Of a stretch of DNA of 64,000 nt, positions 1-64,000 are shown one piece after another. How positions within the stretch are numbered: the first letter of the stretch is position 1; the number at the start of each line of letters is the position of its first letter. The stretch is from NCBI GenBank assembly GCA_017654855.1, contig CM030338.1, positions 1,984,001 through 2,048,000 on the forward strand, read 5' to 3'. The stretch comes from Podospora anserina (lineage: Eukaryota). Both the position numbers and the translations under genes were made by a program. The notes beneath the pieces were generated by a model. That model searched no databases. It was given only the letters and a program-made list of their open reading frames with translations, and had not been told where the DNA came from.

Positions 1-479
1 TTGGTGACAAGACTCAGGGTCTTGCGCAGTACTCCATCAAGAAGTATGCCGAGGCCTTTGAGGTCGTGCCAAGGACCCTTGCCGAGAGTGCTGGTTTGGA
101 TGCCACTGAGGTTCTGAGCAGATTGTATGCTGCCCATCAGAAGCAGGATGGTTGGTCTGCGGGTGTTGACATTGAGGTATGCTCTCCTTGCCCTTTTTGC
201 TACAGCTACAACTAACGTTTGATCCAGAACAACGACGGTACCTTCCTCCTGGATGCTGAGGAGGAGGGCATTCTCGACTTGCTGGTGACCAAGCAATGGG
301 CCATCAAGCTCGCCACGGAAGCTGCCCGGACGGTGCTCTCTGTGGATCAGATCATTGTTGCCAGGCAGGCTGGTGGACCCAAGCCTCCTGGACCCAACAA
401 GGTGAGTTCTTGTTAGATGATCGATGTGTCATTGATGACAGATGCTGACTTAGTATGACAGAACTGGGATGAGGACTGA
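1..479 (+). CDS. CCT8: T-complex protein 1 (CCT) theta subunit, 3' part (5' end outside window)
   Basis: Translation ...YSIKKYAEAFEVVPRTLAESAGLDATEVLSRL...WAIKLATEAARTVLSVDQIIVARQAGGPKPPGPNK/NWDED*, typical of the CCT8 C-terminus. Introns 177-227 and 402-461 have canonical GT, branch and AG signals. Confidence 0.93.
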
Positions 480-930
480 GGGACGTGCGCATAGCAAAAT
501 TACAAATGCTTGTGTGTGCTGGGTGGGAGTAGAAAAAGGATCAAATAACTGGGCGGATTAGACTAGAGTGAATTGAATGTACAATGTCCATGTCCAGACT
601 TATGCCGGAGTTTATGTTTGACGTTATCTGTAAGGGCCATAGAAATGTTGTTTTCAAGCCGGGTCACTATCAATTATCTCTTTTCTTATGATCAGACCCC
701 CCGTTTTGTTACCATCTCGCAACAGAAACAAAAGCCCCTTTATACATGCTCTACAAGTCTCTTTCACAGATTATTGTACATTCCCACCCAGATAGACCAG
801 TCACAAAACATTCCCCCCTATTTCCCCGAATGTTTTGCTTTTGTTTTTTGATGCCTTCCGCTTTCTTCCAACCAAAACTAAATCATACACATACATACAA
901 TGCCCTCCATCTCATGAGATGGGCAACTTT

Positions 931-2140
931 CTACCTCAACTCCACCATCCCCTTGACACTCTCCCACACACTCCTCGGCAGCACCTTCTCCATCTCCCTC
1001 TGCGTCAACCACCTAAACTCGGTCAGCCCCTGGGTATTCCCCGTCAGATCCGCCTGTCCAGCCATGATCCTCCCCTTGAGATAAAAAATCTTATCCCCCC
1101 TCTTGACGAGCTTCTTGGTCTCGGGTTCGATCTCGGGCTCAATCACCTGGTGAGCCACGGGCACACGGCCGACGACCCAAGTGTTCATGTTCACACCGGC
1201 CGCCTCCGCAAGCGCTCTCTTGGCAGTCTATTTCCTTGGTCAGCAACACACATCCTCACCAGTTTTAATGTAAGGAGGGGAAAAAACAAACATGATGTAA
1301 CGCCTCATCAGTCTCAACCTGCCCCATCGGAAACCCCCACTTCCCCTCCCTCCCCTTCTTCACAACAAGATAAAGCGTCTCGTCCAGCTTCCTATCCAAC
1401 CTAGTCTTATCCCCCTTCTCATCCGCCTCCGTCCTCCTCGGCATAGGTTTCTCCACCGGCACGATTTCTTCCGGGGCGATCAGTTCACCATCTTCACTGA
1501 CCCTGACCTCTGCGTCTTTGAGCAGGACTTCTGTCAGCGTCTCCGGGGAAGAGGCGGTGCTACCGACGAGAACCTCGTCGTTCCAGGCCATGCGGCCGCG
1601 GGGGTTGTACCGCCCGATGTCCTTGGCCGGCACGCCGTGACGCTCCTTGAGCTTGATGCGCCATTCGAGGTCGTGGGCGGTGTCTTGCTTGAAGTAGTAG
1701 TCTTTGCGGAAGGGGGCGACGAGGCGCTCGTTGAGGCGTTTTTGGTAGAGGTAAAAGGAGGATTCGAAGGGGGTGGGGAGGCGGGTTAGGAGGGGGGGGC
1801 GGGTGAGGATGAGGGCGGATTTGATGCGGTAGGGGGAGGGGCCTGGGCCAGGGGTGGGTGGTGGTTGGGTGGTTGTGGTGGTGGGTTGTTCTGGTATTGG
1901 GGAGGAGGGGGCGGTTGCTTCGGCTGCGAAGGTACGTCTAGGGAGGAGGGTGGTGGTGGTGGTTGTTGATCTGAGGAGGGGAGCGGCGGTGGGGGAGGAT
2001 CGTGCGCATTGGAGGCAGACTCTTTGTGAACCTTGTGAGAAATATCGTCAGTTCTGGATTTATAGCAAGAGAGTATACCAAGAACAAAACCTACCCCTCA
2101 GAAGAGCAGCCGCTCTTCTACCTGGCGCCGCCGACATCAT
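931..2140 (-). CDS. Mitochondrial large-subunit ribosomal protein mL46 (yeast MrpL17-like, Nudix-like C-terminus)
   Basis: Spliced ORF (introns about 2032-2094 and 1228-1291) with a basic presequence. Contains YRIKSALILTRPP, FESSFYLYQKRLNERL, RLDRKLDETLYLVV, WGFPMG and MNTWVVGRVPVAH. Confidence 0.85.
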
Positions 2141-4003
2141 GTTTTTATTTGTTCAATTCCTCCTCAGCAAGTCGGGTGCTGCCTTGGCTGTCCCCTTGTG
2201 TCGGTTTTCAAGTGTGGGGGGATCAAACTGCTTATCCTGCTCTCACCTCACTCAATCTTCAATTCCTCTCCTTTCACCAGCCAGGTTCGTCCCAAAGCCG
2301 CGAACCACACTTTCCCGTCAACTTTTTGCAGGGGAAGGGTCCAAGCTTCCCGCTCACCGCCTGCCAATTACCACCTAGCGTTGTCTACCCCACCAGGGGG
2401 TACTTAAAACTACTTTCCCGGCTGCCAAATTTTTTGAAACTTCTTTTCCTCCTCTTCTTCTTCTTCTTCACGGCACTTAATCCTTATCATCAGGGCATTT
2501 TATCTCTCCCAAAATCGTCATGATCATTAATCTGTGCCCAGAGAAGGGTTCGTAGCCCAGCAGCCTTTTTTCGCTAGCGGAGCCTGTTAATATGTTCTAC
2601 TGGGCCTCGTTAGATAGTCGCTGCTGACATTTCTTTGTGTGATTATTTGTGATTTGCTTTTGTGTGATTTTTGTCGTTGAGTCTGCCGAGTATCATGAGT
2701 CGCACGTAAATGCCATTGCTGTGACTGTAGGTATTCGGAAACAAGTGCCATCGTCCGGATTGACCACATACGTCAGTCTCGGTTATCAGTTGATTTTGGT
2801 TTGATGTTGAAGGATGAGGTGACCTTTTCCAGAGCTCGACCTGAGAGCGCGCCTACCCACACACACACACTCATTGCCAGTTTCATTGCAACTCTTGGAT
2901 GGCACATCGAAACTTGCAACATAACAAGCCCAGTGGTGCCTTGTCATAAGCACCCTGAACTGTGAGCGCCATGGAGCTATCAGATCTCTGCTGAGATCTG
3001 GACGTCTCACTGTGTCAAGGTTCACAATTGTCTTTGACTCTTCGCAACACAAGATTGCCCGCCTGTAGAGGAACTTGAAGCGATTATCATAACACTGAGT
3101 TTGTACCGTTACTTCGTCAATAGCTGGCTCGTCGCCGGCTTGTCATGTTCATTGTGCCGCTAGCTGTAGCTTACTTGAAATCGTATATGCGTTGCAAATC
3201 TAAAGTCCTCGGTGAAGACAATCAATCTCATGATTTCATATCGACGGTCTCAAGCAAAGTGAAGCTGTCATCTACTCACATATACATTCACAATTAAATA
3301 GTATCACAACATTATCACAATAATTACAGATTTACACCAACCCACATATCATTGCACACCATCCCCAACCAACAACACGCTCAGCCTCAACCCCTCAACA
3401 CATTCAATTCTCATCCACCCGCCTCACATATGATCCCCATCGGTCTATGTAATATTCATACATATAACAGCAAGCCTTGATCCCTAGTGTAACAGATATA
3501 TACATTTCCAGACCCTATCAAAAGTCGTCAACTCCCATCCGCCAGGCTATGCTAAGCACGAAAAAGCCAGTTACAAAACCCCATGCAACCTTGCGATTCC
3601 AGCTCCATCAACAAACGCCATTCAACTCCCTGATAGAAAACAGCAACAGACCAAGCGAAAGAAACGGAAAAACAAAAAGAAATGAGCTAGAATGATAAAG
3701 GATACCGATATTCCTTCCTCTTCTGATAAACACCTATTTATCTCCCTCTCGCCCCAACCAGATAAATGCTCAGCCGTTGGGTATCCTAGTCTGCCCATAC
3801 GTTTATGCCCAAATCGCTCCTTCCGATATGCTCCATGCCCATGGATGAAACGCCGTTTGTCATGAGAATAACTGCAAACCAGCAGTCGTTATCGTCGTGG
3901 TCGAATCTGTGATAATAATTTTAGTCGTCATGCGCCGCACCGTGCCGTGGCCCGTATATGAAAAGGTGAAACGAGTAATGATGCCTGCCCACTGATCAAA
4001 ATC

Positions 4004-6012
4004 TCAAGCCTTGAGCGAGGCGACTGCTCGCGCCACCTCTTGGGAAGCTGTCTTCTCCCAGCTCTGTTTTGTATCTTCAGTGACGGCCGAAGGATCCTTA
4101 ACTTCTTCGTAAATCAAACGCGATATGTCACGGTTGATCTTCTCGTATTGCTCCGCCGTGAGCTGTCGATCACGCCAGTGAGGGCGGAGGGCTGCCTTGA
4201 CGATGCTGTTGATACTTTGTTTGAGCTCAAGAGGCAAGGTGGGGCGTGTCGGCGACACGTTTTCGGACCTTGGCAGCACAGCCGGACGATTGCGCCGAGG
4301 CTGGGGCTGCCTAAGCTCCAACGGCCGTGGATGCTGGCGCCCGCGAGGTTCCGAGTCGCTATTCTCGGGCGATGATCGGTTGTCGCGATGTGCGTGCTTG
4401 TGTGGCGATGTGGCTCGGGAAGGTTTGATGGAACTGGAGTTCGATGATGACGCCCGCGTTGGTGAGAAGTTCGCTGGTGGGTAGATAGGGGTGATGTGTG
4501 AGCTGAGCGTCATGTGCGGGGAACTAGAGCGCACAGGGGGAGGGGTAATGCATCCTTGGCTGAGAGGAGAAGGCGAGCGAGCAGGTGACGAGACATCATT
4601 CGCACCCGGTATGGGTCCATAGATATGTCGGAGGGTTTCTTCGTCGGAAGGGGTACTCATCTCGACCTCCTTCAGGAGCGAGGATAGAAACGAAGGGGGA
4701 ATATCGGTCGTTGTTCGCGAGGCGGCCCCGGGGTTGGCTGGTGAAGTGCCATTTGACTGCTCGGGCCGGTTTGAAGGCTCTGCTTCGGCTCTTGCGGCAG
4801 TAGACGATTCACCATTTTGGGTTGTCGGCATTCGCCTTGTTCTTGGTCGCTTCAGCTTCCTTTCGGGCTCTGGGTGCTGTTCCTCATGGGGCTCGGCCGT
4901 GCCTGAGCGCGACTTTCTCTTCCTGCTCTCGGTGGTTTCCCTGGCCTTTTCCAACGCACCCCAGGCCAATGTCTCCTCGCGCGACTCTTGTGGGGGTGGT
5001 GGCGGCGGAGCTGGGCGAGCGAGAATCGGCATATTATTAACGAAAACATCTCTTGCCCCCAAGCGACTCGCAATGTTTAGGCGTTGCTGCCAGCGTTCGT
5101 GTTCCTGCCTTTCTCTTTCTCGTAGTTGCTGTGACCGGCGCAGGCCCTCAAAGACGACCTGATCGTCATCGTCCTGGTAGTCCAAGTCCAGCTCAAGGGC
5201 GTCCCAGATCCGGCCAGTGATGCGGCCCCAAGCACCCTGCCATTCATCGGAGCGAGCCCGCTGCCTAGCGCGCCGCATGCTGGCCTGGGTGCGAGGGAAG
5301 TAATACAGAGGGCGTGCGCTGTTCTCTTGGAGGCCATTCCCGGCGGCAGCAGGCTGGATGAGCTCGGGACCAAGTGAGTGAACACATTCCATACAAAACC
5401 AGGGGCCAGCTGGGATTCGGTCAAGGCCGATGCAGTGCGTGTGATAGCATGCATCGCATCCGTCGCAAAGTAAAAGGACCTCTTCGTGGTCTGCCGAGTT
5501 GCACACAGGGCAGGGGTTGCTGACCACCACTTCTTCTTCTGGATTCTCATCTGCCCACGCCTGTGGATCGAACTCGGGTACCTGCTTCTTGTCCTCGACT
5601 CGACGGGTGGACAAGTACTGGCCTAGTGAAGGGGATGCATCAGTAAACAATGCATTTCTTTCATGCTCAGGAAAGAAGGGGCAAACTTACCTCCGATTCT
5701 GTCATAGACCGTGACGACATGGAAGGTCTGGCGGCAGATGGGGCAGCTGTTTGCCTTTTCGCTCCATTCTCTCAGACAGACATCGTGTAGCATGTGCCCA
5801 CAGATGGGAATCTGTGCAACATGGTGCTCCCGGCCCTCGAGCGGGAGCTCTTGCTTGCTGTTAAGTTCAGCAAGAGCATCTGGATCGGTGACAGCAAGAC
5901 GTGCATGCTCGGCCTCGAGCTCCTTGGAGAGGCGTTGTTGGGCGGGCGTTGTTGCATCTGGGTTGCTTTCGACCTCTAGGTTCTCAAGACAGACGATGCA
6001 CTGGTCAGCCAT
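4004..6012 (-). CDS. RING-H2 and PHD finger protein (Asr1/PHRF1-like putative E3 ligase) with a C-terminal helical, possibly SRI-like domain
   Basis: N-terminal CIVC...CGHMLHDVC...CPIC RING. Intron 5623-5690. PHD CPVC...LLLCDGCDACYHTHC...WFCMEC. C-terminus IVKAALRPHW...QYEKINRDISRLIYE. Confidence 0.88.
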
Positions 6013-7739
6013 GGCGTTGGTGGATGGCGTAGTGAGCCGAAATCAAATTCCCCAAGCCCAAGTGGCGCTGGGGAGTCATGTAAATGATCTCCTCAGCAAC
6101 GGGTAAAAATCGTCAAAAAAAGGAGGATTGAGGAAGATGAAGAAGTGGAGAGTGACGTGAGACTATCAACTGGGTGAAATTCCACAGTCGTCGTGTCGGG
6201 TTGAGTACAGCTTGATTGCCTCGTGTAAGTGGTGCTGGTTGTGGTGGCGACGGGTGCAGTGAATGTGGTGGTAGGTGGTGGTAGTGTGGGTGCTGGAAGG
6301 TGGGAGGCGGTGCTCTGAGTGGACTGCTGGGATTCAAAGAGGGGTGCTCTGAAGAGTGGAAAGTGAGGAAAGGGAAGAAAGAAAGGCTGCGGGCCAGCGA
6401 GGTGCCTTTTTGGCGGCGCCCGTGTTAGCGCAGCGAAGCCGAGAGGCACGGGCCAATCAAGTGAGGATGCCGTCCACAGCTCAGGGTGACACTGGTACAC
6501 TTTCGGTACACTTTCCAGTCACGTTGTTGAGCTGTCGAGCGAGCTGACTGTGCTCCTTTCTGAAGAGGAAGCAAGTACCTTGATGAATAAGACCTAAATC
6601 GTCTTGGGGCTGCGATAGGGCTTAACCTTTCCCTACCAGCCACTCGATATCTGGCGATTTCGAGGCTTTGGTCTCCGGGACCCCACGAAGCACCATATGC
6701 CCGGGCCTGTGGGCTGATAGCGATGATGAAAGCAAGTGGGCACCGGGCAGCCTATTGTTGCAAATGAAGGCCTTATTCGAAACTCTCATAGAATAGAGAT
6801 TAGAATCATCAAATTGCAGCAATTGATTTGAACGAGGTCCCAACTTAGCGGATGTGGTATCCCCCTTTCCAATTATTGCCTTTTGCACCAGAATACTCCC
6901 TCACTTCTCCCAGAACAGAAGTGACGGAACGTTTGAGACAGCTGCCGCGTGCCAAGCCGACGCTGAGGATGTCTGCTCCGCCCTCCTCTTCCGAACCAGG
7001 TTCGCACGCTTCGCTGAAACCTGTGTGAACGCTGCTGCCTCCGAATTATTTGCTTCCTACGGAGTAGCCTGAGAGGCACCCCAGCGTGCCCATCATGCCA
7101 CGTTAGTGTAACCTCATCTTGTACCAACAGGTTCACAAACGTGGGGCGCTCAAGTTAGTCATCCTGCTGTAACTGTAAGCTCACATCCCAAGAGCCATAC
7201 ATTCACACTTCACTTATCGAGGGTCAACCCTCGATGAGTCTTCCGTCATATGACGTGGACCGGCGCAGCTGACAATCACCCCTACCCCCCAAATCCCCAA
7301 ACCATCTTCCCAAAGGCGGGGAACTGCGGTTTCATTGTCAAAGACTTGGCCTGAGCTCGGCGACGGGAATGCAGAAGCGGTAACTCGGGATACAAAGTAG
7401 CGAGACTGCGAAGCATCGAACGTCGAACATCGAAAGGAACAAAAACAAGGTGCCATGGCGAATCGTGACATTTGACATCTGCGCGCTCTAGAAGCTTGCG
7501 ATCGAGAAGTTTGCTCCCGACTATGGTCGTGTTGAGTGAGGGAGCGACGTGATGATGCGCTTCCCTTCCATACATCATTTAAGTGACAATCGTGAACGAG
7601 ACCGTGGACTCGCCGTTGCTCAAAGAATTCTCATTGATCGACCCGCCGTACCCAACGGCTGAAATTGTGTACTGCAGAGCCTCCGTTGTCCTTTTCCATG
7701 ACACCAAACCCAGAAGCCAAACCATGCCCATCAACGCAC

Positions 7740-8643
7740 TTAAACTTCAGTGATCTCGCGAAGTCTGCGGAGAGTCGACCGCATAGCGGCAGCAGCGGGA
7801 GTACTATCTTCGGTCAGCCGGTTTCCTGTTTGTAAGTTTTCCGAGGACGACATACGCAACGACGTAAGCACCACCAGCCATGACCTTCTTGCAGGACTTG
7901 CAGTTCCAGATACCGACGGAGGAGCGGCGAACGCTGTCCTTACCGCAGAAAGCTACACAATAGGTCAGCGATCCGTGCGACCTTGTTCGAGGAAGCCATG
8001 GGAGTAATGGCCCTCCACTATCAAAGAGGGGACATACTGCAGGTGTATCTGGCGTGCTGGGACACTTCCTGCTTCTTGACGAGCTTACGGAGCGAAGCAC
8101 CGTATCTGGGAGACAGTCAGCATCAAATCCACCTTCTTGCTGATAACCAAGTTCCAAAAGTCGAGTGGAAGCTTCGTCGAGGGGTCGGGTCGTATGGGGT
8201 GCTGGCCGCCGGTCGCGTTGCGAGTCTCAAAGAATTCAAGTTGTTGTTCATCGAATCGAGTTCTGGCTTCCAAAGCAGATAAACCCATCAAGCCAGGCAA
8301 TAGATTCCCAGGCAAAACTCCAACCTCAGGACCATCATCTGCCGTGGAAAGTTGCCATCGCGAGTTCCATCATTCCGTTGGCGGGTCTTTGGCGGGGTTT
8401 CTGAACTAGGATGCTGGGAAATGTTGGGAAATTCGCTTTCCTAGAACTCGGTGTCGTCGTCGTCGAAAAGGGCAAAGAGAAGGATTCAAAGCGGAAGAGT
8501 ATGGGCGACTAACCTTGTACCGTACTATTTTTGCCCCATTAGCGACTTTGTTCTCGCGACCGCAGCAGCAACCACAGGATCAGAGGGACAGCGATATTAC
8601 TTACCTTGCCGGAAATGCCGACCTTCTTCGTGCGCTTGGACAT
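7740..8643 (-). CDS. RPL43: 60S ribosomal protein eL43 (L37a), five coding exons
   Basis: Exons 8643-8605, 8524-8514, 8105-8038, 7952-7856 and 7803-7740 splice to [92 protein letters not shown]. Confidence 0.96.
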
Positions 8644-9357
8644 TTTGACTGATTATTGGGTTGGGATCTGGGTCGTGATCTCCAAGTACGAGTCGCTGGG
8701 CGTTCGGCGGGCAAGACGATTTTGATAAATGTGCAGGTCAATTTTTGGTGTGTGCCAGGGGGCCGCGCAGAGGAAAACTCGGAATCTAGGCGAAACCATT
8801 TTGCCGTTTTTTTCTACCACCAGCTGGGAGACCATGTGCGGGGCGGGGCACGCCAACCCCAATTATTATGGAGCCTTTTGCAGACTCCCGCTGCCAATAT
8901 TTCGGCCGTTGGCCAATGCGTCATTTGCCTGCCGGGGGTTTGTTCACCTGGAGCTGCCGTTTCGATCTTTGATCTTTGGCAACACAAGGAGCAATCAGGG
9001 AGAAAACCGGAAGCCGGTCCTTTGCCCGAAAGCATTGTGATACACCGTTCAGTTCCAAGTACCAGAGAGCTATTGACGGCGTTGATTGCCTATTCTGGCT
9101 CACCATATGTCTCCGATAACATCAGGACGGCACTTTCAGCTGTAAGACAGGGATCATAGCAATGATGCCCTTGATGAATGGTTGACGCAAAGCGGGTCTA
9201 TGCTCAAGCTCCCCTCCTACCCAGTAGCCCAAGTACTTGGGCATGTCCTTTGATAGAGATAGTCAACCCTCAATTCCACCCCTCATCTTATCTTTTCAAG
9301 GAACTTGCTCGTGTCGTTATTGAAAAAAAAACTTGAAGGAGGTGCCAACTCAACAAG

Positions 9358-10677
9358 ATGACGTTCAAAAATCACAGCCGCCAATACGACCTCGTCGTCT
9401 TTGGAGCCACAGGTAAGCTATCACCAGCAATATCTCACTCATGATCACAAACTAACACTCACCCAGGCTACACCGGCAAACTCACCGCAAAGTACATCAC
9501 CACTCACCTCCCCAGCACCCTTAAATGGGCCATCGCCGGCCGCTCCCAAGCCAAACTTGAGCTCCTCACCGAAGAGCTCAAAAAGCTCAACCCAGACCGC
9601 GCACCCCCCTCCATAGAAACCTGTTCCCTCAACGACACCGACCTCTCCTCCCTCGCCAAGAAGACCTTCATTCTCATCACCACCGTCGGTCCCTACTCCG
9701 CCCACGGCGAGCACGCCTTCAAAGCCTGCGCCCAAAATGGCACCCACTACCTCGACGTCACCGGCGAAGTCCCCTACGTCGCCGCCATGATCAAGAAATA
9801 CGAAGACACGGCCAAATCCACCGGGGCCATCATGATCCCTCAAATCGGCATCGAGTCCGCCCCTCCTGATCTCCTCACGTTCGCCCTGGCAAACACCCTG
9901 AAAGAGGAGCTCAACGCCAAAACCGCCGATGTGACTGTGTCCATCCACAACCTCAAATCTGCCCCTTCAGGCGGGACTTTAGCCACGGCTCTCACAATCT
10001 CAGATCACTTTCCCCTCCCTACGTTAATAGCTTCTTACAAACCATACGCCCTGTCTCCAGTCCCCAACCCAACCCGCGCCCCTCAACCAGGCCTCCTGAC
10101 CCGCGTCACCGGCCTCATCACCATTCCCCATTTAGGCCTCCTCACCTCCAGCATAGCCAACGGAACCGACACCGCCCTTATCCACCGCACCTGGGGCCTG
10201 CTGTCCACCCTCCCCTCTCGCCAATCTCAATCATACGGCCCTAAGTTCAGCTTCCGCGAATATATGAAACCACGGAATTGGCTCACCGGCATAGCTATCC
10301 ACTTTGGCCTCATGCTCTTTGGTCTTATCATTGTCACCGGACCCCTGAGGAGGTTCCTTGCGGGTAGGGTGACCCAGCCAGGGGAGGGTCCGGAAGAGGA
10401 TGTGGCGAGCAAGGACGAGATTGAGTATAGGGGTGTTGCCACGCCGGATGGGGATTTCGGGAAGAAGAAGGCGGTGGGGAAGGCGTGGTTTAGGGGGAGT
10501 ACGTATTATTTGACGGGGATGTTCCTGGCGGAGGCGGCGAGGACGATTTTGGAGGAGGGAGGGGAGGGGTTGGGGTTGGAGGGCGGGGTTTACACGCCTG
10601 CGTTGTTGGGGGGGGGGTTTGTCGAGAATTTGCAGAAGGAAGGGTTTAGAGTTGAGACAAGGGTTTTGGAGGATTAA
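9358..10677 (+). CDS. Saccharopine dehydrogenase-like oxidoreductase (SCCPDH / trans-acting enoyl reductase family)
   Basis: Rossmann motif YDLVVFGATGYTGK across intron 9413-9466. Also WAIAGRS, TTVGPY, HYLDVTGE, PSGGTLAT and GGVYTPA. Confidence 0.88.
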
Positions 10678-11660
10678 AGGGGGTCGTGGTTGTAATGGGG
10701 TGTAATAGATAGGAGAGGAGTTGGAGTTTATTTCGTAGGGACGGAAATGTTTCACGTACATATCTGGGCTCGATTTGGGCATAATTCTCAAGGTGTTAAA
10801 CTCCAGCCCATGTCCATGAACTGCGTACCTACCTATACAAGCACCTCACTGCTGTCGTCTGGGCTGCTGGTGGTTGCAAGACTTGGGAAACCTGTGATGT
10901 GATGGGTCTGCGTCTTTTTGGTATTTCATCGAGGTTTATACTGAGGTGGACTATGTTTGTGATTTGCTCGTCTTAGGTATTATGTAGGTGGCATGTCACC
11001 TCGTCGATGCAGGTACATGTCCTGTACTCATTTGGCAGGCAGATGAAGACATCCAGAGGTCTTGGAATATAGACAAATGTCATTAGGATAGAGATGTTAG
11101 GTATTGATTGTGCTCGACTGCCGGCTGCCATCTTTCTGTGGTCTGTTTTTTCACTATCATTATTTGACACCTTGAAACTGTCTAGGCAATGCTTTTCCTT
11201 GAAATGTTTGGTGGATGTGTCCTTGTAATATCTGGTAGCTATGTGACTTTGGATCTCCCATGCTAATGCTGCGAGACTTTTGGCAGGTCTAATGGATGGG
11301 TTAGAAGTTAAATTCTCTTGGAGATACTTGATTATATAGTTTGTGATGATGAGGTGTACCGAGCAAAGAAATGAAAACTAATCTGTTGTTGAACAAGAAA
11401 CGTATCAAGGTAAAGATGTCACGCGGGCAGAAAATAGAACGGGATTTAGAAACCCTTATAAATTGATACGTTTACGCTAGCTATGCCTGCCGAATGAATT
11501 GCATACTCGGCCTGCGTATGTTATAGAGATGTAAGATCTCGTAATGATATATGAGAAGTAAAAGTATCTAGGTACAATATCTGGCATTAAAAATCACCGC
11601 TCGAAATCCACCCCCAGATCATCTCTCTTGCTGCAGTTTTTTATGCATTTCGAGACTGCA

Positions 11661-14600
11661 TCACTCCTCATCATGCTCCTCGTTCTTCACTGGAAGATCG
11701 TGCATCTCTTGATCCTGGACCTCTGCATCATCATGTTCGTCAGAAGAATCAGCATCTCCATCAGCAGGTGGAGCTGTCAGGTGCTCGTCCTGAGCTGGAT
11801 CAGACCCATCGTCATTCTCAGCCGAGCGGTCCATCTCGCGAACCTCAGTGCCTGGTGTCAATGGTGAGCCATGCAGGATCTCATTGAATCTTCGATCGGC
11901 AGTGGCCAGAAGGTTTTCGATGGCTCGCTTCGAAGTCTCCGAGACTTTGATTCTGTGCTCCACATAGAGCACACGCTTGAATTCTCTGCCGGTCTTCGTA
12001 ACGACCCCTCTGCCCTTTCCGATAACCCTCTCCCTGCAGTCGCGCAAGCCCTCGAGCAAAGTCTTCTCGACTTTCTTAGTTGCGGCTCTGAACATCGGGT
12101 CCCGTCTCGTCTCAACATGTGTGGTCATCAGCTCTTTCATCCGTCCAAAGCACCCCGTTCCTACTTAAAGATTAATGCTAGCTCCAAGCCAAAGCACCCG
12201 AGCAGGGAAGCATACCTTTCTCCTCTTTGCAAGCTTGGTATGCTGGTATCATATTCTCCCTGATGGTCGAGACGATCATGCGACTGGCAGACTTTTGTGT
12301 ATCGTTGAGGCGCTTGCTCAGTTTCGGCACGTCCTGGAGGATTCCCTCTAGGAGAGTCATCTGGTGCCTCACCGCAAAAAACACCGGCAGCTTGTTGAGG
12401 ACCTCACGCTCGGCTGTGAGATTGCTGAAAGCACGTAGCTCCATGATCATGCCGTCGGCAAGGGGCACGAGATGCTTGGTCACGAGGTCGGGGAATACCT
12501 TCTCCCACCCGGGAGAGATAAAACTCATCAGAGGGTCGACGAGCTCTGCTGCTCGTTAGTTATTTTTCATGTATCATGTCTTGTATTATGTTGAGAGTAA
12601 TCTTACCCTGATTTAAGTCATTTGGACCTCGTCTGCTCTTCCACACGCCTCTAGTTTGGTTGTTAGATACATCATCATAAACGTTGGACTTTTGTGTGGT
12701 TGACTTACTCTCTGACACACGCCGCGCGGAATGTGCCATACAGCAAGCCACCATTTCTCGGGCGCGAAAACCATCTCTCGATGGCGGTGATCGCACTCTT
12801 TGATGCCGTATCACGAGCGTTAGGCAACTTGCAAAAGATGTTGGAGTGCACCGCCTGGTCGAGATTGTTGAAAGCTTCCTCAATCATCGAGTCAAATCTT
12901 TGCTGGAGTTCATTGAGACGATCTTGGAGAATGGCTTTCTCAACCTCTCGTATGTCTTCAGCTAGCGTGTAATGCTTTGCAGCAACGAGAACTCGCAAGT
13001 GCAAACCAGTTAGAAAACGAGCAAAATCACGCAAGACTTGGCGGTAATTTTCACACTCTATTTGGGCGACAATGTTGAGAGCGTGTTCCTTGAGCATAGG
13101 AATCTGGGTGTCGTCAGTCGTGGTAAATCCATGGATTGATTCGCCTTCTTGAAGTCTTCCCATCAGTTTATGGTAGGCATTGCTTGACACACAAAAGACG
13201 GGGAGCTTTTTGACGATCTCGTAGTACTTGTCTTGCTGGACCTTGCTGGGATCATAATCATCGTCGTATGCGGCATCTTCTTTATCCAGCCTGTGGGAGT
13301 TTTGTTAGCTTATGCAGCAGGGAATGTAATCAGTGCCATGACGACTTACTCTAGAACACCTTCCCCAAACTGTCTCTGAAGTTCAGGCTTCGAGAAATCA
13401 TTGCGGAAGCAAATGCACGCGCTTCTCCTTTGCTTCTTTAGTAGATCGATGACCTCGTTCATGCTCTTTACCTTATTCTCCAAATCGTTCTCGGCGTCCT
13501 TAATAGACAACTCTTTCATTCCCGATTAGCCATCTGCTCACTAAGGCTTTGCAGTCTTTGAGACGCCTCATCTCGAGAAATCTTCTCCTGTCTAGGCTCA
13601 CCCTCCTCAAATAATGGCTCAGCGTCGTCACTGAGATCACTCGCCTCGGGGCTTTGATCCTGCTGCTGCTTTCGAAAGCGCTTGCGTGCCTCATCCGCAG
13701 CTGGTCTCGCAGGTCGCTTTCGCGAAGCTTGTGGTAGCTCGAGAACAATCATGCCATCAGAGGGATTTTCAAGTAGAGTAAGCTTCAAGCGCAGACTCTG
13801 ATTGTTGAGGAGCTTAATATCTTCCCTGACCTGCGCTAGCTGTTGCTTCTTAGACATCAGATCCCCACTGCGTTCCAAGACTTCGGCGCGCATCACTTTG
13901 AGTTTTTCATTGTAGCGATGCGCTTCAGCATGGTCCGGAAGTGATTTTAGGAGTTCAGTCTCGGAGATGTCATCCGTTTTGGAACAGATGACGGTGACTG
14001 CAGAGTAAGCCCCGTCAAACCGGAGCTGTCTTTTGAACGCCTTGCCGAGAAGCTGTCTCGCCGCAAGATCATCAACCGCTCGAGTGATCGGGGTAACCAC
14101 CCAGAGGCCTGAACAGCGTTGGATATACCTGTTTGCAATCCTGGACCGAGCAGCATTGGAATCCTGTATACCTGGCTGTTTGACTGTCAGAGAATCACCA
14201 TCGTGATCGAGCGTAAGAAAAAGCTTACCAAGTCCACGAGAACGAGTCCACTTTTCAGAGTCTCAGACCTGATAAAGACGCGAACAACCTTGATCAAAGG
14301 CCAAAACTCGAGTGATGTCGCTTCCTTGGGCCGTCCTCGACCTTTCTCCTTGGAGTGGACAAAGGTTCGAAGAAGCTTGACAAACCCGTTGGAGGACGGG
14401 CAGGCGACAGTCTTCACGGATCCGAACAAGTGTTTGACCGAGTCGTCTTTGACCAAGGTATCCACGTTGAATTTTCCTTTCTTGATATCATCTCCCTTGA
14501 GCGCTGGATAAACCGCTCTGAGTTTGTGATAGGCAATGCCAGCTTCGCTCTCGGTACCAAACACCTCAGGCCCAAACGTCGCTTGGCCGTTATGAATGTC

Positions 14601-15063
14601 GTCAAGAAGAATATCGAGCTCTTTCGCCCACTCGTCGGCGGTGATGAACTCCACCTCTGCTCGATACTTCTTGGGATCATCTGAAGTGTTGTACGAAACC
14701 TCCGTAATCGCTGCGGTACAAGCACTCATGCAGTTTGTCGGGAGAAGCCCTCCTCATCTAGCACGGCATTGATCAAGCTGCTTTTGCCGGCTCCGGTGCT
14801 TCCGACCACTCCAATCACCACACGCTGTGGGCTAGCTTTTTGTTTGAGGCGGTCAATATCTTTGAGCCAGTCGCCGACCTCGGGCAGGTCCTTGAGACTT
14901 TGAACAACTGCTTCGGCATTCTCAAGCAATTGGATGGTACATTGGAACCCCTCATCGAGCTTCGAAAGTCTTCTTTGCCGAGAGTGTGAAGGGATTCGAA
15001 ATAGGTGTCTTCTGATGTGTATATTGTGGGAGGCTTGCCCTCCTTGCTAGGGGGCGATTCCAT
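11661..15063 (-). pseudogene. Dynamin-superfamily GTPase (SLIP-GC-like), frameshifted; probable pseudogene or assembly indels
   Basis: G1 [17 protein letters not shown]2 (TN)CMSACTA, G3 VLVDL/PG split by an intron, G4 ICSKTD, and a long helical C-terminus. Frame breaks occur at about 14750 (clear), about 14960 (likely) and about 13520 (could be an intron). Confidence 0.75.
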
Positions 15064-16679
15064 GGTGACAGACTCAGCTAGTTGTTTGGTGATGTGTTGA
15101 GATCTAGAGGCGGTGTTAGCAAACAGCATCGCGAAAATGAACCAGCAAGTCGATTTTTATGTTAAAGAATCTCGGTACCGACCACAATGTCACCATCTAG
15201 AGTCGTTCGACTCCGGAAGATGTTCCGACTCGACCACAAAGCAAAATTCGAGAAACTGAGAAATGATATGAAGCTGTTGAGGTGATCCTCGTGAAGAGTG
15301 AGCCCAGAAGTCGGCGGTTGTAAGAGGGGAGAGTAGAGAGCCGCCCGACGGGAGAAAATTTGGTTGAGAGAAGAGATTTGAGGCAGATCTCTGAGCGGAA
15401 GAAATAAAAAGATAAGCAAACTGGGTGGTTTGGCTGGGAGAGTTCGAAGCTGGGAAAAAGATCGCACGAAAATTCCGAGATAAGCATCGTGAGATAAGAG
15501 ATATCAAGGGAAGGAGCAACTGGTAGCTCGGATGACGAATAGAAAGAGACATCTTGGATATTTCGATCAGGCATAAACTCTGAGCTGAGGCCTTGGGGTT
15601 TCATGCAGGTCAGTTTCCACGACTAAAGGCATCTCAGACGACTAGGTGAGATTGGAGAAATATATCAAGGCCAGATGGCATTGGCTGTTCAGGATCTCAG
15701 GGAACAAAAAGAGTAATTTCAAACAAAAAAACCGTCTTAGCGCAGTATTAGTATCAACAAACCCAACTAGGACGGTGAGTACTGTCAATAATACCTAAGT
15801 AAGGTAGGATGCACCAAGTCTCATTCAAGGAACACGACTAGTCAACCAGTACCGCAACATGGCTGACATAGCACGTTGAAGTAATAGAAACAATCTCAGC
15901 TTGGAAGCTGTACCTAGAGTACTCGGTAATAGTAGGTAGTTTATATGTTAGTGCACTTGTCCAAAGAGAGAGAGTCCTTACACAAAGGGGACCACATAGC
16001 AGACACAAGCAAGTATCGTGTGTCAAAGCAGAATGAAATTATGACACTGCTCAGCCATGACTGCTTATAGACAATTCTAGGGCATAATGGCAACGCTGTC
16101 TACGCAGTCCGGTTAGCTGGAATTGAGTGAAGGCCAGGAAAGTACTCGGAGCGATATCTGTAGGTGTTCAATGTTCCTTGCATTGTCAACCCGAGTTAAT
16201 GATATAAGAGCAGATGTTATTTATGGCATGGCACCCTTTAATAGCGATGAACAGTTTTGTGAGGCTATTCCCAACCACCCAACCTGCGTTTACATGAAAC
16301 GTTGGAAATTGGGTGCGGCCCAGCTGGTTCTGCCAAGACCGAATCCCTGGTCTTGAGAGCGCTGACCGCCTTTAAAGTGTAGTGATTCTGCCGACATGGC
16401 CAAGGCGGAAGCTCCAAACAGGGGCTGTTTCCCAGCGAACTGCCACCAGGTCCACCACTAGCAACAACATCGATGACTAAGCAGATCCGCCCTCAGACAC
16501 CACCGACGACATCATCTCGGAGAAGTACAATAGCACTGTCCAGTTATTCTATCAGAACACTCTTGTAGAATATTTAGCTTCAAAATTCTTCTCTCAGCAC
16601 CATTTCTCCTCCTGCGCAGCACATCTTGCTTCAGCTACCCGCTAGGTTTCCAGCGACCCCGAGCAAACACCAAGTCAAG

Positions 16680-17565
<886 letters not shown>

Positions 17566-18796
17566 CTCTCTAGTGTCTTCTCAACTCTTTCTTCTTGACC
17601 TGTCTTCTTCAGTCAAAAGCAGCGAGATAAGCCTGCGACTACTTTTCTTGAGTTTCTGCCACTCATGCGCACTACACATAAAACGGGATGGAAGGGAATG
17701 GGTTAGCGGATCTGGGGTTTGCTTTGTGCCTTTCTTCTTTTCGAGAGAGCAGGCGTCAGGTGGAGTTTGGACGGCGTTTAACAGGTCAGGCAGATACCAG
17801 CGGATCATGGTTAAGACATTTTACATTGTTCTTGTTTGCTCTTTTGGGTTGTTGCCGGTGTCCATGTGAAATGTCTGGGAGAGACGGTTACCACAGATTT
17901 AGCGTGGCTTGCTGATGAGAGCTGGCCTTTTACGACATTGACGCCCCTCTATCGGCAACCCGAGCCTGCTTTGTGGCTGCATACATGTAAAAGCTTCCTC
18001 CCTACCAGGCTCAGTTATCATAGAAGGTGGGAGAGGGCAGCTTCGATGTGGAAACACAAGCACGCCACACGCATTATCAGAGATTTGCGCAGTGACCAAG
18101 GTGATGACAGGGGGCGCTATCTTGATAGGTTGGCCCGACTACCTATCTCTTTTTGTTTCGAGGAATGCATGCTAAGTTGGCTATTGCAGGGCAGACAAAT
18201 GGCAAAAGCAATGGTGGTATCATTTCGCGAAGTTGCGAGCTGGATGGCCAGTCAAGGAACGCTTCAACAGCGAGAGGCGATGGGCGTAGAAGTTGACTTG
18301 TGGTGGTCGAGGTATTTCAAGTCATTATCCAAGGCCAAAAAGACCAAACACGTCGTCACCATCTACACCGCACAGGAAAACAGAGCCTGCGACGAAATAT
18401 CGGGTCTCTAAAAGATAGTCACCACGCCTCTCAATCATCTTCCAGGATCTCTCGACCATCTGTGAAGGCCTATCAATATATATTTAAAGTCTATCCACTG
18501 TCTCCAAAGGTGTGCCAACCATCTTCAAGGTTGGCATCTTCAAAACCTACTGCCTAGGTATCCTCCAAAACGTATTGATTACCTTGTAAGTCCTTGACTC
18601 TTGTCGCAGTCTCTATTTTCCTGTCCATATCATGCTATCTAGGGCAGCCAATTTTAGGTTGCGAACGATATCAAAACGAATCTCGTGAGTTCCTCGTGCC
18701 GAAATATGTGGCGTAGAGATAGGCAGTGATCAAAAAGTTTGAACTTCTTTCCCCACAAACACAAACCCGGACAACCATTAGGTCCGCTGCAGCACG

Positions 18797-18886
18797 ATGT
18801 CTACCGCCAGCCATTCAACGCAATCTGTGGCGCCGTGGTCGAATACGATAGAGAGCTAGCCGTTGCAAGCCCCAAAGATTACTGAC
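18797..18886 (+). pseudogene. Degenerate copy A of a small orphan ORF family
   Basis: ATG TCT ACC GCC AGC CA- TTC AAC GCA ATC TGT GGC GCC GTG GTC GAA TAC aligns to MLTPSQFNALCDAMIEYH only with a 1-nt gap, and an early stop follows. Confidence 0.55.
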
Positions 18887-19139
18887 CCAATCTAGAACCC
18901 ACGGCGAAGTGGACAAGCACAGTTTCGCTTTCATGTTCTGTATTTGATCAGAAATCCACTGGAACAACGTCCCTCGGCCAAATGTTTCGATTCGGCGCCA
19001 TTATTTCACATAGAAAAAAGCGGCTATCACTCAGGGAAGACACCAACCTTCGAACGTTGGTTGGTACCACCGATCAGATCACCTACGCCAAAGTCTGATT
19101 GACACACAGCAAAGCCTTCAGCCCCAGCAGAAGCTCACA

Positions 19140-19399
19140 ATGCCCACCATCTGTCAAGCCAACGCCTTCTGCGATGCCATAATCGAGTACCACGCTGCTC
19201 GGGTAGCCCCGGCTCGTCAAAAGTGGATAAAGGACGGTGGAAGCGCCCTCCCCCTATACTGCGGAATGTGTTTTATTTCGTCACTTGCAATGAGAGAGTT
19301 AATACCACCATAGGTACCAAAGAGTGTTGGGAAGAGTACGTTTATCACGGACTTGAAGCTTGGAAATGGATGAAGGTGAGGAGGATGAACAAGAGGTAG
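19140..19399 (+). pseudogene. Copy B of small orphan ORF family (possible mutated splice donor)
   Basis: MPTICQANAFCDAIIEYHAAR... The downstream block TKECWEEYVYHGLEAWKW aligns with the E-x6-YH-x2-E-x3-W block of copies C and D. The putative donor reads GAATGT. Confidence 0.5.
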
Positions 19400-19634
19400 A
19401 TGGTTGGCTGGGGCAGCTATGTGATTATGTCAAGTACATATAACTCACGAAAGAGTGAACAGTGGGGTGAGTTGACTATTCTGAAGGAACACCCCTACCT
19501 TTCACACCTTTCACAAAGGGGCTTTGTTACCTTTGGCAGACCTCCCACATCACCCACGATTGCCTGCAATTGTCAAACATAACAGAAGATGAGATCAAAC
19601 CATCCATTCCAACAGCATAAGACACACAAACATC

Positions 19635-19982
19635 ATGATTCCCACCGCCACCCACTTCATCTCACTCTGCGATGCCATGATCGAGAACCACACTGACCAA
19701 CAAGCCGAGTCAGAGCGCAAGGCTGAAGAGAATCGAGAGGATCCGGGTGAGATTGAACGGCTTATCAGAAGACAACTCAATCTCGAGCCGATACCCAGAA
19801 GGTTGTTAAATCCATCCTTCGCTTTCAGGAACGCACACTAACCAGAGTACTGCAGGGACAGAGAATATGAGAGCAATGCCCTCTACCACTGGGGCGAACG
19901 CATAAAGTGGAGTGTCATATGGAGTGATCTCGATCCAGGGTATTGGAGCTCATCTCAGCTATTTCTGGGGGAAGCCAAATAA
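19635..19982 (+). CDS. Copy C of small orphan ORF family (hypothetical, about 100 aa if spliced; integrity uncertain)
   Basis: MIPTATHFISLCDAMIENHTDQQAESERKAEE..., then an ACTAACCAG branch/acceptor, then YCRDREYESNALYHWGERIKWSVIWSDLDPGYW. Confidence 0.5.
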
Positions 19983-20224
19983 TTAAAAGAAATTAAAAAA
20001 GTATTTATCCGTATGCCGTTGTGGTGTCAAGGTGAGATATATTGGAGATGTGGTGTGGGTGGTAGTAAGCCGAAGACGGCTACTTACATGAAGCCATCCC
20101 CAACTTCACCGGAATGTACCTACACAAAAGAAAACCTCTCTCTATTTAGTATCAGACCTATTAAAAACATGGCCAACAACTATCTAACAACCACTGTCAA
20201 CAAAACACACAGCATCACATCAAA

Positions 20225-20557
20225 ATGCTCACCCCCAGCCAATTCAACGCCCTCTGCGACGCCATGATCGAATACCACACCGACCAAGAAGCCATATCCG
20301 AGCGCAAGGCCGACGAGTTACGGCAAATATTGTGGAACTGGGCCCCTATTGGAACAATGAGGTCGCAAGACCTACCCGAGTATGTATCTTGCTATCCCTT
20401 GCTCATCTGGAAACCCGCACTAGAGAAACAGCATCTTCGCAGAGACACAGAATATGACAACGACGCTCTTTACCACTGGGCCGAGCTCACAGAGTGGAGA
20501 ATCTTGCGGCAAGAACCCCCACCGAACCACTGGGAACACACTTCGAGATGTGGATGA
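20225..20557 (+). CDS. Copy D of small orphan ORF family (hypothetical 110 aa, open frame)
   Basis: MLTPSQFNALCDAMIEYHTDQEAISERKADELRQ...RRDTEYDNDALYHWAELTEWRILRQEPPPNHW, a clear paralogue of copy C. Confidence 0.6.
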   Translation: MLTPSQFNALCDAMIEYHTDQEAISERKADELRQILWNWAPIGTMRSQDLPEYVSCYPLLIWKPALEKQHLRRDTEYDNDALYHWAELTEWRILRQEPPPNHWEHTSRCG

Positions 20558-22005
20558 ACAATGGTCTGCTATTCTTAATGAACCCGCTACTTGTGGGGCA
20601 ATGTTGGGTGGCCACGAGTGAACGGTGAACAGCGATGGAATCTTTGTCGAAACTCAATCCCTTCCTCCGGTTGGTGTGCTGTTCAATAAGAAGGACGTAT
20701 CTCTCAACAAGGTACTGAAAAAACTCATCGTTATTATGCAATCCACTGTAGTCTGATACCATTTACCTCAGCCTAAGATGATCTTGCAACTGAGTAATGA
20801 AAAAGATTGTGGAACCTGAGGAGCATTTGGATGTACCTGCCTAAAGGGTGTTAAAAAACGACCATTTCTCCCATTTATACGGGGCAAAGCCATCCTTTAT
20901 TTGTATAGAGTCTGTACTATTTTCATAGAGATTTTATGTTTAATTTATGGAGACCTTGTTTTTAAATTCTGAAGACTTTGGGTTTTGTTGGTGAAGATTT
21001 AATATTCGCTTTTTCAAGACTTAAGCTCTCGTGTATGTAGCGAGTTGGGATATTGCTCATAATCTTAATAACAAAGTGCACAATATATACTTTCTCAAAT
21101 CCCAGCTGCGTTCACTAACGTCCAAGTATCGTTTACGAACGTCAAAACACAAGACTCAGCAGCGTTTACAAACCCCATCTCCAATCAAAGCTCGGATCGA
21201 GTTTGGATGATATGTTTCTGGGTATGTTTGACCATACAAAATCCCAAAATTTAGCAATGAGACTTGTTAAACAACCAGCCATTTCCCCCCAAGGCACACA
21301 CTGCATAACACATAAAATCTTCACAGATCGAGCACAAAGACTTCACAAATATCCAAGGACATAAAACTTTCACAAATGGGAGAACAAAGTCTTTACAAAT
21401 AGAGCATAAACTCGCTCATAATTAGGTACCAGACTACCACTTTCTAGTTGTTTGTACAATATATCCTCAATCCCTATGCCCATCCCACATATTTTCCGCT
21501 TGCCTCCCTCCTTCCCCAGTGGTATCATTATGTATATTCTGTATGCAATCTTTTGTGTGCCTTATCAACGTTCCAAGTGCACACCTCTTTCCCCCCTTAA
21601 AACCCCCCTCAAACCAGACCATCCTGTCCATCCAGACCGGCTTTTGATGCTGAAAAATGTATTCAATCCATGATATAACCATGAATGTACGCCATGACCA
21701 TGCAATGCTATGCTTTTTGCCATGCTTGTGATGACCCAACTCCCCAAATATTCCCTCCTTTTTGGTATCCTCCTCTCCAAAATCCTTCTTCTCACTTCTC
21801 CAAATCAAATTCCGTGCTGAAAAATCATCAAACCGCTTCCTCCGGATGCTGTTGCCACTGTGATGATGTAGCAAACATGTCCATGAATCCTATCCTCCTC
21901 TTTCTATGTGAGATAACGGCTATATGTGGGAAAATGCCAACTGAACGTCAAAATACTGAGAGATCTCTCCCTTTCGCCATGATTTGGTGGGGTGATCTAT
22001 GCCTC

Positions 22006-22785
22006 TCAGGACTGTATGACCCGAGGGCGACGGCTCCTCAAGCCATATGAGTGAGCCGGTTGCGTCGACGTAGGAGCAACAGGCGAGGCCTGTCCTGGGG
22101 GAGGAGACGGCTCCCTACGAGGCCGCGGAAGCAGAGAAGGTCTCAGGGGCTCAAGTATCGACCCATCCTCCGAGGAGGGAGTCTTCTCGGCCGGCACCTT
22201 AAGCTTAATCATCGTCTTCTTCTTTATTGGCTCGGCCTCTGGCTCTTCTGCTGGCTTCACCTCCGCAGAGGGAGTCTTCTTGACCGGCGACTTGAGCTTG
22301 ATGATCGTTTTCTTCTTGACGGGCTCGACCTTTACCTCTTCCTCGGAAGGGGTCTTGCTTAGCTGCCGAAGTATAATCTTTGACGATGGCTTCTTATCTT
22401 CCTCCGGAGAGGGTGTCTTGCTAGACCACCGAATTATAATCTTCGGTGAACGCCGTGGTTCCTCAGGAATGGTCTCCAAAGTCTGCTTGATACACGGCAG
22501 GGTGGAACGGAGGCTGGATTCCATGACCGACACACCTTTGCCGGCATCCTCTACCCCTGTGTTGACCTTTGATGGGCCCCTTTCGCCACGTTGTATCCCT
22601 TGGTCGATGGAGAAAACGCCTGTCATACCGGCAGGAACACCTCTCTTCGACGACTGTGAGGCGTGAACATCAGCCAGATGGGCTTCCGCGGCGGGTGTTC
22701 TCCGGGTTCTCTTGAAGGTTCTCTCTTCGTTGACAATCTCGCTGACGCGCTTGTTCGTCTTCGTCTCACCTTCAAATCGCGCCTT
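22006..22785 (-). CDS. In-frame post-stop extension (259 codons) of the 22786-26092 gene; candidate stop-loss editing or readthrough exon
   Basis: No stop between the TAG at 22786-22788 and the TGA at 22006-22008. Reads KARFEGETKTNKRVSEIVNEERTFKRTRRTPAAEAHLADVHASQSSKRGVPAG and continues into the 206-aa ORF MTGVFSIDQG. Confidence 0.7.
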   Translation of the reverse strand, partial: KARFEGETKTNKRVSEIVNEERTFKRTRRTPAAEAHLADVHASQSSKRGVPAGMTGVFSIDQGIQRGERGPSKVNTGVEDAGKGVSVMESSLRSTLPCIKQTLETIPEEPRRSPKIIIRWSSKTPSPEEDKKPSSKIILRQLSKTPSEEEVKVEPVKKKTIIKLKSPVKKTPSAEVKPAEEPEAEPIKKKTMIKLKVPAEKTPSSEDGSILEPLRPSLLPRPRREPSPPPGQASPVAPTSTQPAHSYGLRSRRPRVIQS

Positions 22786-25700
22786 CTAGGCGGATTCGTC
22801 AGCGTTTGGCGGGTTAGCGTTGGCATCGCCGCGGGAGGAGCTCGGCTTGGGGCCCTTGCGGATGTTTTGGTGAGTCCATCCACGAATCTGTGTTGGACCA
22901 CTTCTAGGGGGAGCTTCTACAGCAGAATAGTCCTTGATAGCCTCACGATAGTCGAACTGTACAGTACGCAGCTCTTGCCCGTTGGCCGAGTAGGTCATAC
23001 GATGAGGTGGCGTCGGCGCAGGTTCTAGCTTGCGGTATTTAGACGACGCTGCTGAACCGGCAGCGGAAGCAGGGGGAGGGGCCGAGGCAGAGGAGCTTCC
23101 AGGTCGAGAGTGAGATGACTGCATGGGAGGTTGAGTAGCAGCGGGAAGAATAGGGGCATGAACACCCGGCGCCGGAGCTGGTGCGATCGGTGTATGATAG
23201 GGTGGCGAGACTGGATATGCAGTCGAGGGGCTAGGAGGGCGAGGTGCGAGCTGTTGCGTGCCAGGCGGGCCAGCCATGGGTGGTGCCTGGAGAGGTCCAG
23301 GACCAGGAGCGGGCATCAGAGGCTGTAGATGGTGCTGAGGCTCCGGTACGGAATAGCCGTTATGAAAAGGACGACTAGGCCCGACTGGGTAAAAGGCGCC
23401 GCTGTTCGTCATCACCATGCTACCGTGTTGAGGAACTGGACTATGCTGCTCAGGAGGGGGCGGGCTGTCGTTCAATAGGCTGCGCATAGGACGTAAGGCT
23501 GGTAAGCCTACACCTTGCCCTTGGGGTGCAAACGGTGTCCTACCGCCAGAAAGTTGGCTAGCCGGGTAGTCTTGTGGCGGGGCAGGTGGTGGAGGGTATA
23601 CCGGCGACTGGGGATTCAGTGCCGTACGGAGAAAATCTCCTCTGGCCGGCTCACTGGCATAGTGACCGGGCATACTCAGCCCATGGTAGCCCTCAGACAT
23701 CGGTGGACCATGGTACTCCTCGGGCGGCGGAGGATACTCACTGGGCTGGTAGTCAACGTGCGAACCATACTGGCGATGGTCGCGTGCCAGACCATCGACC
23801 TGCATCGGATTGTAAATCCGAGGGTCGATGTGAGCCGTTGCCTCATGTTCTCGGATCGCAATGTGTGCGAGAACATCCAGGCCAGTGGTATCCTCCGGGA
23901 CCGAGGAGTTGTCGAACCCGAGCGCGTCCCGCACCGCGTCGTACGGTTTGGAAGCGGCGCTCTTCACCGTTCGAGCAGCTTCTTCCTCACGCTCGCGCGC
24001 GAGGTCTCGCGCCTCGTCGTCCTCCAGAACCGCCGCAGCACGGAGCATGTCATCGGCGAACTGGCCAAAGCCAGCCGCCTGCTCCAGCGTGGACTCGGGC
24101 TCGGGCTCGGGCGCGGGAGTGGGTGGCGCCGGCGAGGGCTGGTACACCGTGTTGGGGTCCATGCCCCTCGCCGCCAGCTCCTCTCGCCGCAACCCTTCAA
24201 TCTCCTCCGCTGACGGAGTGATCTCCTCCTCCTCAACTCCTTCTTGCTCACAAATATGACTGAGCAAGGCCGAGAACTTTTTCTTCCCTTCCAGCTTTGC
24301 CTCGAGCTTGCTGAAGGCTCGGTCGGCTTTCGCAGCTGGGATGGTCCGAGACGCGTGGATAAGCTCCCCATTTGGGGGAACCAGCACGACCGGTTTCCAT
24401 GGGTCGACGACAGGTTTGGGCGACTCTTGGAGATTGGTGGAGGAGGGCAAAAAGATGCCGTACTTTGGGTGAAGATTGTGTTTCTTCACCTCGGCTTCAG
24501 GAAGCTCGCCAGCAGCCTCAGTGGAATCCCAAATTCCCACACGACGGTCGATGAACATGTAGTTGGAGTTGGGCTTCTGCCAATATTTGCCGCGACGAGC
24601 TTTGGTGGCGCCCTTCTCAGCAGAGTTGGTCGAATCGCGGAAACCAATATCGAGATCGTCCCACTCAAAAAGGTTTGGTACCATGATGCGGTTATTGGGG
24701 TTCTCAGCCTTGTTATTGCGGCGTACAATGAGGCGAACGCCGTACTCATCCGGGTCGAGAGCTCCGCGCGGAAGGGGCAGTTCGGGTCCGTCGGCGGGGT
24801 TGGGCTCGGCGGAAGTTCGGCGCTGCCCGCGCACCTCAGCAATGTCTCCGGCAGGCTCGGGCAGCGGCGTGGCAGCATTGGAGGCGGAATCTGGTGGAGT
24901 GGCGACAGTATCTTCGAGCGCTTCAGCTGCACCCAAAAGGCCAGCCGTGTGGCGTGGCAACTGACGCATGGCATCTTCGTCCTTGGCGGTTTGAAGGAGC
25001 TTCGAAGCTGGCTGACCGTCTGGTTGGCCATCGGCTTTTCTTTTCAAAGACTCCAGGGGCATGGTGGGCGGCTTGACCATAAGATCTCTAAGCTTAGTAC
25101 CAGGGAAGGGGACTTCAACACCATCGCGTTCCTCATGAAAGACTCCTTGGGCATCTCTCTCGGCCATTGTGATGGACTTATAGGTGTAGCTCTCGTCACG
25201 TGGCGGAGGATACTAGTCATGGTTAGAAAAATATGAACAGAGGTGAGCGCAAGAAAGGAAACATACATCGACGGGAAGTTTGAGGTTGTATTGGTGTTCG
25301 AAACGGTCGAGCTGTTGAAGAAGCTCACCGAGACGCTCCTCCTGCATCTCTTCCACCTGGCGCTAAACATATCTGTTAGTGAATGCTGTGTGTATGGAAG
25401 TAAAGATGAAAACTTACGGCATATGAAGCTCTGGCTGCTTCGACCTCGCCTTCATAAACACGCTGGGCCATCTGACGGCTCATCTCGAGAATTCGATCAT
25501 TCTGGCTGAGCGTGTCTTCGTATCGCTGCTTCAGGAACTTTTGAGCGACGTCGAATTCGGGTACTCTCTCAACGACACCAGGGTCTTCAAGAAGCTGATT
25601 GATCGACCTGTCGGCGATCTCTTGGGCTGCTGGCTTGACTAACTTGGAGAGCACGCCCCAGGCCTGCTTCAGCTCCTGCGCTCTCTCGTGGGCAGCTTGT

Positions 25701-26092
25701 ACTTTGCTGTCCTCATAAAGTTTCTGACGACGACCGCGACCGGCGGGAGCTTTCGGTTGTGATGACTTGCCACCACGACCTCTGCCTCCGCGGGAGCCGC
25801 CACGACCGCGGCCTCCACGAGCTCGGGTACTGGTTGGGGCGGCGCGGGTGGAAGTCGAAGGTTGCTGTGGGATGATATCAGACATGGTGTCTTCAGCCTC
25901 TAGGGCATCGGCAACAGAGGAGAAGCTCTGCTGCAAGTTCATGTTGTTGACGGATTTGGATGGCATCTCATGAATGACGAGTTTCCGTTGTATGGGAGTC
26001 GAGGTAAAAGAAGTAGGTGTGGGAAAAGAGAGAGTTGGGTGAGAATTTGTAATGGGCGATGCCAGGTGTGAGCGGTGCTGCTCAATGTCCAT
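22786..26092 (-). CDS. Large uncharacterised, probably nuclear protein (RGG-rich N-terminus, helical region, Pro-rich C-terminus)
   Basis: Exons 26092-25418, 25362-25267 and 25212-22786 join in frame via canonical GTAAGT/GTATGT...TAG introns, and include the 793-aa ORF. The exact start codon is uncertain. Confidence 0.8.
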
Positions 26093-28029
26093 TGCTCTCC
26101 ATTCGGCAACTGTAAACAATAGCAGGTGAATACCTGAGCTCTGACCACCGGTGCTGGGTGAATATGGGAGGATGAGTCGTATATAAATGAACAATAGCAA
26201 ATGTCGTCAATCGGCGGTGCAAGTCGGTCGATGACAGACCAAAGCTTGCTCCGTGTAGATGTAAAAACCGGGAGGCCGGGGGAAAGCCAAGCAGCCGTGA
26301 TGCAAAAGACGAAAAAAAACCTGTCGATGTCGAAAGATCAAAGACTTCTCCAGATGATGATTCCCTCGATCCAAGTATAAGAGGGCAGGACGAAGGTTAT
26401 CCAGTGTGTCACCAGATGTAGGCAGTTTGGTTGGTTTGTGGCTTTTGGTCAAGCAGCTGTGGCGGGTGTGAGTGAAGAAAGGGTTGGCAGAGTCGCTCTC
26501 TTGGTGCAAACTGCTTGCAGCAGCGGCTCAGGGTAGGGTACCAGCGAGGGTCAAGTAATGACAGCGGCGCAGTGGCGACACACCAGGTAAGAGAAGGGGA
26601 AAATATAATCAGAAGAAAGCTGAGAGACAAGAGATTCTGATGCAATTGCTGCTGGCCGTCTGGAACCAGGGACGCGGCCGTGAAGTCGTGGCTGGTGTTG
26701 TCCTTCACCTGTAAAGGATGGGAATAATAGACAGTGGACCACGAAGCAGGCCTGTGCTGAGCGTGCTGCATTTCCAGAGCACACTGAGCCCGCACTGTGT
26801 CCGCTGGAGGCCAAGCCAAAAGGGAGTCCAGCCTTGGGTTGCTCCACCGAGGCTTAACCGACGAAACAGCCAATCACAGCGCCGCATTGACTTCCCAATC
26901 AGGAACTAGTCGCAACCGTTCACAACAGCTTACAAAAATTGGTCGTATGTCTTTGCAAACTCTCTCGATGCTAGGGGCTACAAGTGTGTAGTGAATATTC
27001 AGAGGGGTATCTGGTAGCTGCTAGCTCCGATAAGATCTGGGGACTGTCTCGTCATCAACCCCCGGCATCGTGGCGCGGACGGGAGGAGGACTTCGACTGC
27101 AAAAATCAAATTCTGCAACGGGCCACGTTGGTGTCAGTGCTCTGACAGCTGCAACAGCCTCGCCCGAAGATGTTTATGCGTTTCTACAGAGTGTGAATGT
27201 GGCATATGCTATAATGCCATTGGTTCAGGCACCAAGGCGGTGAAATATTGCCCAGAAACACAGTTGTACCACATTGAACTGGCAGCCCGCCCTGATCCCG
27301 AGATTGAATGAGCTGTCAATGACATTGCGGCCCAGCAGCCTGTCTGGCATCTGCACATCACCTGGTCTGCGTCGGCTCCTCTGACGCACATATCAGTCTC
27401 GGACCTCGCTTTCCTGTGAGTTCCCCGACGTCCGGGTGCCCGGTGAGTATTGGCTGCTTGCTGAATTTGAAATGACCAAATCCCCATTGCCGGGTTCGCC
27501 GTTGAAGAGCGCGGGCCAGTGGATCCGGCTGCTTCAAGGGCGCTCCCGTCACTCACGAGAACGGCGACCACTCACAGATACATACGGATCTTCAAATAGA
27601 TTTCAATCTGATTTATTAAGCATATCTCTCGGCCATTGATTAAACTCACGATCTACTTCGTACCTATGTCTTCCATATCTCAAGTCCTGTTGCCAGCATT
27701 TCCTCAAACCAGGGCCGGCAAAATGGACAAAGGGGTTCTGCGGAGCCCCAAAACGGGCAAACCCACTTTTCAAGCAGCTTCCGGGGCCGGCTTGGCGCTA
27801 AGAGCCCAGTGCAACCCCACTGCCGCGCGCCTGTGCGGCTGGAACCATGCCGCTTGCCTGCCGGGACCCAGCCTTTTTTTCTGCCATCCATCATCTCCTC
27901 CGTCTCCCGGCAGATCGCCGAGTCGCCCCGTTACGTCCGTCCACCTCCGGCCCGATATCGACTACGACAGCTTCTGAATCCCATCCAACGACTTTTTATA
28001 TCCCAAAGAAACTGAATCTCAGCTCACAA

Positions 28030-29148
28030 ATGGCTAAGAAACGCGGCCGCCTCCAAGAGGCCCTCAAATCAGCCATCTCCCAGCAAAAACAAAAACCATC
28101 TCAACCTCAAGGTCCCCCCTCCAAGAAACAGAAAACCTCCCAAAATCGCCCCCAACAACAACAATCCAATAAACCCAAGAAAAAACACCATCAACCCTCC
28201 CAATCCGCCCCCATCATCCCCTTTACCCCAACCGACACCATCCTCCTCCTAGGCGAAGCCGACCTCTCCTTCTCCGCCTCCCTATCCTCCCACCACAAAT
28301 GCACCGCCCTAACCTCCACCGTCTTCGAACCCTCCCTCCCCGCCCTCCAAGAAAAATACCCCCACGTCGACAAAAACATCTCCCTCCTCCTATCCCCCCC
28401 AAACGCCCACCCAAACTCCCCACCAAACAACAACAAACTCCTCTACAACATCGACGCCACCAAACTCTCCCTCAAATCCCAATCCTTCTCCCGCATAATC
28501 TTCAACTTTCCCCACATCGGCGGCAAGTCAAAAGATGTCAACCGACAAGTGAGAGCGAATCAGGAGATGATGGTTGGTTTTTTCCGCCGGGCTCTACTTC
28601 ATTTGGCGCCAAGGGGAAAGATTATCGTCACGTTGTTTGAGGGGGAGCCGTATACCTTGTGGAATATCCGTGACCTGGCGCGACATGCCGGGTTGGAGGT
28701 GGAGAGGAGTTTCAGGTTTCAGGCGGGGGCGTACCCGGGTTATGCGCATGCTAGGACGTTGGGGGTGGTGAGGAACAAGAAGACGGGGGAGGTGAGCGAG
28801 AGGGCTTGGAAGGGGGAGAGGAGGGAGAGCAGGAGTTTTGTTTTTGTGAGGAAGGGGGAGGGGGAGAAAGCTGGACCAGGGCAGGGGAAGAATAGGAAGC
28901 AGGAGGGGGAGAAGCCTGGACAAGGGCAGGGGAAGAAAAGGAAGCAGGAGGAGGAGGAGAGTGAGGAAGAGGAGGAGGAGGAGGAGTTTGAGGGGTGGGG
29001 GGAAAGCGGTGAGGAGGAGGAGGAGGAGGAGGAGGATGTTGATGAGGAGGATGAAGGGTCGTCCGGTGATGAAGTCGATGGTGATGAAAAAGAAGATGGA
29101 GATGAAGCCAGTGATGATGAGACAGCACCAAAAGAAACCCAGGGTTAA
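28030..29148 (+). CDS. BMT5: 25S rRNA (uridine-N3)-methyltransferase BMT5-like (DUF2431)
   Basis: ILLLGEADLSFSASL, NIDATKL, IIFNFPHIGGKSKDVNRQVRANQEMMVGFF, IIVTLFEGEPYTLWNIRDLARH and YPGYAHARTLG. Lys-rich N-terminus and acidic tail. Confidence 0.88.
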   Translation: MAKKRGRLQEALKSAISQQKQKPSQPQGPPSKKQKTSQNRPQQQQSNKPKKKHHQPSQSAPIIPFTPTDTILLLGEADLSFSASLSSHHKCTALTSTVFEPSLPALQEKYPHVDKNISLLLSPPNAHPNSPPNNNKLLYNIDATKLSLKSQSFSRIIFNFPHIGGKSKDVNRQVRANQEMMVGFFRRALLHLAPRGKIIVTLFEGEPYTLWNIRDLARHAGLEVERSFRFQAGAYPGYAHARTLGVVRNKKTGEVSERAWKGERRESRSFVFVRKGEGEKAGPGQGKNRKQEGEKPGQGQGKKRKQEEEESEEEEEEEEFEGWGESGEEEEEEEEDVDEEDEGSSGDEVDGDEKEDGDEASDDETAPKETQG

Positions 29149-29316
29149 GGTCGACACGGTGGTTGTTTCACTGATCTTGAAAATCTCAAGATGGAAGGGA
29201 GAACATCTTTATTGACACTACAGAAACCATGTCGTCACTACAATCCTCCTCGCTCACCACTGCCCCGTTGCGAAGTCTCCCACCCCACCATCCCAAAACC
29301 ACCCTTGAGTTGGGAC

Positions 29317-29673
29317 CTAGCAGTAATCACTGTGATAAGCACCACCATTGATGCACCCGCTAGTCCGGCAAAAGGCCTGGAAAATGATGTTTCCATCACT
29401 CTTGCAAAAGAACAAGGAGTTATTGACATGGGCAGAATCACTCGGCTGGCCAGAGCCCTGGAGAGCCTCGATGATTTGGTCATAGTAGTTGCCTACACGA
29501 AGGCGATATGTTAGCTGTCTCATCAGGTAATGAAGAAGCTAGGTTATGGTCACTGACCCTTGTTGAGCAGTCCGCGTCCGCAGTACATCAGGCTACCCTT
29601 GCAGTTTTTGGCAAGAGCGGCCGGGGCCATGGTGAGGGCGATAAAGGGAGACGGCGGTGGTGAATTTGACCAT
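29317..29673 (-). pseudogene. Small secreted cysteine-rich protein (6 Cys) with a +1 frameshift in the signal peptide
   Basis: MVKFTTAVSL(+T)IALTMAPAALA-KNCKGSLMYCGRGLLNKG / intron 29493-29557 / NYYDQIIEALQGSGQPSDSAHVNNSLFFCKSDGNIIFQAFCRTSGCINGGAYHSDYC*. Confidence 0.7.
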
Positions 29674-32584
29674 TTTGACAGTGGTTGAAGCGGTATAAAG
29701 CGGTAGTGTTTGGTATATAGCCTAAGAAGATGTGATGGTTGAGGTTGGATTGATGATGAGAATACTGGAAGTTTGCGGGGCGTTTTCACACGCTATTTAT
29801 TCTCACCTCGAAGGATTTTGTCGCTGCGGCATTCAAGATCTGAGTTTACACTCTTGATCATATGTCGACTCAGATTCAAGTCATGTTGATTGGTGTTGGT
29901 GAGCTCCGCGGACCCGAGTTGAAAGGGTCAGCATTTGCAAGGGAATGAGGCTATTCCCGAGGTCGGTACTACCATCGCCTCACAGAGCTGGCGGGTAGTT
30001 GAAAATCTGAGCATCAGAACATGAAATGAAGCGCAGCATATCAAATCACCCGGAGCCCAGGGCCAATATAACAACAGGCTGAGCAATGTACTCGGCTTCA
30101 ATCTGGCTTCGAACACACATGAGGCAACAAACTTTCGAGGACCGAATACATGAGTAAATCTCATTTCCCAACTTTCTCAGAGTCCTTATTCGCTTTATTT
30201 ATGTGAAAATTATGCGCCCTGCTGTGACGGTGAAGGAGATGAAGGAAATCCATGGACCATCAGAAATGAGCTTTCACTTCGACCTCTCAAGTCCGTCAGG
30301 TCACTACTCTTCTTCCGTTTGTCTATTGTTACCAGGGAAAACCTCGAGTTTGCCACTCTTTTGATCGAGTCTTTCGGGTCGATATCTTTTTTGTACAATA
30401 CCCAGAGGACGGACAACTCATAAATCAAGAGCAGACTTTCATCTCATTGCACATTGAGCTCTACTGTCCTCAGTTCGCTCTTTCCAAGACAAGTCAACTC
30501 GGCCTCCTGTCACATGCTTTATGCCGTGCACAGTTCTTCAAAAAAGACGTCATCTCATTTAGAATTAGAGTATGTGAAACGACAGCATACCACGTTACAT
30601 AACCTTTGCCATCCAGAGGCTAGCTAACATCGGCCAGCGCGATGTTTACATCTGCACAAACCATCCACACACACGCCCCCATTCATCACAGCCTGCCTCA
30701 AAAGTGCACTTTTCAAGCGAGCCGAAACAGCTCAGCCATGATCTAGGTATCAAGTACAAGTTGATTCCTCCGCCTCAAAAGTCTTCAAGTCCAAGTTTGT
30801 ACCTCGTCATGCAGCCCCCAGACTAGCTCACATGCAAGCACCCGTTTGCTCCCTGCACCTCCTTCCACGTCCGGCTCACCGGCTTCAAAATTCCCCCGTT
30901 CTTGCGACAGGATTTGCTCAACTTCCTGTGTGTCCCCGGCTCCCATCCCCGTCTTGGCTTTGTCAAGTTTTTCTCCCTAGAGGCAAGCCACATCAAAATT
31001 CCAGCAACCAGGAAACTCTCACCCGCACTTTCCACACCATCACTTACATGAAATACGCCTCGCGATATATTTTGTTTAATCTTACTACTTCCCCAAACCA
31101 ACTGGGTTTCTTCAAGAGTGGGGGTCAGATTCGTCTGTCTCTTCAAGCTCGGTGCACAACCTTAGGTAGTTTCTCCTTTCTTCTTCTTTCCCCATAACCA
31201 AAGAACCAGAGTCTGCATGCCTTCGGAATAACCTCCCTACTTACACTCAAACTTTCTGCAGCAACCGACCTCGCCCCAGGCAAAAAAAGAAAAAGAAGAA
31301 AAAAACTATCAGATCGTACGATGAGCCTCCCGCCTCTGCATCTCATGAAAACACACACTCCCAACGCCGCCCGCCCCCCTTCGTATCTGTTGCTTGCCTC
31401 TTGCCTCTTGCCTCTTGCCTAGTCAGAAGATAGATCACATCTCTGAACTCATAAATAACAACTCTCACCCCACCCCCTGTGTCATATCATGTTTCCTTCC
31501 GCCAGGCCTCGGCCGAGCCCCCGAAAAATCGGACATGCCTTACCTATCATTCAGCTTGGATGTTGAACCGGAGAAGCTCAAACCGAGGTTCCCTAGGTAA
31601 GCCCCCATCTAAGCCCCCCACACAGAGAACGGTTAGGAGCAGGATGCATATGCGATCCCGGAAGATAGAGTACGCAAAATATGCAAAGGCTTTTCATCCT
31701 TATCCAGTGCTTTCATCAACTTCTCCTCGACCCTTCCAGGCACACACACACACACCACACTGGAAGTGTTTTTCGGACCGAGAGAGGGGCCGAGATGCTA
31801 TACTACCCTCCTACAAATATGCGTGATTCTACTTTGCTTCTTTGATAATGTTATTCTAGGCATGTGAGTTGGTAGGCAGGGAGGGTTACGATCGATCGAC
31901 ATACATCTTGATGATCCACGAGCCTTCAAAACCGGGGGAAGGTGATAGCCGGGGAGAGACATAAATGTCATCTGGGAAAGTTGAGATAAGAAGCTACCAT
32001 GATGATCACCCCCAACTGGGTAACCTGAAAGGAAAAGAAAGGATGGTTCTGCATACAGGCAAACCCCCCAGCCCCCTTCAAACGTTGAATCACACCCCCC
32101 TTTTCAGACCAATCCCCGTCCCTTACCCACCTCTTTGTCAAGCCTCAAGTCAATTACACCAGTGGTGAAACACCACCACAAAGGAATCCCACATCATCAA
32201 CACCACCACCATCTTTAACCCCCTTCCACCACCACCCTCACCCCTTACTTCGTATAACCTCTCTCTCTCAAAGAAACCGTAAACAAGAACGACAGGCTAT
32301 CAATAACACCGAAACCCTCCCCTACCAAGCAACTACCCAAGCAGTCAGCCCTTTCAAGGCTACTCCAAGATTATCCCAGCTGAAATCCCACCCAAAAGTA
32401 AACAAAGAAAACCCCCCCCCGCCCCCTTCCCCTCCCCTAAAATATCACACGTCACATTACGGCCCCCCCCCTCCTCCCCCCATTTTGCCCGCACTCCACA
32501 CATCTTCCCAGCTTTGTACAACCAGTCTCAATACCTGTTGAAATTTCCCAAAGACCATCCATGCATGACCAAGCCAAAACCGCT

Positions 32585-32813
32585 GTGGGCAAAATAACTA
32601 CTAGCTCTGTAAATAAAACCAACACAAGATAGCATCATCCTGAACCACGCATGAAAAGATACCTAGGCAATCAAAATTCCTCTAAAGATAGCTTGTAGGT
32701 TTTCAAGATAGTTTGTAATTCTTTAAAAGATAATCTGTATGCCTTTAAAAGAGATATTTCACTCTCTATCATTACGCCTTTTCTGCCTGACAGAACCGGT
32801 TATTCTTGTCCAT
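32585..32813. mobile_element. MITE-like dispersed repeat, copy 1
   Basis: Left end GTGGGCAAAATAACT and right end CAGAACCGGTTATTCTTGTCCAT form an imperfect inverted pair. The interior has repeated AAGATA motifs. The right end resembles the 23-mer shared by 42195 and 52474. Confidence 0.45.
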
Positions 32814-33073
32814 GGCATGCCAGCAGGTCAATGAGTTCTGCCTGGCCTTCCGCACCAAGCATCCCACAAGATGTCAACAGTGGATAGCCACCAACACTCT
32901 TTAGACTCCCACTCTCAACAGAACTCTCTTTATTCAACTAACTCACACTACCCTTATTAACCCCCCTCCCCCTCTCTCCCCTCCCCTAAACTATCCCATT
33001 GCACAAAGCCAAAAACAAACAAACACACAAATCGACACACTTGTGAGAAAATGTCCCTTATCCACCCCATAGC

Positions 33074-33103
33074 AAGAAGAAGAAGAAGAAGAAGAAGAAG
33101 AAG
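33074..33103. repeat. (AAG)10 microsatellite
   Basis: Direct reading of the sequence. Confidence 0.9.
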
Positions 33104-33659
33104 AAAACAAGATTTCATAACAGCCATAAACAATTCCCCCCCAATGCAAAAGGTCCCAACACTAAGCCCCCCATCCCCCATGTCAAGAGCCCCTTTGAAC
33201 AGACGGGAATTTATTACCGAGAAAGAAAAAAGTGCAACAGACCAGCATCAGAATACCCAAGGAAAGAAACAAACTCATGCAAAAAGATCGATCCCCTCTA
33301 TCCAATCCACCCGACTGCTCACCCGGAGCAAGCGATGTTACTTTGCGCCTTAACCGCAAAAAACTGATAGAAGGCAAAGGACAAAATTCGCTGTTGCTGA
33401 ACCCCCAAGAAAGCTGCAAACCCAAACTGTGCTCCTGAATGTAAAAAAGAAAATGGCAGTCATCAATCTGTAGCGCCACGCTCAAGAAGAGAAAACCCGA
33501 ATCAACCCAATCAACCCACTTCACCCATCTCCTGTGCTGTTGTCCACATCAGTCTCCGTTTTGCCTGTCAAGATACCCAAAAGCAGTCAACCACCCATTT
33601 GTGCAAAGTTGTTGTTATTGTTGTTGTGCATCCCCTAACCCCCACCTATCGTCCCATGG

Positions 33660-35532
33660 CTACTGTGACCCGTCTCTGGGAAATCTCCCCGTCGGCGATA
33701 GGTAACTGTTATTACGATATAGAGTGTGAGAACCCGGCAGCGTCTCATATCCCGACGTCAAATAGGATTGGGGCTGCAAAGACGGGGCTTGCTCATGAGT
33801 CGGATAACCGTGCGATGTATGTGCCGGTTGCGCTTGCGTGTATGTATACATCCCCGACGCCGTCGTCTGAGCCGCCGGATTGTGTTGCCACTGAGTCGGA
33901 TACAGCGTCGCCGGTCCGGTCGATCCTCCAAAATCGGCAGCAGATCCGTACATGGCTCGGCGGCTGTTGTCAACCTCTTGCATTGGACTGGCCAGATGAG
34001 GTGGCCCGCCAACCGTCAGGGAAACTCCTTCCACATAGTTTTGCTGTGTTGGTGCCAAATCGGTATGCACGATTGCGGGACCGGGATGAGCATTGCGCAT
34101 CGCCATGTCGCTTCCGTAGCTCTGGACAGACATGGTTCGGGCGATGGGGTCCGGGGCATCACCGGTATCCTCCTCACGCTTGACCCGCTCGTATTCGGCC
34201 TCATCCCCATCGTCGTCGTCGTCCTCGGGCTCGTGGTTGTCCGCCGTCACGAAGATTTGGGTGGTGGGGTCTGCAGGACATGTTAATCATCAGAAACTCA
34301 GTGCCTCAGTTTGCTCAGCACTCACCTATCTCACCCCTCTTGAGCTTCTCCTCCGCCTTTGCTACCTTAAACGCCTCCTTGAGCCACAGTTTCTTCTTCA
34401 TGTTCTCCCCCGAGGCATTGAAGAAAGAGGCGGCAGCATCCATAGCAGCCTCCTCCAGCTTGGCCACAGTCAGATGTTGCGACCGAATGTCCTCGTGTTG
34501 CTTATGATTCGGCTCAGTAAGCATGCGGAGGATATGGGTCAGCAGGTGCACACGCTCTATTCAAAATATTAGCAACCTGGCGTTCTTTCAGATTCAGATA
34601 CCCAAGAGTATGATGGTACACAGACCTTCTTTCTTGATGTGATCCGGTTCCTTGTGCCTCAGAAGCACTCTGTTAGGACCATAGTCATTTGGCCACCACC
34701 TTGGTGCCGCCTCTTGACCCTTTGTATAAGGATGGTTCGTCTGCTTTTTGGGCTCCATGAGCTTCACAAAGGCCTTGGCGATGCACCGGCAGAGGATCTG
34801 GTGACAGAGCCGAAAACGACGTTCATAAAAGGCCCGCACAACATCCGAATCTCCAATCATGATGGTGGTCTTCCTCGACCCGGCAGTGACGGTAGCCACC
34901 TCCTCCTCCTCCAACGACCGTGGTGCTCTGGCCCGTCGTGGGCGTTTCCTGCGTTGGGAGGCAGCGCCATGATCAAACTCGTCATGATCATATCCTCTGT
35001 CGTGACGACCGTATGGGCCTACAGCATGCGCATAATAGAGATCATTACCAGGATAATCTCCCTGAAGAGGGCCAGTCTCTCCTGCAATCGTGTTAGCATA
35101 CATCGGAATGAAAGATGACATGGATGAGGTTCCGTACTTGATGCGTGTGGGGGTATTCCTTGCTGATACTGCAGGAAGATGTTCATGTGGAACATCCTGC
35201 TAGCATCTACCGCATCGACATTCTCTGGACCGGAAAAAAAAGCGTGCTCGCCATTCTCGAGGGTAACTGCAAGAAAGAAGTTCTTGTGGTTGATGTGGCA
35301 GACTTCTCGCAACGCTCTGCCAACTGTCTGCAACACTGTTAGTTCCTGTTTTCAGGAAGAGAGGAGATGAGATTCAGTTCTAGACACGTACTGCAGGAGG
35401 CACTGTCCTGACAGAATCTGGTGCCAGGTAACGGCCATCCCCTGGAGCCGGCATCAGACCGGCTCTTTCTGGTTGCCACGCTTGCCTTGGATGAGCAGGT
35501 CGGGGATAGACATGGCTGTGAGTATTAACCAT
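33660..35532 (-). CDS. DUF2841 / YDR124W-like protein
   Basis: Five exons with canonical introns. Core FYERRFRLCHQILCRCIAKAFVKLMEPKKQTNHPYTKGQEAAPRWWP...RHKEPDHIKKE...RVHLLTHILR is typical of this family. The start codon is inferred. Confidence 0.8.
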
Positions 35533-37217
35533 GATTGCGGTGAGTCGACTTGAGCTCAAAGTTGTGATGGTGCTAGGTGAGGTTGGAGGTGTTACAGTGC
35601 TGGAATCAGATGGGTCTGGGGGGCTTCACGCTGATATATCCGTTGGCACCCAATCACTTGTGCTTGGGGGGGTAGGGGTGGTCAGACAGCCTTTGTTGGA
35701 TGGTTGTGATAGCGACAGAGCCTGAAGGTGAAGGAACCCTTGCTAGTGTTTAGCAGAGAGAGGAGGCTTGTCAAGACGCCGTCAACTTATTGCAGGCGAG
35801 CAGACGTTGGTCAACGGTGCCAAAGGTTAGGGAAGCCACGGGTATTCCTGATGATCGGATGGAACGGAAGGCAACGTGCTGGTGGCCGAGATGGAGACGG
35901 GAGGGGGACCAAACAGCCAGAGTCCCTGGGTAGTCCAATGACAGCTCTGATGGGAACAGTAATGGCTGGGCCACAAAGAAGGTCGATGGCTGCTTGTCAG
36001 GGAGCAATTTCAGTGCTGTTTGCGATATTGATGCTGGAGGTGGAGACACTGGGGTGCTGGTCTCAAACACAAGTGTGAGATTGGGGCTGCGAACTCCTGG
36101 GTGGGAGATGGACCACGGTCAGTCTTTGTTGTCTGCAAGTCGCATGAGACACTCTGGTGGTCAGGACTCACCAGTCAACGGCGGTTCTCTTCCGTCTAAT
36201 ATCCACCAGTGGCTGGACCCTCAACGTAGCTGATGTGGGTGCAGGATGCTGATGTCAATGTGGAGGTGAGAAGGTGCGTGCATGTGGGTGTGTGGGTAAA
36301 AACAAAAGTGTATATAGTGTGTAGAAATACGTATGTATGCGGGTAAGGAGGGCGCCCCCTGCCTTTCAAGAAGCTGGTCCTGAATCCAGCCTGGATCCTT
36401 GGGCGCAAGGAACCTCGAAAAAGCAGCGGCTAACGACAAGCAGAACACGAAAAGGTGGCGGGAGCAGGCCGGCCTAGACGGAACAGACAGTGGTTTTGAA
36501 AATTCCCAACACGGTGGTTCCTGAAGACGATAGTCCTGACGATCGTGGGGGAGAGCGCAAGAAATGGCAGATCGAGTGCATGCAGAAATGTATGCAATAA
36601 GCAGCTGTCACTCTGCTGCCGAGCTGGTGATCACCACGAGCAGGGCCGAGCCTAGAGGCTTGGTGTTGGAGGTGACTGGCTCCGCTCTTGTTGAAGAGCG
36701 TGTGGGTGGTGAGGGCTAGTGTGTGTATGGTGAGAGAGTTCCGGTGGTGTCAGAGGAACAGTCAGTATGTCGAGTTGGGCTTGTCGTGGGTTCATGCAGG
36801 TGTCGAAACAATGCTAGACCAGAGAGAGAGTGCTTCCCAAAAAGGAGGCAGGAGACGGGGGAGGAAAATATAGAAGGGATCGACCGCTTGTCACACAGAA
36901 AAAAACAGTTAACAGCTACAAATTTCTGAACATTTGATTTGAGGCTTCGAATCGGTAGGCTGTTGGGGTTGGGACCACAGACGGCAGCACAGAGGGCGAG
37001 AGAGTACGACAGCGGACAAACGAGTGGGTGATTGTTCGACTCGATAGCCAGTTTGAACTTGGCAGCCCAACTGCAGGGTGGCCAGGCACTGCAGGACGGA
37101 CTGCAGCGGCAGCGGGCTTTGCTCTCAAGGCGACTCGATTGGGACCTTGGGAGTGTCGGGTCGCACTGTAGTTGCATGTATATCGGGAGCGTGCAGCGGG
37201 GTCTGGGAGAGACGACG

Positions 37218-37256
37218 ACGGTGGTGGTGGTGGGGGTGGTGGTGGTGGTGGTGGTG
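37218..37256. repeat. Imperfect (GGT)n microsatellite
   Basis: GGTGGTGGTGGTGGGGGTGGTGGTGGTGGTGGTG read directly. Confidence 0.8.
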
Positions 37257-40200
37257 AGGGGGTGTGCCAAACGCCGACGATTCAGCCATGGCCTCAGCCA
37301 GCATGGGTCCATGTTGCAAGACAGCCCCCCAGCCCGTGTTCGACTTTACTCTTGCTGTCCACCAGGCGGCAACACCGTTATTACGATGCGATAAGTGCCA
37401 CGGGAGCTTGACCTCTCTGTGATCTGTGGCACCTAAGTAAACATGTACTGATTAAGGGCCTGATACATTCCATATACCTCATGTCCTACCTTCTTGACAT
37501 GATGGCAGAGGCCGTGGTGATATCGCAATGTATGCTGCCCCTGGCAGTCCTAAATCTCGCAGAGCAACCAACACGAGGGACGGCCGACTGTCGGCACAGT
37601 TGTAGGAGCACTGTATTCGTACTGTTAGGTGCTGGCCTGGTGAGGAGAGAGGTGAGACAAAATGATGAGGCGTCAGCCGTCGAGCTGCTCCTGGATACCT
37701 GGTAAAGGTCCAAGCTCCTCAAGCTCCTCAAGCTTCCGCCAGGTTAGGTAGATCCCGTCCCTGTGGGGCCGGGGCCGGGGTTAGCTACGGGGGTCCACCG
37801 ACTGCGGGAGTTCGCGATTTCCTGGATCCCAGAAACAGCTTCCCAAAGAAGGCGCGACAGCTTCGGCGAGGTGGAGTCGTCGAGAGCACGAGCCAATTGT
37901 CTGATGAAAGTGTCAAAAGTTTATCATGACAGATGATGCCCTCTTCTATGCTGTGCTCTGCTCCTCAGGCAGATACCGAGATGCCCAAACGATTTGACGC
38001 GCATTGCCAAGGACACAGTCATCCTGCCAGTGGATATGGGGCGATGATCAATACCTCGGTATGCTCCTTGTTGTGCACAATCTAAGATCTCCATCTCCGC
38101 CAACAGATGCCCAACTCTGCTCTCCCTCACGAAGCAGGCTAGAGCATTAATCATCGCTTAGGTGACCTGCCCAACTGCTGCCATGCTGCGGCCAGAGATG
38201 CACGCAGTAAGCAGCAAGATGGATGGGGAAATCAAGGGATGCACTTGTCGCCGAATTCTGCTCTTTCTGCATTGTTGCGCTTCCAGGTTGTCAGGCTTTT
38301 GATGTGACGCTGCTGATTCGACTCGACCGGTCTCCGCCAACCGCTGTGTACCGTACCCGAGCATAGCCTAATGGTGCATTTTCAGGCCAAACACCTTCTA
38401 TCATCAGAAATCAATTGCCCAGTGACAACTGGGCAAAAAATAACATATAACCGCATCGATGCCAGAGCTGCAATTGCACCAGGAGAGTGCGTGCTGACCA
38501 CACCACACTCAACCGTTGGGCAGCACCTACCTCTAACGCAATCGAGCAACTTTGGAAGGAACACCCGAGACGGGAACAACCAGGGCACCTCACCAAAGAC
38601 AGGAACAACAGGAGAAAGGCAGGAGCACCTTACTTCATGGAGAGAGAGAGAGGAAGCTACCCCCACTACCTCGACTTTTATAACTGCCATCTATCTGCTG
38701 CCTTATCTTTTCCCGTCGTTACATTTCCTTATCAAAGGGGAATATTCCTGCTGGGTCAGACTTGCAACCAGTGCAACTGCCGGTTTTCTGATTACCTAAT
38801 CATGGCCTCGACGAGTCTCCGGCTCTGGCCAACTTCACCACTTCTTCGTCTCCTCATATCTCACTTCTAACCTGCTGTCAGATGCGCGGTACCAGATTGC
38901 CGGAACGGCCCTTGCCCACCCGTCCGCCGTCTCTGGTCAACTTGACGAAAACCGCATTTGACAGCATTGGCCGACAATCTCTGCTGTTTCTTGCCAATTC
39001 TTGCGGGGTCGGTTTACCTCTTTGGAGGACATGGTGCTACAGTTGGTTCTCACCACGCCCAGCCGCCAGGATTCCTCGGTGGAAATGAAACCACTCTCTC
39101 GGGACCAGCATTCGGACGTCCATCGTTGACCTCATCGTTTTCTGACCGCCAGACGCCATCATTTCTTTTGGGCATGGAATCTCGCTGGCTCGTCGTGGAT
39201 TTCCACAGCTCTCAGAAAGGAGAAATGTCCTCCGATCCTGGCTGGCATTGACTGCCTGCCAACCACCTGCGATTACCCCCCCCTCCATACAGGCTCCTTT
39301 GCAGCACATCTCGGGCAGTCTGCCCTATCAGACGCCACCAGATCAGCCAGGCCACAGTTTGTGGCTTCCCCTCCTCTTGAAACAGCAACCGCCGTCAACC
39401 AACATGTCTTGCTGTCGTCGCATGCATTGGGCACAGATACAGACTGTACATGCTGGTCATCACCAAAGCCAAGCCTCCCGGTCCAGATCTCGACAGGTCC
39501 CTATGTTTCTTCGTCCAACCACATCTTGCCCAAGTCAACCAATCAGCGGCATGAAAAGCAGCCCTTTCCCCCCAGGTTTTGACAGCCACAGACTAGGGGT
39601 GGCCCAAGCGGCCAGAGGATAAGTTACACAAACAAACTTGTAGCGGACCGACGTGTTTCTATGGCTATTCCCCTTTCTGTTTCTCTTGCATGGTGAGAAA
39701 TGCCACGGCGATCCAACTGGCTATGAATCAGCCTGACGGCGGAAATGGCGCGCACAAACAAGACGGTGGCTGGCAAGCCTTTTTCGACCATCATCAATCA
39801 CCACTGGTTAGTGCAACTGGGCTGTTACCGAGTTGGTGGTAACCTCCGTAACCTCTCGGAGGAAAACACCACGGAAAATCATTGCTTCCGACAGCGAAGG
39901 ATCCAGCCTTCCAGCCAACACTAGAAGGATCATTTTTGGCAGGCGAAGTGTCAGAAGCAGCCAGAGCGGGCGCGGCTGGAAATATGTATCTGGCTCTGAC
40001 ATCAGGGCTTCAGACAGCTGGCGTCTTACTCGCGAGATGGTGTGCTATCGACCTCCCAACCTGGGGAGGAGGTTGGCCCAACATGGTAGTCCGTAGCCGT
40101 CTTGTCCCAGCTGGTTCCGAGGTTTCAGCATTGGAGCACCTGTTGGTTGCGTCCATACCACGACCGCAACGCTCACCACGATGGTTCACAGTGCTGACGC

Positions 40201-42108
40201 TGCGCTCATGCATCTCCTGGCTGGTTCCACAACGCAGGGCACATCGATAGCCACGGCAAGCGTACCCTTCGCAACTTGCAACACCAACACCAGGCATTGC
40301 TACAAGAGTCCGAACCTCTCGGTCTTTGATGCGCACCAACGACCTTTGCATAGCTCCTTCACTAGTAGACGCCGAACAAGCTAGATCAACATCGCCAACA
40401 ACGCAGCACGCAGCAAAAGGTCTTGTCAACGATTTGTTTTCCTGATAAGCTCATCGGTTCGACTTGGATGAGACACGAGAGGGTCTAACTGAGAGCAGCT
40501 TACGACTTCCGACGCCAGTCGTCTTGATCATCGCCCGCCTCTTTGCTCGGTTGCAACGCGCACTGTCAAGTATGTACATCCAGGCATATCACGACAGCTA
40601 TGCCTAGGATCACCTTGTCCTCGATGGCCAACCCCTTTTTGTGCTCCCACAGCACGCTTTCAACTCGACGGTAGCCTGGGCACCTGTGTAACCCACCCCA
40701 AAGGGCAATTCAACGTACCGCCTAATCTTCGAGTCTGGGTCCGTCCATTGTGAATATCTCAACCACTCATCCGTCCCTCCTATTTTCCCGATGTCTGCTG
40801 TGCTACAAACCCAGTCGGCGTGTCCTGTCCATCTGGTGTTGATTGCCGAAGGAAACTGTATGAGGCCTTATCCCCGCACCTGTGACTGCCTGCGTGATCA
40901 GCAGCTCATGGCCGTTTAAATGGCAATGATGTTGGGGCTATCCATGCCCACGTAACACAACCGCTGCGTGTGCGTCGTGTCAAGCCATTTTTTCTAAACA
41001 TGCATCGATGAGGCATCTGTCAGGGCACGAAACGAGGGGAACGGTCACAATCGATTTACAAGACGACAAAATCAAGGCATATCCACACCTTGTCAGATCA
41101 TACCGGCTCGCGTCCCATGCGAGGATAGTCCACACGCCGACCACGATTGAATCCCTTATCAAGAAGGACATGTCTTTTATTAGCTTGGTTTGACTGAAAA
41201 CCAATCATCTCATCACTACCCTCCATCCCATCATGGCCTCCACCGCAGCCGCACGCATGTACACACCACGACCCTTACACAAAGAACTCCAGATTTCCGT
41301 GTTGATACTACACTGGAAGGGCCTATCCTTTCCACTTTTGTGTGTCGTAGTCGACGCAACCTAACGCTTACTTTTTTTCCCCAAGAGCATGGTGTACACT
41401 TTTGCCAGGAAACCAAGGAGAGAGTCTCGCCTTGTCGATGAGACGGCCATCTTGTTGATATTCATGATATTCAACGGCCATATCAATCAGGAACAGCTTT
41501 TTTTCTTTCGTGTAGCATCCAGCTCGCTTAACTGTCCTCCCAAGGTTAATCCAAACAAGATCCTTGCAGGCCGTTCTTGTGTGATTTTTTGGGGTTCGTT
41601 ACAACATGGCACCAACAGAAGCTCATCACCCCCTGCCTATCCCGCTTTGTCAACCACACCCACAGCCTTTTTGATTAATGGGTTTTTTCGGAGTATCGGG
41701 ATACACGGCAGGAAGGATAGGTCACGAGATTGCTCACGGGGGTCTGGGGTGTGACTGGACAGTGTGTGGTTCTGCTCTGACCGCACACCATCTTTTTTGG
41801 GAGGGAGTGTGCGGCGGTGTACAACACCTTCTGATGTCTGCGTACGCAAAAAAGCTGTGAGATTTGAGGTACGGATGGGTAAAGGCGGGTTACTGGTTTG
41901 GGGGATTCCGGTTTTTATTGCTGACGTTTATTTGGTTATCAGCAATGTCTGTTTTCATATCTCGATCGATAAGCTTGATGTCTTTTGGGAAACGGACGGT
42001 GCTGACCGCTTCCTCGTTTGAGTCTTTTTGTTTCTTAGAAGGCGTCGCCAACAAGGAAGCAAACGATAGGCGAGACGAAACGAGCAAAAGGGCCGCGATT
42101 AGAAGGTA

Positions 42109-42224
42109 TGTTGCTGTGGACAGAATAGATGGCGCTATCCTTTTGGGCATAATGAATATCCTTCAAGATGTATTTTTTTTCTAATAATTACTCGGCAGTA
42201 CCAGTTATCTTGTCCACGACGACA
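42109..42224. mobile_element. MITE-like dispersed repeat, copy 2
   Basis: Left end TGTTGCTGTGGACAGAATAGATGGCGCT and right end GCAGTACCAGTTATCTTGTCCACGACGACA are imperfect inverted repeats. Confidence 0.5.
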
Positions 42225-43335
42225 TGGGAAGGTAAAGCAGAGCAAGGCAAGGGATGGAAATCCTTCGCGGGGTACCACCACCACCAACTCAAGATTGAAA
42301 CGAACCAACAAGGGTGCCCAAACAGAAAGGAGGCTTGCATCGAACCGGTCTGTCGGTCTCGATGTTCTCCACATTTTATTTCTGTTTTGAGGATGAAAAG
42401 TGACATGATCTGACGATGATGGTGGGCTTCAGTCCATGCAGATAGATAGATGCTGGCAGCACCGCCGACCTGGTGACTGGTTGGGGATACGATCTGGGGG
42501 GATATGCACCGTCGGCAAGTTTCTACATGAGAAGGAAGGGTGCTAAATTAGACGGCACCATTGAAACAGGAAAGAGCAAAAGGAAAAAGAATCACCATCT
42601 GCACAGAGGGGTCAGAAGGGCCGGGGAGGTGGGAAGGAAAAAGAATCATGAAAAGCACAAGAACTCGAAACAGGTGTGTGAGAATTTTAAAAAGAAGAAC
42701 CGCTAAAGGTAGACGCCAAAGGGCCAACGATCATGCGACAGGGCAAAACCGATCAACGTGAGGAAAAAGGTGAGGGATATAGGTACATGGCATGTAGATG
42801 ATTGACTATGAACAGGCCCCAGGTGATGGATGAAAAGAAACGAAATGACTCTCTTCTCACAGAAAATCAAGCTTCAACCCTCAGAAGAAGGAAAAAAGAA
42901 AAAAGAAGAAAAAACCCGAGGAAACCCCCCCCTCCCCCCCCTCTCCTCAAGATCGATCAAAGATCAGGGCTGCAGGAGTGGTGACAGATCGGGGGAGTTG
43001 GTTGTCAAAAGTTCTGTCATTTTCCTCGGCAACCTACCCTCCCTCAAACCTGCCGGATCTCACAGCTCGCTCCATCAGAATCGAAATCTCATCATAACTG
43101 ATCATTTTTGTTCCCTCATTCTTTTAGACATGAATGATGATGATGATGTGTTGTGTTGTTTACATGTTTAACCCCACCCCCGCTTATGATATCTACTCCT
43201 GCAGCCCCTTTTATCAATCTTGAACTCCCCACAACCCATTTTATACATAGCACCACTCTTTTCCCCATCTTCCCCTTCAGACAGCCCGTGTCTCCCCTTC
43301 CCCAAGTGTCCTCCCCTTCAGCCAGTCCTTTGGCC

Positions 43336-46300
43336 TTACTCCTCCGCCAACCCCGCCTCCCTAACCAACCCATAAAATACCCCCCTCTTCTCTATCAACC
43401 TCTCAGGCGTATCAAACTCCACCACCTCCCCCCTCTCCAACACCACGACTCTATCACTATCCAAAATAGTATTAATCCTGTGCGCCACAGTGATAATCGT
43501 CCTGTTCGCAAACAATGGTCCCCTCAGCGTGTTCTGCAACAGCGCATCAGTCTGGACGTCCACCGCGGCAGTGGCTTCATCCAAAACCAAAATGTTAGAC
43601 GGGGTGAGCATGGCTCTTGCAAGGGAGACTAGTTGGCGTTGGCCTTGGGATAGGTTGGATCCTGAAAAGAAGAAAAAGGGTTAGTAAACGGTGGGTAAAG
43701 GGGTGTGGGACAAAGAGAGAAAGAAGAGGCGGCCAATGAATGCTGTTCCCAAGTTTGTGTGTGTGTGAGAGAGAGAGGCTTGTTAAGCTTGATCCTGCAG
43801 CCAAACTCGCGCCGGTGTGATAGACCCCACACGGTGAATGAAAAGGCCCAAACTTGGCGTTTGACCGTTGGCGATTCTGAAAGTTTGGGATGCTCATTAC
43901 TCCCAGTTGTTGCTGCTCTGCTTTATCGCCCTGCCGGCAGATTGTGGGTGTGATAACCCCTCCACCCTTGCCCCCATGATCCTTGCATTTCGGGGGGGCT
44001 GGGGTACAGAGGGGGTATAAGGCAAGGTGATTAAGGTAGGGAGTGAAGGAGGGGGTGCAAAAGGTAAAGGTGTAGTCGGTGAGCAATTCATGATTCCTAA
44101 GCAGCAGCACACAGGCAGGTTTCTTGATGTTGCCGTCGCAATGCCCTTCGGAGTCCGGCCAGCTTGTGTGTCCAACACACCCTCCTACACACTCTCGGCG
44201 ATCATGCAGGGGGAAGGATTGGATCGTGTATACGACGGAGAGACGGAATAGACAGAGAAAGAACAAGAGCAGACGGCGAGCGAAGCACCGAACTCCTCTT
44301 CCCGTCCTTCTACGCCTCATCGCTCTTCATGTCTCCTTCCGTCTCATCCCATCCCATCCCATCCATCCCAATCCATCCGCTGTTACACGCGCAGATGACG
44401 GCATGCTTCATCTGTCCGTCATGCAGAACGCGCAACGCAAGGAAAGCAGCAACAGAGATATCGCTTTCGTATCAAGAAAATGTGTTCCCAAAGAATATGG
44501 TGTGGCAGCAGCACATGCAGCTAGCCGCGAACGCGCCGCCACCATGCCGAAGAGCGGGCAGCAGAACACCAACACTGAGGGTTGCACAATAACACAAGTG
44601 CGGGAAAGCGAAAAGCCGATAGAAAGCGCAGAGACAATAGGGAAAACCACGTGGGAAAATATGTGGTGCTTACCTCCTTCGTGAATCTTAGCCTCCAAAC
44701 CACCCTCCATGGAAGCGACGTGGTCCTTTAGCCGGGCATGTTCTGTGCAGCAAACAGATTGTTAGTCTTGTGTTCCCGTCATCAAGGCAAATCAGAGGTC
44801 AACAGAAAAACCCATGTGAGCTCCGAGATGGTGGGGGGAAAGACCGAAGAGGGGGGATAGAAACTAGATAGGGGGGCAATGTCACTCTGTGGTAAGTGTA
44901 ACATGTCAAAATGAACGTACCGAGAACACTCCAGAGTTCGGTGTCATCGTGGACGTGGCCGGGGTCGAGGTTGTCCCGAACAGTGCCCTCGAATAGAGCG
45001 GCGTCCTGAGGGATGATGGCCAGGCGACGTCTGAGATCCAAGAGGCCAATGCTTGAGGTGTTGAGGCCATCGATGGTGATGTTGCCCGTGTCGGGCTCGA
45101 TGATCCTGAAGAGGGCTAGGGTCAGCGAGGATTTACCGGCTCCGGTACGTCCCACGACACCAATCTTCTCGTGCGACTTGATGTCCAGGTTAATGTTCTT
45201 GAGAACCAAATCAAGACCCTCGCGGTAACGAGTGCTGTAGTTGTTGAACTCGACTTCGCCGCGGGCCGGCCAACTGACAGGCGGCCGATTGCGATGAACG
45301 ATTTCAGGGGCCTCGCTTGGCAGCTGGGCATATTCAAGCACGCGCTCTACAGACACAATGTTGGTCTCGACCTCGACCGTCTGACGGACGATCCAGTTGA
45401 GGGACGTGGTAATCTGCAGGGCATAAGACATGGCAAAACCAACCCATCCTGCCGACAGCCCGCTGCCATTGACGACCGACATGACGGCGAAGCCAGCGGC
45501 GGCCAGAATCACTACGGCGCCAATAAACTCGAGTCTCACCGCCAACCATCTGTTGGCGCTGATGGAGGGGAAGTAAGCTCGCAAATTGGCATCTACCCTC
45601 CACTCGTTATCGACCTCGAACCTGTCCTGCTGACGGTACGCTCGGATGGTCGAGACACCGCCGAGTGACTCTTGAAAGTGCGCATAGATAGGACTTCGGC
45701 TCACGCTGTCAAGTCTCTTGAGCTCACGGGATGTGCGCAGGTAGTACCGCTGGATGAAGATGTACATGGCGCTGAGGGGAACTATCAGGGCAATGAAGGG
45801 AGGTACAGTGACCGAGATCATGACTAGCGTGAAGGCGGACTTTGCCAGGTTGTTGAACAACATGTTGAAGGTCCGGGCAATCACCTCGTCGACACGATAG
45901 ATGTCACTATGTAAGGGTCGAGTTAGCACAATCTGAGCAACCCTCGCTAAAGGCAGACCGCCCCTTCTGCTCCGCTGTTGGACAGCCTGCAAGATACGTA
46001 ACAGTAACGGAACACAACATGCCCACTAGTGTTGCCCAACCCACCGGAGCCACTCGATTCTCCCGTCTCATACAACAGTAGCTTGTGCCACGCTTCTATC
46101 GGCGAACAGGAGCAAGAACGGGGAGAGCCGAGGGACATAACCGGACAAACAAGGCCCTAAGAAGAAGCAACAGGATACGTACCTTGAGAACCTATTGAGA
46201 ATGCGGCCGGCCGGTGTGACGTCGAAAAAGGACATGGGCGACCTGAAGATCGCCGTTGCCATCCTCTCGTGCAACTTTCTCGATGCCTATGCGAACCACC

Positions 46301-49300
46301 TGTGAGCATGATGCTTGGTTCGCCTGCATCGCCATCGTCAATCTCACTCACCTCAATAGAGCAGAAGATCCAAAGAACAAGCGTTTGCACCACGGTAAGG
46401 GCGGCAGCGCCGACGCCGAACACGAGATAGAAGCCAAGATACCTGCCAGCATTGAGATTGGAGCCGTTCTTGGTGTTCTCGTCTGACCAGCTCTTGAGCC
46501 ACAGATTCCCGCCTGCGTCATCAGAGTTAGCAGGAGGCACATCCAGGGGTGTAAACAACGAAGCAGCTATATATCGTCGGTATGCAAAGTGGAAGGAGAC
46601 ACATTGACTCACCAATTCCCGCAGTTTGAGCAGCGATGAGTGTGATCAGGTAGACACCAACGGCTGCGAGATTAGCAGTTTTGGCATACTCGGTGTAAAC
46701 TGGAACAATATTAGCACCGCGATCGACGATACCAAGATTAGAGAAGTTAACAATGACGTACCTGACCACTTGACTTTGCCCTGTTCGGAGTGCTCCTTTG
46801 CCTGCTTGGTCCTGCTAGGGTTCTCCTCGTCGGTGAGCTTGCCCCTTGGGCCCCTGAAGCTGGCGGCACTGGCACGTCTGAGGGTGGTGTTGCTGCCCGT
46901 CCTAGCCTTGGGTTTCGAGGGGGACGATTGACTGGGACCTGGTTTGATAGACTGGAGCATACTCAACCCTTCCTGGGCTTCCTCGATAGTATCTTTTTCT
47001 TGGCTGCTGCCCTCGGCATCAATGATGGTAGATGTTTCGCTGCCGCTGTCTGTGGGGGATACAGATTGGGAGCTCGGCCCAGAGCTGTCTTGGCCAGCGG
47101 TTTTGATAAGATCAAAGACCAAGCCCTTCATAGCAACAAGCTGCCTGTAGGTTCCCTTCTCGGCGATCTCGCCATCCTTGAGCATGCAAATGTAGTCAGA
47201 TTGGATCAAGACTGGAATCGAGTTCGTGGCGAGGATTCTTGTTTTGGAGCTCAGAAGACCCTTGGGGCCAAGGACGTTATCGATAATGTGACGTCCGACA
47301 TGAGAGTCCACAGCGGATAGGCAGTCGTCCATCAAGTAAATATCAGCTCTCGCGTAAACAGCTCTGGCTAAGGCGACACGGGCCTTTTGGCCACCGCTGA
47401 GAGAAATGCCGCGCTCTCCCACCACGGTTTCGTCGCCGTCAGGAAGCTGAGCAAAGTCATCGAGCAAAGCGCAGGCCTTGACGGTCCTTTCGTAGAAATT
47501 GGAGTCATAACGATAGCCGAAGATGATGTTTTCCTTGACAGTAGCATTCATGATCCAAGAGGTCTGGCTGACGTAGGCGATTGAGCCTCTGATCTCAACA
47601 TCGCCCTTGACCTTCCAGAGGTCGCCAAGGACACTCTGCAGGAAAGAGCTCTTGCCTGCTCCGACACGGCCTACGATGCAGGACAGCTCTCCCTTGTGAG
47701 CAGAGAAATTGACATCGTGCAAGACGTCCTTGTTTTCGTGGCGGTTCCAAGAAAAGGAAGCATCGCGAATGGTGACAGTCTCCTCGCCGAGCTCTTCAGC
47801 TGCTGGCTTGACAATAACAGCATCAGGCTGGATCTCTTCGGCGGTGAGGAACGAGGTAAGGCGACCGACAGCAACACTGGCTTCGATAATGGAGGTAATG
47901 ACCATGGGTAGAACCGCCAGAGGAAAAGTGAGAAGGTTAAAGAGGGCTATGAAAGGTTAGCTCAAGTACTGTGAGAAGTTGAAGAATGATACACACCCAA
48001 GCAGGGGAAGACGATGTCGGTGGTCAGGGGCTTGTCGCCAGAGAAGACAAACACCGCAAATGTCGAGCAGGACACCAAGAAGGGTGTCGAGGACCATGTA
48101 AAGTTGGCAAAGGCCTGGCCAGCACCAATTCTGCGCAGGTTCTTGAGCTCCTGATCGTTTCTGATGTAGTTGAGCCTGTTCATAAAGGCCGCACCCCAGG
48201 CATACAACTTGATGCTCTTCATGTTGTTCACAATCTCGGCAATGAGTCGACTCCTGGCGTCCTTGTTCTTCATTTGCTTCTTTTGCAAATTCTTCATGAA
48301 CTTTGCAATCATGCCATTGATCGGAATCATGACGATCATGACACCAACACCCGCAAGCATAGACCATCCGACGAGCTGGTATAGCGAGGCCAAGCAGATG
48401 ATAATCTGGAAAGGGGCAGACCACAGCTGCTGGGCGAACTGCGTAAGATCCTGCAGCCGCTGGGCGTCCACCGCCATATAGTTGACAATGTCTCCGGTGG
48501 TCTTGCTCTTGCGGCCCTCGTTCGAAAGTCTCAATGACTTCTTGTAGATTGCCGAGGTCAAGCCACCCTTGATCCTCATACCGGTAACGAAAGCAAGCTG
48601 GAAATACTGGTGGATCATGGTGGTCTGGAAGACAGCGATAGCAAACATACCCAGAGCGATCGATGCGCCCTTGATCACGGGCTGGCGCTCCACGCCAGGA
48701 AGGTTCCAGGAGTCGACAAAAGAGAGCAGATACTTCAACAGCTGGGGCTGGGTAAACTGCGAGATATCGTTGCCAATTTTGAACAGAGCAGCGAGCATAT
48801 AAGGACCACCATAAGCACGAATAAGCGCCAACCAAATGGACGGGTTCTTGCGAGTCTTGAGTTGGTGCTCCCAGGCAGTGGCAAACGCCTCACCCGTGGC
48901 CTTTGTGGTATCTGTCTTGGAAAGACCCCAAAGATCCTCCTCTGTCAGGAAAGTCGAGTAACCGTACTTCATAAGTGGCGTCATCCACGAGAAGGTAAGA
49001 AGGGAAAAGACAGTGGCGTATTCCACAGGACACTCCTCTTCGTCTACCAGAGCCTCGTATGTAGAGTTCTTCTTGGGCCACAACCACTCAAAGAAAAACT
49101 CGGCAATCGAAAGGCCAAAGCCGACGCAATAGGTGATAAAGTAGGGCAGGTTGCTGGCAAAGATCTGCTGCGAGATCAGAGATCGAAGTTTGACGGAGAG
49201 GGCGATGATAAGAAATAGCCAGTAGAAGAGGACGACACCGTTGGCGTTTCGCAGTCTTTCGTGCTCGAGCCATTGGATGGTGAAAACCACACCGAGAGAC

Positions 49301-49849
49301 ACGATAGTTGCGACGGTTGTGTACACTCTAAAGTCGCCGTACCAGATACCGGGATAACTGATGATTTGGAACGCAAGTTGAACCGCAACGTTGGCGATGA
49401 TGAGACCGAGCAATACCTATGCGCAATGTCAGCGCAACATCCGTCACCTTACATTCATGTCCATCCAGGCTTTCGCAACCTACCTGCTTGGTCCAAAAGT
49501 GCCAATCCTTGGAAACTGGATTTGGTTTCCTCCATTTGATCAACCACCCGATGGCCAATGACCCAGCAATGATTCCAAATGCAGCAACAGAAGCCACCCA
49601 GACATCGATAAAGCAAGGCGTAAAGTCCCATCGAAAGGGGCTCAAGGGACCCCAACCTTCTTCATTTCCACATAACGGCTGTCTCAAAGTCCTTTCCGCG
49701 CTCAGATACCCATGGCCAAACCCAGAAGAGAGGGAATGGTATCCTGTAAACGATCCGGTCTCAAAGAGAATCTTTTGCGACGACTGTTGCGGTTGCGGTG
49801 ACAAGACCTGCTGCAGGCCGTCACCAAAGCGAGCCACGGCCTCGTCCAT
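43336..49849 (-). CDS. YCF1: ABCC/MRP transporter, Ycf1-like vacuolar glutathione-conjugate/metal resistance pump
   Basis: TMD0 with [24 protein letters not shown]1 GRVGAGKSS / [21 protein letters not shown] / YLMDD. Linker LRRAS. NBD2 GRTGAGKSS / [17 protein letters not shown] / [11 protein letters not shown]. About nine exons. Confidence 0.92.
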
Positions 49850-51327
49850 TGGCACAGATATTATTGCCGTCTTAGGAACTTAGGCGCAGACGTCATATCA
49901 GGCCTTCCTCTCCTCCACGACTTCCCCCAAAATGCGCCGAAAACTGGACTTCAATGGCGGGCAGTGAAGTCTCGAAACTAGCCCTGGTATCGGCGGCGGC
50001 TTCGCGGGGCGGATATGGATGACGTTCACGGAGTTTGGCGATCTCGGCACCGGCAAGGCACGGGCGCAAAACCGAGAAAAGCGATGCGATCAAGTCGACA
50101 GCTACTGGGCTGGCTCGGCCAACAGGAGACAATTGAGGTTCGAGGGGCAAGGAATCAATGAAGGATCCTTCGTCGGCAAGAAGAAAAACCGAGAAAAGAG
50201 GACAAGCTTCGCCTGGCAGCCAACAAACGCGCCCTTGAATATGTCAGCAAGTTCTGGGGCCCTGGGGGTCTTTCTGGCAGTTATCGACAGGGGGAGCCTG
50301 GAGATGCAGCCGAGCTAAGCTGCATGCAGCTATCAAAGTGTTCACGGCCCCAGGTCATGCGGCTAGCGGGGGACTTTTGGCATCCGACAATTGGCTGCAA
50401 CTGCTCTCTTTTCCCTCTTATCCGGATGCCAAGCCATGTACCTGCCTAACAGCTCACAGGGTGCCCCACCCGACGTCGGAGCTTTCACCCCACCAGCAAC
50501 CGCTGTCCCATTTTCCATCCATCTCAAGCTTTGCCTCACCACGGTGCCGGTGGCCAGTGTCCGGTGTGACGACAGCAGCTCTCTGCCTCGTGGTACGCAG
50601 TACACGATTGGTAATATGGAATGCTTCTTTCCACTTCACAATCTGTCTTTTCCGTGACATGTTGCGGGGAAGAACCGGCGCTCTGGGACGTGGTCGGGGC
50701 GTCTTATGCCGACACATCCACTGATGTGCTCTTCAGAGCAAAGTTGACGCAACCACTTGCAAATGCCATAGCAATGCTAATTACAATCGAAGCTAAGCCA
50801 ATCCAACCAGTTCCATATTTGCTACGTACCTCTTCAGTCGAGAACTTTGCAAGCTTGTCATTCCCATCTTGACAAAACTTCCACGGTTTATTCTTTCACA
50901 CACCATATCGATAACGGCTTCCGGTCCCGCCGTCACACCTACCCCACCATTAGGGCACCCCCCTGCAATGACGTTGGAGAAAGCCCCTCCTCCCTCACCA
51001 TCCATTCTAGAAAGCATGCCTCGCTCGACACCACCACAACGCTCACCATCACCACCACCAACATACAACGAAAGCGATTCTATCCCCCTGGAATCCCTCT
51101 CCCCAACCGGCCAATCCACAACCTCCAAACCACTTATTTCCCCATCTCTACCCCCCCTGAAAATCCCCTCCCAATCCCAACTCCCCACCCTCCTCTTCAT
51201 CTCCATCCTCTTCCTAGCGTTCTTCCCCTCCCTCTTCCACACCCTCTGGAACCTCCCCTTCTCCTTCCTCTTCCCCTCCCACCACAACACCCCCACAAGC
51301 TACCATTCCCCCCCCTCAGCAGTAACA

Positions 51328-51905
51328 ATGTGGACCCAAAAACAATTCACCCTCCCCTCCCGCTCTCGCGGCTCATACCTCATCACCGACACCATCATCA
51401 AGGAACTTCCCGAGATCAAAAACTACAAAGTGGGCTTGTTGAACCTGTTTATCCAGCACACCTCCTGCGCGTTGAGTCTGAATGAGAATTGGGACGAGGA
51501 TGTCAGGGCGGATATGAGTGATGCGTTGGATAAGATTGTGCCGGAGCAAGGGCCGAAGGGGGAGGCGCTTTATAGGCATGATGCTGAGGGTGAGTTTGTT
51601 TCTGGGATGAAGACCAAAAAGGGATGGTGGGAGAGCTGACATGTATGGGGGTACCTAACGTAGGGCTGGATGACATGCCTGCTCATGTCAAGAGTGCTTT
51701 GATTGGGGCTAGTGTTACTATTCCGATCAAGGATGGGAAACTGGTGAGTCTTGACTGGTTGTGGTGAGTGGAGGGAAAGGGGCGAAATGATGCTAATGAG
51801 TTGAAATAGTGCACCGGAACGTGGCAGGGGATCTGGTATCTCGAGTTTAGAGCCGCCAAGCATAGTCGCCGGGTTGTTGCTACGATACAGGGCGAGAAGG
51901 CTTGA
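51328..51905 (+). CDS. UPF0047 / YjbQ family protein (secondary thiamine-phosphate synthase-like)
   Basis: [44 protein letters not shown] and [12 protein letters not shown]. Introns 51590-51663 and 51744-51809. In-frame upstream ATGs at 50968 and 51016. Confidence 0.9.
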
Positions 51906-52390
51906 CTGGGGGAGAGGTTGTAGATTGGGAGTGGTTGGGGTTGGTCGGGGCTTTTATGAGAGGATGAAGAGTTGTTGATGTTTATAGTAGCAGTATCTAC
52001 ATCAATGACAAGCATAACACCTCTGGTGCCCACCTCTTGTCTGCAAAGTCGTTCACTGAAGAATATGGATGTACGGATACTAGATATGTGTCTTTAGTTT
52101 TTCACTCTGACTTTGCCGCTAGCATCCTGTTTCACGGAAAAACACTGTGTATATCACACACCCAGATGCCGGCTGTAAATATCACGTCATGTGTGTTTTG
52201 TTCTTAGGTAGCCATTGGACTTGTCTCTTCCTCGTGGCCACGCCAAACAGCCATTTAAGGCGTAATAAGGTAGTCAATAGGGATCGATATTATTGTGCAA
52301 GAAGTACCTTGGTCTCTTCGGGCCTGTTGACTAGCACGTCGTCGGTATACCATATAATTATTGTTAACCTACCCCTTTCTAGAAGAAGAA

Positions 52391-52524
52391 CAGGCCTTAA
52401 AGGATAATTAGTACGCCTCAAAAGATAGCTAAGAGGTCTATTAACTATCTTTTAGGGCCTGGTTCAGTATTTTGCAGTACCAGTTATCTTGTCCACAACG
52501 TGACTAGGCATCTTTTGAGGCCTA
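52391..52524. mobile_element. MITE-like dispersed repeat, copy 3 (partial)
   Basis: The exact 23-mer GCAGTACCAGTTATCTTGTCCAC (52474-52496) is shared with 42195-42217. Inverted GCCTCAAAAGATAG / ATCTTTTGAGGCCT-type motifs surround it. Confidence 0.45.
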
Positions 52525-52544
52525 CTCTTGGATTCTCAAGTTCC

Positions 52545-53931
52545 AGTTCAGGCATGGCTCGGTCTGTTTAGTAAGTCAGTTGTGGAGGCTATACACAGGT
52601 ATTCTCTTGACTTAGGTTGAACATCTTTCCCAGAGCATAATGAACTCTCAACAGGTTGGGATCTGGAAGCGGCACAGGGTTGCGAGCATCATTCTGTCTA
52701 AAGGTGACGCTTCGAGGTTCCATGCTCAGCTGATAGTGACCAATACCGCTCTCGAAGACATGCACGCGATAGGTGTGAGGCTGTTGTCCACTTCTTTAGC
52801 AACCAGAAGCTGGAGATCTTTTATAGCTGGACTTACCTCGCGTGTTGGTTCAAACCCAAACCGGAAGTCGTTGAACAGCAGGTATTTGGCTAGCATGATG
52901 GCGTCTTCCGCCTTGTTGATACTTGCTATATTCGTGTATTAGGGATTGATGATGCCAAAATAACGCCCAAAAGCCCATCATGTTACAGCCATCCTGCGAG
53001 TCTATATTCGAATACATTAGCTAGGTGTCGTTTGACTTGGGGCTATCACACCCACCTATTCAACGTTTTTCTCGTCAAAATTCCCCAAGTACGTGTGGCA
53101 ATATGTGTGCCACAGTGTGCTCCTCCCAATACTGTCTCGTCTTCTCATGTGCGGACAGTTGGGTCATGGAGTACTGTTCCTGATAAGCCCCTCTCAGTAC
53201 ACAGCGGTACCCGTCCCGCTTTAAACAAGACGCTTCAAGATCTTCCTGCTTCTTTCTTGAGGCGGAATCTCTCTCGGCCCTGTAGTTACCGATGCCATGG
53301 TCAACTTTGGATTGGTCGGCAGGTTGAAATTGAGCATAATTGTCAATAACCTTTCAAATAAGCCCATAAACGTCAAGATCCTAAACATACCTGGCTTGAG
53401 AATCGTGCCCGCAAGAAAATTTCTTAGCTGTTGCAGCTTTTCGGGAGTCACGGAGAACTTGATGATCTCCTTCATGAGATTCTTACCTCCCTCGAGAGGT
53501 AAATGGTGGACAAAGGTCTCCAAGAAGTATCTTGTATCATACATCTGCGTGGTTGGTACATATTCCTTCAGAGAGTCTAGGCATTCAGTCTTCATTGCAA
53601 GAATCATTTCGTCATTTTCAATCTGCTGGACCGATGTCGATTGAGGCTTGCACGCGGTCAGCTCGGGCTCGCACAAGGGGGCCAACAGGGACTTCCAGTA
53701 GGGAGAAAGCCAACTCATTTCGGCAAAAATGGCCTCCGTCGAGAAGTCGGGATGTTGCGGAATGGGCTCGGGCCCAGTGGTTGCCTGCGAATGTGCTGGA
53801 TGTTCCGGAGTGGAGGCTGTTTCGGATTCGAGCTCGCCTTGCTCTTTCTCCGGTTTCTGACGAATAACCGCCGTTGACTGGGACACAATTGTGTCTGTGG
53901 ATACGAAGGAGTGTTGCGAGATAGGCGCCAT
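52545..53931 (-). pseudogene. Decayed fungal HNH endonuclease-domain (HNH_2-type) gene
   Basis: A 236-aa N-terminal ORF is followed by frameshifted or stop-containing fragments KRDGYRCVL, INKAEDAIMLAKYLLFNDFRFGFEPT and PLPDPNLLRVHYALGKMF, which resemble HNH_2 family motifs. Confidence 0.6.
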
Positions 53932-54360
53932 CTTGCTGCGTATTCCTTTTCAGATAGGTAGGATGTTACTGGAACGTTGATCGGCGAGAAGTTTCTCTGA
54001 ACAGAGTAGCAATAATAATAAATCAAACTTGGAATTTTAAAGTTTGGTGCCACCAGTTCTCCTTTGGACCCGCTGTAGGCATCAGAGGCGCTTTCCCACA
54101 AATTACTCTTTATACTTTCCCTCTGGCTTCTGTCTGTCTTGGAGTTTCCATGAAGTTGAAAAGGGGAAGGGTTAGGGTTATGCTTTCTCACTCTCAATAA
54201 CTCAAACTTCGTCATTCCCACCAACCCCATGCCACTCACTGAAGCCCAAAACTCCACTTCACTTTGCATCAACAACAAAGTCGACATTTCCTGACTTTCT
54301 TGTCCCTAATTACTGGGCCATAAGAGAAACTTGGGCGCTAGATAGAGATATACCTCAAAA

Positions 54361-56089
54361 ATGCACGAAATCATCACCCTGCAACTGGGGCAGCAGAGCA
54401 ACTATCTCGCCACTCACTTCTGGAATACCCAAGTACACTTCATCCCTGCGCCTGTCAACAACATCATGAGAAGCTTACAAACTATACAGGAATCATACTT
54501 CACCTACTTAGAGAACGACGAGCCCCTCATCGACCACGATGTGCACTTCCGCCCCGGGCTCTCTCCAGATGGCAAAACGGAGACGTTTATGCCGCGGACG
54601 GTGATCTATGATTTGAAGGGGGCGTTTGGTTCGATGAAGAAGATCAATGCGCTTTATGAAATCGAGGGCGAGGAGCCTGATCCCACCCAGTTGGACTTGA
54701 ACCCGACGGCGTCTGGAGTATGGTGAGCCTCACTGACATATCTCACTCCACGACAAACAGATTCTGATCGTCCAGTAGGCCCGGAAAGACAGTCCTCCAA
54801 AAGGCCGACCCCATTCAGCCTTCACCCTACACAGAAGCTCTGAACTCTGGCCTCCCACCTCCCAGACCTACCCCCGACACAGTGAGATGCTTTTCTGATT
54901 TCTCGCGGTTGTACTACCACCCACGGTCAGTCGTGCAGCTGAATGAGTTTGAGGTAGCGTCGACGATCCAGCCTTTCGAGCAGTTCAGCACTGGAGAGGA
55001 GTTGTTTAGGGAGCTTGACAAAGAGCACGACCTCCTGGACCGCGATCTGAGGTATTTCGCCGAAGAGGCAGACTTTATGCAGGGATTTCAAGTGTTTATG
55101 GGGGTAGACGATGCTTGGGGAGGTTTTGGATCCAGATACCTGGAGAGGATCAGGGATGAGTACGGCGCAAAGATAGCTATCTGGACTTGGGGGCTAGAAT
55201 CACCACTCAAAACCATGCCACGGGTACGTTTCTATCTTCCTCATCTTTCTTACCCATGTACTAACCTCGACAGGATAAACGTCTCCTCCGCCTAGCCAAT
55301 AAATCCCGCTCCTTCACCGAACTCTACAACCACTCCTCCATCCTCGTCCCCCTCTCCCTCCCCTCCCTCTTACCCCCCTCCCTCACCAACTTCGACCCCA
55401 CCTCCCCCTGGCACACAACAGCTTTGTTCTCCTCAGCAGTAGAATCCGCCCTCCTCCCCTCCCGTCTCCGAGGCCAAAAGAAGGAAACCCTCAACACCAT
55501 CATCGAAACTCTGGATCTAACCGGCAAGCAAAAGGTTGCCGGGCTACAATTCTCAATCAACTCCTCCCCCATCAGTGACTTTTCCGAGGGGATCCAACTC
55601 GACATTAGACTTTCCTCCTCAGCAGCAGACCAAATAGACGTCTACTCCATTCGAAACCAAAACCAAAGAACACCAAGAGTCTTCAGCCAGCTGCTCACCT
55701 CCCGCGGGTTCTCCCCCTCGGAAACATCCGGCAAAGAAGGCGAGGAACTCGATGAAAAAGGCCGACGTATCCGCAAGAGCTCTTACGAGCCGATAACCAA
55801 GACTTATGCCACTGAGCTGGCGTTCCCGATTTTGGATTCGTTTCCCGCGATTTTCACTGTTGAAAAGGATGAAGAGGAGGAGAATGAGGGAGCGGAGGTC
55901 AAGGTCAAGATCACAACCAGCTTGTCGACCGACTCGAGCGTCTGTACTAGGTTGAGAAAGCTGAAGGACACGGTGATCAAGAGCGTAGGGCTGGAGGACA
56001 GGGAGATGCTGGGGAATGATTTGGCGGAAATGGCGGAGGAGTACCATGAGGGCTGGAGTGGTGGGAGTGATAGCGGGGAGGATGATTGA
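54361..56089 (+). CDS. DML1: DML1 / Misato tubulin-like protein
   Basis: [81 protein letters not shown] and [20 protein letters not shown]. Three canonical introns. Confidence 0.93.
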
Positions 56090-56229
56090 TCTCTCGATGT
56101 AAACAAACACCAAAGAAGAAAAACACTTTGAAAAGTCGTGGTGGTTGATTCTTTTCGTGTCAGGATAGCTTCTGAGAAAAAAAAAAGGTTGTAAGAAAGA
56201 ACAACAACCAAAAAGTGGAGAAAAAAAGC

Positions 56230-56445
56230 AAAAAGCTCACCGGCCAACCTTTAAAAGGTGGCCGGCTACGAAAACCCTCCGGGAAGGTTTTACTTCGGAA
56301 TCGAACTCGGGGGTTATAGGTCCCCCGGCGGGGGGGGGGGGCGGTAACAGCAGCTTTTACACCTTGACCATTTGACCTGACCACAAAGTGGCGCTCTGGT
56401 CAAGATGTTCGAGCTGCTGTTGGAAGGAGTAAAAGGGACCTAGTA
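56230..56445 (-). ncRNA. Candidate structured RNA polymerase III transcript with a pre-miRNA-like hairpin (unidentified)
   Basis: On the minus strand: TATATA, a 22-bp stem hairpin, A-box-like TGGTCAAGGTG, B-box GAGTTCGATTCC, two further hairpins, then T5 and T7 runs. Confidence 0.5.
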
Positions 56446-56460
56446 TATATACCGTGGTTG

Positions 56461-56582
56461 GGTCTTTCCTTCTCAACATTTGGCCCCTTCCTTTTGGACG
56501 TTGGCTCCTTCCTTCTGACGGTGGCTCCTTCCTTCTGACGGTGGCTCCTTCCTTTTGACGGTGGCTCCTTCCTTCTCAACAT
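56461..56582. repeat. 20-bp minisatellite, about 6 units (TGGCTCCTTCCTTCTGACGG)
   Basis: Near-identical units at 56502, 56522, 56542 and 56562, and diverged units at 56461 and 56481. Confidence 0.85.
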
Positions 56583-57047
56583 GCGCTCCCAGAGTCGTCG
56601 AGTTAATGAATAACCCGAGCTACCAACGGTCTGCTGACTCTCCGTAAACACTGAGGGAACAGAGCAGGGCGAGCTCCCTCGAAGGGGGGGGTGTGTACTT
56701 CGTGAATGGTGTATCTTCATGCTATCAGGGCAGAAAAGATCAATGGTGTTATCGACAAGAGTATTGCGAGGATAAACCACACAGAGTGAAACAATCAAGA
56801 GCATGTATGTAGCAAACCGGTAACCGTGTTATGCTATTCTCAATGCTACACAGAAAAGAGCCATGATTACCTCTACCCAAACCAAAAAGGAAACAAAAAC
56901 GCTACCCCTGGCTATATCTATCTGTAATACTCCTACAACAACAACACACCAATGCAAGCCGCTCATCAACCCAGACGCCTCTCATGTCCCATATTTCATA
57001 TCCCATATCAGCCATGTACCAACCTGACTTCTCAAATCATCAACCCA

Positions 57048-58954
57048 TCAAGCCGTAGCATAACCCACCAGCCCATCCACCTCCACAAACCACTCCTCAG
57101 GGTGCCCATCCCTCCCGGTCATCTCCGCCTCCTTCACATCAACCACCATCTTCTCCCTCAGCTCCCTAGTAATCTCATCCACATCCACATCCAAATACCT
57201 CCTCAAAAACCCTCCGACCTCAATATTCTCCACATTTCCCCTGATATCCTCCGTCCCCGGCCCCCCGCTGCTATAAATATTCACATCCACGGCCGAATGC
57301 CCATGGGTAGACCATCCAATCCTCGCCCGGATGCTCACCATTTTTGAAAAGATATTCATCGCCAGTAAAGGATTCGACGCCAGAGCATTGATCTCAATCT
57401 CCAACGCATCCTTGATCCCCAATCTCTTCTCCACCAAATCCTCCCTGATCCAGTCCTGAAGCTGCTGCTGCTCCTCGACCGGGTTCGCGATCATGTGTTG
57501 CTGCAACAGTAGCGTGAGATACTCGGCCGAGGCATTCGCCTGCAGCAGAACCTCGGGATGCCAGTTGTATACAGGCAGCTCATTCGGCGCCTGCCAGGCA
57601 GTCGACAACCCACCCGTCTCGTGATCGCTCGTCGCAACCAAAACACCCTCCGTATCCGACTCCTCGATAAACTCCAACACGGCATTAAAAGTCTTGTCAT
57701 ACTCCAACACCTCCCTCACCTGTGCCGCCGGATCATTGATATGTCCCGCGTGATCAATCCTGCTCCCCTCAATCATCAAGAAAAAGCCCTTCTCACTATC
57801 CTTGGTCGCCTCCTCCAACGCCCTCAAAGCCGTGACCGCCATCTCGCTTAAGCTTGGGTAGACATCATTCATATGCCTGCGGTCAATCTCAAACGGCACA
57901 TCCCTCTCGGCAAACAACCCCAACAACGGCAAGCTCACATTCTTCCCCAACTTGAGCGAGTCAAACCCAGCCCTGTCATCCACATACCCCCACCCATGCT
58001 TCTTCTGCCCAATCTCCACAACATCAACATCATCCTGTCTGCAACTCCCCGCGGTAGAGTTCTTCAAGAAATGACATCTCCCACCCCCCAAAATCAAATC
58101 CACTGACCGTCCCAACACCCCCTCCCCAATCTCCTGCATCGCAATCTCATCCATCTGCCATCGATACCCAACATGACTAGCAAAACACGCCGGCGTCGCA
58201 TCCGTCACATCCGTCGTGACAACCAAACCAGTCTTGTACCCCGCCCGTTTGGCAGCCTCGAGGACCGTACCGCAGGGCTTAAACCCGGGTTCCATCCCGA
58301 TAGCGCCGTTGTAACTCTTCCTCGCACAGCTAAACGCCGTAGCCCCAGCCGCAGAGTCCGTCACCCATGAATTTGACGATCTTGTTCTCGACGTGCCCCA
58401 AAAGTGCTGATCCAAGACGAGGGTGTCATCCATGGGGAGCTTATTGACGTGCTGTCTGAATGTTCGAGTGAGAGACAGGGAGGCAGGGCCCATGCCGTCG
58501 GATACCATAAAGATGAGGTTGCGCTTGCGGTCTTTCTTCGGGGGGAGGGAGGAGATGGCTGGGTAGGGGGTTCCCGTGCCTGGATCGCCGGGGATGATGG
58601 GGATGGGGTCGGTGGGGGTGGGTGGGTTGGTGGTGCTGTTGCGGTGTTGGAGGACTACTGCCAGGACGATTACTCCGGCTGTTGCGAGGAGGGCCCAGGA
58701 GAAGAGGAGGAGCTCGCGGACGGTGCGGGTGCGGGCGGTGGGCGTTGGTGAGAGTGGGGTGCCGTGGATGGCGGCATCTTCTTGTTCGGCGCGGCGGAGG
58801 GAGTCGATTGAGTTGCGCGAGGGTACTCCATCTGCTAGTAGCGGCGTGCGCTCCCCGGACGCCGGTTTGGACGTCGGGGACTGGGAGAGGTGTTGGTCAG
58901 ATGATGTTATGTTGATAAGGATGGCATGGGATGTTGGGGTAGTGAACTCACCAT
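57048..58954 (-). CDS. PHO8: Vacuolar-type alkaline phosphatase (Pho8-like), type II membrane protein
   Basis: First coding exon is ATG only (58954-58952), followed by intron 58881-58951. ERTPLL dileucine motif and a TM helix, then NLIFMVSDGMGP, VTDSAAGATAF, TDATPA, FLMIEGSRIDHAGH, TSDHETGG and GHSAVDV. Confidence 0.92.
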
Positions 58955-59242
58955 CGTCGCTCTCTCCTATTCGGGTGTTGGTAAACTGTCAAAAGCAAAT
59001 ATTGACTCAAGTCTGTCTATCGTCTGAGAGTTGTCAATACTGTGTTTCTGTCAAAATTCAAAATTGAGTTTGACGGCGCGGGTAGATAAACTACTGGGGA
59101 GTTGGAAAACCGTTGACCGTGACTCGAGGACGTTTGGGGGAGGTTGGGGGAACCTGGGGAGCCTGGAACATCGGCTAGCCTGCAGTGCCTAGACCTGCAG
59201 GGGCTGAGCGTGACAGGTATTACTCCCAACTACCAAGTCTCA

Positions 59243-59836
59243 ACGTCGAGCCCGACTGCGGACAGGTAGCATTTTCTCCTAAAGACCGGAACGCTAGCTA
59301 TATCTAGCATTTAGCTCCATTTTTATTAATTAAACTAGGGCGTAAGTTTTCCAATATTAAAAGTTTTACAAAATACAGGTAAATAGGTTTTTACGATATA
59401 TATTATCCTTTTATACGCTCTAATGGTAATTTTTAAAATGATTAAAACCGTTAAAATTATTAGGGCTATTTAAAACTATTAAAGCTATTTAAAACTATTA
59501 AGGCTATTAAAAGCTGTTAGAGTCGTTTAAAACTATTAAAGCTATTTAAAGCCGTTGAAATCTTGTAAAACCTCTAAAGCTGTTAAACTTTTCAACTGTA
59601 ACGGTAAAGTTGGCGACAGTTTTGGCTTATATAAGTAATAGTAATAGTAATTAAATATATAAAAATCAGTATTTAAATTTATCAAAGATAGGCTTTTTAA
59701 AAAAAAACCTTTATTTTTATAGTGTTTTTTATCTTTTATAATATTAAGAACTCTTGTGGATCAAAATGCTAGATATAACTAGCGTTCCGGTCTTCAGGAA
59801 AAATCGCTACTTATCCCTAGCTGGGCTCCTCGACGT
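59243..59836. mobile_element. Non-autonomous DNA transposon relic with about 70-bp terminal inverted repeats and an AT-rich, RIP-like interior
   Basis: AAGACCGGAACGCTAGCTATATCTAGCATTT (59282-59312) versus AAATGCTAGATATAACTAGCGTTCCGGTCTT (59764-59794), with similarity extending out to ACGT termini. The interior is very AT- and TpA-rich with tandem AAAACTATTAAAGCTATTT units. Confidence 0.8.
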
Positions 59837-59981
59837 CAACCCCCCACCCCCACATGAAAGCCTCGCCAATTAACAAACACAACCCATGTAGTGACAGCAT
59901 CCCCCTTGTGACCACCCAACACATCAAACATCAACACCGCTCTTTCAAACTCAAGTTCACCCACCTCAAACACAGCAAATC

Positions 59982-60419
59982 ATGTCCCCAAGCAAAACCT
60001 CCCTCCTTTCCGCCACAACCTCCTTCTGCCACTCCCTCTCCGCTCAGTCACCCCCCTCCACCATCCTCTCCCACTTCTCCTCCTCCCCCGACACTCTAAT
60101 CTACGAACATGGCCTCCCCCAGTTAGCTCCCTTTCTCGGCCGAGAATTCAAAGGTCCCTCCGGCCTCAAAGAGTATTTCCATCTCCTCTCCAAGCATCTC
60201 GCCTACAAAGACATGCACTTCAGCAATTACTTTGCCGACCCCGAAGCCCTCAAGGTATCAGTCCGAGGCGAAGCAACATTCACCTGGCTCTCGACCAACC
60301 AGTCCTGGGACGAGGTCTTTACATATGTCTTGGAGTTTGACAATGACAATAAACTGACCAAGTATGAAATCTGGGCTGATTCAGGGGCTGCCTACCTGGC
60401 CAGTCAGGGGCTGTTATAG
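59982..60419 (+). CDS. Small SnoaL/NTF2-like fold protein (hypothetical)
   Basis: Intronless 145-aa ORF with YEHGLPQLAPFLGREFKG, VSVRGEATFTW...WDEVFTYVLEF and YEIWADSGAAYLA, a pattern resembling NTF2-like proteins. Confidence 0.65.
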   Translation: MSPSKTSLLSATTSFCHSLSAQSPPSTILSHFSSSPDTLIYEHGLPQLAPFLGREFKGPSGLKEYFHLLSKHLAYKDMHFSNYFADPEALKVSVRGEATFTWLSTNQSWDEVFTYVLEFDNDNKLTKYEIWADSGAAYLASQGLL

Positions 60420-60533
60420 ACAGATAGAATTACAATCAATTGAAACCCCCAATCTCGAATCTACAAGGAACCATTTCGCTACAAAACCGAAAAAAAAAAA
60501 AGCAGGAGACGCTGGGTATACACACCATCACCC

Positions 60534-60608
60534 TCTCACCCCTAACCATCTCACCCCTAACCATCTCACCCCTAACCATCTCACCCCTAACCATCTCACC
60601 CCTAACCA
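60534..60608. repeat. Five perfect 15-bp tandem units TCTCACCCCTAACCA, each containing CCCTAA
   Basis: Direct reading of the sequence. Confidence 0.9.
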
Positions 60609-60668
60609 CTTAACCAAAGTCCACCACGTCCTCGTCCTCCACTCCTTCACCCGACCGAGATATTTATC

Positions 60669-62780
60669 CTAATCAACATACCTCTTTGGACTCTTTGGAT
60701 ACATGAGATGCAACCGATCCCGAAAATGCGCATGCTTGATCCCGTTGGGCCTCGCCTGGGCAAAGTGCTCGATCGCATCCTCAACCTTCCACCCCAACCT
60801 CTCCACCAAATAACACACAATCAAAAACCCCGTCCGGTTAAACCCATAATGACAATGCACCCCAATCTCAAACTTGGTTTGCTTCGCTCTGATCTCGTCC
60901 ACCTTCTCGATAAACCGATCAATATCCGCCCTCGACGGCGGAATCTTCGACACCGTTGCCACCTTGTGATAGCTGACCTGCCAAACCCTCAAATTGTTCG
61001 GTTCGTACACAGGCGTGTCGTGCGAGATGTCAATCACATCCCTAATGGTTTTCCCCCCGTACTTTGCCCCAAACTTCTGAGGAGAGTGCTCACCATCCGT
61101 CTCCCTCAACGTCTTCATCGCCCTAAACACTCCCGCAATCGGGTCCGACACGGGCACCACACCCCGCCACTTCTCATAATTCTTCACATCCCACTTCCCA
61201 CCCTCGTTCAAATACTGCAGCTGCCAACTCAGGTCCAACCTCTTAGTGATTTGGTCGGTCAAAAACTCCGATATCAACCCAGCCACCATCTCCTCGGAAA
61301 AAAGCAGCCCATGACCCCCAACCTTAATATCAAAATTCTTAATATACTTCGGTGGGTGGGACGGCAGAGGCGGAATCCAACTGTCCAAACTCGGCGTCTC
61401 CGAAGCACAAGACTCCTCAGGAGTTGAGCTCGACAAGCTAGCCACCTCAGAGTCCCTAACCATAGAAGTCGGAGGAGCAGGAGCAGCACCGCCACCCCCC
61501 AAGCTAGTATCCGAACCCGGTGATCCCCGAGACCGCGCGCCCGCGCTCCCCAAGCTCAGAGTCGAAATAGGTGAATTCTTCCAATCCAAAATCCGGCCCG
61601 CCCTCCACGGCGGCGTCGTGTGCGAGTGCTCAACCAAATCATAAACCTTCTCCGCCACCCACATCGGCGTAATCTCATCCAACCACCCACTGATTATCAA
61701 GACCGGAACCTGAAGGCCCGTCCAGACACTATTCTCCGGGAAACCCCCCTTCGGATTCCCCTTTTCATCAAACTCTGGCAACATCCCCCAAGCCATACGT
61801 CTAAACACGGGCGTTCTGCTCTGGTAGTTAAACATGAGCTGCAGCTTCCTCGCCTTGGCATCCGCCATGGGGCCAACAATCCGACTGACACTCGCACTGT
61901 TGATCCCCCCCCTCCTATCCCAAGCCCTCCAGAGGTCGAAAATGAAGCCCGGGATCCAAAGCAGTCGCCGATACTTTTTCACCTGCTCCTCCGTCGGCAT
62001 CAGAGCCGGACACATAGCCACAAGTCCAAGAACACTGTCACAAAGATCCGACTGTATCTCGTGCCGAGGGTTGATAAGCAGTGTCGCCAGTCCACATCCC
62101 ATACTGTGCGCTATCAACACCACCCGCTGCCTCTCTTCACGATAGTCATTGATGATCATCTCCAAGAGTTCCACAAGCGCATCGGTGGTGTAAGCGACCC
62201 AGCTGGTGTTGGTGTACTCTGAACGTCCGCATCCTGGCAGATCCACGGCAAGACAAGACGCAAGGTGGGTGAGGCTGGTCAGGATCCGGTGGAACTGGGC
62301 TACTGACCCCCCGAGGCCGTGGATGAAGACGAGGAGGGGGAGTGGTGGGTCTTTGGGGAGGTTGTCTGTTTGTGGGTGTTTTCGGTAAAAGATACGGAGT
62401 TTGTTGTAGAAGGCTTTGGAGGTGGTGTAGGACTTGAATTCAGAGTATTTTTCGAGGAGGGGAGGATCTGTTGATTTGGCGTCGAGCTTCTCTTCTGTGA
62501 AAACCATGGCCACCATCCAGAGCGCCAGGCCGCTTGTGGCGGTGAGGGCAAAGGCTTTGAAGAATTTGAATTTGAGGGATAGTCCTTTGACGGATGTTAG
62601 TGCGGATTCCGTGATGATTTTGGGTGGGGGTTCGGTGGTTAGTGAGTGTTCATGCCAACATTTGGCAGATTCAGTGATGATTTTGGGTAATAGCATGGTG
62701 GATTTGGGTGGGGGTTGGGGGGTCAGTGAGTGACCGTGCCGATATGCGGCGGCTTTCGTGATGACTTGGGGTAGTAGCAT
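60669..62780 (-). CDS. Alpha/beta-hydrolase fused to a C-terminal cysteine (dual-specificity / RNA 5'-triphosphatase-like) phosphatase
   Basis: FIHGLGGS, DLPGCGRS, IAHSMG, SGWLDE and GGHGL are hydrolase motifs. VIDISHDTPVY, VSKIPPS and IGVHCHYGFNRTGFLIVCYLVE...FAQARPNGIKH are phosphatase motifs. Confidence 0.88.
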   Translation of the reverse strand: MLLPQVITKAAAYRHGHSLTPQPPPKSTMLLPKIITESAKCWHEHSLTTEPPPKIITESALTSVKGLSLKFKFFKAFALTATSGLALWMVAMVFTEEKLDAKSTDPPLLEKYSEFKSYTTSKAFYNKLRIFYRKHPQTDNLPKDPPLPLLVFIHGLGGSVAQFHRILTSLTHLASCLAVDLPGCGRSEYTNTSWVAYTTDALVELLEMIINDYREERQRVVLIAHSMGCGLATLLINPRHEIQSDLCDSVLGLVAMCPALMPTEEQVKKYRRLLWIPGFIFDLWRAWDRRGGINSASVSRIVGPMADAKARKLQLMFNYQSRTPVFRRMAWGMLPEFDEKGNPKGGFPENSVWTGLQVPVLIISGWLDEITPMWVAEKVYDLVEHSHTTPPWRAGRILDWKNSPISTLSLGSAGARSRGSPGSDTSLGGGGAAPAPPTSMVRDSEVASLSSSTPEESCASETPSLDSWIPPLPSHPPKYIKNFDIKVGGHGLLFSEEMVAGLISEFLTDQITKRLDLSWQLQYLNEGGKWDVKNYEKWRGVVPVSDPIAGVFRAMKTLRETDGEHSPQKFGAKYGGKTIRDVIDISHDTPVYEPNNLRVWQVSYHKVATVSKIPPSRADIDRFIEKVDEIRAKQTKFEIGVHCHYGFNRTGFLIVCYLVERLGWKVEDAIEHFAQARPNGIKHAHFRDRLHLMYPKSPKRYVD

Positions 62781-63671
62781 GGTGAAGTTGGGGTGGTGGT
62801 GGGTGTATCATAAGAGAAGATAGGTGTGTTTGAGGAAATACTGTCATTGGACATACAAGATGAGAAGATGAAGAATAGACCGGCCGTCCAGAAGAGAATC
62901 GGAAATCTCAGGGCTGATGGTAGTTTCCAATTGAAGTGATTGTATCAGGCGGCGAGAGTAGTTGGGTTGAGTGTGGTAAGAGTCATCCGAACTGGATGAA
63001 ACAAGGAGATGGCGATTTGGCTTGGTTTTTCGCTGGGTATCTTATAAGAGAGCAGGAAAGAATGAAGAAAGGGCAGGAGAAAAAGACCAAAGACGATATT
63101 CTTTGGAAGGCGGCGCAGGAAAGAGCAGTGGTGTTTAATGACAAACGATCAGGTCGAGATGGAAATTGGAAAGAGCCGGTGCCGACTGCCCGGTCAGTCA
63201 GAGCTTCACCTTCACCGAAGACCTGCCGCCATGGAATTAACCGAGCCACGCAGACGGGATACACTGAGATATGTTTCCCGGGCAAACAGATGTTTGTGTA
63301 CCATGGTACTAAGTACAACCTGTCAATTGGATATTCTGTGAGACTACCATCGCACTCACTGTCTTGCTATGTGTGTCTATGTGTCTTGGATATCTCATGA
63401 GGGTTATCCGATAGTTTTGATCATTAAACCCGCTTAGCTGCATATCTGCGCATAACGGCGGGCCGAACTGCAGACCCACCCGGTCCCGCAGCGTCATCAC
63501 AAGGAAGGATCAGGGAACAGCTTCCGAGTCACAGCGACGCCGGACCGGACCCGCCCTGGATGCCCTACCCCTTTCCGGCCACCCGAAATAGCGCGCCTAG
63601 CTCCGGCAACCTCCAACCTAACCAGAACATCACCAACACAGACACTACCCAACCTCATAACCGCCACCGTC

Positions 63672-64000
63672 ATGGCCACCCACCGCCTGACCTTCCTCTA
63701 CCCCCACCTATTCAAATCAACAGCCCGCTGGGGTGAGCCCGCAATCGCTGCCCGAGGAGCTCGTCGCAAGTCGCAACACCCACCTGCCTTCCTCTGCCAA
63801 CACCAACACCATGGCTTCGCATCGCCCTCGGCCGGGAGACAAGCCGCCTTCGCCAAACGAGCCGGCAAGGGCGTAGAGCCACTGCCACACCACGAGACCT
63901 CTGACCTGCCCCCTAAACCCGCGCAAGACAGCAAACAAGATGGAGCTGGGAAGCATAGTCAAGATTCGAAGCCAGGGGACGAAGGGAAACAGCAAGAAAC
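63672..64000 (+). CDS. 5' part of a probable mitochondrial protein (possibly DUF1640/CCDC90-like); runs off window
   Basis: Good start context (CCGTCATGG) and open to the window end: MATHRLTFLYPHLFKSTARWGEPAIAARGARRKSQ...KRAGKGVEPLP. The N-terminus is Arg-rich and presequence-like. The family guess is from memory only. Confidence 0.6.
   Translation, partial: MATHRLTFLYPHLFKSTARWGEPAIAARGARRKSQHPPAFLCQHQHHGFASPSAGRQAAFAKRAGKGVEPLPHHETSDLPPKPAQDSKQDGAGKHSQDSKPGDEGKQQE

What the first reader, a model, noticed from the sequence alone, without database searches (positions are those of the whole stretch)
22006..22797. Hidden 260-aa C-terminal extension behind a UAG in a hairpin loop: candidate A-to-I stop-loss editing switch
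Seen: the large minus-strand gene ends GCC TAG AAG (TAG 22788-22786), but the frame stays open for 259 more codons to TGA at 22006, absorbing what looks like a separate 206-aa ORF. The mRNA around the stop, GAAUC-CGCC-UAGAA-GGCG-C-GAUUU (22797-22774), folds into a 9-bp stem with one bulge that places UAG in a 5-nt loop. Established: Sordariomycetes (Fusarium, Neurospora, Sordaria) carry out ADAR-independent A-to-I mRNA editing during sexual development. It favours U at -1, purines at +1 and +3, and hairpin loops, and converts UAG to UIG (Trp). Inference: this gene makes a short vegetative isoform and a roughly 260-aa longer fruiting-body isoform.
Basis: partly seen in the sequence, partly recalled or inferred. 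Interest (0 to 1): 0.88.

Follow-up and report, generated by a model that had tools for sequence, protein, structure and literature searches.

The report
Conserved hairpin stop codon in RLP1
A Podospora chromatin-regulator gene ends at a UAG stop held in a conserved RNA hairpin and followed by a conserved hidden 259-codon tail, which is the signature of a stop codon that these fungi remove by RNA editing during sexual development; the edit itself could not be observed here.

Summary
The minus-strand gene is the Podospora orthologue of Neurospora rlp1 (NCU09007), a subunit of the RPD3L histone deacetylase complex. It ends at TAG 22788-22786. The frame then stays open for 259 codons to TGA 22008-22006, and the UAG sits in the loop of a stable hairpin.

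Comparison with 23 metagenomic relatives gives the main evidence:
- **Stop codon:** it is TAG in 19 and TAA in 4.
- **Extension:** every long in-frame extension (13 loci, 101-576 codons) follows a TAG.
- **Hairpin:** it is kept through compensatory changes, with 6 of 7 pairs changed on both sides.
- **Loop:** the consensus loop is 7 nt, with U-A-G at positions 2-4, like U33-A34 of an anticodon loop.
- **Selection:** the extension has dN/dS 0.27-0.65, a conserved basic cluster lying before any Met, and a conserved terminal motif.

No splice donor lies upstream, and no splice joint appears in the contigs of four runs. One contig runs unbroken across the stop.

The best reading is a deeply conserved A-to-I stop-loss editing site (confidence about 0.7). 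No edited transcript was seen: every contig and database ORF keeps the stop, and raw reads from fruiting bodies were not available. This is a new member of a known kind. It is unusual for the length and conservation of its extension.

The parts
25418..26092 (-). Exon 1 of the RLP1 orthologue (ATG at 26092; 225 codons)
   Evidence: tblastn of P0001 residues 1-225 at 99.6% identity
25363..25417 (-). Intron 1 (55 nt; GTAAGT ... CTAAC ... TAG)
   Evidence: Sequence printed. The spliced Logan ORF P0088 reads ...ASYA|RQVEE...
25267..25362 (-). Exon 2 (32 codons)
25213..25266 (-). Intron 2 (54 nt; GTATGT ... CTAAC ... TAG)
   Evidence: P0088 reads ...LPVD|YPPPRDES...
22789..25212 (-). Exon 3, the main body of the RLP1 orthologue (808 codons), ending ...NADESA. 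The annotated protein totals 1065 aa
   Evidence: Orthologues end at the same residue
22786..22788 (-). UAG stop codon. The candidate edited adenosine is at 22787 (T on the + strand)
   Evidence: The stop is TAG in 19 of 23 related loci
22773..22798 (-). Hairpin with UAG in its loop (inner stem CGCC/GGCG, bulged C, outer stem GAAUC/GAUUU plus C-G). A further 4-bp helix pairs 22801-22804 with 22767-22770
   Evidence: z -3.26 and -4.78. Covariation in 14 sequences
22009..22785 (-). In-frame 259-codon extension (Pro/Ser/Lys/Glu/Arg-rich)
   Evidence: Homologous extensions in related loci. A 49%-identical relative, P0118
22699..22713 (-). Basic cluster KRTRR (NLS-like) in the extension. It lies upstream of the first Met (ATG 22626)
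   Evidence: Equivalent RKR(T/A)R clusters lie 9-31 residues after the stop in relatives
22141..22446 (-). Four internal repeats of about 25-30 aa (..K-I/T-I-I-K/R-..-K-T-P-S-.-E-E..)
   Evidence: One repeat fewer in relative P0118
22021..22053 (-). Conserved terminal motif HSYGLRSRRPR (relatives: RSPYNLRSRRG, HSSYRLRNRGG, RRSARLRAR)
22006..22008 (-). TGA that ends the extension
   Evidence: P0118 ends at the homologous residue
21427..22005 (-). Remaining 3' untranslated stretch (GC 44%). Contigs of three runs end at 21415-21427
   Evidence: a weak hint only; the kind of the runs is guessed. GC

Best explanation
The gene is the Podospora orthologue of Neurospora crassa rlp1 (RPD3L protein 1), a subunit of the RPD3L histone deacetylase complex. 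Its stop codon is a conserved substrate for the ADAT-type (Tad2/Tad3) A-to-I mRNA editing that Sordariomycetes perform in fruiting bodies.

Shown here:
- The UAG is presented in the loop of a conserved hairpin.
- The consensus is a 6-bp stem with a 7-nt loop Y-U-A-G-R-A-N, so the A is the third loop base and is preceded by U.
- An in-frame coding extension follows the stop and is conserved.

Inferred:
- In vegetative cells the unedited mRNA gives the 1065-aa protein ending ...NADESA.
- In perithecia the A at 22787 is deaminated, and UIG is read as Trp.
- A protein 260 residues longer is then made. It gains a basic NLS-like cluster, four short repeats and a conserved Arg-rich terminal motif.
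- Because the extension carries conserved motifs under purifying selection, it probably changes what RLP1 and RPD3L do or where they act, and is not merely a generic destabilising tail.
For: 1. Stop codon and extension. Of the 31 loci fetched, 23 reach the C-terminus. The stop is TAG in 19, TAA in 4 and TGA in 0.
   - All 13 loci with an in-frame open stretch of 100 or more codons (101-576) follow a TAG. So do L022 (72+ codons, runs off its contig) and L029/L030 (58 codons, with the terminal motif).
   - After the four TAA stops the frame closes after 11-83 unrelated codons.
2. Hairpin. In 13 of 14 extension-bearing sequences the MFE puts the A of TAG in the terminal loop of a hairpin centred on the stop.
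   - On the ungapped alignment A2, 80.6% of cells pair, against 62.2% in shuffles (0 of 500 reach the observed value).
   - 6 of 7 pairs show changes on both sides. Slid controls give 37-50%.
   - RNAalifold independently returns a 6-bp stem with a 7-nt loop, all 6 pairs having compensatory changes.
   - The residues flanking the stop change in step with the stem: SA*KA, FA*NA, PS*VEG, PS*KG.
3. The extension is coding.
   - dN/dS is 0.27, 0.41, 0.65, 0.51 and 0.32 in five pairs, against 0.08-0.22 for the 180 codons upstream.
   - A terminal motif aligns in 10 sequences.
   - Relative P0118 is 49% identical, lacks one repeat cleanly and ends at the same residue.
4. The extension is not a separate ORF. 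In 9 of 15 the first Met lies after the conserved basic cluster, and 3 of 15 have no Met at all, including the 204 codons of L007.
5. The stop is not spliced out.
   - No GTRNGT donor lies within 240 nt upstream of the TAG in 15 of 15 sequences.
   - No joints appear in the contigs of 4 runs.
   - The gene's two real introns have canonical GTAAGT/GTATGT, CTAAC and TAG signals.
6. Cover across the stop. One contig of run X1 covers 21427-25253 without a break or a differing letter. Spliced Logan ORFs (P0088, from contigs up to 5199 nt) show the gene is transcribed.
7. Fit to published rules.
   - U at -1 in 85.7% of sites, 62.4% of sites in hairpin loops, and 323 UAG-to-UGG stop-loss events in F. 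graminearum (PMC4817773, passages).
   - Tad2/Tad3, the enzymes that deaminate A34 of the anticodon loop, carry out the mRNA editing (PMC11156358, passages).
   - A conserved hairpin-embedded TAG is edited in DBF2 across eight Sordariomycetes (PMC13123824, passages).
8. Orthology. The best hits are Podospora proteins at 99% identity. NCU09007 is in the same family at 49% identity and is named rlp1 in PMC11317574.
Against: - No edited RNA was seen. All four contigs covering 22787 carry the genomic letter.
- None of the 15 members of the Podospora protein cluster is a read-through form. None of the 81 homologues has Trp at the junction. A search for short ORFs spanning the junction found 2 hits, and neither spans it. 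Assembled contigs keep only the majority allele, and the stage of the runs is unknown, so this is weak negative evidence.
- Hairpin stability is exceptional (z of -2 or lower) in only 6 of 14 extension-bearing sequences. In 8 it is no better than shuffles (z -1.7 to +0.2), and L027 does not form the hairpin in the 43-nt fold.
- L029/L030 carry a short homologous extension without a hairpin at the stop.
- In the window's own MFE the loop is 3 nt with the U paired, not a 7-nt loop.
- Two lineages without an extension still use TAG (L003; L008/L025).
- mRNA editing has not been demonstrated in Podospora in any text I read. The P. anserina preprint only reports that ADAT genes are differentially expressed.
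- The sequences are related, so shuffle-based covariation statistics overstate independence.
Confidence: 0.7

Rival explanations
1. Programmed translational read-through: ribosomes decode the unedited UAG with a near-cognate tRNA, helped by the local RNA structure, and produce the long isoform at a low constitutive level.
For: The conserved in-frame extension and the conserved stop codon identity are also expected for programmed read-through. No edited RNA was seen.
Against: In all 14 aligned sequences the base after the stop is a purine: A in 11 and G in 3. From recalled knowledge, a purine there favours termination, and the known leaky contexts (UGA-CUAG, UAG-CARYYA) are absent. The conserved hairpin encloses the stop in its loop and does not lie some bases downstream, as read-through stimulators do (recalled). 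The loop geometry with U-A at positions 2-3 matches the ADAT substrate rule.
Confidence: 0.12
2. Alternative splicing: an intron whose acceptor is the ..C-TAG| itself removes the last codons and the stop, and joins the body to the extension. Several public gene models assume this (NCU09007 at 1444 aa, CHGG_03207, Parachaetomium, Thermothelomyces myriococcoides).
For: 9 of 81 homologues are annotated as long forms that skip the acidic C-terminus and continue into the extension. In P0017 the model resumes at KAGGGGG, exactly what follows the TAG in relatives. The window has CTAAC and CTGAC 28 and 13 nt before the TAG.
Against: No GTRNGT donor lies within 240 nt upstream in 15 of 15 sequences. 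The only in-phase GT in the window (GTAGAA at 22920) lacks the conserved +5 G and would delete the most conserved IRGWTH block. No joint appears in the contigs of 4 runs, and X1's contig is unbroken across the site. The spliced Logan ORF P0088 still ends at NADESA. The Logan ORF of N. crassa (P0100) ends ...TTEEAS, so the NCU09007 intron is a prediction. The revised S. macrospora model is the short form, 1110 aa against the old 1403 aa. The putative branch-point letters are the conserved Asp-Glu codons and are not kept in L001, L007, L021, L022 or L026.
Confidence: 0.05
3. Two cistrons: the extension is a separate small protein (206 aa from ATG 22626), made from its own transcript or by re-initiation. 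The shared frame is a coincidence.
For: The 206-aa ORF is called in Logan assemblies. In runs X10, X11 and X13 the contig over the 3' part has 2-4 times the depth figure of the contigs upstream. These depths are per contig and are weak evidence.
Against: Conserved coding sequence starts directly after the stop. In 9 of 15 the first Met lies after the basic cluster, 3 of 15 have no Met, and the Met positions are not conserved. All 13 long extensions are in frame with the stop. The points where depth changes differ between runs (22713, 23021, 22913), as expected for 3' bias and not for a fixed start. No NCBI annotation names such a gene.
Confidence: 0.05
4. Ordinary stop with a decaying remnant: the extension is a former C-terminal domain cut off by a nonsense mutation and is no longer expressed.
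For: The extension evolves faster than the body: dN/dS 0.27-0.65 against 0.08-0.22, and 49% against about 89% identity in near relatives. Some lineages have lost it.
Against: An unexpressed remnant would not stay open for 101-576 codons in a dozen lineages whose synonymous sites are near saturation (pS 0.65-0.78 between lineages). It would also not keep dN/dS below 1, keep its terminal motif and stop position, or keep a covarying hairpin around the stop.
Confidence: 0.04

Closest known systems
Conserved stop-loss A-to-I editing of DBF2 in Sordariomycetes (PMC13123824; passages read)
   Same: [quoted passage not shown]
   Different: The DBF2 tail is 24 aa and acts as a generic destabilising element. 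Here the tail is 259 aa (101-576 in relatives) and carries conserved motifs under purifying selection. Editing is demonstrated for DBF2 and only inferred here.
Premature-stop-codon correction ('restorative' editing; PUK1, CHE1) in Fusarium graminearum (PMC4817773, PMC11156358 and PMC11169179 abstracts or passages; PMC13684035 whole text)
   Same: A UAG inside what behaves as one long conserved coding region, so the full-length product needs editing. PMC13684035 notes that such cases are hard to tell from stop-loss.
   Different: The short product here is itself a complete, conserved protein. 72 of 81 homologues end there, all with an acidic C-terminus. N. crassa rlp1 acts in vegetative cells (PMC11317574). 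The site therefore behaves as a switch between two products and not as the repair of a pseudogene.
tRNA A34 deamination by Tad2/Tad3 (ADAT2/ADAT3)
   Same: The consensus hairpin has a 7-nt loop with invariant U then A at loop positions 2-3, a purine at position 5 (A in 11 of 14, G in 3) and A at position 6 in 12 of 14. This is the geometry of U33-A34 in an anticodon loop. The triplets AGA and AGG are anticodons of natural ADAT substrates (tRNA-Ser and tRNA-Pro; recalled, not tested).
   Different: The hairpin lies in an mRNA. Its stem is 6 bp or more and often closes further to a 3- or 5-nt loop. No tRNA body is present, Rfam gives no match, and ARAGORN finds no tRNA in the window.
Neurospora crassa RLP1 (NCU09007), an RPD3L subunit needed to silence H3K27-methylated genes (PMC11317574; passages)
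   Same: Same protein family: 49% identity over the aligned body, the same conserved blocks and the same C-terminal IRGWTHNN block. No Pfam domain in either.
   Different: The paper uses the 1444-aa model, which includes the extension through a predicted intron. It does not mention a stop, editing, the C-terminus or sexual development (0 occurrences). I could not read the Neurospora DNA, so an in-frame TAG and hairpin there are inferred only from the ORF P0100 ending ...TTEEAS.

Membership tests
Fungal A-to-I stop-loss editing site | A>G mismatch between RNA and DNA at the stop-codon adenosine | tested here: inconclusive
   Contigs of 4 runs (kind guessed as RNA, stage unknown) all carry A at 22787. 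No read-through ORF in the protein collection. Contigs keep only the majority allele, and raw perithecial reads were not available.
Fungal A-to-I stop-loss editing site | UAG stop (U at -1, G at +1 of the edited A), editable in one step to UGG | tested here: met
   TAG in the window and in 19 of 23 related loci. Every extension-bearing locus has TAG.
Fungal A-to-I stop-loss editing site | Edited A lies in the loop of a stable hairpin | tested here: met
   Window z -3.26 and -4.78. A of TAG in the loop in 13 of 14 sequences. Covariation. Stability beyond shuffles in only 6 of 14.
Fungal A-to-I stop-loss editing site | In-frame open reading frame downstream that gives a C-terminal extension | tested here: met
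   259 codons in the window. 101-576 codons in 13 related loci. dN/dS 0.27-0.65.
Fungal A-to-I stop-loss editing site | Host belongs to a lineage with sexual-stage mRNA editing (Sordariomycetes, Tad2/Tad3 with stage-specific cofactors) | tested here: inconclusive
   Best hits are Podospora species, order Sordariales. Editing is reported in the Sordariales N. crassa and S. macrospora. For P. anserina, only differential expression of ADAT genes is reported. The cofactors were not searched for.
Fungal A-to-I stop-loss editing site | Editing restricted to sexual development | not testable with these tools
   The stage of the public runs is not given.
RLP1 (RPD3L protein 1) family | Sequence orthology to NCU09007 | tested here: met
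   NCU09007 (P0018) is recovered at E 3.5e-33 with the C-terminal region alone. It is 49% identical in alignment A1 and shares invariant blocks. The name comes and PMC11317574. A reciprocal best-hit test was not run.
RLP1 (RPD3L protein 1) family | Physical association with SDS3, HDA-3 and SIN3 (the RPD3L complex) | not testable with these tools
   Shown only for N. crassa, by IP-MS in PMC11317574.
Programmed translational read-through | Leaky stop context and a stimulatory structure downstream of the stop | tested here: not met
   A purine follows the stop in 14 of 14 sequences. The hairpin encloses the stop and does not follow it. The definition of a leaky context is recalled.
Spliceosomal intron that removes the stop | Donor GTRNGT, branch point, YAG acceptor, and spliced RNA | tested here: not met
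   No donor in 15 of 15 sequences. No joints in 4 runs. The spliced ORF P0088 keeps the stop.

The most novel reading that the evidence does not exclude
RNA editing acts as a chromatin switch. In fruiting bodies, editing of one adenosine converts the RPD3L subunit RLP1 into a form about 260 residues longer. The added tail carries a nuclear-targeting basic cluster and a conserved Arg-rich terminal motif: RSPYNLRSRRG in most relatives and RRSARLRAR in distant ones. The distant form resembles, from memory only, the arginine-anchor motif with which HMGN proteins bind the acidic patch of the nucleosome. The tail would tether or retarget the deacetylase complex, reprogramming facultative heterochromatin for sexual development. 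The switch would be maintained across Sordariomycetes by an anticodon-loop mimic in the mRNA.
Probability: 0.25. Interest if true: 0.85.

Novelty: new member of a known kind. Interest (0 to 1): 0.62.

Why it matters
- **A test case for a current dispute.** Whether stop-loss editing in fungi is adaptive or mostly error is disputed in print in 2026 (PMC13123824 against PMC13684035). This site offers a stop codon, a covarying hairpin and a long extension under purifying selection, all conserved in relatives down to about 40% protein identity. Molecular error is hard to reconcile with that.
- **A link between editing and chromatin.** The site would connect sexual-stage RNA editing to a subunit of the RPD3L deacetylase complex that silences Polycomb-marked genes. 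That suggests one route by which editing could reprogramme chromatin during development.
- **A practical warning for gene models.** The public models disagree: short forms in Podospora and in the revised Sordaria macrospora annotation, and long forms with a predicted intron in N. crassa NCU09007 and Chaetomium globosum. Anyone who tags or truncates RLP1 at the annotated C-terminus of the long model may be working with a protein that vegetative cells do not make.

Tried and rejected
- **Sequencing runs.** No RNA holder is listed. All 24 runs are of guessed or unknown kind, so nothing can be said about expression stage.
- **Read laying.** No other letters, indels, joints or loose ends were listed. 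Parts without cover upstream of 23700 in X10, X11 and X13 are not interpreted. Three runs end at 21415-21427, which is only a weak hint of a 3' end because no DNA run was laid beside them.
- **Pfam.** 0 families for the body, the extension, P0001 and P0018.
- **Rfam.** 0 matches at E up to 1 in 21400-23200.
- **ARAGORN.** No tRNA gene in the window, so the anticodon-loop comparison could not be made against this organism's own tRNA-Ser(AGA).
- **Extension against 1.84 billion representatives.** Only 2 hits: the 206-aa ORF itself and one relative, P0118. The tail is too divergent for sequence searches, so its distribution rests on the loci.
- **Search for short ORFs spanning the junction with a sense codon.** 2 hits, neither spans it.
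- **Terminal-motif profile (A3) against PDB sequences.** Only chance-level hits, E 1.6 and 2.8, to a trypanosomatid ribosome-associated protein. The HMGN-like arginine-anchor idea remains a recollection.
- **A conserved K-I-I-K-L-K repeat motif across relatives.** Found only in the window (4 copies), L001 and L027. I rejected it as a general feature.
- **Extensions in another frame in the lineages that lack one (L003, L008/L025, L009, L016, L017).** None found.
- **Literature.**
  - NCU09007, SMAC_01962, CHGG_03207 and my guessed name Pa_7_7260 gave one paper, PMC11317574. It has no occurrence of 'sexual', 'perithecia' or 'C-terminal'.
  - One search found no paper that joins A-to-I editing with rlp1 or RPD3L subunits in the sense used here.
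  - Supplementary tables of the editing catalogues (Liu et al. 2016 and later) could not be opened and may already list the NCU09007 or SMAC_01962 site.


Full report
**What is in the sequence**

On the minus strand the large ORF reads ...GAC GAA TCC GCC TAG AAG GCG..., with TAG at 22788-22786. The same frame stays open for 259 codons to TGA 22008-22006. Only 18 of 4464 stop-to-stop intervals in the six frames of the window are that long.

- The inner stem is CGCC/GGCG, with a bulged C and an outer stem GAAUC/GAUUU.
- MFE is -18.2 kcal/mol against -8.9 for shuffles (z -3.26). In a 43-nt frame z is -4.78, with 0 of 200 shuffles as stable.
- The MFE closes one more U-A pair, leaving a 3-nt loop. 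The A of UAG is unpaired either way.

**The gene**

- tblastn with the best homologue maps three exons: 26092-25418, 25362-25267 and 25212-22789.
- The two introns, 55 and 54 nt, carry canonical GTAAGT/GTATGT, CTAAC and TAG signals.
- The product is 1065 aa and ends ...NADESA. A spliced ORF from Logan assemblies (P0088, from contigs up to 5199 nt) confirms both junctions and ends at the same residue.
- The closest proteins are from Podospora species at 99% identity.
- The family includes N. crassa NCU09007. PMC11317574 names it rlp1, RPD3L protein 1. It co-purifies with the RPD3L histone deacetylase complex and is needed to silence H3K27-methylated genes (passages).
- No Pfam family matches.

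**How homologues end**

- Of 81 homologues, 72 end within 70 residues of the conserved IRGWTHNN block. All 72 have an acidic residue among their last six (typically ..DEPSA, ..DESA or ..EEPS).
- The other 9 are annotated long forms. They skip this acidic end and continue for 170-390 residues to a motif like RSPYNLRSRRG or HSSYRLRNRGG, homologous to the window's ...AHSYGLRSRRPRVIQS.
- None has Trp at the junction.
- The long models appear to rest on predicted introns. The Logan ORF from N. crassa (P0100) ends ...TTEEAS, where the NCU09007 model jumps ahead. S. macrospora has an old 1403-aa model and a revised 1110-aa model ending ...NTEETS.

**Comparative DNA evidence**

A scan of metagenome contigs gave 31 loci, and 23 of them reach the C-terminus.
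- **Stop codon.** It is TAG in 19, TAA in 4 and TGA in none.
- **Extensions.**
  - All 13 loci with 100 or more in-frame open codons after the stop (101-576) have TAG.
  - So do L022 (72+ codons, cut off by the contig end) and L029/L030 (58 codons, ending in the motif).
  - Some loci are duplicates or close relatives (L004 = L005, L029 = L030, L009 = L010, L008 close to L025, L001 close to L023, and L002/L004/L006). That leaves about twelve extension-bearing lineages and five without.
- **Lineages without an extension.** Their stops are TAA (L009/L010, L016, L017) or TAG (L003, L008/L025), and no extension-like ORF lies downstream in any frame.

**The hairpin is conserved by compensation**

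- An ungapped alignment of 14 extension-bearing sequences anchored on TAG supports a 7-bp helix.
- 80.6% of cells pair, against 62.2% in shuffles (0 of 500 as high) and 37-50% in slid controls. 6 of 7 pairs show changes on both sides.
- RNAalifold independently gives 6 pairs, all with compensatory changes, around a 7-nt loop Y-U-A-G-R-A-N.
- The stem is built from the last codons of the body and the first codons of the extension. The encoded residues change on both sides in step (..S-A*K-A....F-A*N-A....P-S*V-E-G....P-S*K-G..). The constraint is therefore on the RNA.
- Single-sequence folds put the A of TAG in the terminal loop in 13 of 14. Stability beyond shuffles (z of -2 or lower) holds in only 6 of 14.

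**The extension is coding and belongs to the same cistron**

- dN/dS for five closely related pairs is 0.27-0.65, against 0.08-0.22 for the 180 codons upstream. A sixth pair was saturated.
- A basic RKR(T/A)R-type cluster lies 9-31 residues after the stop in most sequences (KRTRR in the window).
- In 9 of 15 sequences the first Met lies after that cluster, and 3 of 15 have no Met at all. One of these is L007, with 204 Met-free codons.
- The terminal motif aligns in 10 sequences.
- Relative P0118 is 49% identical, lacks exactly one of the window's four internal repeats and ends at the same residue.
- No GTRNGT donor occurs within 240 nt upstream of the stop in 15 of 15 sequences.

**RNA evidence**

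- No run is on record as RNA; the kinds are guesses.
- Contigs of four runs from four studies were laid on 21300-26500.
- One X1 contig covers 21427-25253 without a break. All four contigs over 22787 carry the genomic letter, and no joints were listed. Contigs of three runs end at 21415-21427, which is a weak hint of a 3' end.
- This fits one mRNA that carries both body and extension, with about 1.36 kb after the UAG. It does not prove one, and contigs cannot show a minority edited allele.
- No read-through ORF exists in the protein collection: 0 of 15 members of the Podospora cluster, and 0 of 2 hits in a dedicated search.

**Mechanism**

The published rules for fungal mRNA editing are these.
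- U at -1 in 85.7% of sites, 62.4% of sites in hairpin loops (more among highly edited sites), and 323 UAG-to-UGG stop-loss events, all in perithecia only (PMC4817773, passages).
- Catalysis by Tad2/Tad3, the enzymes that deaminate A34 of the anticodon loop, where U33 is invariant (PMC11156358, passages).
- A conserved hairpin-embedded TAG that is edited in DBF2 in eight Sordariomycetes (PMC13123824, passages).

The consensus structure here places U-A at loop positions 2-3 of a 7-nt loop, with a purine at position 5 and A at position 6 in 12 of 14 sequences. That is anticodon-loop geometry. The triplets AGA and AGG are, from recall, anticodons of natural ADAT substrates.

I therefore take the site to be a conserved A-to-I stop-loss target (confidence about 0.7). 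What is shown: the conserved TAG, the hairpin, the coding extension, the absence of splice signals, and contig cover across the stop. What is inferred: the deamination itself, its restriction to fruiting bodies, and what the tail does.

**Rivals**

- **Ribosomal read-through (0.12).** It would explain the conserved extension. It fits poorly with the purine after the stop in 14 of 14 sequences and with a hairpin that encloses the stop and does not follow it.
- **An alternative intron ending at the TAG (0.05).** It lacks a donor and any joint. The only in-phase GT in the window would delete the most conserved block.
- **A separate 206-aa cistron (0.05).** It is contradicted by conserved coding sequence before any Met.
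- **An unexpressed remnant (0.04).** It would not stay open and constrained in a dozen lineages.

**Novelty and significance**

Stop-loss editing with a hairpin-embedded TAG is a known kind, so this is a new member.
- Its unusual features are the length of the extension (259 aa, up to 576, against 24 aa in DBF2), the conserved motifs, and covariation support for the hairpin.
- Searches of main texts found no description of the site. Supplementary editing catalogues could not be opened and may list it.
- The site bears on the 2026 dispute over whether stop-loss editing is adaptive (PMC13123824; PMC13684035, whole text). That letter also notes that stop-loss is hard to separate from correction of a premature stop. 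This site sits between the two, because the short product is itself a complete, conserved protein.
- It also warns that the long public models of RLP1 probably contain a false intron.

Noticed in passing
window 21426-22713 (run X10, record 5): This contig differs from the window at 4 letters that the tool did not list, probably because they lie near the contig's end. Contigs break and overlap at 22683-22713, just where the extension's KRTRR cluster is encoded. The cause could be strain differences, errors or further edited sites.
   Followed up: no
public models of orthologues (P0018, P0016, P0017, P0007, P0029, P0069, P0111 against P0110, P0100): Gene models of the same family disagree. Some end at the conserved stop, and others bridge it with a predicted intron. 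S. macrospora has both an old long model and a revised short one. The N. crassa long model (1444 aa) is the one used in the rlp1 paper.
   Followed up: partly
window 25418-26092 and 22789-25167; proteins P0082 (793 aa) and P0083 (238 aa): ORFs matching the window exactly (793 aa from an internal Met of exon 3, and 238 aa of exon 1 read into intron 1) are held by several public sources. The gene may therefore be split or truncated in some annotation of this species.
   Followed up: no
window 22141-22446 (-): The Podospora extension contains four tandem-like repeats of about 25-30 aa (..KIIIRWSSKTPSPEE.., ..KIILRQLSKTPSEEE.., ..KKKTIIKLKSPVKKTPSAE.., ..KKKTMIKLKVPAEKTPSSE..). Relative P0118 has three. 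The repeats are largely specific to this lineage.
   Followed up: partly
L006:5443-5909: The extension of this relative ends, at the contig end, in at least four tandem copies of a 10-aa unit (..NNARMLTPAL..). The tails are prone to repeat expansion.
   Followed up: no
L017:2952-2994; L009/L010; L016: The lineages that lack the extension use TAA. In L017 the TAA still sits in the loop of a 4-bp hairpin. This fits relaxed constraint on the stop codon's identity once the extension is lost.
   Followed up: partly
window 21427-22005 (-): About 580 nt remain between the extension's TGA and the place where contigs end. The unedited mRNA would thus have roughly 1.36 kb after its stop, which from recall is long for a fungal 3' UTR. 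No Rfam match was found in this stretch.
   Followed up: partly
window 22055-22666 (+): A 203-codon open frame lies antisense to the extension. I take it to be a by-product of the GC-rich coding sequence on the minus strand, and did not test it.
   Followed up: no
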